Program-made: the position numbers and the translations under genes
Notes under the pieces: model-generated
Seen by the model: the letters and a program-made list of their open reading frames with translations, nothing else
What the model was told of the DNA's origin: nothing
Database searches by the model: none
Source of the DNA: Candidatus Iainarchaeum sp.
GTDB lineage: Archaea > Iainarchaeota > Iainarchaeia > Iainarchaeales > 0-14-0-20-30-16
Direction of reading: 5' to 3'
DNA length: 32,000 bases
NCBI GenBank assembly: GCA_028710695.1
Contig: JAQTTP010000007.1
Span: 1-32,000 of the forward strand
Shown here: one piece after another, positions 1 to 32,000 of the stretch
Position numbering within the stretch: the stretch's first letter is position 1
Layout of the letters: every line of letters starts with the position of its first letter

Positions 1-237
1 GACAATGATGGGCATAATCTTACAAAAGACGGAAAAGAAATTCTTCCAAAAAAAATAAAAATTGGAAATAATGTTTGGCTTGGGAGAAATGTTTCTGTAT
101 TAAAAGGAGTTACAATTGGGAATAATGTTGTAATTGGGGCTGGAAGTATTGTGACAAAAGATATTCCATCAAATTGTATTGCTGCAGGAAACCCAGCAAA
201 AGTAATCTATAAAGGCAAAGTAGAATGGAGCAGGTAA
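1..237 (+). CDS. Hexapeptide-repeat (left-handed beta-helix) acetyltransferase, C-terminal fragment; the 5' end lies outside the window
   Basis: Frame 1 is open from base 1 to TAA at 235-237. It is absent from the ORF track because it has no in-window start. The translation ...[51 protein letters not shown]... shows hexad [LIV]-G repeats and the AAGNPAK tail typical of sugar O-acetyltransferases. Confidence 0.7.
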
Positions 238-579
238 TTAAAAAATTAATTTGTCTCCTTCTTTTATTCTATTTTCATATTTCTCTGGCAGTTCTAAAAC
301 ATATCTTGCTGGTGCTTTAGGAGAATAGAATCTCCATGGTTTTGCAATCTTTGAATCCACCACTTTCTTATTAGAATCCAAAAAAACTAAAAAAATCGGA
401 AAGAAAACAAACATCATATGTATAGATGAACGATATTTACTTTCATAGCCCATATCAAAAATTAAACAATAATCGAAATCTTTTTTACAAGCAAACATCA
501 AGCCTTTTGCTTTTTGGAAAGCAGTTCTTGCATGCCTTGTTTGAATTATAGATTTATTTTTTGTTTCATTAAATAGCAT
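238..579 (-). CDS. DUF192-family protein (COG1430-like)
   Basis: 113 aa. The motifs ...FQKAKGLMF..., ...FLVFLDSNKKVV... and ...ARYVLELP...GDKL match remembered DUF192 hallmarks. GGTGG lies a few nt upstream of the ATG. It follows the preceding minus-strand gene with a 10-nt gap. Confidence 0.6.
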   Translation of the reverse strand: MLFNETKNKSIIQTRHARTAFQKAKGLMFACKKDFDYCLIFDMGYESKYRSSIHMMFVFFPIFLVFLDSNKKVVDSKIAKPWRFYSPKAPARYVLELPEKYENRIKEGDKLIF

Positions 580-589
580 AAGACCACCA

Positions 590-796
590 TCATCTTACTT
601 CTTCTATCCTAGGGACATCTAGTTTCTCAACCATTTTCTTAGAAATGGCTAAAGCAAGTTTGATTTCATTAAAAACAGGCTTTGATTTTGTTTGGCTTTT
701 TTTAGGCTTTATCTTTGGATTTGTTTTTTTAGTTGTTGGCACTTTTTTTAGGACTTTCTTTTTAACCTCTTTTTTAGTAATTTTCTTTTTTGCCAT
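590..796 (-). CDS. Small lysine-rich basic protein, function unknown
   Basis: The track ORF starts at a TTG (799); the first ATG is at 796. The N-terminal half is K/T/P-rich. The C-terminal half (PVFNEIKLALAISKKMVEKLDVPRIEEVR) is not low-complexity. A TATA-like TTTTATATAC on the minus strand lies about 27 nt upstream of the ATG, suggesting a leaderless transcript. Confidence 0.45.
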   Translation of the reverse strand: MAKKKITKKEVKKKVLKKVPTTKKTNPKIKPKKSQTKSKPVFNEIKLALAISKKMVEKLDVPRIEEVR

Positions 797-841
797 CAAT
801 AGATAAACATCTTAAGAGTATATAAAATTAGCTTTGCAAAA

Positions 842-1429
842 TCAATGCAGCCCAATTTGGTCTTTTATTTTTTTCATTGCATCGATTGCCAGCACAAAAA
901 ATTCTTCCAAAGGCAGACCAGCCAATTCAATTTCTTTAATTATGTCTCTATTACAATTTTCCGCAAATTTTTTGTCTTTAAATTTTTTCTTTAACCCACT
1001 GGCATCCATTGTAGAAATATCTCTTCCTCTCATTAAAGCATAGGCAAAAATAATTCCCGTCAGGGTCTCAGCAGCGGCAAGGCAATAATGGATTCTTAAA
1101 CTTCTTTTTTTGTCCTTTAAAGCAGGGATTACTTCATAGCCATACCCATGAGATTGCACTGTTTCAATAAATTTGTCATCAAAACCCTTGCTCTTTAACA
1201 GATCCACTGCTTTTATGCAGTGTTCACTACAATTATTTTTTGTTAAAGCCCAATCAACATCATGCAATAATCCAAGCAGCCCCCAATACTCCACATTGTC
1301 ATTAAACTTTTCAGCCAATGCCCGCATTATTGCTTCGCTTTCTAAATAATGATTAAAATCAGATTCAAGTTGCGGCATACTCTTAAGCCATGATATTGCT
1401 TCTTCCCTAGTAATTGGCAATGCATCCAT
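842..1429 (-). CDS. HD-domain metal-dependent phosphohydrolase (COG2316-like)
   Basis: 195 aa. It contains LLGLLHDVDW (the HD dyad) plus downstream His residues (QSHGYGYE, RIHYCLAA). AAGGTG lies 7 nt upstream of the ATG. Confidence 0.7.
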   Translation of the reverse strand: MDALPITREEAISWLKSMPQLESDFNHYLESEAIMRALAEKFNDNVEYWGLLGLLHDVDWALTKNNCSEHCIKAVDLLKSKGFDDKFIETVQSHGYGYEVIPALKDKKRSLRIHYCLAAAETLTGIIFAYALMRGRDISTMDASGLKKKFKDKKFAENCNRDIIKEIELAGLPLEEFFVLAIDAMKKIKDQIGLH

Positions 1430-1530
1430 ATTTACACCTTATAAATGAATTTCAGATTTTATTCTGATTCTTTCTTTTTGACAAACGGGGGCTTTATGCC
1501 CCAATGTTTTTTCTTTGGGGGAACTTACGG

Positions 1531-1559
1531 CTTTCTTTCTTTTCCAAAAAGAAAGAAAG
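1531..1559. repeat. Perfect 13-bp palindromic hairpin (CTTTCTTTCTTTT-CCA-AAAAGAAAGAAAG), 8 nt beyond the 3' end of tRNA-Ser
   Basis: Read directly from the sequence. A homologous hairpin sits in the same position relative to tRNA-Glu (29675-29699). Both strands present a T-run, so it could act as a bidirectional oligo-T terminator. Confidence 0.7.
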
Positions 1560-1566
1560 GCATAGA

Positions 1567-1650
1567 CGCAGGGAGTGGGATTCGAACCCACGCCTCCTTG
1601 CGGAGACCGGCTTTCCAGACCGGCGCGTTGAACCACTTCGCTACCCCTGC
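1567..1650 (-). tRNA. tRNA-Ser (anticodon GGA), class II with long variable arm, no encoded CCA
   Basis: Minus-strand fold done by hand. Acceptor GCAGGGG/TCCCTGC. D arm GCG..CGC. Anticodon stem CCGGT/GCCGG with loop CTGGAAA. Variable arm CTCC-GCAA-GGAG. T arm GTGGG-TTCGAAT-CCCAC. Discriminator G. Confidence 0.9.
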
Positions 1651-1675
1651 AATCTTTCTTTCCAAAAGAAAGATT
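1651..1675. repeat. Perfect 11-bp palindromic hairpin (AATCTTTCTTT-CCA-AAAGAAAGATT) directly abutting the 5' end of tRNA-Ser
   Basis: Read directly from the sequence. It has the same core and the same CCA/TGG loop as the hairpin at 1531-1559, so the tRNA is bracketed by twin palindromes. Confidence 0.7.
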
Positions 1676-1692
1676 AGCCTCACAAAGAAAGG

Positions 1693-1723
1693 GTACCACA
1701 CAAGGTGGTACAGTGCTTCGCAC
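1693..1723 (-). other. Conserved two-hairpin module, copy 1 (candidate structured RNA or protein-binding element upstream of tRNA-Ser)
   Basis: Minus strand: GTGC-GAA-GCAC, T, GTACCAC-CTTGT-GTGGTAC. Copy 2 at 29887-29918 has the same architecture and two compensatory base-pair changes. Confidence 0.55.
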
Positions 1724-1843
1724 ATTAAAACAAGAATCAAAGCAAATAACCAGCCAAAAAACACCCATACAAAAAAATACAGGATAGAATTTGACTCCTA
1801 TAAGGCTTTTCACCCTATTTTATATTATATCTATATTGTAGAT

Positions 1844-1862
1844 AATATATAAAAAAGCATTA
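1844..1862 (+). promoter_or_regulatory. TATA-like promoter motif AATATATAAAAAAGCATTA upstream of valS
   Basis: Nearly identical to AATATATAAAAAGCATTA at 10714-10731 upstream of tldD. A second TATA-like TATTATAA at 1875-1882 lies about 28 nt before the alternative start at 1907. Confidence 0.4.
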
Positions 1863-1894
1863 CTTCATTATTTGTATTATAAGTTATACTAACT

Positions 1895-4276
1895 ATGGTG
1901 TCAATTATGGAACAAAATAAGTATCAACAAGAATCAGTATTAACCGAAAAAACCTGGACAAAAGAAATGGAAATTGAACGAGCAAAAAAGATTTTTTCCA
2001 AAGAAAGAACCAAGTTCAATCCAAAAACAAAAAAGAAGATCTATTCTATTGACACACCACCTCCATTCATAAACGCCCCAATCCACATAGGGCATGCAAC
2101 AACATATGTCCTAATGGATATGTTTGCAAGATACAAAAAACAAAAGGGCTTTGAAGTAATATTCCCTTTAGGCCTAGACAGAAACGGCCTGCCAATAGAA
2201 GTAGCTGCAGAAAAGAAATTTAATGTAAAACTTACAACTCTGAGCAGGGAAAAGGCACTAGAATACTGTGAAAAAGTTCTTGCAGAAACATCTTTAGCAT
2301 CAACAAATGCCTTCAAAGGCTTAGCAATTGAATTCAACTCATACCAGCTTGGGCCAAATGTTGGAGATGCTTATTACACAGACATGGAAGATTACAGAAT
2401 ACTAACACAAGCAACATTCATAGAACTTTGGAATAAAGGGCTTATTTATGAAGACGAAAGAATAAATAATTGGGATCCTGCTTTACAGACAACAATTGCA
2501 GACTCAGAAATAGATTACAAGGATATTGAAACCTTATTCAATGATATTAAATTCAAATGCAAAGAAACCGGCGAAGATTTGATTATTGGAACAACAAGAC
2601 CGGAGCTTATCTCTTCTTGTGGAATGGTAATCTTCAATCCTGAAGATAAAAGATACAAACAACTAAACGGAAAAACTGCAATAACTCCAATCTACAACAG
2701 AGAAGTAAAAATAAAGGCAGATCCTTCTGCAAAAATAGATAAAGGAACTGGTCTAGCAATGATGTGTTCTGCAGGAGACTTAAGCGATATTAGATTTTTC
2801 AGAGATAATAACATAAAACCAATAATTAGCATAAACAAAGATGGCACAATGAACAAAAATGCTGGCTTCTTAGAAGGATTAAAAGTAAAAGAAGCAAGGC
2901 AAAAAATGATTGAAGAGTTAGAAGCAAAAGACTTACTAGTTAGCAAAAGAAAAGTCATGCACACAATACCAATAAGTGAAAGATCGAAAGCGGAAATAGA
3001 GTTCATATCTATGAAAGAATATTACATGAAACAGATGCAAGTAAAAGATAAAATTATGGAAATTGCAAAAGAAACAAAGATTTATTCTGAGAATTCAAGA
3101 CAATTACTAATAGACTGGATTAATTCTGTAAATATGGATTGGCCAATATCAAGAAGAAGATACTATGGAACTGAGATTCCACTATGGTTTTGTGAGAAGT
3201 GCGGTTATGTATACTTGCCAAAACCTGGAAAATACTACAGACCATGGAAAGAGAGCCCAGATATAAAAGAATGCCCCGAATGTAAGCACAAGAAATTCAT
3301 AGGAGAGACAAGAATTTTTGACACATGGTTTGATTCATCCTCAAGCCCACAGTTCATCTTGGGCTATTACAAAGATAGAAAGTTCTATGACAAGAATACT
3401 CCCTGCTCCCTAAGGCCGCAAGGAAAAGAGATAATCAGAACTTGGTTATATTATACTCTATTAAAATCATACTTACTAAATGGAAAAAACATCTTTGATG
3501 CTATCTGGATAAACCACCACATCCTAGACGGAAAGGGTATAAAAATGTCAAAGTCTTTAGGCAACACTATAGACCCACAAGAAGTTATTGCGAAGTATGG
3601 TTGTGAACCATTTAGATTATGGGCTTGTCTAGAGGGAAACATCACAAACTCAGACATGATGTGTTCATACGACAGGATAAGCGGAGCAACAAAGACAATA
3701 ATCAAACTTTGGAATGTTGCTAAGTTCATATCATCTTTCAAAAGGACTGACAAAGCAACCCTTACAGAAGTTGATAAAAGCATTCTTACAGATTTAGATA
3801 GCTTAATTAAAGAATCAGAAAAATCATTTGAAGAGTACGATTTCCACAACCCTTCAAAAGCAATAAAGCATTTTATCTGGGAAGACTTAGCATCCCACTA
3901 CCTAGAAATTGCAAAGAAAAGAATTTATTCTTTGGATATGGAGGACAAAAGCAAGGAGGCAGCAATATACACATTATATACAGTTCTTGAAAAGTTGCTA
4001 GTTTTGCTACATCCAATAAATCCTCTTATAACAGAAGAGATCTATTCAAACCTTTATAAGAAAGAGATTTGCTTAGAAAGTTTCCCAGAACTTGAAAACA
4101 TAAAATCCAAAGTAGAGTTCAGCGATATAATAAAAATAAATACAGAAATTTGGAAATACAAACAAGAGAACACAATAAAGAATATAGAAACATTGGAAAG
4201 CTACAAGATCCCAAAAGAACTCGAAGCAGTAAAAGAAGACATTGCATTATTGCATAACATAAAAACAGTTAAGTGA
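1895..4276 (+). CDS. valS: Valyl-tRNA synthetase (class I, archaeal type)
   Basis: 793 aa. HIGH region PPPFINAPIHIGHA...PLGLDRNGLPIE. Editing-domain signature GTTRPELISSCG..NPEDKRY (ValRS ATTRPET-like). KMSKS motif as KMSKSLGN. An alternative start is the ATG at 1907 (MEQNKY). Confidence 0.8.
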   Translation: MVSIMEQNKYQQESVLTEKTWTKEMEIERAKKIFSKERTKFNPKTKKKIYSIDTPPPFINAPIHIGHATTYVLMDMFARYKKQKGFEVIFPLGLDRNGLPIEVAAEKKFNVKLTTLSREKALEYCEKVLAETSLASTNAFKGLAIEFNSYQLGPNVGDAYYTDMEDYRILTQATFIELWNKGLIYEDERINNWDPALQTTIADSEIDYKDIETLFNDIKFKCKETGEDLIIGTTRPELISSCGMVIFNPEDKRYKQLNGKTAITPIYNREVKIKADPSAKIDKGTGLAMMCSAGDLSDIRFFRDNNIKPIISINKDGTMNKNAGFLEGLKVKEARQKMIEELEAKDLLVSKRKVMHTIPISERSKAEIEFISMKEYYMKQMQVKDKIMEIAKETKIYSENSRQLLIDWINSVNMDWPISRRRYYGTEIPLWFCEKCGYVYLPKPGKYYRPWKESPDIKECPECKHKKFIGETRIFDTWFDSSSSPQFILGYYKDRKFYDKNTPCSLRPQGKEIIRTWLYYTLLKSYLLNGKNIFDAIWINHHILDGKGIKMSKSLGNTIDPQEVIAKYGCEPFRLWACLEGNITNSDMMCSYDRISGATKTIIKLWNVAKFISSFKRTDKATLTEVDKSILTDLDSLIKESEKSFEEYDFHNPSKAIKHFIWEDLASHYLEIAKKRIYSLDMEDKSKEAAIYTLYTVLEKLLVLLHPINPLITEEIYSNLYKKEICLESFPELENIKSKVEFSDIIKINTEIWKYKQENTIKNIETLESYKIPKELEAVKEDIALLHNIKTVK

Positions 4277-4280
4277 GATT

Positions 4281-5258
4281 ATGCCAAGAAAAAGAATGCC
4301 GAGATATGAAGTTAAACACCATGAAAAGCCATTAGTAGATCTTGTTGTACAACATTCAACGTATGTTTTTCCAAAGGAATTACACAGCGCAGTAGATTAT
4401 AACATTAAAGAAATTTCTACAGTGTTCTCAAGAGCAGGAACACAAGATTTGGGCCGTGAGCTAGAGGGGTTCCGTAGAATACTATTTGATGGGTTTAACA
4501 TTGACCAACTAGATATAGGTAGCCAAAAGCAGGTATTAGCATGGGTAAAAAGAAAAATCTTCGAACTTGGGCGATTACCTACTAAGGAAGAAATTCTAGA
4601 ACACAGGCTTGCAAAATTGAACCATGATCAAAAAAATAGAAAAAGAATTCTTGAAAACAAAGAGGTATTACAAAAACAACTAGATTCAAAAATAGAACTT
4701 ATTATGGCTGAAGCAGGGCACTATAAAATTAATCTTGCTCTTGCAAAAAAAGCTTATTTTAGCAAAGATCCCAGAATTTCAGTTGAAGATATACAAAAAA
4801 TGATAAGTCGTGAAGTACAAGAGGGAAAAACAGGGGCCCTCATAAAACAAGGCATTATCTTTGCGCCAACTAAGAAATGGCAAAATCCAAGTGTAAGAAG
4901 CAGAGTAATCAGAGCAATGGCAGAGGTGTTGGGTTTAAGACATTTCGAACTCAATGGTTTCTATTTTGAATTATTCGGCCTAAGACCATTACTTCGGTTT
5001 TATGGCTCAAGCCCAGGAAAAGCAGTAGTAGAAGCTTTTGGATTAAAGCCGTGGGAAGCTAGTAAAGTAAATGTTGGATTTTTTAAACCAAGAAATACCA
5101 GAGTCGAAGCAATGAAATGGTTAATACAAAAAACAGGAAAAACTCTTGATGAACTAATTATAGACGACCTTTTAAACGGTGGCTTAAGTGGGCTACTCAG
5201 AGGTTATGGAAATAATCTAACAGTTCTTAAAAAAGACCTTGCCCCCCATCTCAAGTAA
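4281..5258 (+). CDS. Hypothetical protein, translationally coupled to valS
   Basis: 325 aa. The ATG lies 4 nt after the valS stop. The N-terminus is basic (MPRKRMPRYEVKHH). The segments ...KIFELGRLPTKEEIL... and ...LRFYGSSPGKAVVEAFGLKPWE... loosely recall the homing-endonuclease-associated repeat pattern (ELGRxPT ... FGSW..A..AAGL). This is a weak, memory-based resemblance. Confidence 0.6.
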   Translation: MPRKRMPRYEVKHHEKPLVDLVVQHSTYVFPKELHSAVDYNIKEISTVFSRAGTQDLGRELEGFRRILFDGFNIDQLDIGSQKQVLAWVKRKIFELGRLPTKEEILEHRLAKLNHDQKNRKRILENKEVLQKQLDSKIELIMAEAGHYKINLALAKKAYFSKDPRISVEDIQKMISREVQEGKTGALIKQGIIFAPTKKWQNPSVRSRVIRAMAEVLGLRHFELNGFYFELFGLRPLLRFYGSSPGKAVVEAFGLKPWEASKVNVGFFKPRNTRVEAMKWLIQKTGKTLDELIIDDLLNGGLSGLLRGYGNNLTVLKKDLAPHLK

Positions 5259-5469
5259 TACTGGAAGTATTGGGGGTAATTACCCCAAAAACACACAGTA
5301 ATTACAGTTCTTACCCAGACCGGATTTCATTAACTTTCTTAATTTCATTACCATAATTACCAACTTTCCTAACCAATTATTAACTTTTGGTTTGTATTTG
5401 TTAACCAAACAACATATAGCCAACATAGTCCATATTAATTAGTATACTATACGCCGAGGAGGTGTTGCG

Positions 5470-5739
5470 ATGGATAAGATTATTTTATCATTTGAAGAGT
5501 TGTTTACAAAGTACAAGAATATTTTAAGTCTAAAAGAATTAGTTGATTTTTCAAAACAGTTGGCTGATGCCGGCTACAACCTAGCAATTGGAAAAGATAA
5601 AGATATAGTAAACCCAATTAGCAAACCAGGAGTTGGGCTTTTCGACAGCATAAGAAGAATGGGCAACGGAAATAAAGAAATTGAATTAACTCCGGGCCAA
5701 GAATATATGTACAGATGGAAAGAGCCATGGAAGTTCTAA
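5470..5739 (+). CDS. Hypothetical small protein
   Basis: 89 aa. A strong SD (GAGGAGGTG) ends about 6 nt before the ATG. The stop codon lies in the loop of a 9-bp hairpin. I recognise no motif. Confidence 0.55.
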   Translation: MDKIILSFEELFTKYKNILSLKELVDFSKQLADAGYNLAIGKDKDIVNPISKPGVGLFDSIRRMGNGNKEIELTPGQEYMYRWKEPWKF

Positions 5740-5749
5740 GACTTCCATG
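5726..5749. terminator. 9-bp hairpin (CATGGAAGT-TCTAAG-ACTTCCATG) between convergent genes
   Basis: A perfect inverted repeat spanning the stop codon of 5470-5739 and lying 10 nt from the stop of the convergent gene at 5760. The flanking T-runs are weak. Confidence 0.4.
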
Positions 5750-5759
5750 TATTTCCCCC

Positions 5760-6602
5760 TTATTCTATTTTTTTTATTATATCAACAACAAATTCTAGAG
5801 AGCCATCATTAAGGATAAGGACATCATACACTTTCTTATAAGCCTCAAGTTTACTACCGTCATCCAAAAACCCAATTTTCAAAACAACTTTGTGTTCTAA
5901 CCCATCAGCCATTGTTGTGTCTCCAAGGGAATCCCCTAGAAGAATTACATTCTTTCTATCCTTTATTTTTGAAAAATGTTTATCTTTGGCAACAGCAATT
6001 TCCCCTTTATTATCTGAGTGTATTATTTTCCCTTTGTACCCTGTTATTCTTCCCGAGGCATCATAATTATAGAAGTTTGAAATTATTGAAATGTCTTTAT
6101 GTAGCAGGCCTTTGGATTCAAAAAAATACTGGATTACATCTCCAATTCCTGCAGAGAAAACAAGCAGAGGAACCCCATTATCTTTTAGAACATTAATAAA
6201 TTTGTCTATGCTATCTCTAAATTTCATTTTATACTTTGTATCTCGACAAAGTTTATCAACTACATTTTTAGTTAGCCCTTTTTCTATGTGCAAATCAAGG
6301 TGTTCCTGCCACCAAGCCTCCATTTTTTTTATTTTTTCTTTAACTGAAAGGGTGTGATCATTCTCAAAAGGACTATATTTGTCATACAAGGCATGGGCTT
6401 TCTCAATATAGTCTTTATCCAAATAGTCATCTTCCCTAAGAAGAGCAATAACAGACTTAAAATCTTTGCCATTCACCTTAGCAGTAGTTAGTGTTTTATC
6501 AAAATCAGCAATTATATGTAGGTTGTCAAGCCCACCCTTCTTTATTTGTTCAACTTTCCTATTGAACTCCTTTTCATTGACTATAACAACATTATCTTTC
6601 AT
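5760..6602 (-). CDS. HAD-superfamily pyrimidine 5'-nucleotidase of the eukaryotic cN-III / UMPH-1 (P5N-1) family
   Basis: 280 aa. From memory it aligns along its length with human NT5C3: IIADFDKTLT (motif I), VPLLVFSAGIGDVI, ISNFYNYDASGRITGYKGKIIHSDNK, NVILLGDSLGDTTMADG, KIGFLDD, YDVLILNDGSLEFVVDIIKKI. Confidence 0.8.
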   Translation of the reverse strand: MKDNVVIVNEKEFNRKVEQIKKGGLDNLHIIADFDKTLTTAKVNGKDFKSVIALLREDDYLDKDYIEKAHALYDKYSPFENDHTLSVKEKIKKMEAWWQEHLDLHIEKGLTKNVVDKLCRDTKYKMKFRDSIDKFINVLKDNGVPLLVFSAGIGDVIQYFFESKGLLHKDISIISNFYNYDASGRITGYKGKIIHSDNKGEIAVAKDKHFSKIKDRKNVILLGDSLGDTTMADGLEHKVVLKIGFLDDGSKLEAYKKVYDVLILNDGSLEFVVDIIKKIE

Positions 6603-6638
6603 ATAGATCTATAGTTATAGAATTATATTTAGTATTTA

Positions 6639-7715
6639 CTATTTGTATTCAGTTCCATAGATCTTGAACTCACCAGAAATATCTTTTTCTTGCCATTCTT
6701 TTACCCAATCGTCTATGTTATAAACTTTGTAAGATCCATCTTTTGTACTACAAACAACCTTAGAAAGCCCAGTATTAATTATCATCTTCTTACATATAAA
6801 GCAAGGGAAAGCATCTATTGGCTCAATTATTCCGTGGTATGACTTCTCAGAATAAAGATACATTGTTCCGCCCAAGATCTTCATTCCATTTCTTGCGGCA
6901 TTTATTATTGCATTTTGCTCAGCATGCACAGAAGCGCAAAGTTCATATCTCTGACCAGAAGTTACTTTCATTTTTCTTCTAATACAATAACCTCTTTTGT
7001 AGCAATCTTTAGTTTTTCTCGGAGCCCCGGTATAACCAGAACTAACTATTGTATTATCAACAGTAATCACCGCCCCCATTCTTGCGGACAAGCAGTCCCC
7101 CCTCAGAGCGTGCTCTTTTGCAATATTCAAAAAGAAAGCGTCCCAATTAGGTTTATCTCTATTCCTAATCTGTATTTGTAGCATCAAGTCATCTAGGTTT
7201 TGTTCTAAGTTTTCAATTGTAGAATCATTGTCCAAAACATAGTCTGCCATTTCTTTACATTCAAGCAATTGCTGGGCACTCTCATCTTTGTTCTTTAGTT
7301 CTTTTTTTTCAGATTCTAAAAAAGATTCCAAGCTTGTTGTGTGCTCCATTTCTTTGTTTCTTTTTTTTGCCCTATCGTACCTCACTTCAGGAGATGCAGA
7401 AACAAATATTAAATAAAAGCCAGGCAATTTTCTAAATACATCTATCTCTTTTGGGTTCCTCAAAGATTCTATAACATAGTGCTTCTTATCAAGTATTCTT
7501 CCAACTAATCTTTCTGCAAGAATTCCTGCACCAAAATTTTCTCTTAATTCGTTCCCAACTTTTTGAAGGTTGTCTCTTGTAAGTTCGATTCCTCTTGTTT
7601 TACATTCTTCCCTAATAATATCGGAACAGGAGTGGACTTCAAATCCTTTCTTTCGAAGATATTCTCCTACTGTGTCCTTACCAGACGCAAAAAAACCTGT
7701 AACTCCAAGAATCAT
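6639..7715 (-). CDS. Fusion protein: N-terminal P-loop nucleotide kinase-like domain plus C-terminal dCMP (deoxycytidylate) deaminase
   Basis: 358 aa. The N-terminus MILGVTGFFASGKDTV is a Walker A in a CoaE/NMP-kinase-like context. The C-terminal half has WDAFFLNIAKEHALRGDC, VHAEQNAI (zinc-ligand HAE) and PCFICKKMI (PCxxC). GGTGGT SD lies upstream. Confidence 0.75.
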   Translation of the reverse strand: MILGVTGFFASGKDTVGEYLRKKGFEVHSCSDIIREECKTRGIELTRDNLQKVGNELRENFGAGILAERLVGRILDKKHYVIESLRNPKEIDVFRKLPGFYLIFVSASPEVRYDRAKKRNKEMEHTTSLESFLESEKKELKNKDESAQQLLECKEMADYVLDNDSTIENLEQNLDDLMLQIQIRNRDKPNWDAFFLNIAKEHALRGDCLSARMGAVITVDNTIVSSGYTGAPRKTKDCYKRGYCIRRKMKVTSGQRYELCASVHAEQNAIINAARNGMKILGGTMYLYSEKSYHGIIEPIDAFPCFICKKMIINTGLSKVVCSTKDGSYKVYNIDDWVKEWQEKDISGEFKIYGTEYK

Positions 7716-7781
7716 TTTACCACCAAAAACAAGATATAAAAAAATAAGAATAATAGATTTTATATACTATTGCTGAGTATA

Positions 7782-8972
7782 CTAATTTCTATTATTTCTG
7801 CCGTGTGGTCCATGGTTATGACTAAATTGTCTTCTCGGGGGTCTATTATGACCACCCTTAAAAGATGCACCGCCACTTCTTGCTCTTGATCTTTGGCTTC
7901 TAAACCCGCCTCTATCTCTGCTCGGGTCATAATTAACAGGCACAGATTCTATAAAATTTATAGCATATCCAGTTTTTCCCATTCTTCCAGTTCTTCCAAT
8001 TCTGTGCTTATGGGTATCTCTATCCATCGCAGCATCATAGTTTACAACAAATTCTATGTCTTCTATTTGCAAACCACGGGCAGCAACATCTGTTGCAATC
8101 ATAACTTGTGTTCTTCCGGTTTTAAAGTCTTTAAGAGATAGTTCTCTATTCTTCTGAGTTTTATCCCCATGTATACTTACTGCGCCAATTTCATTTTTTC
8201 CAAGTTTTTCACAAAGAGAATCTGCAAAGTATTTTTTAGAAACAAAAACCAGCACCTTTTTTCCTGCAGCTTGGGTTATTATATCTAATAATGCTTTGTA
8301 CTTGTCCCCTCTTGTAACTTCCACATCTTTTTCAATTATATTTTTCCCAATAATTTCTGCAGGAATAGTTATTTCCTTATATTTTGGAATAAAAGTGTGT
8401 ATCAAACTTGCAACTTTTCCTTCTAAAGTAGCTGAAAACAAGTGCACATTCTTTGGTTCTATCATCCCAAGTATCTGTTTTATATCTGTTATAAAACCCA
8501 TATCAAGGGTTCTATCTGCCTCATCTAATACTACAGTATCAAATTGTCTTGGCTGTATTGCTCTTCTTTTAAAATGATCCAAAAGTCTTCCTGGGGTTGC
8601 TACTAAAATATCAACTCCTTTTCTTAACTGGCTTTGTTCATCAATCATTCCATGGCCACCATAAACATTGTACACTTTTAGTCTACTATGTCTGTTTAAT
8701 AGACTAAGCTCAGTTCTAACCTGCATAACTAGCTCTCTTGTAGGCCCAATGATTAATACCTTTTTTGATTGTCCGTTCAAGATTCTATGTGAAAGCGGTA
8801 TACCAAAAGCAAGTGTTTTTCCACTTCCTGTGTGGCTCCTACAAACAACATTTTCCCCGCCAATTATAGCTGGAATTACTTTGTCCTGAACTTCTGTTGC
8901 ATCCACATACTTTAGATCGTGTATGGATCTCAACAGCATACTATTAAATTGTATATCGTCAAATTTTGTCAT
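7782..8972 (-). CDS. DEAD-box ATP-dependent RNA helicase with an Arg/Gly-rich C-terminal tail
   Basis: 396 aa. Q motif (ATEVQ), motif I SHTGSGKTLAF, Ia PTRELV, Ib TPGRL, II VLDEAD, III SAT, V ATDVAARGL, VI HRIGRTGR. The tail is SRDRGGFRSQRSRARSGG.... Confidence 0.9.
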   Translation of the reverse strand: MTKFDDIQFNSMLLRSIHDLKYVDATEVQDKVIPAIIGGENVVCRSHTGSGKTLAFGIPLSHRILNGQSKKVLIIGPTRELVMQVRTELSLLNRHSRLKVYNVYGGHGMIDEQSQLRKGVDILVATPGRLLDHFKRRAIQPRQFDTVVLDEADRTLDMGFITDIKQILGMIEPKNVHLFSATLEGKVASLIHTFIPKYKEITIPAEIIGKNIIEKDVEVTRGDKYKALLDIITQAAGKKVLVFVSKKYFADSLCEKLGKNEIGAVSIHGDKTQKNRELSLKDFKTGRTQVMIATDVAARGLQIEDIEFVVNYDAAMDRDTHKHRIGRTGRMGKTGYAINFIESVPVNYDPSRDRGGFRSQRSRARSGGASFKGGHNRPPRRQFSHNHGPHGRNNRN

Positions 8973-9297
8973 ATTTATTACTCCCTGAAAAGTAATTTTT
9001 GTAATTCAATACTCAACAGAAAAGTCAAATAAACTAATAAGAATCCACTCTTAAACAGAGTAAATAAAATTTATCAACCGTTCTATAGCCCTATTGGCCT
9101 ATATTTTATCGCAATTGCATTTCATCACAATCACCGATTATAGTTTTTTACCTAATCACATCAATTACTATACTATATAACTTACACAGGTATTAGTTTA
9201 TAAATTAGCAAGATAAAAGCAATAGTGTCTACCTTTTGTAAAATATGCATTACATTTAAAAACAAAACCCCCTCTTTAATTAGTTAGCTTTAATGGA

Positions 9298-9366
9298 ATA
9301 TCCCAAACCTTTTGGTTTGTGGATATGGTCTGTTTTTGGCAGACTGTGCCTTTTTTTTAAAAAGGC
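9298..9366 (+). other. Three back-to-back hairpins immediately upstream of tRNA-Pro
   Basis: (i) 9298-9326: ATATCCCAAACC-TTTT-GGTTTG(T)GGATAT, 12 bp with a 1-nt bulge. (ii) 9328-9344: GTCTG-TTTTTGG-CAGAC. (iii) 9348-9366: GCCTTTTT-TTT-AAAAAGGC. The last ends 2 nt before tRNA position +1. Bases 9334-9354 are identical to the reverse complement of 25635-25655. Confidence 0.6.
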
Positions 9367-9368
9367 TA

Positions 9369-9442
9369 GGGGCCGTGGTGTAGCCCGGTAAGCATCTAAG
9401 CTTTGGGAGCTTAAGACCCCGGTTCAAATCCGGGCGGCCTCA
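9369..9442 (+). tRNA. tRNA-Pro (anticodon UGG), no encoded CCA
   Basis: Hand fold. Acceptor GGGGCCG/CGGCCTC (one G-U pair). D stem GTGT/GCAT. Anticodon stem TAAGC/GCTTA with loop TTTGGGA (G37). T arm CCCGG-TTCAAAT-CCGGG. Discriminator A. A T-rich tract (TTTATTTTT) follows. Confidence 0.9.
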
Positions 9443-9449
9443 TTTATTT

Positions 9450-10079
9450 TTAAAGTTTTAACACTTTTATCGCTCTCTTGTATACTGTTTCCATATCTTC
9501 ATCAGCACTAAGCCTTAGAACTTTCTTTTTAGGATAGTAATTCAATACTGGCTCTGCCTTACTCTTGTACTCATTAAGCCTGCTTTTTATTGCTTCGGGC
9601 TTATCGTCATCTCTCTGGAACAACTTAGCGCCGTCTTTATCACAAATCCACTTCACCTTTGGAGGGATATTTATTTCATGATAGATTTCTCCACATTTAG
9701 GACAAGTCCATCTTTTGCTTAATCTATCAACCAAGGTTTTCTCATTTGCCTCAAAAGAAAGCAAGTAATCAAAATTCAAAAAATCTTTAGAACCTTCTGC
9801 TTGCTCTAGAGATCTAGGATATCCATCTAAAATTACCTTTTTGTGCTTGTAATCTATTTTTTCCAAGTATGCCTTTAGTAGGGGGTTCATCATCTCTTGC
9901 GGAACAAACTTTCCACTAGTTATTAGTTTTTCTACTTCTTTCCCAAGTTTAGACCCGCTTGCAACCTCTGCTCTTAAAATGTCACCAGTACTAACATGAA
10001 CAAATCCGTTTCTTTCAACAAACATTCTTGCATAAGTTCCTTTTCCAACGCCGGAAGGCCCGAAAAATAATAATAACAT
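9450..10079 (-). CDS. adk: Adenylate kinase, long form with zinc-lid (CxxC...CxxD)
   Basis: 209 aa. P-loop GPSGVGKGT. Also ILDGYPRSLEQA. The lid is CPKCGEIYH...CDKDG...RDDD. AAGGGGATGA SD lies upstream. There is a 12-nt gap after ndk. Confidence 0.85.
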   Translation of the reverse strand: MLLLFFGPSGVGKGTYARMFVERNGFVHVSTGDILRAEVASGSKLGKEVEKLITSGKFVPQEMMNPLLKAYLEKIDYKHKKVILDGYPRSLEQAEGSKDFLNFDYLLSFEANEKTLVDRLSKRWTCPKCGEIYHEINIPPKVKWICDKDGAKLFQRDDDKPEAIKSRLNEYKSKAEPVLNYYPKKKVLRLSADEDMETVYKRAIKVLKL

Positions 10080-10091
10080 TTTATCATCCCC

Positions 10092-10661
10092 TTAAATCTT
10101 TCCTTTTCTATAATGTAGAGCAGTATCTGTTCTATCATAATTATGTATTTCTTCTGGTTTAAACCAGATATCTATTTCGTTCTTTGCTTCTTCCGCATTT
10201 CCACTTGCGTGTATTACTGTTAAAATTGGCCTATCAAGAACATTTGCTAAACCATAAGTATCATGAGAATAATCTCCTCTTATTGTCCCTGGCATTGCTT
10301 CCTCAATATTAGTTGGCCCAGTCATTTTCTTTACAACTTTCGCAGCATTGTGCCCCTCAATAACCATCGCCACAACAGGTAATATCATCATATCATTTAC
10401 TAAACCATCAACTATCTCTTTTCCTGCTTTCTTTGGATCATAATCTGCAGGATAACCTTTGTTTTTTATTAAACTTTTCCCTTTTTCTAAGAGCCAAGTG
10501 TCATCCTTATAGTAGTGCTGCTCAAGCTGCTTTCTTGATGCAAAAATCATCTTCATACCGACTATTTTAAGTCCAATTTTCTCAAAACGGGTTATAATTT
10601 CACCCATAATTCCTCGCGCAACTGCGTCTGGTTTTAAAATTACTAATGTTTTTTCCTGCAC
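10092..10661 (-). CDS. ndk: Nucleoside diphosphate kinase (variant with internal insertions)
   Basis: EKTLVILKPDAVARGIMGEIITRFEKIGLKIVGMKM, PGTIRGDY, and the catalytic His in TVIHASGN. The track start (TTG at 10679) is probably too long. The GTG at 10661 is preceded by GAAGGTGA with 5-nt spacing and gives the usual short N-terminus before the EKTL strand. Confidence 0.8.
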   Translation of the reverse strand: MQEKTLVILKPDAVARGIMGEIITRFEKIGLKIVGMKMIFASRKQLEQHYYKDDTWLLEKGKSLIKNKGYPADYDPKKAGKEIVDGLVNDMMILPVVAMVIEGHNAAKVVKKMTGPTNIEEAMPGTIRGDYSHDTYGLANVLDRPILTVIHASGNAEEAKNEIDIWFKPEEIHNYDRTDTALHYRKGKI

Positions 10662-10713
10662 ATAATTCACCTTCTTCAATTTTAAAAAATAGATATATAT
10701 TATAAATTACAAG

Positions 10714-10731
10714 AATATATAAAAAGCATTA
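10714..10731 (+). promoter_or_regulatory. TATA-like promoter motif AATATATAAAAAGCATTA for a leaderless tldD transcript
   Basis: The centre of the TATA-like run lies about 27 nt upstream of the tldD ATG (10747). No SD is present. The motif is shared with valS (1844-1862). Confidence 0.45.
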
Positions 10732-10746
10732 TACTATTACTTTTAT

Positions 10747-12078
10747 ATGGATCTTGATTTTATAACAAAAAAACTCAAAGATTGCGATTACTACAGAATA
10801 AATTACGAAGACACAAATCTAAACTTTATTAATGCTAGAAACTCAGAAGTAAAGCAAATAAAACAAGAAGAATACAAAGGCGTTTCTCTATTTTTAGTAA
10901 ATAAAGGCAAAGCATCTTTTGTAAGCACAAATGATTTATCAAAGAATAATCTTACTAACCTAATAGAAAGAGCAAAAACATTAACAAAAAACGGAGAAAA
11001 GATCGATTACCTTGATTTAATAGATTCAAAAAAGGTAAAAGCAAAAGTAGATATTGGCAAAGAGTCAAAACTAGATTTTGAAACAAAAGTAAAAGAAGTT
11101 TTAAAAAACTCTTCTAAAGAAAACTGTAATGTAAACGACATCATATACAAAGAAACTTTAAAACACAAAAGAATTTTAACAAACACAAAAGACATTTCAC
11201 AAAATCACAATTACTTTGTATTGGCAAGCACAATTACAGTTTCAGAAAAAGACAAAATAAGAGAGGGTTATCAAAGATACGGAAAGCAAACAAACATTGA
11301 TGACCAGATAACAAACCTAAGTTCTTTTGTAGAAAAAACAAAAAAAGAGGCAATTGAATCTTTAAAATACAAATCAATGCTAAAAGGAACTTATGATGTA
11401 ATAACACACCCTGAATTAAGCCACCTATTAGCACATGAAGCAATTGGCCATGCCTGTGAGGCAGACCTTGTTTACATTAAAGAATCAAGTTTAAAGCTTG
11501 GAAAAAAATTAGCTAATTCTGATTTTAATGTTTATGACGACCCTTTTGTAAAAGACGATTGGGGATACCTTGTTTATGATGATGAGGGAAATAAAGCAAA
11601 AAAAAGAACATTAATAAAATCAGGAATTGTAAATGAATTTATCAATGACTTAAAACATTCCAAAAAATTAAATCTAATTCCAAATGGCGGAGCAAGAGCA
11701 GAAAGTTATAACAAGATCCCAATCCCAAGAATGACAAATACTGGTGTGGGACCAGGAAAAATAAAAAAACAAGAACTCCTAGAAGATTTAAAAAAAGGAA
11801 TTATTCTTTGTCAAGGCCATGGCGGCCAAGTTGATCCTGCAAGCGGAACATTCCAATTTGGAGTACGAAAAGCAATACTTATTGACAAAGGCAAAGAAGA
11901 AAACTATGTAAATCTTTCTTTTTCAGGGAACATTACTACTGATTTATTTAACATAAAAGGAATTTCAAAAGAGGTTGAATCTGGTCCAGAATTTATCGGG
12001 GTTTGTGGAAAAAGTGGACAACAAGCCCAAGTAAGTGGGTTTGGCCCATATATTAAATTTTCGGGGGTAAGATTTTGA
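10747..12078 (+). CDS. tldD: TldD-family metallopeptidase
   Basis: 443 aa. HEAIGHACEAD (TldD HExxxH). C-terminal GVCGKSGQQAQVSGFGPYIKFSGVRF, typical of the TldD/PmbA fold. Confidence 0.8.
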   Translation: MDLDFITKKLKDCDYYRINYEDTNLNFINARNSEVKQIKQEEYKGVSLFLVNKGKASFVSTNDLSKNNLTNLIERAKTLTKNGEKIDYLDLIDSKKVKAKVDIGKESKLDFETKVKEVLKNSSKENCNVNDIIYKETLKHKRILTNTKDISQNHNYFVLASTITVSEKDKIREGYQRYGKQTNIDDQITNLSSFVEKTKKEAIESLKYKSMLKGTYDVITHPELSHLLAHEAIGHACEADLVYIKESSLKLGKKLANSDFNVYDDPFVKDDWGYLVYDDEGNKAKKRTLIKSGIVNEFINDLKHSKKLNLIPNGGARAESYNKIPIPRMTNTGVGPGKIKKQELLEDLKKGIILCQGHGGQVDPASGTFQFGVRKAILIDKGKEENYVNLSFSGNITTDLFNIKGISKEVESGPEFIGVCGKSGQQAQVSGFGPYIKFSGVRF

Positions 12079-13322
12079 TGGATTCCATAAACTTAAAAGC
12101 AGATGAAAAAACAAGATTTTACCTTATAAACAATAAAAAAACAACTTTAGAAATTCACAACACAACACAAATAATTCCAAAATATAGTAATAATACTGAA
12201 TTACAGATTGATTTAATAAAGAATGAAAAAAGAGCAAGAGGAAGCATAAAAGAAATTAACGAAAAAACAATATCTTCAAAAATAAAAAGTCTTCAAAAAT
12301 TGACTACTTACAACAACAAGAAATTTTTTGAACAATTTCCAGAAGCAGTAAGACAAGAACAGAATTATAAAACAGAATATACTGAATTTGATTTGACAGA
12401 AATTGAAAGAGAATTTAGAGATCATACAAAAGACCTTTTAAAAGACAAAACAATTAAAAAAGTCATGTCAAAAATTTCACAAAACACAAGTAAAACACAA
12501 TTATTTGCAAAAGAATTAGAGTATGGTTCCACCAACAATTTCTTATCACTCGGCATTTCTGCAATAGTAAACGATAGATCGAGTAGTAGCCATTCTGTTG
12601 ACATTACTACAGAAAAAGATTATGATGTTGCAAAATTATTTGACAAACTAAAAGAAACAATTAAGATGGAAAAAAACCCAGAAAGCACAAAAGAAAAATA
12701 TTCCGAATTTATTATTACTCCCACTGTATTCGAGCAGTTAATAGATTATTTTATTTTACAAAATATTAATTTGGAAGATTTAAAATTAAACAATAATTAT
12801 ATTGCAAAAAACTGGGGAAAACAAATATTTGATGAAAAGTTAACTATAGCAGAAGATCCTTTTATAGATTATTCTCCTTTTTCTGACAAATATGATTTTG
12901 AGTTTTCAAGAACTACAAAAAAAGAGATAATAAAAAATGGAATTGCAAAATCATTCTTTGCTGATTTAGCAGATGCATATAAATATAAAAGCAGGCCTAC
13001 TGGAAACTGGTTCTTTTCAAACAGCGAAACAAACATTACTGTGGAGCCTGGAACAAAAAAACTAGACAAACTTATTTCAGAAACAAAAAAAGGAATTATA
13101 ATTAGAGATATTATTGGGTTACACACTGCCAATAAAACAGAGGGAGAGTTAACTGTTCCGGCAGGCATTGCAAATGAAATTGTCAACGGAGAAATAAAAC
13201 GAAATGTAAAAAACGTTCCATTAGTAATAAAAATATCTGATCTCCTTAACGGTATTGAAATAAGTAAAGAAAGAAATCAAGAAGACAATTTCTTATTACC
13301 TTACATAAAGAAGGTGATATAA
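12078..13322 (+). CDS. PmbA/TldE-family protein (non-catalytic TldD partner)
   Basis: 414 aa from the ATG at 12078, which forms a TGATG overlap with the tldD stop (the track begins at TTG 12075). It lacks HExxxH. The C-terminal region (GIIIRDIIGLHTANKTEGELTVPAGIANEIVNGE) has TldD/PmbA-like architecture. A paralogous pair in tandem is the usual tldD-tldE arrangement. Confidence 0.65.
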   Translation: MDSINLKADEKTRFYLINNKKTTLEIHNTTQIIPKYSNNTELQIDLIKNEKRARGSIKEINEKTISSKIKSLQKLTTYNNKKFFEQFPEAVRQEQNYKTEYTEFDLTEIEREFRDHTKDLLKDKTIKKVMSKISQNTSKTQLFAKELEYGSTNNFLSLGISAIVNDRSSSSHSVDITTEKDYDVAKLFDKLKETIKMEKNPESTKEKYSEFIITPTVFEQLIDYFILQNINLEDLKLNNNYIAKNWGKQIFDEKLTIAEDPFIDYSPFSDKYDFEFSRTTKKEIIKNGIAKSFFADLADAYKYKSRPTGNWFFSNSETNITVEPGTKKLDKLISETKKGIIIRDIIGLHTANKTEGELTVPAGIANEIVNGEIKRNVKNVPLVIKISDLLNGIEISKERNQEDNFLLPYIKKVI

Positions 13323-13363
13323 TTTACCCAACTATTCACCTAATAATAAGTATAATTCCAACA

Positions 13364-13783
13364 ATGCTTCTTTCTTTGATCAACAAAGAAATGGCCATTA
13401 CTTTTTTAATTTCAAATGTAATAATTGATATTGACCACATAATAAATTATTTCTATTATTACAGAGATTTGAACATAATAACAGTTTACAACCATTATAT
13501 GTTCAATAAAAAATCAAAAAAGCATAAAGAACGTCAGCTCTACATATTTCACACCTTAGAGGCAGTAGCAATCTTTTCATTAATTGGGTTTTACATTAAT
13601 ACAAATATTGGATACGGAATTTTAGCTGGTCTTTTGTTCCACATTTTGTGTGATGCAACAGAAGTAACTTATGAAAAAATCAAACAAGAAACAGTTCGCT
13701 ACAAGCCTCTTTCAATCATCTACTACCTAGCAAAGTACTATCCAAGAAAGATAATTGAGAAAATTAAGGAACTAGGTGAATAA
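13364..13783 (+). CDS. Small integral membrane protein, function unknown
   Basis: 139 aa with hydrophobic segments and His/Asp motifs (IDIDHII, FHTLEA, FHILCD). These faintly resemble membrane-bound metal-dependent hydrolases (DUF457/YdjM). Its stop abuts the next ATG (TAAATG). Confidence 0.5.
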   Translation: MLLSLINKEMAITFLISNVIIDIDHIINYFYYYRDLNIITVYNHYMFNKKSKKHKERQLYIFHTLEAVAIFSLIGFYINTNIGYGILAGLLFHILCDATEVTYEKIKQETVRYKPLSIIYYLAKYYPRKIIEKIKELGE

Positions 13784-14692
13784 ATGGATAAAGAAACACA
13801 AATAGTGGGAGTAGAACACTTACATTATAATTTGCCACCTGCAATAAAATTATTAGAAGAATCAAATGCACAAACAATAGGTTTAGAAATACCCCCAAAA
13901 TTTCTACAGGTATTTGAAGAAATATACAAAACAAGCAAAAACAAAACTGAAAAAATAAGGGGACTAGCAGAACTACATTTATCAGAAATTGATAGCATCA
14001 AAGAATATATGAATAGAGCAAAAAGACAATTTAGAATACCTGAACAATTTATTCAGATGTTGATACGAGTTCTGGATCAACATAAAATCCAAGAAAGAAA
14101 TGCAATAGATAGACTAGATGAAAGGCTTGAAAGCCATTTAGAATATTTTATCACGTCAAGACCAGAAATATCTACTAGCTTATTTTTTTACTCCCTTTTT
14201 GAAAAGGCAAAAAAAGCAGGAAAAACAGTGGTGCCTTTAGAAAGCAATAATTTAGATATAATGTCAAAGGCATATTTAGGAGTATTAGATGCAAAAGGAT
14301 ACGGCGTCACGGAAGATTTGGGGCCTTTAGAAAGATTAGAAATTTTTTTAAAAAAAGCACAAGGCCCAATGCGAGAATCTCATATGGCATACCAAATCGC
14401 AAAACACGGTGTAGATTTAACATTTGTTGGACAAGGCCATGTTGGCGTCTATGGAGTTCAAAGAATATTATCTAAACGTGGATATAAGGTAAAAGTACAA
14501 AAACTTATGAAATTTTACCCAATGACAGAATTAGACACAAAATATATGCCTGTACGAAAAGACTACGCAGAAAAGATGAAAAGAACTCACGATGCTTGGT
14601 GGAATAGACTGGAACAGCAAAGAGAAAGACAAAGACAAGGATTACCTGCAAGGGAAAAAAGATTTACAAAAACAAGACAAAAATTACTCTAA
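13784..14692 (+). CDS. Putative TraB/GumN/Tiki-superfamily protein (possible metalloprotease)
   Basis: 302 aa. The ordered motifs resemble TraB-family hallmarks recalled from memory: IVGVEHLH...IKLLEESNAQTIGLEIP (GTAHVS...VAVEL-like), KKAGKTVVPLESNNLDI, RESHMAYQI (RDxxMA-like), LTFVGQGHVGVYGV (VVGAGHxxG-like). The C-terminal tail is basic. Confidence 0.45.
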   Translation: MDKETQIVGVEHLHYNLPPAIKLLEESNAQTIGLEIPPKFLQVFEEIYKTSKNKTEKIRGLAELHLSEIDSIKEYMNRAKRQFRIPEQFIQMLIRVLDQHKIQERNAIDRLDERLESHLEYFITSRPEISTSLFFYSLFEKAKKAGKTVVPLESNNLDIMSKAYLGVLDAKGYGVTEDLGPLERLEIFLKKAQGPMRESHMAYQIAKHGVDLTFVGQGHVGVYGVQRILSKRGYKVKVQKLMKFYPMTELDTKYMPVRKDYAEKMKRTHDAWWNRLEQQRERQRQGLPAREKRFTKTRQKLL

Positions 14693-14795
14693 AACCCTAA
14701 AAAACCTGAAAAAACCGATTTTTGTAGACAAGCATAAGAATTTAAGACATATCTACCCTAAATATAGTATATTTTATATGTCAGGGGGCATAAAA

Positions 14796-15005
14796 ATGGT
14801 AGTTACATGTCATATTTGCAACAAGCCTGCGAGGTTTCAAACACCAACAGGAAGATGGGTTTGTATAGATTGTTATAGGACTCAATTCAACAGCATAAAA
14901 GACGATCAAAGACCAAAACCACAACCAAAGAAAGTAGCTGAGCCTAAACCGGAGCCAAAACAAGAAGAGCCATCAGAAACAACTGAAACTTCTGAAGAAA
15001 TATAA
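14796..15005 (+). CDS. Small zinc-ribbon protein with a Pro/Lys/Glu-rich tail
   Basis: 69 aa from the ATG at 14796, preceded by AGGGGG with 6-nt spacing. It has CHIC...18 aa...CIDC (CxxC-CxxC). The longer track ORF (from 14592) overlaps the upstream gene and is probably an artefact. A TATA-like AAATATAGTATATTTTATA lies upstream. Confidence 0.5.
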   Translation: MVVTCHICNKPARFQTPTGRWVCIDCYRTQFNSIKDDQRPKPQPKKVAEPKPEPKQEEPSETTETSEEI

Positions 15006-16007
15006 TTAGAAAGGACGTCTGTTCCTTCTTAATTTTTTTATACCTTGTATATTAGAAATACCTTCAATATAGGCTTTTACTGTGTTAATCTCATTTGGGC
15101 TTAGCTTTGCTCTGAGGTCAGCATCTATTATTACTGACGGATAAGAATAATTCTTTGTATGTGATGCCAAGAAGTAAATTACCTCTATTGCTTCTTTACA
15201 AGGATCAATCATTTCTATCCTCAAAGGCAGGTCATAGTCATTTACTTTTACATATCCCACATATAAGTCTACCTTTTTGTGGGCATTTAAATCATCTAAG
15301 ATCTTGTTCTCCTCTCCAGCCCTAAAGAAATTTACTCCTTGCTTTTTATTAAGGGCAGCATTAAGGAAAATAGAATCATTAAATTTCTCTAATCCAAACT
15401 TCTTTGTAAAAAAATTAGATCTTGAATCTTCAACACAACCAATCAATCTTGTTTTCTTTTTTTCTGCAGCAACATATAATGTCAAATAGCTGCTAATTAA
15501 TTCTTGATACTCTTTATAAATTTCTGAATCTTTCTTCAAACGATCCATTGGGTGTGGAATTAGACTTCCATCCAAAAGAAAATAATCTAAGTCATTAGTT
15601 TCAATTATCTGTCTTGCCAACAGCAATTCCTGTTTTATTCTTGTTATTGAAACATATCTTTCAAATTCTTCTTTTTGCAAGCAGGCATCAGGAGTAAAAA
15701 ACACTGCCAAAGGGTTCTTAGGAAATCTTTTATTTTCTTCAAGTTTTCCGTTTTTATAATAAAATACAGACCCACTAATCTTAACAAAACAAAAATCAAA
15801 TCCTACAAAAGAATCAGAAAAAAATCCAGAGTCAACAGCACCTACAGAAAAGGTTTTTTTGTCATTTTTAATATCAATCAAAGCAGCAGAGTCTATAAAT
15901 TTAAGATCTTTTATTTGACTAGAATCAAAGATGCCTTTTGCTTTTTCAGTAATCAAAACAAAAGAATCTTTTACTCCTTTTATTTTTTCTCTTATCTGTT
16001 CATACAT
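15006..16007 (-). CDS. NurA-like 5'-3' nuclease domain protein
   Basis: 333 aa. The ordered motifs resemble NurA: VGAVDSG (first catalytic Asp), RIKQELLLA (R..E), YFLLDGSL (DGSL), IGCVEDSRS, YPSVIIDADLRAK (C-terminal AD..A). There is no adjacent HerA-like ATPase. Confidence 0.55.
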   Translation of the reverse strand: MYEQIREKIKGVKDSFVLITEKAKGIFDSSQIKDLKFIDSAALIDIKNDKKTFSVGAVDSGFFSDSFVGFDFCFVKISGSVFYYKNGKLEENKRFPKNPLAVFFTPDACLQKEEFERYVSITRIKQELLLARQIIETNDLDYFLLDGSLIPHPMDRLKKDSEIYKEYQELISSYLTLYVAAEKKKTRLIGCVEDSRSNFFTKKFGLEKFNDSIFLNAALNKKQGVNFFRAGEENKILDDLNAHKKVDLYVGYVKVNDYDLPLRIEMIDPCKEAIEVIYFLASHTKNYSYPSVIIDADLRAKLSPNEINTVKAYIEGISNIQGIKKLRRNRRPF

Positions 16008-16027
16008 ATTTTTCCCTTATGCCAGAC

Positions 16028-17680
16028 TCAGTCAGGAGTCAAATCTAATTCAAACACAGCCACCGGCGTTTCTAAGTTAAAGTTCTTTAATACTTCTGGA
16101 TTTATTTCTCCAATTATTCCTTCTTTTTTCTTACCATTTAACTTGTATTCTATTTTTGCGACCCTTCCTTCAATAAAAGAATTATGCTTGAACTCAGTAT
16201 ATTTTTTATCAGTAACTTCTAAATTATTTAGAACAAATTCTGCAAGTCTTTTTGCATAGGTGTAATCAACACCCTCATAACACAAAGTAGCAGTAAAGAA
16301 GATTTTTTCAAGTATCCCTTTGTCATTTTCTTCCAAGATTTTTCCAACTTCAAATACATTTTGCGGATAAGAAATGTGTTGATTCTTTACCAAGAATTCT
16401 AAATGTTCCGGAACTATAGAAGTCCTAAAGATCTCTATGCTCTCAGACATTGGGTTTGCAATTGTTACTGCCTTATTCTTTATTTTCATTTTCCCAAATT
16501 GCTTTTCTTTGCTAGTCAAAGTAAAAGTCATTATCTCTTGCAATCCTGCCCCAACACCAAGCAGCCTTAAGCTATCAGCCCAAACAGTCTTGTCAAGCAA
16601 CCCACCTGTACTTCTAACATCCACTTTCTCTAGCTTTATTGTATTATAGCCAATAGAAATCAGAATATCCTCAATTACATCAACAGGATGCATTATGTCA
16701 ACCCTATAGTTTGGGTACTCCACAACAACTTTATCCTTAACTATCTTAACATCGTATCCTTTTCTCTCAAGTAGACCAATAAGATCTTTTTCGCTTATTT
16801 CCATTCCAATATAATCAAATATTTTCTGCTTAGATATTTCCATTTTTTCTTTTGCGAAGTAAGGAGTTACTACTTTTTCTTTTCCGTAATCAACAGTAAT
16901 AGCTTCAACCTTTGCACCCCTGTCTGCAAACGCCATACAAACAATAAGCAAAGCAACATTTACCTTTTCTTGTGTTATTCCAGTTACTTCTATAAACAAA
17001 TCATTCTTTCCTACTTCTACTTTTCCAGAATCATTTGAGTTCACTATTGGGGGCATAGACATTATCTTCCCTTTTTCATCCTGCCAAACAGGATACTTAT
17101 CAAATCCAGCCAATAAATGCCCATATTCCTGTCCTTTCTTGTGATTTTTCAAGACCTCTTCCAAAGTCATTTCTTTTTCAAATCCAAGAGGAGCGAATTT
17201 AACTGTTTTTTTATCTCCTAAAAAGTATTTCAATTTCTTTCCACTGATTTTGTTTAAATCATACATTCCCATTGAAAGTTCGCTTCTTTTCTTACCGTAA
17301 GATCCTGCAATTTTTTCTTGCATATTAACCAAACTTATCAAAAAATCATCAGAAATATCAACATTTTTCACTACTGCGGCAGCAACATATTTTGCTATAT
17401 TCTTCATATCCCCTACATCAACAATATAATCAGATTTTTCAAAAGAGTATTCTTTTAAGCCTTTTATCTCGCCGTTATCTTTCTTTATCTCTCTTGCAAC
17501 TCCTTCAATACTCCACAAATCAGGTCTATTAGAGTCTTTTATATCAAGTTTAATAGTATCCCCGTCAACACCATCTACTTCACATTTAGTGCAAAGGAAG
17601 AACTTCTCAAGTTCGCTATCTTTTATTTTGTAATGTAATAAAGATTCCAAATCAGATCTAGAAACATCAATTTTCGGCAT
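16028..17680 (-). CDS. pheT: Phenylalanyl-tRNA synthetase beta subunit (archaeal type)
   Basis: About 550 aa. It starts MPKIDVSRSDLESLL, as archaeal PheT does. B3/B4 signature DSNRPDLWSIEGVAREI. The track start is a GTG at 17689; the ATG at 17680 is preferred. Confidence 0.9.
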   Translation of the reverse strand: MPKIDVSRSDLESLLHYKIKDSELEKFFLCTKCEVDGVDGDTIKLDIKDSNRPDLWSIEGVAREIKKDNGEIKGLKEYSFEKSDYIVDVGDMKNIAKYVAAAVVKNVDISDDFLISLVNMQEKIAGSYGKKRSELSMGMYDLNKISGKKLKYFLGDKKTVKFAPLGFEKEMTLEEVLKNHKKGQEYGHLLAGFDKYPVWQDEKGKIMSMPPIVNSNDSGKVEVGKNDLFIEVTGITQEKVNVALLIVCMAFADRGAKVEAITVDYGKEKVVTPYFAKEKMEISKQKIFDYIGMEISEKDLIGLLERKGYDVKIVKDKVVVEYPNYRVDIMHPVDVIEDILISIGYNTIKLEKVDVRSTGGLLDKTVWADSLRLLGVGAGLQEIMTFTLTSKEKQFGKMKIKNKAVTIANPMSESIEIFRTSIVPEHLEFLVKNQHISYPQNVFEVGKILEENDKGILEKIFFTATLCYEGVDYTYAKRLAEFVLNNLEVTDKKYTEFKHNSFIEGRVAKIEYKLNGKKKEGIIGEINPEVLKNFNLETPVAVFELDLTPD

Positions 17681-17730
17681 AAATACCACTCGTTTATTCG
17701 TAATAGTTATATAGTATAAGAAAGAATAAT

Positions 17731-17756
17731 AATAAAAAGAATTGGGCCCCGCCCAA
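17731..17756 (-). terminator. GC-rich hairpin plus T-run downstream of the 17793-18362 gene
   Basis: Minus strand: TTGGGC-GGG-GCCCAA followed by TTCTTTTTATTATT. It is the only G+C-rich patch in this spacer and separates the glycosylation genes from pheT. Confidence 0.5.
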
Positions 17757-17792
17757 CAGTGAAAGGGACAGCCTTAGTTAGGCACCAAGAGG

Positions 17793-18362
17793 TTATTCAA
17801 ACTCTATAGATTCTACAGAGTTCTTGAACTTATCCTTAAGTGCATCATAGATCTCAGAGTTACACTTTAGAGTAAATACATACCCAACGCCATTTTTTAC
17901 AAAAGCATAAGTATTGTATATTCTGTTAACACTATCTTCATCTACAGATACAACTGCATTATAGAACAAGTTCCCGTTTATGTTCACTTCTTGTTCTGAG
18001 ATTTGTTCTATATTGTATTGTACAATCTCCTTTGCAAGGGTTTTAGAATCAAAAGCATATCCATATCTCCAAATATACAAAAAATCTTCATTACTTGACG
18101 GGTTTATTTTATAGGCCCAGCTATTTGAAGAACTAACGTTATCTACTTCAAATTCAGTCCAAGTTTCAGGCATCTTTAGTTTGATATCTTCAATTTCAAA
18201 GTTTGCATACCCATAATATTTATCATCTTCTGATAGATCCCCTTTACTTAGGTCTGCATTTTTAAAATCTGGGTAAACATACCTATAGCCCAAGTATCCA
18301 ACAACAGCCAGGATTATTATGATTATAATTAAAGTAGCAATGAATGACCCTTTCTTATTCAT
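17793..18362 (-). CDS. Membrane-anchored (N-terminal TM helix) extracytoplasmic protein, function unknown
   Basis: 189 aa from the ATG at 18362 (the track starts at TTG 18374). MNKKGSFIATLIIIIIILAVVGYLGY is a signal-anchor. GGGTG SD lies upstream. It sits immediately downstream of the glycosylation genes. Confidence 0.55.
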   Translation of the reverse strand: MNKKGSFIATLIIIIIILAVVGYLGYRYVYPDFKNADLSKGDLSEDDKYYGYANFEIEDIKLKMPETWTEFEVDNVSSSNSWAYKINPSSNEDFLYIWRYGYAFDSKTLAKEIVQYNIEQISEQEVNINGNLFYNAVVSVDEDSVNRIYNTYAFVKNGVGYVFTLKCNSEIYDALKDKFKNSVESIEFE

Positions 18363-18384
18363 ATTAACACCCAAAAATCTTATT

Positions 18385-19446
18385 TTATAAAAAATATAAC
18401 AAAAATACTACTAGAGATATAACGAAATGTAATATAAAAAAGTTTCGTACAAGCCCTTTCTCTGTAAGCTTGCCTTTATACAGGTGTTCCATTAGATAAT
18501 ACAATGCGTGCCACCCAATAAAGGTCTTTCCATTTTTTTCATAATTTGTAGGAATTAAATACCCATTTTTGTCGCAGGCAGATATTGTTTTTCCTTTTCC
18601 ACGAACAATGAATATATGTATTGCATATAACCCAAAATTTATTAAGTAAATCAGAGTTAAAAGAATCCCAATTATTTCCATATTTCCAATAATCATTGCA
18701 GTTGCAATTGATGCACCGATTGCTAAAGAGCCCACATCACCAAAAATAACTTTTGCTGGGTAGGCATTATAATAATAAAATCCAATTAGAGCACCAAGCA
18801 TTGGAACCAAAATAATCATTGCAAGATAATTTCCAGTTATCAAAGATGCAAAAACCATAAACAATATTGTAATTATTCCTAATCCTGCCTCAAGCCCATT
18901 GTATCCCGCAAGCATGTTGGTTGCATTTGAATAAACAAGTATCAATATTGGAATTATTACAAAGGAATAAACCCAGCCCAAACTCAAAGATCCATAAAAT
19001 GGTATTGTAATTGTATGGTTTCCAGCTAAAATTGCCACTAAAGGTATGGATGCAACAAGCAACAACAGAATTTTTTGTAGCTCGTTGAGTTTAAATAAAT
19101 CATCAAAAGATCCAACAAATCCAACAAGAAGTACTGTAAACGCACCCGCCATTATAGAATACAAATCAAATCCACTTACAAAAGGAAATATCGAAAACAA
19201 ACCAACAAAAAATCCAAGCAAAAGAATATAGCCACCCATATTTGCAAATTTGGGTTTATCATACTTGTGACAATCAGTATTAGTAATTTCTTTTTTATGA
19301 GCCCATTTTATGTAGAAGCCCATTATCAAAAATACTATTAAAAATGAAATAAAAAATTCACAAATATATTTTCTTATTGGAAAAAACAGCCCAATACCAA
19401 ATAAGGTTGCCAATAAAAAATATATTATTTTATCCCACTTCACCAA
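18385..19446 (-). CDS. Glycosyltransferase family 4 (MraY/WecA/GPT-like) dolichyl-phosphate HexNAc-1-phosphate transferase
   Basis: 353 aa, polytopic. FVGSFDDLFKL (DD motif) and NATNMLAGYNGLEAG. There is no ATG near the 5' end. The start is TTG at 19446 or, more likely, GTG at 19443, which forms a GTGA overlap with the upstream stop. Confidence 0.8.
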   Translation of the reverse strand: MVKWDKIIYFLLATLFGIGLFFPIRKYICEFFISFLIVFLIMGFYIKWAHKKEITNTDCHKYDKPKFANMGGYILLLGFFVGLFSIFPFVSGFDLYSIMAGAFTVLLVGFVGSFDDLFKLNELQKILLLLVASIPLVAILAGNHTITIPFYGSLSLGWVYSFVIIPILILVYSNATNMLAGYNGLEAGLGIITILFMVFASLITGNYLAMIILVPMLGALIGFYYYNAYPAKVIFGDVGSLAIGASIATAMIIGNMEIIGILLTLIYLINFGLYAIHIFIVRGKGKTISACDKNGYLIPTNYEKNGKTFIGWHALYYLMEHLYKGKLTEKGLVRNFFILHFVISLVVFLLYFL

Positions 19447-21479
19447 GCATCACCATAATATGCCTTTACTTTAGTATTCCATTCGTTTATCTGTTCCGTA
19501 GTCATATCATACATTGCTGGTTCAACAGTTTTCAAAGCATCTTTATTAACCTTATAAACTCTGACCATATTTTTCGCATAAACCAAAGTCAAATATTTTG
19601 ATATCTCTGGGCTCATAAGCCACAACTTCACAGCCATACTACTATTTGACGGATGACTAAAAACATATAAAATATCTTTTGCGCCATTTGTATAATAAAA
19701 CAAGGGGGTTTTTCCGTTCACAACAGTATAAGGTTTATTTGTCCAAGCAGTTGGTATTGCAGACATATAATCTTCGGTCAATTTATTTGACCCACACATA
19801 TAATAATTGTCTTTTTGTATTTGGAAAGATGTTTTCGTACAACCCATATATACTGAAAAATATTTGGCTATACGCGGATCATTTTGATTTACAGTATCAT
19901 AGAGATACATCGCAAATAACGGAAGGCTTTGCAAGGTATCAAGATCCATTAATACATAGTCTGCATCATATGCTTTCAAAATTCCTGCAGCATGTTCAGT
20001 ATTTTCATCTAAGAAAAACATAGGCACATCTTTCAAAGCTTGAGTATCACTATTTGTATTATCCGTTGCCACTCTCCTATCTGCCAAGAAAGTTATCCAG
20101 TGCCCCTCACTCCACCAATTAAAGAGTTTTGCATTTTCAGGAGTGTTTTCTCCAAGCCAAGAAATTGTTTCTTTCCAGCCACTGCCACCATCTAATTGTG
20201 GTGTGTGGTTATGTACAAACATAGTTGCACCAGCAACACCAGTAATTGTTAAAAACAATAATGCCCCCACAAGACCAACTCGCAAAGCTATATGCTTATT
20301 GGTGCCAATAAAGAGCTGATAAAGTTCGTACATTGTTAATACAGTTAATGCTGCAAGTGGTAATCCAAACCAAAAAGTTGCTTTTAATTTATTCCATGCC
20401 AGGTACAAACAACCCGCAGACCAAACAAGAACCAACAAAGTAAACCAATCTTTTTTGTTAAAAATTATTCTATATAGCCCGAGGATAAACCCAGTAATAA
20501 TAAATATCAAGAATATGTTGTACTTTGAGCCGAAAGCAGGATATCCTTGACTTTCTTCTCCAACTTTCATTGACGTTACTGAACCCATCTGCTGGGTATC
20601 AACACTAGTTTCATTAAGTCCAAATATTCCAGACACATAATTTATATCTACTTGTATCCAATTTGTGCTCCATGCTGTTGCAATAGCACCCATAAGAATA
20701 AAACAAGAAAAGAAAATTATGGAAAATCCTTTTAAGAACTCCAAGTCCTTGTAAACAATTAACTTCATTATTAGAATTGTCACAAAGTACCCAATTAGAA
20801 CAACCGGCACAAATGCAAAAACACTCCAAACCATTGCCATAATTCCTAAGAATAGACCGCCCAAAAGTCCATAAATAATTGGTTTCCATTTGACACTTTG
20901 GGTTTCCACAAATTTAGAAATTCCCAATACTAAAAATCCAAATCCAAGAACCATCCACAAGAAGCCCATACAATCTTCTTCGTAGTGCCCACTCATAGTT
21001 CTATATACAAATGCAGGCATTACTGCAGCAAAAAATGCAGCAATATATCCGGCGATTCTATTCTTATAACCTACTCTAAATAAGAAATACATTGCTAATG
21101 TAGTAAAAGCACCATAGAATGCAGGCAGGAGCCTAATAAACCAGACCCAGAGATCTTTACTGTACGCGGCTCCAAAGGTAAATATATTCCAAAATAAAAC
21201 TCCAAAATACCATAGTAAACTAACTGAATATGGTGCTTTATTAGCATAGTGATAGATTCCTAATAAATCAGTATGGTCTTCAAATGGATCTTGAATAAAT
21301 GCGGCATTAGCTCTTGCATGCCAATATGCATCTGGTTCAATAAAGCCATCAAATCTCATAATATGTAGCCTAAATCCTAACGCAATCAAAAATATCAATA
21401 ATAATATCAGAATATGCCATTTGTTTTCAACAATTTTTGCCCAAAAGTTCTTTAAAAATGCAACACCCATATTGACCAC
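19440..21479 (-). CDS. aglB: Oligosaccharyltransferase AglB (STT3 family)
   Basis: 679 aa, with many TM helices in the N-terminal two-thirds. EPDAYWHAR lies in the first loop (DxD-type motif). WWSEGHWITF is a WWDYG-motif variant. The start is either GTG at 21479, directly after the alaS stop, or ATG at 21470. Confidence 0.85.
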   Translation of the reverse strand: MVNMGVAFLKNFWAKIVENKWHILILLLIFLIALGFRLHIMRFDGFIEPDAYWHARANAAFIQDPFEDHTDLLGIYHYANKAPYSVSLLWYFGVLFWNIFTFGAAYSKDLWVWFIRLLPAFYGAFTTLAMYFLFRVGYKNRIAGYIAAFFAAVMPAFVYRTMSGHYEEDCMGFLWMVLGFGFLVLGISKFVETQSVKWKPIIYGLLGGLFLGIMAMVWSVFAFVPVVLIGYFVTILIMKLIVYKDLEFLKGFSIIFFSCFILMGAIATAWSTNWIQVDINYVSGIFGLNETSVDTQQMGSVTSMKVGEESQGYPAFGSKYNIFLIFIITGFILGLYRIIFNKKDWFTLLVLVWSAGCLYLAWNKLKATFWFGLPLAALTVLTMYELYQLFIGTNKHIALRVGLVGALLFLTITGVAGATMFVHNHTPQLDGGSGWKETISWLGENTPENAKLFNWWSEGHWITFLADRRVATDNTNSDTQALKDVPMFFLDENTEHAAGILKAYDADYVLMDLDTLQSLPLFAMYLYDTVNQNDPRIAKYFSVYMGCTKTSFQIQKDNYYMCGSNKLTEDYMSAIPTAWTNKPYTVVNGKTPLFYYTNGAKDILYVFSHPSNSSMAVKLWLMSPEISKYLTLVYAKNMVRVYKVNKDALKTVEPAMYDMTTEQINEWNTKVKAYYGDAW

Positions 21480-24176
21480 TTACATCAATTTGCTTATTTC
21501 TTGTTCAATTTCTTTAACATTAACACTTATTCCGCTTATTTGTGCAAAGTCCAGGGATCCGCCACCTTTTCCACCAAATTTGCTTGAGATCTCTTTTGCA
21601 ATGAATCCTGCACCTTTCTTTACAACATTTGAATTTACAATTATATTCATCTGTTCTATATCCTTAGAATAAATTATTAGTAAATCAAATTTATTAACAA
21701 ATCTTTTTTTTGCCATAATTCCAAGCTTCAAAAAAGACTCCACATTGTAGATTTTTACATCTTTTACTATTTTCTTTCCTTTTTCTAATTCCAACCCAGA
21801 AATTATTCTTTCTGATTCTTTTTCATCAACTTCCACAAGTGCTTTTTGCAAGGTTTTCAATTCCTGCACATTTTTGTCTATTGCCATCAAAACATCATTC
21901 TTTGGAACTTTCAGTAATTCACTTGCTTTATCAACAGTTTGCTGTAATTCCAATCCATAATTTACTGCAGGAATTCCTGCTTTAAAGTAGATTCTTTCAA
22001 CACCATCTCTTACTGATTCTCTTTTTACAATTTTAAAATATCCCATCTGTCCTGTCTTTTCTAAATGAGTTCCACCACAAGCCTCAACATCTAATCCTGG
22101 TATTTCTATTATTCTTAATTCTTTTCCTGGAACTGCCCCACCCTGATAGATTCTAAATCCGTATTTCTGTTCAGCAACTTGTCTTGGGAAAATTGTTTTC
22201 TTGACTGCCAAATCTTGCTGGATATATTCATTAACTTTTCTTTCAATTTCTTCCAATTCGTATTTAGTAATTGCTTTAAAATGAGTAATATCTAAGTGAG
22301 CAATATCTGCTTTTTTATTTGCTCCTGCTTGCCAAATGTGCTTTCCCAAAACTTGCTGGCAAACACCATTCAACAAGTGAGTTGAAGTGTGATGTTGTGA
22401 CAAAGCAAGCCTTCTTGAGAAGTCTATTTTACAAGTAACTGTTGAATTTTTCTTTATCTTCTTTGGTTCTGAAACTTTATGCAAAATTACATCACCGATA
22501 TTCTTTACTTCTAATACTTTTATTCCATCTATTTCTCCTAAATCACAATCTTGTCCGCCACCCTCTGGATAGAACGCAGATTTATTTAGGACAACATAAT
22601 CTTCAACTATTCCCTGCACTTTTGCTTCAAAAGAATCCATATAAAAAAATTCATAATACAATTTTTCAGTCTTATCAAAATCTTTTACTTTTGCTTGTAA
22701 AGGATCAATCTCTTTTTGAACAGCAGGAAGTTTTTTATCTAAATTTATTTCCTGAACTTCTAAAATCATATTTTCTTTTTCTGCAACTTCTTTAACTTGT
22801 TCTAAAACAACACCATAAGACTCATACAAAAATGAAAGATCTTGTTCTGTTATTTTATTCGTTTCTTTCTTTTTCTTTGTTAAATATGCACTTACTACAG
22901 ATCTTGACAGATCTTTTGATTTTCTATATTTTTCATATTCAGTATCTAAAACATTAAACACAATATTACTTTCCCCCAACTCCGGGTACAAAGGCTTCAA
23001 GTAATTTATGTGTTTTTCTAAAACTGTGTTTAAATCAGATGAAAAGTTATTTTTTTCATACAAAGAAAATGCTCTTCTCAAAACATATCTTAGATTGTAT
23101 CCACCACCAGTATTAGATGGAAGCATCCCATCCACAGAAGTGAATAAAATTGTTTTCAAGTGGTCCAAAATTGCATATGCTGACTGCAATGGGAACAACT
23201 GTTTTTTCATAACAGAGTATTCAATCCCAATTTGTTTTGCAATTTCATATTCATCAGTTCCATTTCTTTCAGAGAAATCAATTTTTCCTGCACCCATAAC
23301 ATATTCTTCTAAAAATACAGGTTCTTTTATAGATTCTTTACTCAAAAAGTGCTTTGCAACAGGTCCAAAAGTAATATCATAAGACATTGGCTTTGTGTCA
23401 GTAATCCACGCAAATCTTTCTTGACCTGCACCCATGTCAATTACTTTTGTATCTAACTCTTTCAAGCCTTTGTCAGTCAAATAGTATTGCATGAAAACAC
23501 AGTTTCCTAGTTCAATTCCATCTACAAAGTATTCCAGAGATGGCCCTACATTTCCGCCACCCATCCAAACATCTTCTCTAAATACTACTTTTTCTCTTGG
23601 TATTCCTAAAGCTTTTGTTAAAAATAAAAAGTCGTTTTCTATTGCTTGATCTTTCCAATAAAACAATCCTGTTTTTTTATTATTAAATGCGTGCTGCCCA
23701 ATCATTACAAAATTAGTATAATGCCTACCAGTAACTCCAACATTCGGGATATCATTAAACCTTAAACAAGGCTGATTTATTACTAGTGGGTTAGCCACAG
23801 GTTCTACTTCTCCAGACACAACATATGGCTGAAACCCAGTTATAGACGCCAAATTAAAGTAAATATCATTTCTCCATCTTGCAACTGTTGGAAATCTCTT
23901 TACAGAGGTGTGATTTTTCTTATTAAAAAATCTTTCAAAAGTCTTCCAAGCTTCAATATAATCTAGCTTTTGTGGAGTTATTTTTCTTCCAATGAATTTA
24001 TACCCTACACATTCGGAGTCTTCACAAAATTCTCTGTTTGGGTCCAAAGTCCAGAAATAGTTCTTACATTTTTTACACTGCTTTCTTGTAAACCCTTCTT
24101 TCTCTAAAAAAGCAAGTTTATAGTGGTCTTCCCACTTCTTAGCAAAGTCTTGTTTTAATTGTTTCTTGTCAAGCAT
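21480..24176 (-). CDS. alaS: Alanyl-tRNA synthetase (archaeal type)
   Basis: 898 aa. Archaeal N-terminus with CKKCKNYFWT. Editing-domain HxxxH...CGGTH (SQHHTSTHLL, EACGGTHLEKTG). C-terminal DHHA1-like GGGKGG. AAGGTG SD lies 8 nt upstream. Confidence 0.95.
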   Translation of the reverse strand: MLDKKQLKQDFAKKWEDHYKLAFLEKEGFTRKQCKKCKNYFWTLDPNREFCEDSECVGYKFIGRKITPQKLDYIEAWKTFERFFNKKNHTSVKRFPTVARWRNDIYFNLASITGFQPYVVSGEVEPVANPLVINQPCLRFNDIPNVGVTGRHYTNFVMIGQHAFNNKKTGLFYWKDQAIENDFLFLTKALGIPREKVVFREDVWMGGGNVGPSLEYFVDGIELGNCVFMQYYLTDKGLKELDTKVIDMGAGQERFAWITDTKPMSYDITFGPVAKHFLSKESIKEPVFLEEYVMGAGKIDFSERNGTDEYEIAKQIGIEYSVMKKQLFPLQSAYAILDHLKTILFTSVDGMLPSNTGGGYNLRYVLRRAFSLYEKNNFSSDLNTVLEKHINYLKPLYPELGESNIVFNVLDTEYEKYRKSKDLSRSVVSAYLTKKKKETNKITEQDLSFLYESYGVVLEQVKEVAEKENMILEVQEINLDKKLPAVQKEIDPLQAKVKDFDKTEKLYYEFFYMDSFEAKVQGIVEDYVVLNKSAFYPEGGGQDCDLGEIDGIKVLEVKNIGDVILHKVSEPKKIKKNSTVTCKIDFSRRLALSQHHTSTHLLNGVCQQVLGKHIWQAGANKKADIAHLDITHFKAITKYELEEIERKVNEYIQQDLAVKKTIFPRQVAEQKYGFRIYQGGAVPGKELRIIEIPGLDVEACGGTHLEKTGQMGYFKIVKRESVRDGVERIYFKAGIPAVNYGLELQQTVDKASELLKVPKNDVLMAIDKNVQELKTLQKALVEVDEKESERIISGLELEKGKKIVKDVKIYNVESFLKLGIMAKKRFVNKFDLLIIYSKDIEQMNIIVNSNVVKKGAGFIAKEISSKFGGKGGGSLDFAQISGISVNVKEIEQEISKLM

Positions 24177-24278
24177 AAAATGACACCTTTATAGCACCTT
24201 TTAGTTATTCATATAAAAAAGTAATATAAATATATAAAATAATCTAAAGTATGTTATTATATCTTATTGGGTGTGCCT

Positions 24279-25625
24279 ATGCTTGATATTAACTTATTTA
24301 GAGACGATAAAGAGTTCAAAAAGATCTTAGAAAGCGAGAAACGAAGGGCAAAACCCTTAGATTTCGCAAAGGATACAAAGAAGTTCGATGATCTTTGGAA
24401 AAAAGCAAAGCAAGAGAAAGAAGAACTGAGAGCAGAAAAGAACAAGGTTACCAAAGAGATAGCAACCGTAGCTCAAGACAAAAACACAAAAAACGAGCAT
24501 AAAACAAAGGAGATTACAAGATTAAAAGCTAAAAGCAAAGACTTAGATATTAAAATTAAAAATCTAGAAGAGCAAGAAACTAAAGCCCTACAAACAAGAG
24601 ATGAAAACCGTTACAAAGTAGGAAACATCCTTTACCCTTCTGTCCCAAATGGAAAAAGCGATGAAGAGAATGTTCCATTCAAATTCTATGGAAAAGCAAA
24701 AGTCCAGAAGCAGCATTTAGCAGATTTCAAAAAAGCAACTAATAACAAAATGGATTATGAATTATTGGACTTTGAGCCAAAAAGCCATGCAGATCTAGGT
24801 CCCGAAAGAGGACTATTCGATTTAGAAAGAGCTGCAAAAATCTCTGGTGCACGAGCTTATTACCTAAAAGGCAAACTAGCAATCTTACATCTATCTCTTT
24901 TGAGGTTTGCATTAGACAAGCTTGTTGATGCGGGCTACATGCCACTATATACTCCATTTTTAATAAACAAAGATGTTATGGAAAAAGCAGCAGAGCTAGC
25001 AGACTTCAAAGAAACCCTATACCAAACAACAGAAGGCCAATTCCTAATTGCAACAGCAGAGCAGACTTTGGCAGCATATCACCTGGACGAAGTTCTAGAT
25101 GAAAAAATTCTACCCCTAAAGTATGCTGGATACTCTTCCGCATTCCGAAGAGAGGCAGGAAGTGCTGGGAAAGATACAAGAGGGATCTTCAGAGTTCACC
25201 AATTTGATAAAGTTGAGCAATACGTTTTTTGTAAAGCAAAAGACAATGAGAAAATCCATGAGGAACTTCTAAAGAATGCAGAAAGCATTTACAAAGATCT
25301 AGAGCTTCCATACAGAGTTGTTAATATTTGCACAGGGGATATGAACGACACGGCAGCAAAGAAGTATGATATTGAACTGTGGATGCCAGTGCAAGGAAAG
25401 TTCAGAGAGATTGGTTCTTATTCCATAACAACAGATTATCAGACAAGAAAGTTGAATGTAAGATATGAAGAAAAAGGAGAAAGAATAGTTTGCCATTCTT
25501 TGAACGGCACAGCATTACCATCTCCAAGAAGCTTAGCAGCTTTCATCGAGAATCATCAAGACAAGAAAGGAATAATACATATACCAAAAGCATTACAGAA
25601 ATATACGGGGTTTAAAGAGATCTAG
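24279..25625 (+). CDS. serS: Seryl-tRNA synthetase
   Basis: The start is taken at the ATG giving MLDINLFR (the track begins at TTG 24267). N-terminal coiled coil. TAEQTLAAYH. Motif 2 FRREAGSAGKDTRGIFRVHQFDKVEQ. Motif 3 GTALPSPRSLAAFIENHQ. Confidence 0.95.
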   Translation: MLDINLFRDDKEFKKILESEKRRAKPLDFAKDTKKFDDLWKKAKQEKEELRAEKNKVTKEIATVAQDKNTKNEHKTKEITRLKAKSKDLDIKIKNLEEQETKALQTRDENRYKVGNILYPSVPNGKSDEENVPFKFYGKAKVQKQHLADFKKATNNKMDYELLDFEPKSHADLGPERGLFDLERAAKISGARAYYLKGKLAILHLSLLRFALDKLVDAGYMPLYTPFLINKDVMEKAAELADFKETLYQTTEGQFLIATAEQTLAAYHLDEVLDEKILPLKYAGYSSAFRREAGSAGKDTRGIFRVHQFDKVEQYVFCKAKDNEKIHEELLKNAESIYKDLELPYRVVNICTGDMNDTAAKKYDIELWMPVQGKFREIGSYSITTDYQTRKLNVRYEEKGERIVCHSLNGTALPSPRSLAAFIENHQDKKGIIHIPKALQKYTGFKEI

Positions 25626-25712
25626 CCTTTTACGAAAAGGCACAGTCTGCCAAAAGTACCTAAGGTACTAAGGGGCACAAGGCCCCTCGAAATCTCGGTT
25701 TCTAGCCTTTTT
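25621..25712 (-). repeat. Orphan composite hairpin element flanked by an 11-nt direct repeat (TCTAGCCTTTT at 25621-25631 and 25701-25711)
   Basis: Minus strand: AAAAGGCTAGA, then a small CGA-GATT-TCG hairpin, then GGGGC-CTTGT-GCCCC, then GTACC-TTA-GGTAC, then TTTTGGCAGACTGTGCCTTTT-CGT-AAAAGGCTAGA. The last block matches the segment upstream of tRNA-Pro (21-nt exact identity plus 10 nt). The CTTGT-loop hairpin echoes the modules at 1693-1723 and 29887-29918. Confidence 0.6.
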
Positions 25713-26462
25713 TTATTCTTTTTCCAAAGGCAGGGTTAAATTACTGTCCCAGATTGCCCTAAAATAATTTTTATAACTCTCTGCTAAATTCTTGTCAATT
25801 ATTCTAACTGCAAAAGGAAACTCTTTATACCAAAATACCAATACAACTCTATCCCCATAAATCCAGGTGGATGCCGGAGATTCATAACTTTCTGGCATGT
25901 ACTTAACTTGTGTATATTGCATTGCTGCAAATTCTTTTCCTCTTTTCATACTTTGTGGAGTGTTTATCATTATTATCTTCAGGGGGATTTTTGCTTGTTG
26001 CCGTTCTTTTTCAAATGAATGGGCTCTTGCACCACTTATTTCGGGGCCTTTTCCAGGAACATTATAACCAAACCATTCTTGCTTCTGCCTAACAACATCA
26101 TTATAAATAGTTTTTAATCCTTCCAAACCCTCCAAAATCTCCACAATTGGCTTGTTAAATCTTGGTTTATAGAGATTAATCAGTTCTGGCAAAATCTCCT
26201 CAAAAGCTTTTTCTTTTTCTTTTAAGTGGTCCAATATTTTATTTGGCTCTGCGGCACGATAATATCTTACATTATTTTTTATGATATAGGTAACAATTCC
26301 TTTTTCTTCCAAAGTTTCCAAAATAGAATATAGTAAACTTCTGTTTATTTTTGTCCTATTTGCTATTTCGGAAACTAATGCATCCCCCAAGTTAAGTAAG
26401 GCGGTGTAAACCTTTGCTTCTTTAGGGGTTAAGCCTATTTTTTCCAATTGTTCAAGATCCAT
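25713..26462 (-). CDS. TrmB-family transcriptional regulator
   Basis: 249 aa. The N-terminal winged helix LEKIGLTPKEAKVYTALLNLGDALVSEIANRTKINRSLLYSILETLEEKGIV is the classic TrmB signature. A TATA-like TTTAAAATAA lies about 24 nt upstream, suggesting a leaderless transcript. Confidence 0.85.
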   Translation of the reverse strand: MDLEQLEKIGLTPKEAKVYTALLNLGDALVSEIANRTKINRSLLYSILETLEEKGIVTYIIKNNVRYYRAAEPNKILDHLKEKEKAFEEILPELINLYKPRFNKPIVEILEGLEGLKTIYNDVVRQKQEWFGYNVPGKGPEISGARAHSFEKERQQAKIPLKIIMINTPQSMKRGKEFAAMQYTQVKYMPESYESPASTWIYGDRVVLVFWYKEFPFAVRIIDKNLAESYKNYFRAIWDSNLTLPLEKE

Positions 26463-26494
26463 ACCTATTACTAACTAAGAAATTATTTTAAAGA

Positions 26495-26515
26495 TGTTGT
26501 TATAAAAAAACAACA
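26495..26515. promoter_or_regulatory. 7-bp inverted repeat TGTTGTT-ATAAAAA-AACAACA enclosing a TATA-like loop in the trmB / binding-protein divergent spacer
   Basis: Read directly from the sequence. It lies about 55 nt upstream of the binding-protein ATG, which has a GAGGTGG SD. It is a candidate operator overlapping the promoter. Confidence 0.35.
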
Positions 26516-26569
26516 AGGGATTTTATTCTCCAAAAGCCAAAGAGATAATATAACCCACGAGGTGGTTTA

Positions 26570-27709
26570 ATGGATATATGGAAAATAATAACTATTTTCA
26601 TTGTTATAATTGCTATTTTTGCAGTAGTTTTAGATGTAAGTAATGTTGGATTTTTTTCATTAAATAATAGCCCAGAGACAATAAAAGTGGGCGTAATTCT
26701 ACCATTAACAGGAAGCAACTCTGCAGATGCAGGAATACCTATAAAAAAGGGATTAGATTTGGCTCTTGAGGAATTAGATAAAGGCAATACAGACTATAAA
26801 ATAGAATTGGTCTACGAAGATTCACAATATGACAGCAAGGTTGCTGTACAAGCAATACAAAAACTTCTTAATATAGATAAAATAAAATTTATTATCGGGG
26901 AAGCGGGCTCAAGCCAAACATTAGCAATCGCTCCAATTGCTGAGCAAAATAAAATTATTCTAATTTCAACAGCATCACAATCAGACAAAGTTTCAACAGC
27001 AGGAGATTATATTTTTAGAACACAATCAAATGTATCTCAAGAAGCAGAGTTCTTTGCGCCTTATTTGAAAGAACAATTAGGTAACAAAAGCCTTGCAATA
27101 ATTGGGATGAACACAGATTATGGAAAATCATATTCTGATGCTTTTACTAGAGTATTCACAAACTTAGGCGGAAATATCAAATTCTCAGAACTTTACGACA
27201 AAGACGAAAAAGATTTTAAAACAATTTTATCAAAAATAGATGCCGCCAGCGCAGATGCAATATTAATTGCTGGCTTAAGAGAACCAAACGGAATGATACT
27301 AAAGCAAGCCAAGGAATTGAATTTAATAAAACCATTTTATGCAACATCAGCAACACAAGGAAAAGAGTTTTTACAAATTGCTGGAGACTCTGCAGAAGGA
27401 TTAATTTATGCGTATCCTTTTGATGAAACTAGCAATATTATTTCTATGAAATCATATCAAGAAAAATTCTCAGAAAAATATGGCGAAAGCAGCGATATGC
27501 TTTCTGCAAATGCATATGATGCATTAATACTATTAAACACCTGCTTTAAAGAAGTCGGAACAGACCCAGACAATGTAAAGACTTGTTTATACAATACAAA
27601 AGATTACAAAGGCGCAAGCGGAATATTAACATTCGATGCAAACGGAGATGTAAAGAAAAACTTTGTCCTAAAAACAGTTAAAAATGGAAAGTTTGTAAAG
27701 CTTTCCTAA
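26570..27709 (+). CDS. Membrane-anchored solute-binding protein, LivJ/LivK (type I periplasmic-binding-protein) family
   Basis: 379 aa. N-terminal TM anchor, then IKVGVILPLTGSNSADAGIPIKKGLDLALEELDK. Also GEAGSSQTLAIAPIAEQNKIILIS and YGKSYSDAF. No permease or ATPase genes are nearby. Confidence 0.75.
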   Translation: MDIWKIITIFIVIIAIFAVVLDVSNVGFFSLNNSPETIKVGVILPLTGSNSADAGIPIKKGLDLALEELDKGNTDYKIELVYEDSQYDSKVAVQAIQKLLNIDKIKFIIGEAGSSQTLAIAPIAEQNKIILISTASQSDKVSTAGDYIFRTQSNVSQEAEFFAPYLKEQLGNKSLAIIGMNTDYGKSYSDAFTRVFTNLGGNIKFSELYDKDEKDFKTILSKIDAASADAILIAGLREPNGMILKQAKELNLIKPFYATSATQGKEFLQIAGDSAEGLIYAYPFDETSNIISMKSYQEKFSEKYGESSDMLSANAYDALILLNTCFKEVGTDPDNVKTCLYNTKDYKGASGILTFDANGDVKKNFVLKTVKNGKFVKLS

Positions 27710-28086
27710 TTTTTTAATTTAAAAAACATCTTAACAACCGGTGCAATCTCAAACTTATCTAAATCTTTCAAATCTATCCAATTAAAATCCGTATGTTCGT
27801 GGCTTAATTTAACTTTTCCAGAATAATTTTTTATTTTGAAAACAAAGAAGTGAATCTTTTCTCCTTTTTCAGTATAATCAAATTCAGAAAACTTATCTTC
27901 CGGAACTACAGCAAGATTTGTCTCTTCTTTTGCCTCTCTCACCACAGATTGATCTGATGTTTCCCCTAATTCCTGTTTACCACCCGGAAAATCCCAAAGC
28001 CCTGGAAAGAATTTTGCTTTTGCAGATCTCTTTACAAGAAGCACTTTATTACTATCAGATATTACTGCTTTGGCTACTGTAATCAT
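27706..28086 (-). CDS. NUDIX hydrolase (MutT-like)
   Basis: 126 aa. The Nudix box GGKQELGETSDQSVVREAKEETNL fits GX5EX7REUXEEXGU. A TATA-like TTTTTATATAA lies about 25 nt upstream, suggesting a leaderless transcript. The 3' end overlaps the convergent gene by 4 nt. Confidence 0.85.
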   Translation of the reverse strand: MITVAKAVISDSNKVLLVKRSAKAKFFPGLWDFPGGKQELGETSDQSVVREAKEETNLAVVPEDKFSEFDYTEKGEKIHFFVFKIKNYSGKVKLSHEHTDFNWIDLKDLDKFEIAPVVKMFFKLKN

Positions 28087-28161
28087 AAGATAACTAATAA
28101 AAGGAATTATATAAAAAGTTTTGGAAAATAAAAAAAGTAAAAAAAGATAAAAAGTTAAGAA

Positions 28162-28293
28162 CTAGTTAAGTTCTCCTCTTCTTCTTGCTCTTTCTCTCTT
28201 ATTTCTCTTCATTCTTTTCTTGTGCCATTTCCATCTACCATCGGCAGCCTTGGTTTTCTTAAATCTACTCGAATCTTTTCCTCTATGTCCCAT
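28162..28293 (-). CDS. 43-aa highly basic micro-protein, possible ribosomal protein eL41 homologue (not in the ORF track)
   Basis: Minus-strand ATG at 28293, preceded by AAAGGTGA with 5-nt spacing; stop TAG at 28162-28164. Translation: MGHRGKDSSRFKKTKAADGRWKWHKKRMKRNKRERARRRGELN. The core KWHKKRMKRNKRERAR resembles eukaryotic eL41 KWRKKRMRRLKRKRRK. Long oligo-T runs follow on the minus strand. Confidence 0.5.
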   Translation of the reverse strand: MGHRGKDSSRFKKTKAADGRWKWHKKRMKRNKRERARRRGELN

Positions 28294-28442
28294 TTATTCA
28301 CCTTTCACTTCCCAACTTCCTGAACATAACTCCTCAGGAATGGTACTTCCTACTTCAGCAGGGTTCTCCTAAAATCAGTAGTAATTAATATAATTATTAC
28401 ATACAGTATATTTTTAATAGTTTACCTTAAAATAGGGATAAA

Positions 28443-29051
28443 ATGGCTTTGACACTACGTAGATTTAACCTACATCTAAGAAATATATTGATTTTTGTAT
28501 ATTTACTTTTATTATACCTCCGTATAGATCGGGGTTATTATGAAATAGGGATTTGTTTTGCTGGGATCATCCTTTTATTCCTCCCAAATATATTAAAACG
28601 GTTTAAAGTCTATATGAGTGATAGTGTTATCTTATTATTCTTTACATTTCTCTTTTTGGGGGTTATTGGGGAAACTATTTCTGTACAGTTCTTTTGGTAT
28701 GACAAAATTTTACATTTGGGAAGCGGGTTTACGTATTTTACTGCGGGAATGGTTTTATTAATTATTAGATATGGAGAATCAAAAGTAAACTATAATTATG
28801 ATAGTGCCACATTGTACAGTTATTTATTTTGTATGTTCATTTTACTTGCTTGGGAAGTATTTGAGGCTATTTGTGACTTTACATTTAGCACAAACCTGCT
28901 TCAGGGCGGTTTAAATGATACATTTTGGGATATATTCTGCGATTTTTTGGGTGCTACCTTTTCCGCAATACTTTTCTTCTGGCACTTTAGAAAAAAACAA
29001 ATAAAGTTACTCTCATTTTTATCAGAAGATCTATTCAGAAAAAGGCTTTAA
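28443..29051 (+). CDS. Multi-pass membrane protein, function unknown
   Basis: 202 aa with about 5-6 hydrophobic helices. Conserved-looking polar residues (KILHLGSGF, WEVFEAICDF, NDTFWDIFCDFLGA) might indicate a DUF2238/YjdF-like family; this is a low-confidence recollection. Confidence 0.55.
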   Translation: MALTLRRFNLHLRNILIFVYLLLLYLRIDRGYYEIGICFAGIILLFLPNILKRFKVYMSDSVILLFFTFLFLGVIGETISVQFFWYDKILHLGSGFTYFTAGMVLLIIRYGESKVNYNYDSATLYSYLFCMFILLAWEVFEAICDFTFSTNLLQGGLNDTFWDIFCDFLGATFSAILFFWHFRKKQIKLLSFLSEDLFRKRL

Positions 29052-29063
29052 AGACGTGGCAAA

Positions 29064-29603
29064 ATGGATTATTTTTATATAGAGTTAATTAGCAGAATCT
29101 TGTTTTGTATTTTTTCGCTTTTGGCATTAAGCCTTTTGATCAAGATATTATTGCGAAAAGAAGATATTAGCAAACAGGTACAAGACAAACTAATTCCTTA
29201 CAGAACAATTTTCGAAGTAATTTATTTTGCACTGCAGGCATGGTATATAATCTCGCCCATCACTCGATTACAAGCACTATTGATTCCAACAATACCTGGC
29301 TGGCTAGTAGTAGTTGGCTTATGTTTTGCTTTTGTAGGTATTGCCTTGCGGGTTTGGGCACAGTTCAGTTTAGGAAATATGTGGTCTGAAAAAATCAGAC
29401 TTCTTAAAAACCACAAACTAATCAAAACTGGGCCATATCATTATCTAAATCACCCAATGTACTTATCATACATTTTCATAACCATTGGTTCATTTTTAGT
29501 AACTTCCGATTGGTTATTACTTGTGGCAGGATCAATCTATACCATATTATCAGTTCAGAAAATACCTAAAGAAGATTTACTATTAAAAACTCTAAAAAAA
29601 TAA
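29064..29603 (+). CDS. Isoprenylcysteine carboxyl methyltransferase (ICMT/PEMT) family membrane methyltransferase
   Basis: 179 aa, polytopic. HKLIKTGPYHYLNHPMYLSYIF matches the family signature (L-x-T-x-G-x-Y-x-x-x-R-H-P-x-Y). Confidence 0.75.
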   Translation: MDYFYIELISRILFCIFSLLALSLLIKILLRKEDISKQVQDKLIPYRTIFEVIYFALQAWYIISPITRLQALLIPTIPGWLVVVGLCFAFVGIALRVWAQFSLGNMWSEKIRLLKNHKLIKTGPYHYLNHPMYLSYIFITIGSFLVTSDWLLLVAGSIYTILSVQKIPKEDLLLKTLKK

Positions 29604-29630
29604 GGGCCTCTACGGCCCAGTTTTTCTTTT
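29604..29630 (+). terminator. Hairpin GGGCC-TCTAC-GGCCC followed by TTTTTCTTTT
   Basis: It starts immediately after the stop codon of the methyltransferase gene. A G+C-rich 5-bp stem is followed by a T-run. Confidence 0.5.
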
Positions 29631-29674
29631 GGCAAGATTACTTGTTTTCTTTCTTTTTGGCAAACTTAGGCTTA

Positions 29675-29699
29675 TTCTTTCTTTTTTGAAAAGAAAGAA
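29675..29699. repeat. Perfect 11-bp palindromic hairpin (TTCTTTCTTTT-TTG-AAAAGAAAGAA), 12 nt beyond the 3' end of tRNA-Glu
   Basis: Homologous in sequence, position and flanks (CTAT..CC on the tRNA side, AGCC-TAAG and TTTGYCAAAAAGAAAGAA on the far side, tRNA-sense strand) to the hairpin at 1531-1559. Confidence 0.7.
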
Positions 29700-29711
29700 A
29701 AAGGATAGTAG

Positions 29712-29783
29712 TGCCCCGACCGGGAATCGAACCCGGGTCGTCGGCTTGAAAGGCCAACGTGATAACCACTACACTACCGGGGC
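29712..29783 (-). tRNA. tRNA-Glu (anticodon UUC), no encoded CCA
   Basis: Hand fold. Acceptor GCCCCGG/TCGGGGC. D arm GTG..CAC. Anticodon stem TTGGC/GCCGA with loop CTTTCAA. T arm CCGGG-TTCGATT-CCCGG. Discriminator A. Confidence 0.9.
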
Positions 29784-29886
29784 GGGAACAAACTTTCCCC
29801 AAAAAGCTAATTTGCCTTATTGCAAATTACTTTAGGGGGCCAAGAAAATTTCCTTGTATGGAAATTTGTCTTTTCCCGTTAGAGTT

Positions 29887-29918
29887 GCACTACACAAGGT
29901 AGTGCGGTGCTAACGCAC
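29887..29918 (-). other. Conserved two-hairpin module, copy 2 (upstream of tRNA-Glu)
   Basis: Minus strand: GTGC-GTTA-GCAC, C, GCACTAC-CTTGT-GTAGTGC. Compare copy 1 at 1693-1723. Confidence 0.55.
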
Positions 29919-30009
29919 ACAACGAGAAAAATTTTGTTTTTCTGTTTTACGTAAAAAAACAGATTATGATTTTATTACTTGCAATATCTTTTAAAAGGTT
30001 ATAGTTGAT

Positions 30010-30582
30010 TTAACCCACTTTTTTCTTTATAAACTTCACAAGAGCACCATCTGCCACAAGCTTCTTATTGCCTTTCATAACACAAATGTTCTCTTTACTT
30101 ACTGCAGGAAGATCTCCGCCCCAGACACCCTTAAAGCCTTTAGATTTCAAAGATTTTGTGTAATTGTCTAAAATGTAAAAGAACTCACGCGGGTCTTTCG
30201 CTTCCTGCTTTTTGTCTATTTTACAAAAAGGGAACTCTTCCCCATAGAACTTATAATTAGGAAATAACCTGCAAATCAGAGGCCTTACATCATAAATTTT
30301 ACATTCTGAGTTCTCCAAAAAGACGCATTTAGAATCTGATTTCAAAGAAAAAGCCATAAAGCAGGATTTGCCATACTTTTCTGCTATTTTCTTATCATCA
30401 ACAGGAGACAGTTTAGCATTATTTTCAAGATCATAGAGCTCAATATAATAATTGGCATATTTATTCAAAAAATCCTTAACACTAATCCTTAAAAAAAAGG
30501 CAATTTCTTTTGCATTTTCGGGAAAAGTAAAAATTGTGTATTTCCTACAGCACAAATCACAGCCAGAACAAGGATTCTTCAT
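30010..30582 (-). CDS. YkgJ-family (UPF0153) cysteine-cluster zinc/iron-chelating protein
   Basis: CSGCDLCC near the N-terminus and CVFLENSECKIYDVRPLICRLFP are the family signatures. The track start is TTG at 30600. The ATG at 30582 (MKNPCSGC) sits 27 nt from a TATA-like dyad and is preferred. Confidence 0.8.
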   Translation of the reverse strand: MKNPCSGCDLCCRKYTIFTFPENAKEIAFFLRISVKDFLNKYANYYIELYDLENNAKLSPVDDKKIAEKYGKSCFMAFSLKSDSKCVFLENSECKIYDVRPLICRLFPNYKFYGEEFPFCKIDKKQEAKDPREFFYILDNYTKSLKSKGFKGVWGGDLPAVSKENICVMKGNKKLVADGALVKFIKKKVG

Positions 30583-30602
30583 AAATACTATTTCTGCCAA
30601 AG

Positions 30603-30614
30603 TATATTTAAAAA
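30603..30614. promoter_or_regulatory. Single symmetric TATA-like box (TATATTTAAAAA, TTTAAA dyad at 30609/30610) shared by divergent ykgJ-like and gltX genes
   Basis: The dyad centre is exactly midway between the two start codons (30582 on the minus strand, 30637 on the plus strand), 27.5 nt from each. Neither gene has an SD. Confidence 0.45.
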
Positions 30615-30636
30615 CTGATACATCACTCTTTTTAAT

Positions 30637-32000
30637 ATGGCGAACTATACAAAAGACTTAAAGATTACTGAAAAAGACTTAGAAAAAATAACTAAGGAAA
30701 TAGAATCCCTTGTTGCTAAGTACAGAATTCATTTTAAAGAAATACAAAATCCTTCAAAGATCTTTGGAGTTTGTATGGGAAGCCAAGATCTAAAAATTTA
30801 TTTTGCAAAAAACATAAAAGTCGCACAAGAACTATGTAAAGAAATCACAGAAAAAGTAAATAAATTAAGCATAGACGAACTACAAAAACAATACCCTACT
30901 TGTAACGAAGAAAAACCAAAAGAAAAAAGAGAGAAGAAATTAGAATATCCAAAATTGGAAATCACTGGCGAAGTAGTAACTGCTTACCCTCCAGATCCAT
31001 CAAAATATCCACACATTGGACATGGTTATGCATCTTTTATTAATTACAATTTTGCAAAAATGCACAATGGAAAATTTATTTTAAGATTTGAGGACACAAA
31101 TCCAACAATTGTAAAGAAAGAATATTATGATGCAATCCTTAATGGCCTAAAATGGCTAGGGGTTGTTCCAGACAAAGTTGTAAACGCAAGCGATTATATT
31201 GAAAAATTATATGACGAAACAAGAAAATTCATAAAAGATGGAAATGCCTATATTTGCGATTGTTATGCAGATGTTGTTAAATCAAATAGACAAGCAAGAA
31301 AAGAATGCAAATGTAGAAAAAAATCTATTGAACAAAACTTAGAAGAATTTGAAGATTTAGTAAAAGGAAAATACGAACCCGGAAAAAAATTAGTTAGATT
31401 AAAACTAAATATGAAAAGCAAAAGAGCAGAAATGAGAGACCCAGGAATTATGAGAACTATATTTGATGAGCACCCATTGGCTGGAAAGAAATACAAACTT
31501 TGGCCATCATATGTTTGGCAAAACACATTTTTAGATCATTACAATGGAGTAACACACAGATTTAGATCAAAAGAATTTGAACCTTGGAAACCGGTGCAGG
31601 AAGAAATTGCAAAATTAGCTGGGTTCAAAATGGCACAAATCTACGAATATGCGAGAGTAAATATTTCTGGAGTTAAAGCATCAGGAAGACAAATTAGAGA
31701 ACTAGTTGAAAAAGGAGAAATGGATTGGGATGACCCAAGACTAACTACTTTGTTATCATTAAAAAGAAGAGGATTTATTCCAAATGCAATAAGAGAATTC
31801 ATCCAAAAAATGGGATTATCAAAAACAGAATCCACAGCACAATGGGGAGTACTAGAAAGCTTCAATAGAAAAGAACTTGCGGATGTTGAAAAAGTTGCAT
31901 TCTTTAAGAGCACAAAGGAATTCACAGTAAACAAAGAAAAGATTTACATTGACCCAACTGACCTAAAAGAAGGCACAGAATATAGGTTAAGACATTTTTG
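30637..32000 (+). CDS. gltX: Glutamyl-tRNA synthetase, archaeal/eukaryotic type; 3' end lies outside the window
   Basis: It is open from the ATG at 30637 to the window edge, and is absent from the ORF track because it has no in-window stop. PPDPSKYPHIGHGYAS (HIGH), ILRFEDTNP, DPGIMR, THRFRSKEF, DWDDPRLTTLLSLKRRGFIPNAIREF. An N-terminal extension of about 110 aa precedes the catalytic core, as in archaeal GluRS. Confidence 0.9.
   Translation, partial: MANYTKDLKITEKDLEKITKEIESLVAKYRIHFKEIQNPSKIFGVCMGSQDLKIYFAKNIKVAQELCKEITEKVNKLSIDELQKQYPTCNEEKPKEKREKKLEYPKLEITGEVVTAYPPDPSKYPHIGHGYASFINYNFAKMHNGKFILRFEDTNPTIVKKEYYDAILNGLKWLGVVPDKVVNASDYIEKLYDETRKFIKDGNAYICDCYADVVKSNRQARKECKCRKKSIEQNLEEFEDLVKGKYEPGKKLVRLKLNMKSKRAEMRDPGIMRTIFDEHPLAGKKYKLWPSYVWQNTFLDHYNGVTHRFRSKEFEPWKPVQEEIAKLAGFKMAQIYEYARVNISGVKASGRQIRELVEKGEMDWDDPRLTTLLSLKRRGFIPNAIREFIQKMGLSKTESTAQWGVLESFNRKELADVEKVAFFKSTKEFTVNKEKIYIDPTDLKEGTEYRLRHF

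Follow-up and report, generated by a model that had tools for sequence, protein, structure and literature searches.

We confirm, in a 32,000-nucleotide stretch of DNA from a DPANN archaeon (hereafter the window), a two-hairpin module that we interpret, with a confidence a little better than even, as one subtype within a small, fast-changing family of very stable dispersed hairpin repeats that is restricted to this archaeon and its closest relatives. The recurrent unit of the family is the second hairpin of the module (H2), which is found in mosaics with the first hairpin (H1), AT-rich hairpins and a UUUUGGCAAACUUAG box. Copies within a genome are paralogous and occur in both orientations; they cluster at the flanks of tRNA genes, yet are not confined there; and they have been gained, lost or replaced between genomes whose neighboring proteins are 82-97% identical. 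Those copies that persist change in their stems by compensatory pairs only. The module is neither a fixed part of tRNA leaders nor a conserved tRNA-specific RNA device.

Two copies of a double-hairpin module

Rfam places genes for tRNA-Ser(GGA) at 1565-1651 and tRNA-Glu(UUC) at 29711-29783 on the minus strand of the window, and one for tRNA-Pro(UGG) at 9369..9442 on the plus strand. The initial annotation had described a module upstream of the first two, and both copies are indeed found at the reported minus-strand positions: copy 1 (1723-1693) reads GTGC-GAA-GCAC T GTACCAC-CTTGT-GTGGTAC and copy 2 (29918-29887) reads GTGC-GTTA-GCAC C GCACTAC-CTTGT-GTAGTGC. Both sequence and RNA folding resolve each into two hairpins, namely H1 (1713..1723, GTGC-GAA-GCAC, which includes GCGAAGC, in copy 1; 29907..29918, GTGC-GUUA-GCAC, in copy 2) and H2 (1693..1711, GTACCAC-CUUGU-GUGGUAC, and 29887..29905, GCACUAC-CUUGU-GUAGUGC, respectively). 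The predicted minimum-energy RNA structure consists of exactly these hairpins, with an ensemble share of 0.89 and 0.93 in the two copies. As had been claimed, the H1 stem, the CUUGU loop and its C-G closing pair are the same in both, and H2 pairs 2 and 5 differ by compensatory changes (U:A to C:G and C:G to U:A). Of the distances given for the module, the 103 nt to the 5′ end of tRNA-Glu stands, and that to tRNA-Ser is 41 rather than 42 nt. An AT-rich stretch lies ~20-30 nt upstream of copy 1 and of copy 2.

The two copies are real and not a product of chance. Their shared pattern has two matches in the window versus none in 100 shuffles, and when the sequences upstream of the two tRNAs are aligned locally, the module itself is the top-scoring match (score 30 versus 19.5 ± 2.6); the dinucleotide-shuffle check proposed in the initial annotation bears this out, the score of 30 being attained by 4 of 1000 shuffles. 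A scan of 185,579 species genomes in GTDB with the pattern GTGC-N3-5-GCAC-N6-ACCTTGTGT recovered no copy of the module: all 79 matches come from unrelated organisms, none of them DPANN, with stems of at most 5 bp. About 25 of these 79 represent a conserved Clostridia motif of a different kind. A slightly looser version of the motif returned at least 120 chance matches in IMG/VR, with no stem above 5 bp among the matches listed, and the leader box TTTTGGCAAACTTAGSCTTT had no match in that database. Taken over the 199 background matches listed (79 from GTDB and 120 from IMG/VR), stems of at least 6 bp are absent, the flanks pairing over 5 bp at most, versus seven perfect H2 pairs in both window copies.

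No match to the module was found in Rfam 15 (including its C/D, H/ACA, leader and sRNA families), where only the tRNAs reach the gathering threshold; with permissive filters the best overlapping matches scored 12.9-26.7 bits versus thresholds of 42-91. The earlier impression that this is not a known archaeal RNA family is supported, and readings of the module as a K-turn, C/D or H/ACA RNA, tRNA half or tRNA fragment were rejected. The same applies to an encoded peptide, as the open reading frames across the modules (1439-1813 on the minus strand, 1445-1852 and 29629-29835 on the plus strand) also span the tRNA genes and have no Pfam match, in agreement with the earlier view that no credible ORF accounts for them. 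An intrinsic terminator was likewise rejected: H2 is followed by CCTTTCTTTG in copy 1 and AACTCTAACG in copy 2, with no T run directly 3′ of it in either. The compact stable structure, together with the AT-rich sequence upstream of each copy, could be read as an independent small non-coding RNA gene with its own transcription upstream of the tRNA. We regard this as very unlikely: the unit is merely 31-32 nt long, has no T-tract terminator after it and no Rfam match, occurs in both orientations and is not conserved at orthologous sites.

Copy 2 might additionally be enclosed by an outer helix (29871..29930 on the minus strand), in which UUUUCUCGUUG (29930-29920) pairs with UAACGGGAAAA (29881-29871). 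This single instance, with two G.U pairs, comes from the minimum-energy fold of the tRNA-Glu leader (z = -5.8). The corresponding 11-nt imperfect inverted flanks are seen neither at copy 1 nor at the module copy in the related locus L082, which has the copy 2 3′ flank AACTCTAACGGGAAA. No target-site duplication, which together with terminal inverted repeats marks a MITE, was recognized around copy 1, copy 2 or the L082 copy.

A family of H2 hairpins with variable stems

In H2, a 7-bp stem of variable sequence ends in a C-G closing pair and carries a pentaloop of the form YUURY, in most cases CUUGU. Counting the window organism (‘Candidatus ainarchaeum sp.’ by its NCBI name) and three close relatives, this hairpin recurs at no fewer than six loci. 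Across eight H2 sequences 98% of cells pair and six of the seven pairs change on both sides, with the closing C-G invariant. In ~84 kb of DNA from the clade, 7 of the 10 CCTTGTG heptamers are centered in 5-7-bp hairpins. Among perfect hairpins of at least 6 bp, no pentaloop is as frequent as CTTGT, counted together with its reverse complement ACAAG. The H1 pattern GTGC-N3-5-GCAC is present at only three loci in the ~84 kb, which in all documents three H1-H2 modules, lying in two genomes, and about 6-7 H2-type loci; the observed density of H2-type hairpins is 4-5 per 40 kb. A search with a covariance model of H2, along the lines suggested earlier, recovered the training copies above 20 bits in 156 kb of clade and near-clade loci but no further copies above that score; weak additional matches at 13.6 bits are the L113/L114 orthologs of a hairpin at 1488-1502, and the maximum in 636 kb of unrelated DNA is 19.1 bits. 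A generic double-hairpin descriptor proved too loose (26 matches versus 15.5 ± 3.9 in shuffles). No such hairpins are present at L108-L110, loci of more distant relatives whose SerRS is 67-69% identical; these loci also lack tRNAs and are hence uninformative.

Within the window, the convergent spacer between the SerRS and TrmB genes contains copy 3 (25670..25700 on the minus strand), a 3-bp mini-hairpin CGA-GAUU-UCG followed by the H2-type hairpin GAGGGGC-CUUGU-GCCCCUU. The initial annotation had noted a third copy here but took it to be partial, at 25672-25686; it is in fact a full 7-bp hairpin at 25688-25670 (minus strand). The rest of the composite (25626..25669, minus strand) comprises, in order, AGUACC-UUA-GGUACU, UUUUGGCAGACUGUG, CCUUUU-CGU-AAAAGG and CUAG. 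Copy 3 and the tRNA-Pro leader have a 21-nt exact repeat in common, composites of 21-43 nt are common to both of these and to L088/L093, and the same kind of architecture directly abuts tRNAs in L088, L089 and L111. A further H2-like hairpin of 5 bp, GGGGC-UUUAU-GCCCC (1488..1502, plus strand), lies between tRNA-Ser and an HD gene, its loop reading AUAAA on the tRNA/HD-sense strand; its orthologs are GGGGC-ATAAA-GCCCC in L113/L114 and GGGCC-ATAAA-GGCCC in L082.

The compensatory, pairing-preserving changes claimed for the window copies hold for these and, more tellingly, for orthologous copies in related genomes. The L114 ortholog of copy 1 H2 (907-925) is GCACTAC-TTTAT-GTAGTGC at an unchanged distance from the tRNA, and the L088/L093 orthologs of copy 3 (GAGAAGC/GCUUCUC) differ by two adjacent compensatory G:C to A:U pairs. 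Such covariation had been equated with selection on structure. Pairing is kept, but covariation in perfect DNA palindromes is also seen in REP-type repeat families (PMC3733652), and alone is no proof of RNA function.

Perfect palindromes in promoter-bearing spacers, one of them beside a TrmB gene (25713-26462), also bring to mind operators bound by a dimeric regulatory protein, the TrmB-family protein being one candidate. This appears highly improbable, given that the arms vary freely while the asymmetric center is conserved, the opposite of what is expected of an operator read through its arms, and that copy 3 is retained in L088 and L093, both of which lack the TrmB gene; the operator palindrome was rejected for the former reason. 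As for the earlier proposal of a protein-binding site, the conservation of the CUUGU loop can be explained without a protein: among the RNA pentaloops measured in a published survey, none is more stable than C(CUUGU)G (PMC9074901), and the CUUGU loop of SARS-CoV SL2 folds in a CUUG-tetraloop-like manner (PMC7504604). H2 typically has exactly this C(CUUGU)G, as copy 1 H1 has GCGAAGC, though these are loop motifs and not element families, and, unlike C(CUUGU)G, the orthologs in L114 and L082 have the loops UUUAU and UUUAC.

Turnover of hairpin blocks between close relatives

Copy 2 is absent 5′ of the orthologous tRNA-Glu in L088, L093 and L089 (SerRS 82-95% identical), which does not support a conserved tRNA-linked RNA. 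The L082 copy is inverted relative to its tRNA, being antisense to tRNA-Cys, and H2-type hairpins also occur away from tRNAs; an additional copy in L088/L093 is antisense to an adjoining small ORF. These two loci bear a ~60-70 nt block that is missing from the window and L106, the copy-3 region is absent in L106, and L111 has a wholly different leader before the same tRNA-Ser. Paralogy shows in shared features: H1, the H2 geometry (7-bp stem, 5-nt loop) and the 3′ flank AACTC(T/A)AACGGGAAA link copy 2 to the L082 copy, and copies 1 and 2 agree in their H1 stem, in their loop and in two closing pairs.

These patterns bear on the main alternative, which we hold possible at a tentative level, namely that the module acts in cis as a dedicated RNA element in long pre-tRNA leaders. 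Its hairpins would be selected signals, serving for example in protection of the 5′ end, in the guidance or timing of leader removal, or as a site where a protein contacts the C-YUURY-G loop. The diversity of the hairpins would then reflect rapid structure-preserving evolution rather than mobility. In line with it, one genomic slot holds tRNA-Ser in the window and tRNA-Cys in L113/L114, and between them H2 keeps its position (41-42 nt from the tRNA in the window and L114), its 7-bp stem and its 5-nt loop, with compensatory changes at two pairs and despite different tRNA bodies; moreover, relatives without the module still bear a small hairpin plus a larger GC-rich hairpin in the same place. 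Against it stand the dispensability of the module at tRNA-Glu of close relatives, its inversion in L082, the H2-type hairpins in a gene 3′ spacer and, in antisense, in a 5′ region, the replaced tRNA-Ser leader of L111, and a loop that is not fixed.

The Ser/Cys slot, in which the acceptor and T-arm ends of the two tRNAs are identical, also accords with a view of the hairpins and flanking boxes as recombination sites, att- or attC-like structures that fold in single-stranded DNA and at which a recombinase would exchange tRNA genes or bring small elements into tRNA loci. Consistent with such recombination sites, L111 has a three-hairpin block of ~95 nt at whose borders 17 nt of the tRNA 3′ end are duplicated, inverted boxes TTTTGGCAAACTTAG and CTAAGTTTGCYAAAA flank tRNA-Glu in L088, and d(GCGAAGC) is a classic extra-stable DNA mini-hairpin. 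We nevertheless deem this quite unlikely: no integrase or HUH enzyme was seen at the loci examined, H1-H2 lies away from the junctions of the swapped segments, and the L111 duplication involves neither H1 nor H2.

Putative promoters and long pre-tRNA leaders

A BRE/TATA-like motif GTAATGCTTTTTTATATATT (1843..1862, minus strand), oriented toward tRNA-Ser and kept in L114 and L082, would as the tRNA-Ser promoter yield a leader of ~170 nt containing copy 1; this motif is also found upstream of the NDK gene. A TATA-like sequence AACCTTTTAAAAGATATTGC (29981..30000, minus strand) in tRNA-Glu orientation is kept in L088, L093 and L089 while the sequence from it to tRNA-Glu is replaced, and as a promoter it would give a ~180-nt leader containing copy 2. 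The putative tRNA-Pro promoter is ATGCATTACATTTAAAAAC (9245..9263, plus strand), which is kept in L082. These assignments follow from conservation and position only, and the window shows no statistical enrichment of the promoter motif AATGCTTTTTWWWWW. Between the hairpin clusters and the tRNAs we found no TATA-like sequence. The conserved tRNA-sense BRE/TATA-like motifs being confined to the regions upstream of the clusters, the suggestion in the initial annotation of long tRNA leaders is plausible.

The tRNA-Pro leader (fold z = -5.3) contains an H2-derived hairpin (9298..9326, plus strand; AUAUCC...GGAUAU) with a loop enlarged to C-AAACCUUUUGGU-UUGU, homologous to ATATCCC-CTTGT-GGGATAT of L088/L093 and the next 40 nt there, and then a tRNA-proximal composite (9327..9368, plus strand) of GGUCUGUUUUUGGCAGACUGUG, CCUUUUUUUUAAAAAGG and CUA, in that order, which directly abuts the tRNA. 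With these two segments the window is ~70 nt longer than L082 from the promoter-like motif to tRNA-Pro. A tRNA-proximal hairpin, AAUCUUUCUUU-UGG-AAAGAAAGAUU, is also present before tRNA-Ser (1651..1675, minus strand), its last base overlapping the tRNA 5′ end. Fold z-scores of the structured leaders range from -5.3 to -5.8. In seven of eight leaders the tRNA-sense strand folds better than the antisense strand, the sense strands being also G+T-rich, and most tRNA-linked copies are in tRNA-sense orientation. The strand call from G.U pairs is ambiguous: for copy 3 they point to the minus strand in the window, but in L088 to the plus strand. The fixed position of H2, the tRNA-sense bias and the better folding of the sense strand fit a functional leader RNA at least equally well. 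Also in favor of that alternative are the G.U pairs of the possible copy 2 outer helix that exist on the tRNA-sense strand only, a loop optimal for RNA stability and the lack of TATA-like sequences from the clusters to the tRNAs.

In L088, the leader and trailer boxes of tRNA-Glu pair in a 12-bp helix, a pairing not seen in L089. While this resembles archaeal rRNA/tRNA processing stems, no bulge-helix-bulge motif was identified, and H1-H2 lies outside the L088 helix.

Proposed spread of the blocks and comparison with known repeats

Under the dispersed-repeat interpretation, blocks would spread through duplication, with transposition and ectopic recombination between tRNA flanks as the two candidate routes, and would come to lie within co-transcribed, unusually long pre-tRNA leaders of about 90-180 nt. 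Such leaders would be trimmed away by 5′ processing and insertions into them thereby tolerated. Selection may maintain the tight self-folding of each block, as a block that pairs only with itself would not interfere with folding of the tRNA body by mispairing and would not leave the precursor exposed; the extra-stable C(CUUGU)G and GCGAAGC loops fit selection of this kind. Alternatively, a hairpin-dependent copying mechanism would need the fold preserved. Weighing against this interpretation, the documented copies are few, no transposase or recombinase genes were seen in the 40 kb examined of the 54.9-kb contig, and no target-site duplication or consistent terminal repeat was found for the repeat family. 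Among the genes called in L001, L002, L082, L088, L089 and L111 there was no RAYT (Y1 HUH transposase).

Bacterial REP/BIME sequences are short GC-rich extragenic stem-loops, single or in mosaic clusters, that are often transcribed and vary between strains (PMC3733652; PMC2817692), and they commonly form sub-families with alternative complementary stem residues (PMC3733652). The H2 module is similarly a short (20-40 nt) extragenic palindrome with a GC-rich stem-loop, with sub-families that differ in stem residues as six of the seven H2 pairs do. However, REP/BIME elements are defined to include a GTAG or CGTC terminal tetranucleotide (PMC3733652), and no such unpaired tag is shared by the sequences beside copies 1-3 and the L082 copy; further, no RAYT gene was seen among the loci examined, the repeats reside in an archaeon, few copies are known compared with the tens to hundreds per genome of REP elements, and the hairpins concentrate in tRNA flanks rather than at mRNA 3′ ends.

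Hairpin and double-hairpin repeats of mitochondria invade intergenic regions, differ between close relatives and stay in transcripts (PMC2800124). Like the mitochondrial double-hairpin elements, repetitive hairpin-forming elements and yeast GC clusters, the archaeal repeats are one- or two-hairpin units dispersed in intergenic spacers; like them, they are GC-rich elements in an AT-rich compact genome, and their presence differs between close relatives. The mitochondrial elements are organellar, whereas the genome here is archaeal (AglB, TrmB and archaeal aaRS genes), and they have no sequence relationship to the archaeal repeats, which are an analogue and not a member. As for IS200/IS605, its transposase recognizes small imperfect hairpins in single-stranded DNA, and its subterminal hairpins are conserved in fold rather than sequence. 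Unlike these elements and their miniature derivatives, no TnpA/TnpB gene, cleavage tetranucleotide or element ends were identified here.

Implications

Bacteria and organelles are well-known hosts of small palindromic repeat families; our literature search found no description of one in DPANN archaea, whose genomes are usually regarded as streamlined. A bolder proposal, which we consider unlikely, is that these repeats constitute a new class of archaeal mobile double-hairpins that specifically colonize pre-tRNA leaders, are co-transcribed with the tRNA, and have been co-opted as RNA signals, recognized by way of the extra-stable C-YUURY-G loop, for the maturation or protection of the unusually long leaders in DPANN archaea, and possibly as a substrate for the recombination that exchanges Ser and Cys tRNA bodies inside a single conserved leader/trailer cassette. 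In practical terms, metagenomic assemblies are probably broken at tRNA loci by these repeats. If the dispersed-repeat interpretation is correct, the DPANN archaea considered here would tolerate repeat invasion of the spacers around their tRNA genes, their pre-tRNA leaders would, at 90-180 nt, be far beyond the archaeal norm, and their tRNA loci would be hot spots for modular recombination.

Two-hairpin modules upstream of tRNA genes

The window is archaeal, as its AglB, TrmB and archaeal aminoacyl-tRNA synthetase genes show; the nearest proteins to its ValRS are from DPANN, and its HD protein is MDD4983902.1, which carries the NCBI name "Candidatus ainarchaeum sp.". ARAGORN and Rfam place three tRNA genes in it: tRNA-Ser(GGA) (1565-1651, minus strand), tRNA-Glu(UUC) (29711-29783, minus) and tRNA-Pro(UGG) (9369-9442, plus). 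The first two are preceded by a module of a hairpin with a 4-bp stem (H1) and a hairpin with a 7-bp stem (H2). Copy 1 (1723-1693, minus; GTGC-GAA-GCAC, T, GTACCAC-CTTGT-GTGGTAC) lies 41 nt, and not 42 nt as first annotated, from the 5′ end of tRNA-Ser, and copy 2 (29918-29887, minus; GTGC-GTTA-GCAC, C, GCACTAC-CTTGT-GTAGTGC) lies at the annotated 103 nt from that of tRNA-Glu. Predicted RNA folds of each copy consist of exactly two hairpins, at ~0.9 of the ensemble, reproducing the structure claimed in the initial annotation; the two compensatory differences that it described between the 7-bp stems are likewise borne out on the sequence. It had seen no credible ORF over the modules and no known RNA family in them, and both statements stand: the overlapping ORFs run over tRNA genes and have no Pfam match, and Rfam, permissive thresholds included, returned no match other than the tRNAs.

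None of 185,579 GTDB species genomes contains the exact H1-H2 pattern. The search pattern also matched a Clostridia motif, CAAGG-GTGC-AAUAA-GCAC-GGUACC-ACCUUGUGU-UUAACUC (loci L005, L007, L009, L011, L013 and ~20 other GTDB loci), which probably belongs to a known structured RNA and has no relation to the module of the window. A chance origin of the likeness between the two copies is excluded by three tests: the shared pattern has two occurrences versus none in 100 shuffles; when the two tRNA upstream regions are aligned locally, the top-scoring match is the module itself, at a score that 4 of 1000 dinucleotide shuffles reach, such shuffling being the control proposed at the outset; and flank pairing exceeds 5 bp in 0 of 199 background motif matches from GTDB genomes and IMG/VR contigs.

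A wider set of H2-type hairpins

Syntenic loci of relatives were gathered via protein look-ups and one metagenome scan, and the analysis covered ~40 kb of the 54.9-kb source contig, Logan SRR22315508_14630, together with ~45 kb of non-redundant DNA from close relatives. By identity to the window proteins, these loci are L106 (SerRS 97%, short tail only), L088 and L093 (SerRS 93-95%), L111 and L112 (HD 90%), L113 and L114 (HD 83%), L082 and L089 (GCA_964480435.1 and related assemblies; ValRS 80%, SerRS 82%) and the more distant L108-L110 (SerRS 67-69%). What had been called a partial third copy in the SerRS/TrmB spacer does hold an H2-type hairpin, but a complete one (copy 3; 25688-25670, minus; GAGGGGC-CUUGU-GCCCCUU), preceded by a 3-bp mini-hairpin. 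Further H2-type hairpins are ATATCCC-CTTGT-GGGATAT in L088 and L093, GCACTAC-TTTAT-GTAGTGC in L113 and L114, GTATGGC-TTTAC-GCCATAC in L082, a 5-bp GGGGC-UUUAU-GCCCC (1488-1502, plus) with orthologs in L082, L113 and L114, and, in the tRNA-Pro leader (9298-9326), a derived form whose loop is expanded. An H2 covariance model, which had been suggested as a way to further copies, added none in the clade and near-clade loci; in 636 kb of unrelated DNA nothing scored above 19.1 bits.

When every CCTTGTG heptamer in ~84 kb of DNA from the window organism and its close relatives is taken, and hence with no bias toward hairpins, 7 of 10 are centered in 5-7-bp hairpins; perfect hairpins of at least 6 bp also have CTTGT, counted together with its reverse complement ACAAG, as their most frequent pentaloop. 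H1 of copy 1 contains GCGAAGC, an extra-stable mini-hairpin. The CUUGU loop of coronavirus SL2 adopts a CUUG-tetraloop-like fold (PMC7504604), and a thermodynamic survey of pentaloops from natural RNAs ranked C(CUUGU)G first in stability among those it measured (PMC9074901). Selection to keep the fold very stable therefore explains why the loop is conserved, and this conservation alone does not call for the initially suggested protein-binding site. That the hairpins are operators is scarcely credible. The loop does vary, with UUUAU and UUUAC in orthologs.

When eight H2 sequences are compared, pairing holds in 98% of cells, both sides change in 6 of 7 pairs and the closing C-G is invariant, a count that is partly by construction since several of the eight were chosen as hairpins. 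The informative covariation lies instead in ortholog comparisons: in copy 3, two neighboring G:C pairs of the window are A:U in L093, and the two compensatory changes that set copy 1 apart from copy 2 also separate copy 1 from its ortholog in L114, so that compensatory substitutions are present in related genomes too. The L114 ortholog and copy 2 have one and the same stem, which suggests that GCACTAC is the older version and copy 2 a duplicate predating the change in copy 1.

Mosaic blocks and possible exchange around tRNA genes

The module is not a fixed component of the tRNA leader (the stretch 5′ of the gene presumed to be transcribed with it). Upstream of tRNA-Glu, L088, L093 and L089 have only a distal AACCTTTTAAAAGATATTG region and the tRNA in common with the window; the hairpins between differ and the module is absent. 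The proximal tRNA-Ser leader of L111, the closest relative, is unrelated to that of the window, and in L114 H2 and the following 40 nt are kept, yet the tRNA there is tRNA-Cys. The sole other full H1-H2 unit, GTGCC-TTT-GGCAC TC GTATGGC-TTTAC-GCCATAC in L082, has the same 3′ flank as copy 2 and is inverted, being antisense to tRNA-Cys and facing ValRS. The SerRS/TrmB spacer places an H2-type hairpin away from tRNAs, and L088 and L093 have another in the 5′ region of a small basic ORF, antisense to it and within a ~60-70-nt block missing in the window and L106. Measured from a conserved promoter-like CATTACATTTAAAAACAAAACC, the tRNA-Pro spacer of the window exceeds that of L082 by ~70 nt, the extra being a hairpin cluster. 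The hairpin blocks are mosaics of recurring pieces, namely H1, H2, AT-rich hairpins, the box TTTTGGCA(A/G)AC... and GGGAAAGTTTGTTCCC, in varying combinations and orientations; that they are recombination sites is improbable.

The main alternative, a dedicated leader RNA signal, draws support from the conserved position of H2 in the window and L114 and from a sense-orientation bias, but seems unlikely given that the module is dispensable, is inverted in one copy and has copies away from tRNAs. We favor, with moderate confidence, a lineage-restricted family of dispersed hairpin repeats in which H1-H2 is a two-hairpin subtype; the example of bacterial REPs shows that the two readings are not exclusive.

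Between the HD gene and ValRS, the window and L111 (57-143) have tRNA-Ser(GGA), but L082 (5465-5540), L113 and L114 (969-1040) have tRNA-Cys(GCA) in the same slot. The first 11 and last 24 nt (acceptor, T arm) are common to both tRNAs; they differ in the discriminator base (G versus T) and in three arms, namely D, anticodon and variable. It looks like a tRNA body replaced within a conserved cassette. Immediately 3′ of tRNA-Ser in L111 (124-260) and also L112 is a ~95-nt three-hairpin block edged by a 17-nt direct repeat, GTTCGAATCCCACTCCC, that duplicates the tRNA 3′ end, a putative att-like footprint of insertion at the tRNA. Three independent metagenome contigs, those of L111, L112 and L113, begin no more than ~60 nt ahead of the tRNA in the HD-ValRS slot, consistent with assemblies broken by repeats. 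An exact repeat of 21 nt, TTTTGGCAGACTGTGCCTTTT, with an AT-rich hairpin and CTAG after it, adjoins tRNA-Pro at 9334-9354 (plus); at 25635-25655 (minus) its other copy, on the opposite strand, adjoins the stop codon of SerRS, as if a tRNA leader remained without its tRNA. We also found a conserved, extremely basic 43-aa ORF (MGHRGKDSSRFKKTKAADGRWKWHKKRMKRNKRERARRRGELN; 28162-28293, minus) in the window, L088, L089, L093 and L106, missed by the gene caller and without a Pfam match, whose 5′ region has a conserved hairpin with compensatory changes.

Putative long leaders

The 40 nt 5′ of all three window tRNAs are hairpins without TATA-like sequence, and tRNA-sense BRE/TATA-like motifs occur only upstream of the hairpin clusters (GTAATGCTTTTTTATATATT, 1862-1843; AACCTTTTAAAAGATATTGC, 30000-29981; ATGCATTACATTTAAAAAC, 9245-9263). 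These motifs are kept in relatives and the sequence after them is not; GTAATGCTTTTTTATATATT also occurs upstream of the NDK gene and is not statistically enriched. Their positions imply putative leaders of ~90-180 nt; that the hairpins instead form an independent sRNA is very unlikely. Leaders fold well beyond shuffles (z = -5.3 and -5.8), and 7 of 8 fold better on the sense than on the antisense strand, which is weak evidence because the sense strands are also G+T-rich.

Other structures flank the same genes. The boxes TTTTGGCAAACTTAG, found 5′ of tRNAs, and CTAAGTTTGCYAAAA, found 3′ of them, are reverse complements of each other; in L088 (2850-3015, minus) they pair into a leader-trailer helix of 12 bp that encloses tRNA-Glu (z = -5.7), and the trailer box is found 3′ of the window tRNA-Glu (29655-29670) and, degenerate, 3′ of tRNA-Ser (1508-1530). 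Perfect CTTTCTTTT...AAAAGAAAG hairpins of 11-13 bp lie on both sides of tRNA-Ser (1651-1675, 1531-1559) and after tRNA-Glu (29675-29699), and may be bidirectional terminators or insulators, as they have T-runs on both strands. Four aminoacyl-tRNA synthetase genes, for ValRS (1895-4276), AlaRS (21480-24176), SerRS (24279-25625) and GluRS (30637 to beyond 32000), accompany the three tRNA genes in 32 kb, with tRNA-Glu adjoining GluRS; no evidence for a hairpin link between tRNAs and synthetases was found.

The closest analogues are bacterial REP/BIME elements and the mitochondrial double-hairpin and repetitive hairpin-forming elements. We class the present hairpins as similar to these in working and as belonging to neither, because the REP-defining terminal GTAG/CGTC tag is absent, no RAYT gene is visible in the DNA examined and the mitochondrial elements are organellar, unlike the archaeal host here. 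As a family of dispersed repeats, the hairpins would owe both their spread and their replacement to duplication or recombination near tRNA genes, residing in long leaders that would be cut off at tRNA maturation. Each unit would be kept as a tight, self-contained fold, which might be required either for non-interference with the tRNA precursor or by the copying mechanism.

What the first reader, a model, noticed from the sequence alone, without database searches (positions are those of the whole stretch)
25621..25712. Orphan composite of tRNA-associated modules between serS and trmB, flanked by an 11-nt direct repeat
The 87-nt spacer between the convergent serS and trmB genes is filled entirely by this element. 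TCTAGCCTTTT occurs at both ends (25621-25631, containing the serS stop codon, and 25701-25711, abutting the trmB stop).

On the minus strand the interior carries three parts:
- GGGGC-CUUGU-GCCCC, with the same loop and closing pair as the tRNA-Ser/Glu upstream modules.
- GUACC-UUA-GGUAC.
- TTTTGGCAGACTGTGCCTTTT-CGT-AAAAGGCTAG.

That last block is a 21-nt exact match, plus a further 10-nt exact match, to the sequence immediately upstream of tRNA-Pro (9334-9369). At the tRNA-Pro locus the final G is tRNA position +1. A 21-nt exact repeat is not expected by chance in 32 kb. Here no tRNA follows; the sequence runs antisense into serS.

Three readings are possible:
- A relic leader of a lost or relocated tRNA gene.
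- A small mobile or recombining cassette whose insertion duplicated an 11-bp target (an original serS-stop/T-run terminator, TCTAGCCTTTTTTT).
- A free-standing small RNA or bidirectional terminator built from the same parts as the tRNA leaders.
Basis: partly seen in the sequence, partly recalled or inferred. Interest (0 to 1): 0.75.

Follow-up and report, generated by a model that had tools for sequence, protein, structure and literature searches.

The report
Solo tRNA-flank hairpin cassette after serS
The 87-base gap between two converging genes of a tiny-genome (DPANN-type) archaeon is filled by a conserved string of hairpins made of the same modules that flank this lineage's tRNA genes. It is most likely a shared two-way transcript-end structure spread by recombination, not the remains of a lost tRNA gene.

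Summary
The 21-mer, the 10-mer AAAAGGCTAG, the 11-nt direct repeat and the three hairpins are all at the stated coordinates and far exceed chance.

The window is a DPANN-type archaeal contig. "trmB" is a TrmB-family HTH regulator, not a tRNA methyltransferase.

The terminal block belongs to a genus-specific 34-nt module, M-hp1: TTTTGGC-N7-GCC TTTT-loop-AAAAGGC YRG.
- It lies flush against the 5' end of tRNA-Pro, tRNA-Glu or tRNA-Ser in different relatives.
- It lies inverted in three tRNA 3' trailers.
- It lies "solo" at three or more non-tRNA sites.

The GGGGC-CUUGU-GCCCC hairpin belongs to a hairpin family with variable stems, an invariant C-G closing pair and a YYURY loop.

A sister genome (SerRS 93%) keeps the element. 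It is 84% identical, against 69% at serS third codon positions, and its CUUGU stem carries compensatory changes. In that genome the M core is swapped for another family variant. Two other relatives lack the element.

Best reading (about 0.5): one arm of the hairpin frame that surrounds some tRNA genes was copied next to serS by recombination. It is kept as the structured 3' end, and probable bidirectional terminator, of serS and trmB. Relic-leader, MITE and sRNA readings are weaker. Function and strand remain unproven.

The parts
25621..25631 (+). Proximal copy of the 11-nt direct repeat TCTAGCCTTTT. It contains the serS stop codon TAG (25623-25625) and the CTAG end of the module.
   Evidence: 2 copies, 0.01 expected. 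In relatives without the element, serS stops with TAA or TGA at the same codon.
25622..25655 (-). M-hp1 module: TTTTGGCAGACTGTGCC + GCCTTTT-CGT-AAAAGGC + TAG. It is a solo copy of the 34-nt tRNA-flank module.
   Evidence: Covariance model R1 scores it 50.6 bits, E = 5e-9. Alignments are A2 and A5. It has 21 + 10 nt exact matches to the tRNA-Pro leader. It is 24/25 identical to the L036 tRNA-Ser leader.
25625..25641 (.). Palindromic hairpin hp1: GCCTTTT-ACG-AAAAGGC (7 bp).
25655..25669 (.). Hairpin AGTACC-TAA-GGTACT. On the - strand it is followed by UUUU.
   Evidence: The stem is kept in L002 except for the loop-closing pair.
25670..25688 (-). GC hairpin GAGGGGC-CUUGU-GCCCCUU. On the - strand it has 7 bp including an outer G.U pair. 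On the + strand it reads AGGGGC-ACAAG-GCCCCT with 6 bp.
   Evidence: The L002 orthologue GAGAAGC-CUUGU-GCUUCUC has two double compensatory changes plus G.U to G-C.
25686..25705 (.). 20-nt block CTCGAAATCTCGGTTTCTAG, identical in the sister genome. Its function is unknown.
25701..25711 (+). Distal copy of TCTAGCCTTTT. On the - strand, AAAAGGCTAG is the 3' arm of a second GCCTTT...AAAGGC-TAG hairpin. The 5' arm of that hairpin lies in the last codons of trmB.
   Evidence: non-conserved 5-aa C-terminal extension of TrmB. In L002 this copy is degenerate: TCTAG-GTTGTTTT.
25708..25714 (+). T7 run, the likely oligo-T termination site of serS. It overlaps the trmB stop codon (25713-25715).
   Evidence: 3' flanks of other genes also show a hairpin plus a T-run.
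9334..9369 (+). tRNA-attached M-hp1 module in the tRNA-Pro leader. It is the partner of the 21-mer.
   Evidence: 50.2 bits. The leader is an insertion relative to L026 and L029.
29655..29708 (+). Inverted, diverged copy of the module. It forms the 3' trailer of tRNA-Glu (29711-29783, -).
   Evidence: 20.2 bits, E = 0.06; this window copy is not significant on its own, and the L026 and L002 trailer copies score E = 0.002 and 0.008. AGCCTAAGTTTGCCAAAA matches the L002 orphan exactly.
1693..1711 (-). CUUGU hairpin in the tRNA-Ser leader: GUACCAC-CUUGU-GUGGUAC.
29887..29905 (-). CUUGU hairpin in the tRNA-Glu leader: GCACUAC-CUUGU-GUAGUGC.
1486..1504 (-). GC hairpin in the tRNA-Ser trailer, GGGGC-AUAAA-GCCCC. 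It has the same stem as the orphan hairpin, and its loop is of the reverse-complement type.

Best explanation
The spacer is a solo arm of a lineage-specific, modular hairpin frame that flanks tRNA genes in this archaeal genus.

**Composition of an arm**
- A GC hairpin with a variable stem, an invariant C-G closing pair and a YYURY loop (CUUGU or UUUAU).
- Optional extra hairpins.
- The 34-nt M-hp1 module ending in YRG.

**Where arms occur**
- In one orientation the arm sits flush against tRNA position +1, as the 'leader'.
- In three tRNA 3' trailers a diverged inverted copy of the module lies right after the tRNA 3' end.
- At some loci the leader and trailer are therefore long inverted repeats that can pair around the tRNA.

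**What is shown**
- Arms and sub-modules are exchanged between loci by recombination or gene conversion, and by insertion and deletion. This is shown by comparison of relatives.
- One arm came to lie with its CTAG end on the serS stop codon.

**What is inferred**
- The element is transcribed as the 3' end of serS on the + strand, up to the T7 run. On that strand it has the layout of a tRNA trailer.
- It is also transcribed as the 3' end of trmB on the - strand, where hairpins are followed by U4 runs.
- It is kept by selection as a structured, bidirectional transcript-end region. That region would terminate or insulate converging transcription and protect 3' ends.
- It is not a tRNA gene remnant.
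For: **Module family**
- Nine aligned copies.
- Model R1 recovers them at 36-51 bits.
- It also finds three tRNA trailers as inverted copies (E = 0.002, 0.008, 0.06).
- It finds nothing in about 130 kb from distant DPANN loci.
- tRNA-attached copies: W Pro, L025 Pro, L002 Glu and L036 Ser.
- Solo copies: serS-trmB (W, L002), upstream of DUF2238 (L002, L003) and upstream of tRNA-Cys (L026).

**Constraint**
- The element is 84% identical between W and L002. serS third codon positions are 69% identical.
- The CUUGU stem changes GG/CC to AA/UU and G.U to G-C.
- A 20-nt block is invariant.

**Exchange**
- The M core differs at 5 of 13 positions between W and L002, against about 10% elsewhere in the element.
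- Each version equals another copy of the family. The W version equals the Pro leader. The L002 version equals the Glu trailer or leader type.
- The hp1 of W is 24/25 identical to the L036 tRNA-Ser leader.
- Leaders differ between close relatives for the same tRNA (against 25; 7 against 81).
- The tRNA-Pro leader grew from about 14 nt to 85-150 nt by cassette insertion behind a conserved promoter-like box.

**Trailer-like layout on the + strand**
- UCUAG, then a hairpin, then M', then GGGGC-ACAAG-GCCCC, then a U-run.
- This parallels the trailers of tRNA-Ser, Cys and Glu.

**Terminator context**
- Other gene ends in the window carry a hairpin plus a T-run.
- T-runs of 6 or more are rarer on sense strands than A-runs (37 against 98; sense strands hold 7,882 T against 10,400 A).

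**Leader-trailer complementarity**
- Significant at 3 of 9 tRNA loci (z about -3).
- MFE folds show an enclosing helix.
Against: - There are no expression data, so termination, 3'-end protection and even the transcribed extent are inferred.
- A single hairpin plus a T-run suffices at other genes. Four or five hairpins are more than a terminator needs.
- On the - strand only T4 runs follow the hairpins.
- On the + strand the T7 run lies 20 nt beyond the last strong hairpin.
- Two relatives manage without the element.
- Intergenic DNA in this compact genome is generally conserved, so 84% identity is not specific proof of this function.
- Only about 150 kb from five or more related genomes could be examined.
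- Leader-trailer complementarity is absent at 5 of 9 tRNA loci and marginal at a sixth, L025 Pro (p = 0.07), including tRNA-Pro of the window.
- The hairpin-family alignment was assembled from sequences chosen because they are hairpins, so its covariation statistics are partly circular.
Confidence: 0.5

Rival explanations
1. Relic leader: a tRNA gene once followed the - strand module directly after CTAG. It was lost or moved by a rearrangement, leaving its 5' leader stranded against serS.
For: - The - strand copy matches leader-type features best: GCC...GGC-CTAG, and a CUUGU loop on a 7-bp stem that needs a G.U pair available only on the - strand.
- tRNA units do move. The tRNA-Pro unit is inverted in L025.
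- The same locus carries tRNA-Ser or tRNA-Cys in different relatives.
- tRNA-Pro of the window has lost its trailer; the ADK stop lies 7 nt after the tRNA.
- The region downstream of serS differs in all four relatives examined.
Against: - There is no trace of a tRNA in the spacer or beyond it.
- The element is more conserved than serS third codon positions, and it carries compensatory changes. That is not expected of a decaying relic.
- Solo modules occur at two other loci, so a lost tRNA is not required.
- The stop codon of an essential gene lies inside the module.
Confidence: 0.15
2. Non-autonomous mobile element (MITE- or PATE-like): an insertion of about 69-80 nt into an original serS stop/T-run site, TCTAGCCTTTTTTT, that duplicated 11 bp of target.
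For: - The exact 11-nt flanking repeat.
- The element is present in W and L002 but absent in L003/L009 and L023.
- Similar hairpin cassettes are flanked by local direct repeats elsewhere. One has a 24-25-nt repeat in L026 at about 7545-7570 and 7640-7664. Another has 17 nt of duplicated tRNA 3' end in L036.
- Cassettes are present or absent at orthologous sites: the tRNA-Pro leader and the region upstream of DUF2238.
- Several metagenome contigs break inside tRNA leaders.
Against: - The element has no terminal inverted repeats.
- The direct-repeat lengths differ (11, 17 and 24-25 nt).
- The repeat is itself the end of the module (AAAAGGCTAG), so it may reflect tandem or partial module copies.
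- The distal repeat is degenerate in L002.
- No whole-element second copy exists in the DNA examined; only sub-modules repeat.
- No transposase is seen nearby.
- Relatives lacking the element also have different downstream genes, so no true empty site is available.
- A viral-contig scan gave only chance hits.
Confidence: 0.2
3. Regulatory RNA, in one of two forms.
- The serS 3' UTR (+ strand) pairs in trans with the pre-tRNA-Pro leader. Twenty-one contiguous base pairs plus a further 10 are possible.
- The - strand gives an sRNA or antisense RNA against the serS 3' end.

Either form would couple SerRS, TrmB and tRNA expression.
For: - There is perfect 21-nt and 10-nt complementarity to the tRNA-Pro leader.
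- In L002 the swapped M core is again complementary to a tRNA leader of that genome, tRNA-Glu, with one mismatch.
- The structure is under selection.
- The fold energies are modestly better than for shuffles, z about -2.3 on both strands.
Against: - Complementarity follows automatically from the inverted-repeat nature of the family.
- No promoter is evident for an independent RNA.
- There is no Rfam match.
- The partner tRNA would differ between sister genomes.
- No expression data exist.
Confidence: 0.1

Closest known systems
Bacterial REP/BIME elements (repetitive extragenic palindromes, bacterial interspersed mosaic elements). Comparison from general knowledge.
   Same: - Short extragenic palindromic units combined in variable mosaics.
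- Often located between converging genes and in 3' UTRs.
- They stabilise mRNA 3' ends or act as terminators.
- They are hotspots of rearrangement.
   Different: - The host here is an archaeon.
- The units sit flush against the mature ends of tRNA genes.
- In the GC hairpins it is the loop and closing pair that are conserved, not the stem.
- The copy number is unknown.
- No RAYT-type transposase has been identified or tested.
Palindromic GC clusters of fungal mitochondrial genomes: yeast GC42, and the Neurospora GC-rich palindromes that flank tRNA genes (Yin et al. 1981, as cited in PMC4478555).
   Same: - GC-rich hairpins in an AT-rich compact genome (33% GC here).
- Located in intergenic regions, with an association to tRNA genes.
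- Presence/absence varies between close relatives.
- Short flanking direct repeats.
- 'Merger and shuffling' of sub-units, and exchange by homologous recombination (PMC4478555).
   Different: - Those elements are in organelles; this one is in a free archaeal chromosome.
- The sequences are unrelated.
- The module here includes T/A-run palindromes and ends exactly at tRNA +1.
- The mechanism is unknown in both cases.
MITEs (miniature inverted-repeat transposable elements)
   Same: - Small and non-coding.
- Flanked by a direct repeat.
- Polymorphic between relatives.
   Different: - The orphan has no terminal inverted repeats.
- The flanking repeat lengths vary.
- Only sub-modules are multi-copy, not the whole element.
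Leader-trailer processing helices of archaeal stable RNAs: pre-rRNA stems with a bulge-helix-bulge motif, and permuted or split tRNA precursors (PMC7714728, PMC3978253; seen as titles and abstracts only).
   Same: At some tRNA loci of this genus the 5' leader and 3' trailer are complementary. They are predicted to enclose the tRNA.
   Different: - No bulge-helix-bulge motif was recognisable.
- Complementarity is present at only about a third of the loci.
- The orphan has one arm only, so it cannot form such a helix in cis.
Archaeal oligo-T terminators and hairpin-plus-U-run (intrinsic-type) terminators
   Same: - A T7 run lies downstream of serS.
- On the trmB strand, hairpins are followed by U4.
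- The same hairpin plus T-run pattern occurs at other gene ends in the window.
   Different: - There are four or five hairpins instead of one.
- The parts are shared with tRNA flanks.
- Termination has not been demonstrated.

Membership tests
pre-tRNA 5' leader (functional) | Lies directly upstream of a tRNA gene on the same strand | tested here: not met
   ARAGORN and Rfam find no tRNA in or next to 25560-25780. The - strand continues antisense into serS.
M-hp1 tRNA-flank module (family defined here) | TTTTGGC-N7-GCC, then a T-run/loop/A-run hairpin closed by GCC/GGC, then YRG | tested here: met
   Model R1 scores 50.6 bits, the top hit. The training set includes this copy, so the score is partly by construction. 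Independent support is the 21 + 10 nt exact match to the tRNA-Pro leader and the 24/25 match to the L036 Ser leader.
YYURY-loop GC hairpin family (defined here) | Stem of 5-7 bp with variable sequence, invariant C-G closing pair, loop CUUGU or UUUAU (reverse complement ACAAG or AUAAA) | tested here: met
   - Ten instances were aligned. The inner 5 pairs are always paired, with several pair types.
- The closing pair is C-G in 10 of 10.
- The orthologous pair W/L002 has compensatory changes.
- Caveat: the instances were selected because they are hairpins.
MITE | Terminal inverted repeats at the element ends | tested here: not met
   The ends of the interior (ACGAAAAGG... and ...ATCTCGGTT) are not inverted repeats, by direct reading. 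The repeat finder reports none for the spacer.
MITE | Target-site duplication of fixed length, with an empty site in relatives | tested here: inconclusive
   - An 11-nt exact direct repeat is present, but it is degenerate in L002.
- Other cassettes have repeats of 17 and 24-25 nt.
- Relatives lacking the element have non-homologous downstream DNA.
MITE / REP | Many near-identical copies in the genome, and a cognate transposase (IS or RAYT) | not testable with these tools
   - Only 55 kb of this genome, and about 100 kb from relatives, could be reached.
- In that DNA only sub-modules repeat.
- No transposase gene is evident among the ORFs of the window (only six neighbours of the spacer were scanned against Pfam).
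Archaeal oligo-T terminator | Run of 5 or more T on the transcribed strand shortly after the stop codon | tested here: met
   - + strand (serS): T7 at 25708-25714, which is 83 nt after the stop.
- - strand (trmB): only two T4 runs. The feature is therefore met for serS and only weakly for trmB.
Bulge-helix-bulge processing stem | Two 3-nt bulges separated by a 4-bp helix, formed by leader-trailer pairing | tested here: not met
   MFE folds of four pre-tRNA regions show enclosing helices without a BHB. The orphan has no partner arm in cis.
Any Rfam family (tRNA, sRNA, C/D or H/ACA sRNA, CRISPR repeat) | Covariance-model score at or above the gathering threshold | tested here: not met
   The best sub-threshold hits score 14-15 bits against thresholds of 39-102 bits. 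Only the three tRNAs pass in the whole window.

The most novel reading that the evidence does not exclude
tRNA genes of this DPANN genus may sit in exchangeable 'cassette frames'. Inverted copies of a structure-defined module would lie flush with the mature 5' and 3' ends of the tRNA.

The frames could serve one of two roles:
- Recombination sites, used as folded hairpins in a way comparable to integron attC sites.
- A previously undescribed leader-trailer processing scaffold.

Either role would allow tRNAs, leaders and trailers to be swapped between loci. Observed cases are Ser against Cys at one locus, and Pro, Glu and Ser sharing one leader module. The serS-trmB element would then be a half or empty frame. 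Because its arm stays complementary to a pre-tRNA leader, it might also titrate or pair with that precursor.
Probability: 0.2. Interest if true: 0.8.

Novelty: new variant of a known kind. Interest (0 to 1): 0.55.

Why it matters
- **Annotation.** The spacer should not be annotated as a lost tRNA or a pseudogene. It is one copy of a repeat family that explains several things seen in these MAGs:
  - assemblies break inside the tRNA leader at one locus (three contigs);
  - leaders differ between near-identical genomes;
  - small inversions and gene-order changes cluster at such sites.
- **Biology.**
  - Interspersed mosaic palindromes are well known in bacteria and in fungal mitochondria. I found no description of them for DPANN archaea; four text searches of the paper library were run, and none matched.
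  - A module that ends exactly at tRNA +1, with an inverted copy right after the 3' end of three tRNAs, raises a testable question. Either pre-tRNA processing or tRNA gene turnover in these reduced genomes may use a structure not seen elsewhere.
  - The compensatory substitutions show that at least one hairpin is under selection.

Tried and rejected
1. **CUUGU loop as transcription start, or M as BRE/TATA.** The distances from TATA-like boxes fit for tRNA-Ser only. They do not fit for tRNA-Glu or the orphan. M at -35 to -19 is not AT-rich. The T/A palindrome of hp1 would place the start inside the tRNA. Rejected.

2. **Degenerate tRNA, tRNA half or cloverleaf in the spacer.** The MFE shows a weak three-hairpin junction, but ARAGORN and Rfam find nothing. 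No C/D or H/ACA boxes are seen by reading the sequence.

3. **Conserved 3' feature of trmB.** The nearest non-genus TrmB homologue (72% identity, L035) has an unrelated 3' flank.

4. **Viral or integrative-element origin.** A scan of IMG/VR with the degenerate M pattern gave four chance hits in coding DNA of unrelated phages.

5. **A 16.3-kb inversion between the two inverted copies (9334-9369 and 25621-25655).** L025, L002 and L003 are collinear with the window across the parts they cover. Only the tRNA-Pro unit of about 190 nt itself is flipped in L025. There is no evidence for the large inversion, and read-level data were not available.

6. **Bulge-helix-bulge in leader-trailer helices.** None was seen.

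7. **A leader-trailer helix as a universal feature.** It is significant at only 3 of 9 loci, so the claim was toned down.

8. **Strand assignment from G.U pairs.** W has a G.U pair possible only on the - strand. L002 can add a U.G pair only on the + strand. The result is inconclusive.

9. **Literature searches.** Searches for DPANN or archaeal tRNA-flanking palindromes found no description.
Full report
**1. Context**

The window is part of a 54.9-kb contig from a Logan assembly of SRR22315508. NCBI holds the same proteins under 'MAG: Candidatus ainarchaeum sp.'.
- Gene content is archaeal and DPANN-like: AglB/STT3, NurA, and tRNAs without an encoded CCA.
- G+C is 33%.
- The gene converging on serS is a TrmB-family HTH regulator (PF01978), not a tRNA methyltransferase.
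- Close relatives were obtained from public genomes and metagenomes:

| Locus | Marker identity to the window |
|---|---|
| L002 = L010 | SerRS 93% |
| L003 = L009, same MAG as L026 | SerRS 82% |
| L023 | SerRS C-terminus 97% |
| L025 | ADK 80% |
| L029 / L030 | ADK 72% |
| L036 / L037 | HD protein 90% |
| L038 / L039 | HD protein 83% |

**2.

- The spacer is 87 nt.
- The 11-nt repeat TCTAGCCTTTT lies at 25621-25631 and 25701-25711. Shuffles expect 0.01 copies.
- The 21-mer lies at 9334-9354 (+) and 25635-25655 (-). No other copy exists within 3 mismatches, and 0 are expected.
- AAAAGGCTAG occurs three times.
- tRNA-Pro starts at the G of CTAG.
- The three palindromic hairpins are present.
- The CUUGU loop with a C-G closing pair is shared with 7-bp hairpins upstream of tRNA-Ser and tRNA-Glu.
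- No tRNA and no Rfam family is detectable in the spacer.

**3. The terminal block is one copy of a 34-nt module**

Nine sequences from five genomes align to this pattern: TTTTGGC-ARACKNW-GCC, then TTTT-loop-AAAAGGC, then YRG. I call it M-hp1.
- Four copies abut tRNA position +1:
  - tRNA-Pro in the window and in L025;
  - tRNA-Glu in L002;
  - tRNA-Ser in L036/L037, which has a partial M.
- The other copies are solo:
  - the serS-trmB spacer in the window and L002;
  - a site upstream of a DUF2238 gene in L002 and L003;
  - a site about 180 nt upstream of tRNA-Cys in L026.
- A covariance model built from the nine copies finds them at 36-51 bits.
- It also detects the 3' trailers of tRNA-Cys (L026) and tRNA-Glu (L002) as inverted copies at E = 0.002 and 0.008, and that of the window's tRNA-Glu only weakly (E = 0.06). 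Each ends within a few nucleotides of the tRNA 3' end.
- It has no hit in about 130 kb of more distant DPANN loci.

The module is therefore genus-specific. It sits at tRNA +1 in four cases, lies inverted right after the 3' end of three tRNAs, and is about as often solo as tRNA-attached.

**4. The GC hairpin also belongs to a family**

- 7-bp hairpins with a CUUGU loop occur five times with unrelated stems: the window's Ser leader, Glu leader and orphan, the L002 orphan, and L002 11755-11773.
- The L039 tRNA-Cys leader has the stem of the window's Glu hairpin but the loop UUUAU.
- tRNA trailers end in GGGSC-AUAAA-GSCCC or GGGCC-GUAGA-GGCCC hairpins. These are the reverse-complement loop types.
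- In one orientation, ten instances share an invariant C-G closing pair, a YYURY loop and always-paired inner stems with several pair types.
- These instances were chosen because they are hairpins, so the statistics are partly circular.

The independent evidence is the orthologous comparison in section 5.

**5. The sister genome shows constraint and exchange**

L002 keeps the element at the same place.

*Constraint*
- Element identity is 84% (75 of 89). serS third codon positions are 69% identical.
- The stem GAGGGGC/GCCCCUU becomes GAGAAGC/GCUUCUC. That is two double compensatory changes plus G.U to G-C, with the loop unchanged.
- A 20-nt block (25686-25705) is invariant.

*Exchange*
- The M core differs at 5 of 13 positions: GGCACAGTCTGCC against GCCTAAGTTTGCC.
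- Each version equals another family copy. The window version matches the tRNA-Pro leader of the window and of L025. The L002 version matches the tRNA-Glu trailer of the window (19 nt exact) and the tRNA-Glu leader of L002.
- The window's hp1 is 24/25 identical to the L036 tRNA-Ser leader.

This patchwise replacement in an otherwise conserved element is what gene conversion between dispersed copies produces.

*Other changes at the locus*
- In L002, trmB is deleted apart from its last 13 codons or so.
- L003/L009 and L023 lack the element. Their serS ends with TAA or TGA, and different genes follow.
- The serS stop codon TAG is therefore supplied by the CTAG of the module only where the element is present.

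**6. Cassettes come and go at other sites**

- *tRNA-Pro leader.* A promoter-like box, ATTTAAAAACAAA(A)CC, is conserved in four relatives. The distance from it to tRNA-Pro gives a leader of about 14 nt (L026), 31 nt (L029), 85 nt (window) or 150 nt (L025). The difference is made of hairpins plus M-hp1 inserted directly 5' of the tRNA.
- *tRNA-Glu leader.* Between the window and L002 the tRNA-Glu leader is entirely different downstream of a shared terminator hairpin.
- *Upstream of DUF2238.*
  - L002 has a cassette of about 90 nt, a CUUGU hairpin plus M-hp1. It is homologous to the window's tRNA-Pro leader.
  - L003 has M-hp1 only.
  - The window has an unrelated 24-nt hairpin.
- *Flanking direct repeats.* The L026 solo cassette is flanked by a direct repeat of 24-25 nt. 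The L036 tRNA-Ser is followed by a hairpin cassette of about 90 nt and then a 17-nt exact duplicate of the tRNA 3' end.
- *tRNA identity at one locus.* The locus beside an orthologous class-I aaRS (80% identity) holds tRNA-Ser(GGA) in the window and L036. It holds tRNA-Cys(GCA) in L026 and L039. The trailers at this locus are homologous, and the leaders are mixed and matched.
- *Inversion.* The tRNA-Pro unit is inverted relative to its neighbours in L025.
- *Assembly breaks.* Three contigs end 50-60 nt upstream of the tRNA.

**7. Orientation is ambiguous**

*The - strand reads as a leader.* The layout is GC hairpin (CUUGU), a second hairpin, M, hp1, then CUAG.

*The + strand reads as a tRNA trailer placed after serS.*
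- The layout is UCUAG, hairpin, M', spacer, GGGGC-ACAAG-GCCCC, then a U-run.
- Compare the window's tRNA-Ser trailer: UCUAUG, hairpin, M'-like, spacer, GGGGC-AUAAA-GCCCC, U-rich.

*Leaders and trailers are inverted versions of each other at some loci.*
- Leader-trailer duplexes beat dinucleotide shuffles at window Ser, L039 Cys and L002 Glu (z = -2.6 to -3.0).
- They are marginal at L025 Pro, and not significant at five other loci, including tRNA-Pro of the window.
- MFE folds show a helix enclosing hairpin, tRNA and hairpin.

*G.U evidence for strand is weak and conflicting*.

'One arm of a tRNA frame' therefore describes the element better than 'leader'.

**8. Probable function**

*Shown*
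- The family exists, and the orphan belongs to it.
- It is under purifying and structural constraint.
- Its parts are exchanged with other copies.

*Inferred*
- Both strands are transcribed as 3' UTRs.
- Other gene ends in the window show a hairpin followed by a T-run.
- Long T-runs are rarer on sense strands than A-runs (37 against 98 for runs of 6 or more; sense strands hold 7,882 T against 10,400 A).
- serS has T7 at 25708-25714. The trmB strand has two hairpins, each followed by U4.

I therefore take the element to be a shared bidirectional transcript-end structure, for termination or insulation and for 3'-end protection. It would have been recruited from the tRNA-flank repeat family (confidence about 0.5).

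*Caveats*
- The number of hairpins exceeds what a terminator needs.
- Relatives do without the element.

A largely selfish or neutral repeat tolerated in a 'safe' site therefore remains possible. It overlaps the mobile-element rival.

**9. Comparison with known systems**

- *Closest analogues.* These are bacterial REP/BIME mosaics and the palindromic GC clusters of AT-rich fungal mitochondrial genomes. The GC clusters were first noted flanking Neurospora tRNA genes. In yeast they show presence/absence, short flanking repeats, 'merger and shuffling' and recombinational exchange (PMC4478555).
- *Differences.* The host is an archaeal chromosome. The module is flush with the mature ends of the tRNA. 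In the GC hairpins the loop, not the stem, is conserved.
- *Tests failed or left open.* The element fails the MITE test for terminal inverted repeats. The target-duplication test is inconclusive. It fails the BHB test and every Rfam family.
- *Literature.* I found no description of such elements in DPANN archaea in the searchable literature.

**10. Verdict**

This is a real, non-random and conserved element. I rate it a new variant of a known kind of interspersed mosaic palindromic element, and score it moderately interesting at 0.55.

The more novel possibility has a probability of about 0.2. It is that tRNA genes here reside in exchangeable inverted-repeat frames, used either for recombination or for an unusual mode of pre-tRNA processing.

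Noticed in passing
window 1565-1651 (-); L026 7834-7909; L036 58-142; L039 969-1040: The orthologous locus beside a class-I aaRS (80% aa identity) carries tRNA-Ser(GGA) in the window and L036/L037. It carries tRNA-Cys(GCA) in L026 and L038/L039. The two tRNAs share the acceptor stem (GCAGGGG/CCCTGC) and the T arm. Their trailers are homologous.
   Followed up: partly
L036 121-137 and 234-250: After tRNA-Ser comes a hairpin cassette of about 90 nt. It is followed by a 17-nt exact duplicate of the tRNA 3' end (TTCGAATCCCACTCCC). This resembles an att-like or target duplication around a tiny insert.
   Followed up: partly
window 9255-9444 against L025 7785-8047: The whole tRNA-Pro unit (promoter-like box, leader and tRNA) is inverted relative to the flanking ADK and helicase genes in L025, and apparently in L029/L030. 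In the window the unit is bounded by short AT-rich inverted repeats, TTTAAAAAYAAA.
   Followed up: partly
window 9443-9452: tRNA-Pro has essentially no 3' trailer in the window, since the ADK stop codon lies 7 nt after the tRNA. The L026 orthologue has a modular trailer of about 80 nt.
   Followed up: no
window 28162-28293 (-): An unannotated-looking 43-codon ORF for a very basic peptide (MGHRGKDSSRFKKTKAADGRWKWHKKRMKRNKRERARRRGELN). It is conserved in L002, L003 and L023 and is followed by a conserved AGAACT-AGTTA-AGTTCT hairpin.
   Followed up: partly
window 28318-28375; L002 11737-11860; L003 9600-9690: Between the small basic ORF and the DUF2238 gene lies a conserved hairpin, AGGAA/GGGAG-UGGUAC-UUCCU/UUCCC, with compensatory changes. 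Its enclosing arms differ in each genome: M/M' in L002 and L003, and CCUGAA/UUCAGCAGG in the window. This could be a structured RNA or a leader.
   Followed up: partly
window 25716-25745 (-): TrmB of the window has a non-conserved 5-aa C-terminal extension relative to homologues. The codons of the extension form the 5' arm of a second GCCTTT...AAAGGC-TAG hairpin together with the distal direct repeat.
   Followed up: partly
window 25713-28086 against L002 11430-11560 and L003 8200-9440: The region downstream of serS is a rearrangement hotspot. The window has trmB, a periplasmic-binding-protein gene and a NUDIX gene. In L002 all three are deleted apart from about 13 trmB codons. In L003 the binding-protein gene is inverted, and trmB and NUDIX are absent.
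   Followed up: partly
L036 1-57; L037 1-51; L038 1-61: Three independent metagenome contigs end 50-60 nt upstream of the same tRNA locus, inside the leader. This suggests repeat-induced or strain-variation-induced assembly breaks.
   Followed up: no
L028 725-1253; L029 1295-1832; L030 1174-1711: A PemK/RHH toxin-antitoxin pair is inserted between ADK and tRNA-Pro in some relatives. It is absent from the window.
   Followed up: no
window 5259-5759: A 501-nt gap with no ORF of 90 aa or more lies between two converging genes. It has GC hairpins at both ends (TTGGGG-GTAATTA-CCCCAA and CATGGAAGT-TCTAAG-ACTTCCATG). It has no Rfam hit at the gathering threshold.
   Followed up: no
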